From: Oligoflexales bacterium
Lineage (GTDB): Bacteria > Bdellovibrionota_B > Oligoflexia > Oligoflexales > Bog-1112
Direction: 5' to 3'
Assembly: GCA_045106415.1 (NCBI GenBank)
Contig: JBGCEP010000011.1
Span: forward strand, 1 to 17,535
Length of the DNA: 17,535 nucleotides
Within the stretch, counting starts at the first letter, position 1; each line of letters opens with the position of its first letter. Below are positions 1 to 17,535 of the stretch, one piece after another. Position numbers and translations under genes: made by a program. Under the pieces are notes generated by a model. It saw nothing but the letters and a program-made list of their open reading frames with translations, did no database searches and was not told where the DNA came from.

Positions 1-1
1 T

Positions 2-490
2 GGAATTGCACAAACTCCTGATCATATTCAACTATGGAAACTTCTCGCGCAATTATTTCAAGACCAACAAAGCACTGAAGACTTTATCAAATTCGCACAA
101 GATCAGGGTGCTTGGGTTGGCTTGTGCATTGCGGCTGAACACACTCAAGACCCAACAGTAAACCGTAGAGTCTGGCTTGAAAAACTGTATAAATCTGGTG
201 AACGCTCCATGGCTTTCTTAACTGAATACAGCGGCTGCCTTGGGTCTTGCGGACACTTTGACAGCATTCCTTCTGTCTTATGGGAAGCGCGACACCAAAA
301 AGAAGACACCCCATGGGAACTTGAATTGAATGGCCTTCAGGCCTACCTCTCCATGGAAAATGATAAAGAATTCCTAAAAGAATCTCCTGAGCTACTCAAG
401 CGCTCTGAGTTACCCGAAGACGTACGGACAATGATTATCAGCTGGCAAGAAGAATGCCGGGCAGAAGGGCTGCTTCATGCAGATCAATAG
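2..490 (+). CDS. Hypothetical protein, 5'-truncated by the window edge (probably helical)
   Basis: The frame of the listed 122..490 ORF is open back to position 2 (GIAQTPDHIQLWKLLAQLFQDQQSTEDFIKFAQ...), so the true start lies upstream. It overlaps the next gene by 14 bp (477-490). No recognisable motif. Confidence 0.7.
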   Translation, partial: GIAQTPDHIQLWKLLAQLFQDQQSTEDFIKFAQDQGAWVGLCIAAEHTQDPTVNRRVWLEKLYKSGERSMAFLTEYSGCLGSCGHFDSIPSVLWEARHQKEDTPWELELNGLQAYLSMENDKEFLKESPELLKRSELPEDVRTMIISWQEECRAEGLLHADQ

Positions 491-863
491 TGTTCACACA
501 CAAAACGCCTGCGCCCCTATCGGCCCTTATTCACAAGCAACCTGCCACGCTGAACTTATTTATTGCTCAGGGCAAATTGGCTTGAACTCCGAAGGAGAGC
601 TCCCAAGCTCTCTGGAAGCTCAGGCCAAACAAATTTTTGAAAATATTGAAGCCGTTCTAGTCGCAGCAGGCTCAGGAGTTGGGTCTATCTTACGTTGCGT
701 GATTTATCTAACAAACATGGCTGATTTTACCGAGGTTAACGCCCTTTACAAAGACTTTGTTAAAGAGCCATACCCTGCGCGTTCAACGATTGAAGTTAGC
801 CAGTTACCAAAAGGCGCACTGATAGAAATTGAAGTCACAGCATGCAAACGAATGTTTACTTAG
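477..863 (+). CDS. ridA: RidA/YjgF/YER057c/UK114-family reactive intermediate (enamine/imine) deaminase
   Basis: 128 aa with APIGPYSQA, SGQIG, F..VN..Y, PYPARS (conserved catalytic Arg) and LPKGALIEIE. Confidence 0.93.
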   Translation: MQINSVHTQNACAPIGPYSQATCHAELIYCSGQIGLNSEGELPSSLEAQAKQIFENIEAVLVAAGSGVGSILRCVIYLTNMADFTEVNALYKDFVKEPYPARSTIEVSQLPKGALIEIEVTACKRMFT

Positions 864-891
864 GTAAAAATTTCCATAATTAAAGAGAGGA

Positions 892-930
892 CTTGGCTCA
901 GTATCATGCCCATGATACTCTAAAGCCAAG
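892..930. promoter_or_regulatory. Intergenic inverted repeat (operator-like palindrome or hairpin)
   Basis: AGTATCATG-CC-CATGATACT (900-919) nested within CTTGGCT (892-898) / AGCCAAG (924-930). It ends 23 nt upstream of the 954 ATG and has no U-tract. Confidence 0.5.
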
Positions 931-953
931 GGCGGATAAGTCCGGAGATTCTC

Positions 954-1424
954 ATGAGTCCAGCAAACATGACTCACATTTATATCAGAAGAATTTTATG
1001 GTTGTTCGCAACAGCCTTAAGCTTCGCGTATTTAAATAGTCCCATTGTGGCTCGACTAAGAGACGCACCGACCACGGTTTTCGTTGAAATTGCCGGTGAA
1101 AATTATGGGCATTTTGAAAGTATCGCAGGCTTAGAGGATCTTGTTGGGCAAGCATCTAAGAATGGTTATACCACGGTGAGCCTCAAAAGAGACTTCGTCA
1201 CCGAGCGCTCACTTTCAAACTGGGCAGCAACCACAAATAAATTACGACGAGGCCCTCAAGACGTTCATCTCATTAAGAAGAGCGAAGACGGTCAAATTAT
1301 ACGACGCTATGTCTTGCGGTTATCACACCCGCTGTCCTGGAGCGTCGAACAAGATGCTGACACTGCTCCAGGAGGGTACCATGAAAAAGTTGAGCTCGCT
1401 GTCCAGGAAGTTACGATTCGCTAA
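954..1424 (+). CDS. Phage tail tube protein-like (T4 gp19 / CIS Afp1-type fold) with N-terminal signal or TM helix
   Basis: Residues ~41-156 follow the gp19-like pattern FVEIxG..F..IxGL / Y..V.LKR....L..W / DVxLI...EDG..I.RY.L....P.SWS / E.VELAV.E. The N-terminus RRILWLFATALSFAYL is hydrophobic. GGAG RBS upstream. Confidence 0.75.
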   Translation: MSPANMTHIYIRRILWLFATALSFAYLNSPIVARLRDAPTTVFVEIAGENYGHFESIAGLEDLVGQASKNGYTTVSLKRDFVTERSLSNWAATTNKLRRGPQDVHLIKKSEDGQIIRRYVLRLSHPLSWSVEQDADTAPGGYHEKVELAVQEVTIR

Positions 1425-2622
1425 GTCCTTTGGACTCCCTACGATATTGTTCTGCACCATCGGTTGTGTCCGTCAAAACTCCCAAGAAGACGACGAAGAT
1501 TCTTGGAGCTATCAAAAACTTTTCAATCAGAGTGGTTACAAATTTGCCACTCTTATGTCCAACCCCTGCAAAGCATCAGAGCAACCAACGTGGCTCATTC
1601 ACACCCACACCCCCGCTGGTGTACAACGACTTCATATCGCTGTCGACACACAGGCTTCAACACAACTTCAAAACACTTTCATTCGTTTTGATCAAAATGA
1701 CGAACTCGACTCTATCAAAAATAAACTTTGCACTCCTGACAAACTGACCCTCGCACAAGCTGAACGTACTGTTCAAGGCTGGATACAAGCCCTAGCTCCT
1801 GACTGCCAGTGGAAACTTCAAGAAAACGGTTGGCACTGCGAGCTTCCAACCATCAAAAAAGACTTCGCAATGTCGGAACTTCAAAAGCTTCGTAAAAAAA
1901 TGCTCCGCTTTTGGAAACGCCCCGCATATTTACTTTCAAGAAGATTAGCGATGACTCGCCGTTGGGCAAGCGCTCAAAATGAACAGCAACTTTGCTCATT
2001 GACGAAAAACTCCTTGCCTGACGAACTCCCTCTAATCATGGCAAGTTCTGTTTGGCAAAATGCTGTTTGCAACCCCGACACCTCTGAACACAATAGAAAC
2101 ACACTTGTTGGTTTTGCACTTCGCAAATCAGTTCAAGAGATTGAACGCCTTTTAAGGGTAGTACAAACCAGCAATAAAACAGGATCTGTGCGTATTCAAT
2201 TTAAAAACGCACCAAGCCGAGATATTTTAGTCAAGCTCACCCCACAAGATACAGTCAACTCCACTCTATCCGAAAGCTTACGAGAGCTTCACCAACACCG
2301 AGCCTGTTGGCATCCTTTGTTTGGTTCAAAACTGCAAGAAGCACGTACCTTAGGTCTTATTGGACATCATTCAAAAGCAGTTTGCACAGCTCCTCAAGGA
2401 ATCCCTTACGTCGCTAGATCTATCCAAGGGGAAACAGAGTTTATTGTCACGAATGGTCGTTACAAAACCCTCGTTCTTCCAAAAGGAAGTTATCGCTACA
2501 CTCTGACAGCAATTCGGAAAGACAGACACCCTGAGCAACAGTTTGACTCAGGCGCTATAGAATGGAAGCGTAGAAGACCGCGACAGATTATTCACAATAC
2601 AACTTCAAATGCTAGACTGTGA
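1381..2622 (+). CDS. Putative Cys-rich lipoprotein of unknown function (413 aa)
   Basis: AGGAGG precedes the ATG at 1381, which is preferred over 1309. Basic n-region, hydrophobic h-region and lipobox TIG-C29, followed by 8 further Cys. Overlaps the tube-like gene by 44 bp. Confidence 0.65.
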   Translation: MKKLSSLSRKLRFAKSFGLPTILFCTIGCVRQNSQEDDEDSWSYQKLFNQSGYKFATLMSNPCKASEQPTWLIHTHTPAGVQRLHIAVDTQASTQLQNTFIRFDQNDELDSIKNKLCTPDKLTLAQAERTVQGWIQALAPDCQWKLQENGWHCELPTIKKDFAMSELQKLRKKMLRFWKRPAYLLSRRLAMTRRWASAQNEQQLCSLTKNSLPDELPLIMASSVWQNAVCNPDTSEHNRNTLVGFALRKSVQEIERLLRVVQTSNKTGSVRIQFKNAPSRDILVKLTPQDTVNSTLSESLRELHQHRACWHPLFGSKLQEARTLGLIGHHSKAVCTAPQGIPYVARSIQGETEFIVTNGRYKTLVLPKGSYRYTLTAIRKDRHPEQQFDSGAIEWKRRRPRQIIHNTTSNARL

Positions 2623-2658
2623 GCAGACTTCTTTTTGTTCCAACCGATGGGGCGACAC

Positions 2659-3048
2659 ATGAAAAACACCATCTACAAAATCATGATCATTGACGACGAT
2701 GACGATACACGAGACATCTTGTCGAAACACCTCTCAGAACTCTACCCTCAAAAACTGGATATCCACACCGAAGATAACGGAATTGACGGTTTGCGCATCT
2801 TGGCAGAAAAAAAATTTGACTTCATTCTCACAGATTTCCTTATGCCTAGTATGAATGGCATGGAAATCATTACTGATATTAGAACTGGCTCAACCTGTAA
2901 CCAAGCAACCCCTATCTTGTGCATCACAGGCCATTTGCCCATGATTGATGATAAAATCCCTGCGCACATCCTCACAAATACTGATTTTTTAGAAAAGCCA
3001 TATCAGCTTGAAGAATTTAAATCGCTCACACGGCAGTATCTTTTTTAA
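2659..3048 (+). CDS. Single-domain response regulator (CheY-like receiver)
   Basis: IMIIDDD acidic pocket, ILTDFLMPSMNG (phosphoacceptor Asp), ITG and FLEKPY. No output domain. The start at the MKNTIYK ATG (2659) is most plausible. Confidence 0.9.
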   Translation: MKNTIYKIMIIDDDDDTRDILSKHLSELYPQKLDIHTEDNGIDGLRILAEKKFDFILTDFLMPSMNGMEIITDIRTGSTCNQATPILCITGHLPMIDDKIPAHILTNTDFLEKPYQLEEFKSLTRQYLF

Positions 3049-3184
3049 AATAGAAAATCATAGAAAAAAAACCTATGAATTCAGCCTCTAAAACCTCTTC
3101 CAGAAAATAATCCTTACCCTCTCTTTATCAGCTCCGATAGAATTTTCAGCTTATCTACGCCGTCATTCATCGAGGTTCGACATT

Positions 3185-5458
3185 ATGTTTGAGGTTAAAA
3201 AACATCTTGGAATCATTATGGTTATACTACCCATAATTTCTTGCGGGCTCCGCTCACGAAAAAAAATCTCTGCACCCCTCCAAGAAAGCACATTCGTTCG
3301 CCAAGAAGAATCTATCAATGATGCCGACGCACAGGGACAATCCAGCGTGCAAAACCCTGGCGCTCTTCACACAGATACGATTCAAGCTCCAAACATTCAA
3401 GAAGGAAACAGCGAACTTAAAATCCCAAGCGTCTCAAAAGGAAACCCTTTCACATGTGAAGAAGAAAAAAGAACAGCGAGCCCAACTCCTCTTATTCGTT
3501 TAAATCAAAAAGAGTACCAACGTACGGTTTCAAGTTTATTTGGTGAATACCTTAGCGCATCACAAATCATGAATATTCTACAATCTATTCCAGCTGATAA
3601 TCGCAAAGGTTTTTTTCATAACCAAGATTTAAGTATCGCACTACCGACGATACAGGGGTATTTTAGCGCAGCTCATCAGATTGCTCTTATTTTAAGCCGG
3701 AACCAAGATTTTTCTGATGAAAACTTCCCGTGCACGACACTCAATGAAAACTGCATCAAAAGCTTCGGTTCCTCATTAGGAAAAAGAATTATCCGCAGAC
3801 CCTGGAGCCAAAAAGATACGGATAAATACTTCACTTTTATAAACTCTATCGACACAACAACGAAAGAAGAACAACTTTCAGCACTTCTTTCTGCTCTTTT
3901 ACAGACACCAGAGATGATCTATAAGGTTGAAATAGGGGACTCGGAACTCTCCGCTGGAGTTTACAAACTTCACGATTGGGAGCTGGCTCATCGTATTGCC
4001 TACACAGCTACAGGGTCTCTACCCACAACTCAAACATGGGAGCTCATTGAATCGGGAGAGTTGCAAGATCCAAAAGTTCTCAAAGATTGGATAGAAGATC
4101 TCTTTCAACAAACTTCAACACGTGAGCACATTGAGTCTTTTTATAGTCAGTGGCTCAGTTTTCACGAGCTTCCTTCTCCGGGATATACCAGTCGATTTCT
4201 AGGAGGACTTAGCGCCACAAACCTAGCTCGTGATGCACAGCAAGAACTACAAGCCCTCACAAACGACATGACCTGGACATCTTCTGGGTCTTACTCAGAC
4301 CTTCTAACGACAACAAAATCATTTGGCTCTTCAGACCTGCTCCAGGCGATTTATCAAAACAATTCCGAGCTTAATCCCACAGCTCAAACCCTGTCTGTCG
4401 ACACGTTTCAATTTAATGAAAATGGCCCCGAAGACATCATGGGGCAACGGCAATGGACACCTTACGGCAATCAAGCTCAAGCACAATTTTCCCTCAATTT
4501 CCAAAAAAACGACTCTATTCAAATCCAGGCTTATGGGCAGTCTCTCAACGGGGTTTCTCCAGTGATGACTGTCCAAATCCTTGACTCGAACCAATCTGAA
4601 TTATCTCAACAAAACATTGAGGTTTCTTCAGACTCAGCGAAATTATTCCCTCTTAATGTTCCCCCCACAGAAGGGGAAATCACTGTTGTTTTAGGAACAA
4701 ATAATGACGAAATCCAAAATGGAAATGATAGAAATCTTTGGATTTTAAACGCTCAAATCATAAATTCTTTGTCCACAAAAAAAGAATCCTCTACAACAAA
4801 AGCACGCAAAGGCATTCTGTCTCGCGTGGGTTTCTTATTAAGCGGTGATGACTCGACTCACCTTGTCCATCGAGGTGTCAAAATACGCCAAAGAGTGCTT
4901 TGTGAAAAAATGAATCCTCCTGCAGTGGATCCTGATACGCCAGATCTTTTTGATCCTCCTGCACCAAACGCTGAAAAGTCAACAAAGGACCAGATAGCAG
5001 AACGTACGTCAGCACCACAATGTGCAGCATGTCACACAAGAATCAACCCTATGGGGTTCGTCCTAGAAAGCTACGATGCAATAGGGAGACACCGAGATAT
5101 TGAAAGAATATTTTCGCCAAACGGTGTTCTTATTGCAGAACATCCCGTTGACACCACTGTCCATCCAAATATTTATGGCCCAAATGAAGCAGAGGTACAC
5201 AACGCAAATGAAATGAGTGACGCTATCGCTGAGTCCACCAAAGGTCCGGCTTGTATGAGTCTTCAATGGTTTGCATACACAAGACAAAGGGAAGCGACCG
5301 AAAATGACATCTGTGAGATGAAAGAATTCTACGACCAACTTCAAACCGACGATTCCACTTCTTACAGTCGTCAAAAACCAGCAACATTGCTCAATCTTTT
5401 ACAATCATCTTTTTTAACCGGGGCCTTTCAAACCCTTGTCAAAGCCCTAGAGGAGTAA
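3185..5458 (+). CDS. DUF1592-family lipoprotein (DUF1587-DUF1595-DUF1592-DUF1588-DUF1585 architecture) with a CxxCH motif and an inserted CBM-like domain
   Basis: Lipobox IIS-C20. Motifs PLIRLNQKEYQRTV, IIRRPW, LHDWELAHRIAY...P, RKGILS...VHRGVKIRQRVLC...PP, CAACHTRINPMGFVLESYDAIGRHR (CAACH at 5021-5035) and a C-terminal C...WFAY...RE...D.C. Confidence 0.88.
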   Translation: MFEVKKHLGIIMVILPIISCGLRSRKKISAPLQESTFVRQEESINDADAQGQSSVQNPGALHTDTIQAPNIQEGNSELKIPSVSKGNPFTCEEEKRTASPTPLIRLNQKEYQRTVSSLFGEYLSASQIMNILQSIPADNRKGFFHNQDLSIALPTIQGYFSAAHQIALILSRNQDFSDENFPCTTLNENCIKSFGSSLGKRIIRRPWSQKDTDKYFTFINSIDTTTKEEQLSALLSALLQTPEMIYKVEIGDSELSAGVYKLHDWELAHRIAYTATGSLPTTQTWELIESGELQDPKVLKDWIEDLFQQTSTREHIESFYSQWLSFHELPSPGYTSRFLGGLSATNLARDAQQELQALTNDMTWTSSGSYSDLLTTTKSFGSSDLLQAIYQNNSELNPTAQTLSVDTFQFNENGPEDIMGQRQWTPYGNQAQAQFSLNFQKNDSIQIQAYGQSLNGVSPVMTVQILDSNQSELSQQNIEVSSDSAKLFPLNVPPTEGEITVVLGTNNDEIQNGNDRNLWILNAQIINSLSTKKESSTTKARKGILSRVGFLLSGDDSTHLVHRGVKIRQRVLCEKMNPPAVDPDTPDLFDPPAPNAEKSTKDQIAERTSAPQCAACHTRINPMGFVLESYDAIGRHRDIERIFSPNGVLIAEHPVDTTVHPNIYGPNEAEVHNANEMSDAIAESTKGPACMSLQWFAYTRQREATENDICEMKEFYDQLQTDDSTSYSRQKPATLLNLLQSSFLTGAFQTLVKALEE

Positions 5459-5462
5459 GCTC

Positions 5463-6941
5463 ATGAAAACGCCAAAAAACTCTCGCCGCATGTTTCTAAA
5501 GCACACCTCTGGCCTCGTCGTTGGCATTCCTCTACTAAGCTCTTTATTTCAAAAACAAGCTTTCGCCGCAGCCGGCGGAGCCGATCGGTTTGTTTTTCTT
5601 CACAGCGGACACGGTCAGTTCGCAGATCAGTGGCTTCCAGACCCTTCTTCTTACAATTGGGCACAAAACAACACAAACGAACGCCGCGTTGATCTCACAG
5701 ATATAGCAGGACCAATCTCTCAAATTTTAGGAGCTGACTTTGATAGCCTCAGGGATAAACTCACACTTCTGAGTCGAATTGATTACTCTTCAGACGGACC
5801 TAATCACAATCCCGAAGCTCTTCTCACAGGTGGTATTTTAGGAGCTAATAATGCAGAAATCTCTATCGATCACGTCATAGCAGATAAAAAATACGGGAAA
5901 TCTCCACTCAATATCATTGTGAATTCCCACGCAACAGCAAACCCATCAAAATTTAACTGTAGTGTTAAAAACGCATCATATGCACAAGCTTATTACAGCC
6001 CTGCTGTCATTTTCAACCAAGTTTTCCAACTCAATGGAACCGCAGCCGAAAAGACTCCAGGAGCGGTCATCTCATCGAACCAACAAAAAAAGGTGATTGA
6101 CTTTGTTCTTGAAGAATATAAATCCCTAGAAAACAATTCAAGACTTTCAAAAGCTGATAAAGAACGCCTTCAAGAACATATTCAGCTCCTCAGTGAAGTT
6201 GAAGGAAAAATCAACGATAGTATTTCTTCTCCGCCACCCGCTTCCTGCAGCAATATACAAGGACCGACTTCGAGCCCGCTCAATACTGGAGATAGTGCCG
6301 ATTACGACATTGTATTGGATCAAGCTTTTGAAATCTTAGGAATTGCTGTTCGATGCGGTCAAGAACCTATTTCCACACTGATGTTTCATCCTTACGATTA
6401 TTTTCAGGGGAACCTCGATTTCTTAGGCCTAACTGGAGATTTTCACACAAGCGTCGGCCACGCCGATGAAGCACAATATAAGCCACAAAAGCTTAAATTA
6501 CAGCAGTATTACGCTCAAAAAATTGCAAAATTCCTTAGTGAGCTCAACACCGTAGAAAACACAACCACTGGAGATACTTATCTGGATAACTCCATTGTCT
6601 TTTGGGGAAACGACCAAGGAGCCGCCGATCGACCAGGGTATCACTCTGATCTTAACCTTCCTATTTTTATCGCAGGAGGAAAAGCCGCAGGGCTTCAAAC
6701 AGGACAATATATTGATTACGGCACCGCTATGAATGGACTTGTTTCAGCAAATTATCCATCTGCGCAGTTTGGAAGACCACTCAATCAAGTCCTCGTCACC
6801 ATTCTTCAAGGGATGGGCCTCACACCAAATGAGTACGAAGCCCCAGGTGGCGGATTCGGACACTACGGAGGGCGAACTGCTGTTTTTGAAACTAACGGAG
6901 CCGATGACCACAAGACTAGCCCACTCCCTTTTCTTAAATAA
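5463..6941 (+). CDS. DUF1552-family protein with Tat signal peptide
   Basis: SRRMFLK twin-Arg motif and AFA cleavage site. Motifs RFVF...HG...W.P, ISIDHVIA, LSKADKERLQEH...L.EVE, G.T.LDNSIVFWG, H...NLP...AGG...GL.TG.Y.DY and P.NQ.LVTILQ.MG. Lies 4 nt after the DUF1592 gene, its usual partner. Confidence 0.9.
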   Translation: MKTPKNSRRMFLKHTSGLVVGIPLLSSLFQKQAFAAAGGADRFVFLHSGHGQFADQWLPDPSSYNWAQNNTNERRVDLTDIAGPISQILGADFDSLRDKLTLLSRIDYSSDGPNHNPEALLTGGILGANNAEISIDHVIADKKYGKSPLNIIVNSHATANPSKFNCSVKNASYAQAYYSPAVIFNQVFQLNGTAAEKTPGAVISSNQQKKVIDFVLEEYKSLENNSRLSKADKERLQEHIQLLSEVEGKINDSISSPPPASCSNIQGPTSSPLNTGDSADYDIVLDQAFEILGIAVRCGQEPISTLMFHPYDYFQGNLDFLGLTGDFHTSVGHADEAQYKPQKLKLQQYYAQKIAKFLSELNTVENTTTGDTYLDNSIVFWGNDQGAADRPGYHSDLNLPIFIAGGKAAGLQTGQYIDYGTAMNGLVSANYPSAQFGRPLNQVLVTILQGMGLTPNEYEAPGGGFGHYGGRTAVFETNGADDHKTSPLPFLK

Positions 6942-6984
6942 ACTCCACATTGAACCACTGAAGGACTCAATATGAAGCTTCTCT

Positions 6985-7572
6985 TCACTTAGTAAAACAA
7001 TCTGTTCCGGTTCCAAGAACTCGAACTCTGGTCGCAGCTGTTTCTCCAGTATATGAAGAAGAATCAGACGGTGAAGCTCCAAAACACAGTTTAGACCCAT
7101 CGACATTATAAATCGTATAAAAAGTATTACCAACAACCTCTTCGTTCACTGTTCCATCATAATCAAAACCAATAACCCCTTGAGCCGTATCAAGAGTCCA
7201 GTCCGTTTGACCAAACGCTGAGCTTGCATTCATAGCTGTCACCATCTCCGCTGTATGAGGAGCTGCCGTGACCTCTGCCAAAACAAGGTCCAATGAAGTT
7301 GCGTTCTCAACAAAAGCGATATCACCATCAGCTGTGTAGCCATACTGATAACGATATGTCTGAACTTTTGTTGCACACGCCGCATCAGTGTATATAGAAA
7401 CACCCACAGTAAAGATATCTTCATCCACTTCAATAAATGATAACGACGAACTATCTCCATCAACCTCACAGGTCCCGCTCCAAGTTCCTACCAATTCATT
7501 TTCTTCTTCTTCCTCTCCACAAGCACCAAACGCTAAAACAAAAGCAGCAAGAAACATTGATTTCATTTTCAT
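6985..7572 (-). CDS. Acidic lipoprotein, possibly lipocalin-like beta-barrel
   Basis: ATG at 7572 with a GGAG RBS. Signal MKMKSMFLAAFVLAFGA-C, then an acidic tether, LVGTWSGTC and a beta-strand-rich sequence with four more Cys. Confidence 0.75.
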   Translation of the reverse strand: MKMKSMFLAAFVLAFGACGEEEEENELVGTWSGTCEVDGDSSSLSFIEVDEDIFTVGVSIYTDAACATKVQTYRYQYGYTADGDIAFVENATSLDLVLAEVTAAPHTAEMVTAMNASSAFGQTDWTLDTAQGVIGFDYDGTVNEEVVGNTFYTIYNVDGSKLCFGASPSDSSSYTGETAATRVRVLGTGTDCFTK

Positions 7573-7777
7573 AGCAATTTCTCCAAAAATAGTTGAAACA
7601 ACAATAAAACCAAAGGATAAGTTTTTTTTAAAAAAATCCCTAACCTTCAAAAACATTATTTTATCACGTAAAAACTCACCCCACTTGTATATTGACACGG
7701 CCAACAAGCGCAAACCAGTTGTCTCGACATCGCAAATCGTTGTATACAGTCCCTCTGGACAGATTCAGGGGGCCAAG

Positions 7778-17535: not shown

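Follow-up and report, generated by a model that had tools for sequence, protein, structure and literature searches.

Proteins of the tube/Hcp fold are, to our knowledge, restricted to phage tails, tailocins, contractile injection systems (CIS) and T6SS, machines that all assemble in the cytoplasm. Among them, gp19, Hcp, Afp1 and Pvc1 form rings or pseudo-rings. A complete-looking CIS locus is present in a genome from a sister order within the class of the Oligoflexales (genome G104, G104:C29:30000-48000, L062). It holds two sheath genes, two canonical PF06841 tube genes (141 and 146 aa), the genes for CIS_tube, gp25 and Baseplate_J, and a 902-aa ORF without a family.

The gene described here is located at 954..1424 (+ strand) of a 17,535-nucleotide stretch of Oligoflexales DNA, called the window below, which is the entire contig C11 of a 2.95-Mb genome in 89 contigs, 93.8% complete. 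With a probability of roughly 60%, its product would be a contractile-injection tube protein that has been domesticated and acts outside the cytoplasm, in an exported, two-gene envelope module. If true, the ring-forming tube fold would have acquired a new role in the cell envelope, across a whole lineage and independently of a sheath. Full-text searches, judged mostly from listings and abstracts, returned no published description of such a protein; passages of PMC11937823 concern Myxococcota eCIS and not the tube-like protein. Both this protein and the lipoprotein encoded next to it carry the label 'hypothetical protein' in NCBI and IMG.

The ORF is real: it starts with ATG and encodes 156 aa followed by a stop codon, and a Shine-Dalgarno-like GGAG (944..947, +), read from the sequence, is found 6 nt before the start codon. 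A word-indexed search with the protein gave one relative, while HMMER, run exhaustively over 1.84 billion representatives, gave a family of 90 clusters (50% identity) at E ≤ 0.001, with lengths of 94-185 aa in almost every case. The family alignment is made of 66 of these 90 clusters; rows that were short or fragments were left out, as was P0088 (991 aa). The latter had been retrieved with an E-value of 2.7e-4 and was rejected on inspection as a false hit, being an unrelated type of repeat-containing protein.

Taken alone, the 156-aa protein matches PF06841 with E 0.016 (residues 70-153 on profile positions 48-133), its 15.5 bits not reaching the Pfam gathering threshold of 28.2 bits, and TIGR02241 with E 0.012. 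At the family level, PF06841 matches 60 of the 66 members at E ≤ 1, the best at 4.5e-8; any other family is matched by at most one member among the matches listed. The Hcp family PF05638 gave no sequence match to the tube-like protein at E ≤ 1, and it is absent from the 25 families listed out of the 26 matched by any of the 66 members. PHROGs yielded only matches with E > 0.05, all to families of unknown function. The family profile, searched against PDB sequences, retrieved the AlgoCIS baseplate chain 7aeb_Y (147 aa, E 2.2e-4) and, further, Pvc5, Streptomyces and Photorhabdus CIS chains, Pvc1 and Afp1. Aligned by hhalign with the two canonical tubes of the G104 locus, the family gives probabilities of 95.6% and 95.9% (E 1.1e-8 and 6.3e-9), over query residues 41-152 and 41-154, respectively.

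The structural comparison leads to the same fold. The AF2 model (pLDDT 92.1, pTM 0.74) is a tube/Hcp beta-sandwich with one helix, as also found by Foldseek and VIA. Foldseek retrieved 27 PDB chains at E ≤ 0.001, tube or Hcp throughout among the matches listed; VIA-align gave Z scores of 10-12, with only tube/Hcp chains among the matches listed. The tightest VIA fits are to 6bdc (Z 11.9, 2.7 Å over 106 residues) and 7yw0 (Z 11.7, 2.4 Å over 101 residues), and Pvc1 and Afp1 score Z 11.2-11.6. Since the Pfam, hhalign, PDB profile, Foldseek and VIA results agree, homology and fold are established at the family level, and the protein is a divergent homologue of the PF06841 contractile-injection tube proteins. 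The tube pattern that the initial annotation had recognised over residues 41-156 is hence beyond chance. The mature tube/Hcp-fold domain comprises residues 34-156 (1053..1421, +).

A shortened hairpin had been pointed out in the same annotation, and the alignments bear this out. Compared with canonical tubes, 14-15 residues are missing between Q66 and A67, within the hairpin region of residues 59-72 (1128..1169, +). Against each of the two G104 tubes, hhalign opens a single gap in the query, of 14 or 15 residues, at this position, and HMMER places the same 14-residue gap in the alignment with PDB chain 9gtp_a. The interval from the invariant G52 to the near-invariant R79 counts 26 residues in the query, with a family median of 27 (range 16-42); it does not exceed 30 residues in 60 of the 66 members, against the 40-41 implied for canonical tubes. 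The extended, ring-inserting beta-hairpin of CIS, phage and T6SS tubes is thus not present in the tube-like protein. In two other genomes of the order (G036:C75:50522-51217 and G040:C137:14247-14774), the match to the family comes in two pieces of a single open frame (252 and 190 aa, respectively), pointing to a long insert in both lineages, at the site of the hairpin or close to it.

The trimmed hairpin is the one that completes the lumen barrel and joins the rings in canonical tubes. It could be argued from this that the exported protein forms no ring at all and that its fold serves only as a compact beta-sandwich, with which a monomer or dimer would bind the lipoprotein or some other ligand, or act as its chaperone. 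We consider this doubtful, even if it deserves attention. The closest structures by rmsd are the compact Hcp proteins of Bacteroidota (6bdc and 7yw0), which are also devoid of a long hairpin and which we take to form hexamers nonetheless. Moreover, the remaining domain aligns end to end with canonical tubes.

Ahead of the tube domain, residues 1-33 (954..1052, +) form a probable Sec signal peptide, with a likely cleavage after Ala33. This call is based on hand rules applied to the 66 aligned members, and the cleavage is deduced from them. In the AF2 model, residues 3-27 are a helix of high confidence. A basic, then hydrophobic N-terminal segment occurs in all 66 members, kept in kind rather than in sequence. 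Its n-region is net positive in 59/66, the uncharged run has a median length of 16 residues (14 in the protein of the window), and a polar c-region of five residues follows in 33/66. Alanine occupies the aligned -1 position in 59/66 members, and the -3 position is small or aliphatic (L, V, S, A, I, T or G) in 60/66. Some choices are less usual for a signal peptide: Leu at -3 in 18/66 and Pro at -2 in 15/66. By these hand rules, the family displays the hallmarks of Sec and signal peptidase I substrates.

The N-terminal basic and hydrophobic helix of the initial annotation is therefore present and conserved. Its description as a replaced N-terminal arm did not hold: an added signal peptide fits better, because the spacing between the conserved Ala33 and the first strand, 10 residues in 61/66 members, resembles the canonical N-arm (in the hhalign alignments, query residue 41 falls on residue 11-12 of the canonical tubes).

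The same annotation had called this segment a membrane helix. As an uncleaved signal-anchor, it would tether the tube domain to the inner membrane by a short linker, facing the periplasm, and a hexamer would then bring six transmembrane helices together. Uncharged runs of 20-28 residues in some members are in line with this, the helix is modelled at high confidence, and the constant 10-residue spacing could be a structural linker. On the other hand, the typical run, and even more that of the query, is short for a membrane span, half of the members carry the polar c-region, and the -1 and -3 residues follow the signal peptidase I pattern. From these signal-peptide statistics, a cleaved Sec signal peptide appears more likely than an anchor, and the anchored form is judged unlikely.

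The choice of the start codon bears directly on this segment. In the window, the next in-frame starts are situated within or past the helix, and GGAG precedes only the ATG at 954. In the Oligoflexus tunisiensis orthologue (L020, 5932-6402), the ORF from the first ATG is also 156 aa long and includes the basic n-region. The RefSeq entry of this orthologue, WP_218109822.1, begins 14 residues later (142 aa) with the hydrophobic core retained; the RefSeq start is probably too far downstream.

The gene that follows (1381..2622, +) encodes a lipoprotein of 413 aa, with a long basic n-region, a lipobox Cys29, a helical domain and a C-terminal beta-sandwich. The two genes overlap by 44 nt (1381..1424, +). 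The AGGAGG Shine-Dalgarno sequence of the lipoprotein gene (1370..1375, +), 5 nt before the ATG, and the ATG itself are both located within the tube-gene codons of a conserved Gly-Gly-aromatic-His-Glu motif. Because of the overlap, the bases for the C-terminal strand of the tube-like protein also encode, in the +1 frame, the basic n-region of the lipoprotein signal peptide. This makes a neat case of dual coding, in which a conserved C-terminal strand doubles as the ribosome-binding site, start codon and n-region of the partner. Among the 26 homologous loci scored, 22 have an overlap of precisely this length. Two of the exceptions seem to be due to wrongly chosen starts; in Oligoflexus, there is no overlap, and a 30-nt gap separates the genes.

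The pairing extends far beyond the window. The lipoprotein gene is located downstream of the tube-like gene in 38 of 42 distinct loci, which amounts to 38 out of 38 with enough sequence, as the other four end less than 500 nt past the tube gene. Among 95 genomes of the order, 83 contain both genes, adjacent in every row compared; eight gave a match to the tube-like gene only, four to neither and none to the lipoprotein gene only. In at least one of the eight (G010), the tube gene is near a contig end. The initial annotation had called the tube gene an orphan; this is correct as far as CIS genes are concerned, but the gene has an obligate-looking partner, which overlaps and co-occurs with it.

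The lipobox Cys29 is invariant in 25 out of 25 lipoproteins, and a hydrophobic run precedes it in the homologues listed, as is the rule in bacterial lipoproteins. Eight further Cys columns are conserved. These would be enough for four disulfides, as expected for an oxidising compartment outside the cytoplasm. A disulfide link between the two partners was considered and discarded: the single Cys of the tube-like protein, found in 24 of 25 paired loci and replaced by Ser in the window, shows no co-variation, and the post-lipobox Cys columns of the lipoprotein are even in number. For the complex of lipoprotein residues 47-413 with tube residues 34-156, the prediction, run without controls, scored 0.01 relative to a mark of 0.32.

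The AF2 model of the lipoprotein (pLDDT 81, pTM 0.80) consists of a disordered tether, the helical domain and the C-terminal beta-sandwich. Foldseek against the PDB returned nothing at E ≤ 0.001, the Atlas search gave no match at 0.9 or more, and neither Pfam on the 25 lipoproteins nor a PDB profile search produced a recurrent match. For residues 256-409, VIA gave generic beta-sandwich matches only (Z ≤ 7.4).

Some relatives within the Oligoflexales have been described as predatory or attached. This general knowledge, together with a C-terminal beta-sandwich of the carbohydrate-binding or adhesin type (Z ~7), would accommodate a pair exported to the surface or the medium, in which the lipoprotein would be an anchor exposed on the surface, and the tube-like protein would form a ring, secreted or at the surface, for contact with other cells or prey. 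Evidence of a dedicated secretion signal was not encountered, however, and a Z of ~7 lies within the range that the tool gives for a common arrangement, which leaves surface export quite improbable.

The tube-like gene is a regular component of Oligoflexales genomes. With the single protein as query, one match each was obtained in 55 of 61 related genomes and in 45 of the 46 of high quality; with the family profile, the gene was found, single-copy, in 91 of the 95 genomes of the order. The window's own genome contains no paralogue. Stop codons are absent from all matches. A PF06841 match was recorded in 35 of the 95 genomes, above Pfam's own cut-off in 19, and a comparison of coordinates places all 35 at the tube-like gene locus. 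In the window's own genome, PF06841 gave no match at the genome-wide level of E ≤ 1. Outside the order, only one of 36 genomes of the phylum-level group matches the profile, and this match is the true CIS locus of G104.

Sheath genes (PF04984) are present in 12 of the 95 genomes and were not found in the remaining 83. Pfam scans of the 14 ORFs of the window detected no sheath, baseplate, spike or capsid gene, in agreement with the initial annotation. A CIS or T6SS locus elsewhere was also searched for, and the families PF04984, PF05943, PF04965, PF05638 and PF05954 (sheath, TssC, gp25, Hcp and VgrG) have no match in the 93.8%-complete genome.

The genomic position is equally stable. In a sample of 48 loci with 42 distinct tube sequences, for which related loci were searched with a 12-row alignment and which include Oligoflexus tunisiensis, Pseudobacteriovorax and Oligoflexaceae MAGs, the order kept is a TPR gene, ridA, the tube-like gene, the lipoprotein gene and then ffh. 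In the window, the 3' part of the TPR-protein gene (2..490, +) is cut by the contig end and overlaps ridA by 14 nt; it is present in 34 of the 42 loci, and its full-length relatives, of ~315 aa, match TPR_19 (E 1e-9). The ridA gene (477..863, +; PF01042, E 2.8e-36) lies upstream in 39 of the 42. The ffh (SRP54) landmark (7388..9325, +; PF00448, E 8.6e-72) is found downstream in 19 of the 23 loci with a 6-kb flank. The tube-like gene has a G+C content of 0.46, close to the 0.445-0.45 of its neighbours. Given the presence of the gene in nearly the whole order, the rarity of sheath genes and the neighbour-like G+C content, the gene looks like an old one, vertically kept and independent of a contractile machine. 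Promoter and terminator scans remained at chance level, with four promoter-like sites for 3.9 expected and none on the + strand of the gap between ridA and the tube-like gene.

These observations leave very little room for a tube subunit, intact or vestigial, that stays in the cytoplasm and belongs to a cryptic prophage, tailocin or CIS, its hydrophobic N-terminus being due to a mis-called start: membership of PF06841 and the 14-residue shorter RefSeq call in O. tunisiensis speak for it, but even this shorter call retains the hydrophobic core, the export-type segment occurs in all 66 aligned members, later starts fall within or after the helix with GGAG only at ATG 954, 83 of the 95 genomes searched lack sheath genes, and the housekeeping synteny is kept in 42 distinct loci with stops in none of the matches. 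The survey of orthologues that the initial annotation had proposed shows that the N-terminal segment, the trimmed hairpin and the synteny are all kept. Because of the tube fold, the conserved N-terminus and a locus that is neither of prophage nor of CIS type and is free of decay, its description of the protein as domesticated and exported is well founded: the observations that could have spoken against it turned out otherwise, with tube-fold matches, a start upstream of the helix and a fixed housekeeping position.

Other genes of the window deserve a short description. Three genes (2635-6941, +), a receiver gene and a DUF1588/DUF1552 pair, have been inserted past the lipoprotein gene and ahead of ffh. 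The stand-alone receiver protein (PF00072) starts 12 nt past the lipoprotein stop; the pair encodes a protein of 757 aa with DUF1588/1592/1587/1595/1585 and one with DUF1552 (HXXSHH). The search of the 48 homologous loci yielded no relatives of these three proteins. The listed ffh ORF has a GTG start 134 codons ahead of the SRP54 N domain, and relatives align from about residue 113-131. As the domains of the family start only at residue 135, translation probably begins at a codon past 7388. This ORF overlaps the following MiaB/RimO-like radical-SAM gene by 65 nt. A PIG-L deacetylase-like gene, directly followed by a family-2 glycosyltransferase gene (11096-13822, +), and a GH30-like hydrolase gene (15464-16567, -) are ordinary envelope or polysaccharide genes. 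A 349-aa ORF (13907-14956, +) ends with a RING-type zinc finger (zf-RING_2, E 3.6e-9, and several other RING models); this is unusual for a bacterium, and the product could be a eukaryote-like E3 ligase.

The tube-like protein probably acts in the cell envelope without any injection machine, as it has gained an export signal, lost the stacking loop, occurs order-wide and is paired with a lipoprotein. In the proposed mechanism, the precursor would be exported by Sec and cut by signal peptidase I after Ala33, leaving a periplasmic domain of 123 residues. The mature domain would assemble into Hcp-like hexameric rings, like the characterised proteins of the tube/Hcp fold, which are ring or pseudo-ring formers. 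The short hairpin should allow little or no stacking of ring on ring, and no long stacked tube would be built. Together with the co-translated lipoprotein, the ring may constitute a two-component envelope structure: a scaffold, a periplasmic conduit or a ring holding a cargo. The Val at +2 would direct the lipoprotein to the outer membrane by the E. coli sorting rule. This +2 rule comes from E. coli and may not hold in this phylum.

A more far-reaching scenario can be proposed only tentatively. An ancestor of the Oligoflexales may have captured a tube gene, added a signal peptide and trimmed the hairpin, so that the protein would now form a periplasmic, Hcp-like ring docked to a disulfide-rich lipoprotein of its own. 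Such an envelope structure, whether conduit, spacer or cargo-holding ring, would be of a new kind and essential enough to be maintained in nearly every genome of the order. The source of the exported family could have been a CIS locus like the one of G104. The pair would offer a defined two-gene system, present in a cultured species, Oligoflexus tunisiensis, in which such a use of the fold is open to study.

Compared with known systems, the closest in sequence are the inner-tube and tube-initiator proteins of eCIS (Afp1/Afp5, Pvc1/Pvc5 and AlgoCIS 7aeb/7adz; PF06841, TIGR02241), which belong to the same sequence family. The fold is shared from the first to the C-terminal strand, and the domain measures ~120-145 residues in both. 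Unlike the eCIS tubes, the Oligoflexales protein possesses a signal peptide and is devoid of 14-15 residues of the stacking hairpin. Its gene, also unlike theirs, has no sheath, baseplate or spike genes nearby or, mostly, anywhere in the genome; it is single-copy, in a housekeeping position and coupled to a lipoprotein gene. The best superpositions are obtained with Hcp/TssD of the compact Bacteroidota type (Flavobacterium johnsoniae Hcp1, 6bdc, and Bacteroides fragilis Hcp5, 7yw0), which has no long hairpin either. In contrast to Hcp/TssD, the tube-like protein has no PF05638 match, and T6SS genes were not found in its genome; we know of no Hcp that carries a signal peptide. Neither the sheath, baseplate or spike neighbours nor the signal-peptide-less cytoplasmic assembly of CIS, phage and T6SS tubes is found here. 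As these functional hallmarks fail, along with the hairpin, the protein is regarded as an exapted derivative rather than a CIS component. The Oligoflexales case stands out by its descent from PF06841, the loss of part of the hairpin, a fixed place near ffh throughout the order and a lipoprotein gene that overlaps the tube gene.
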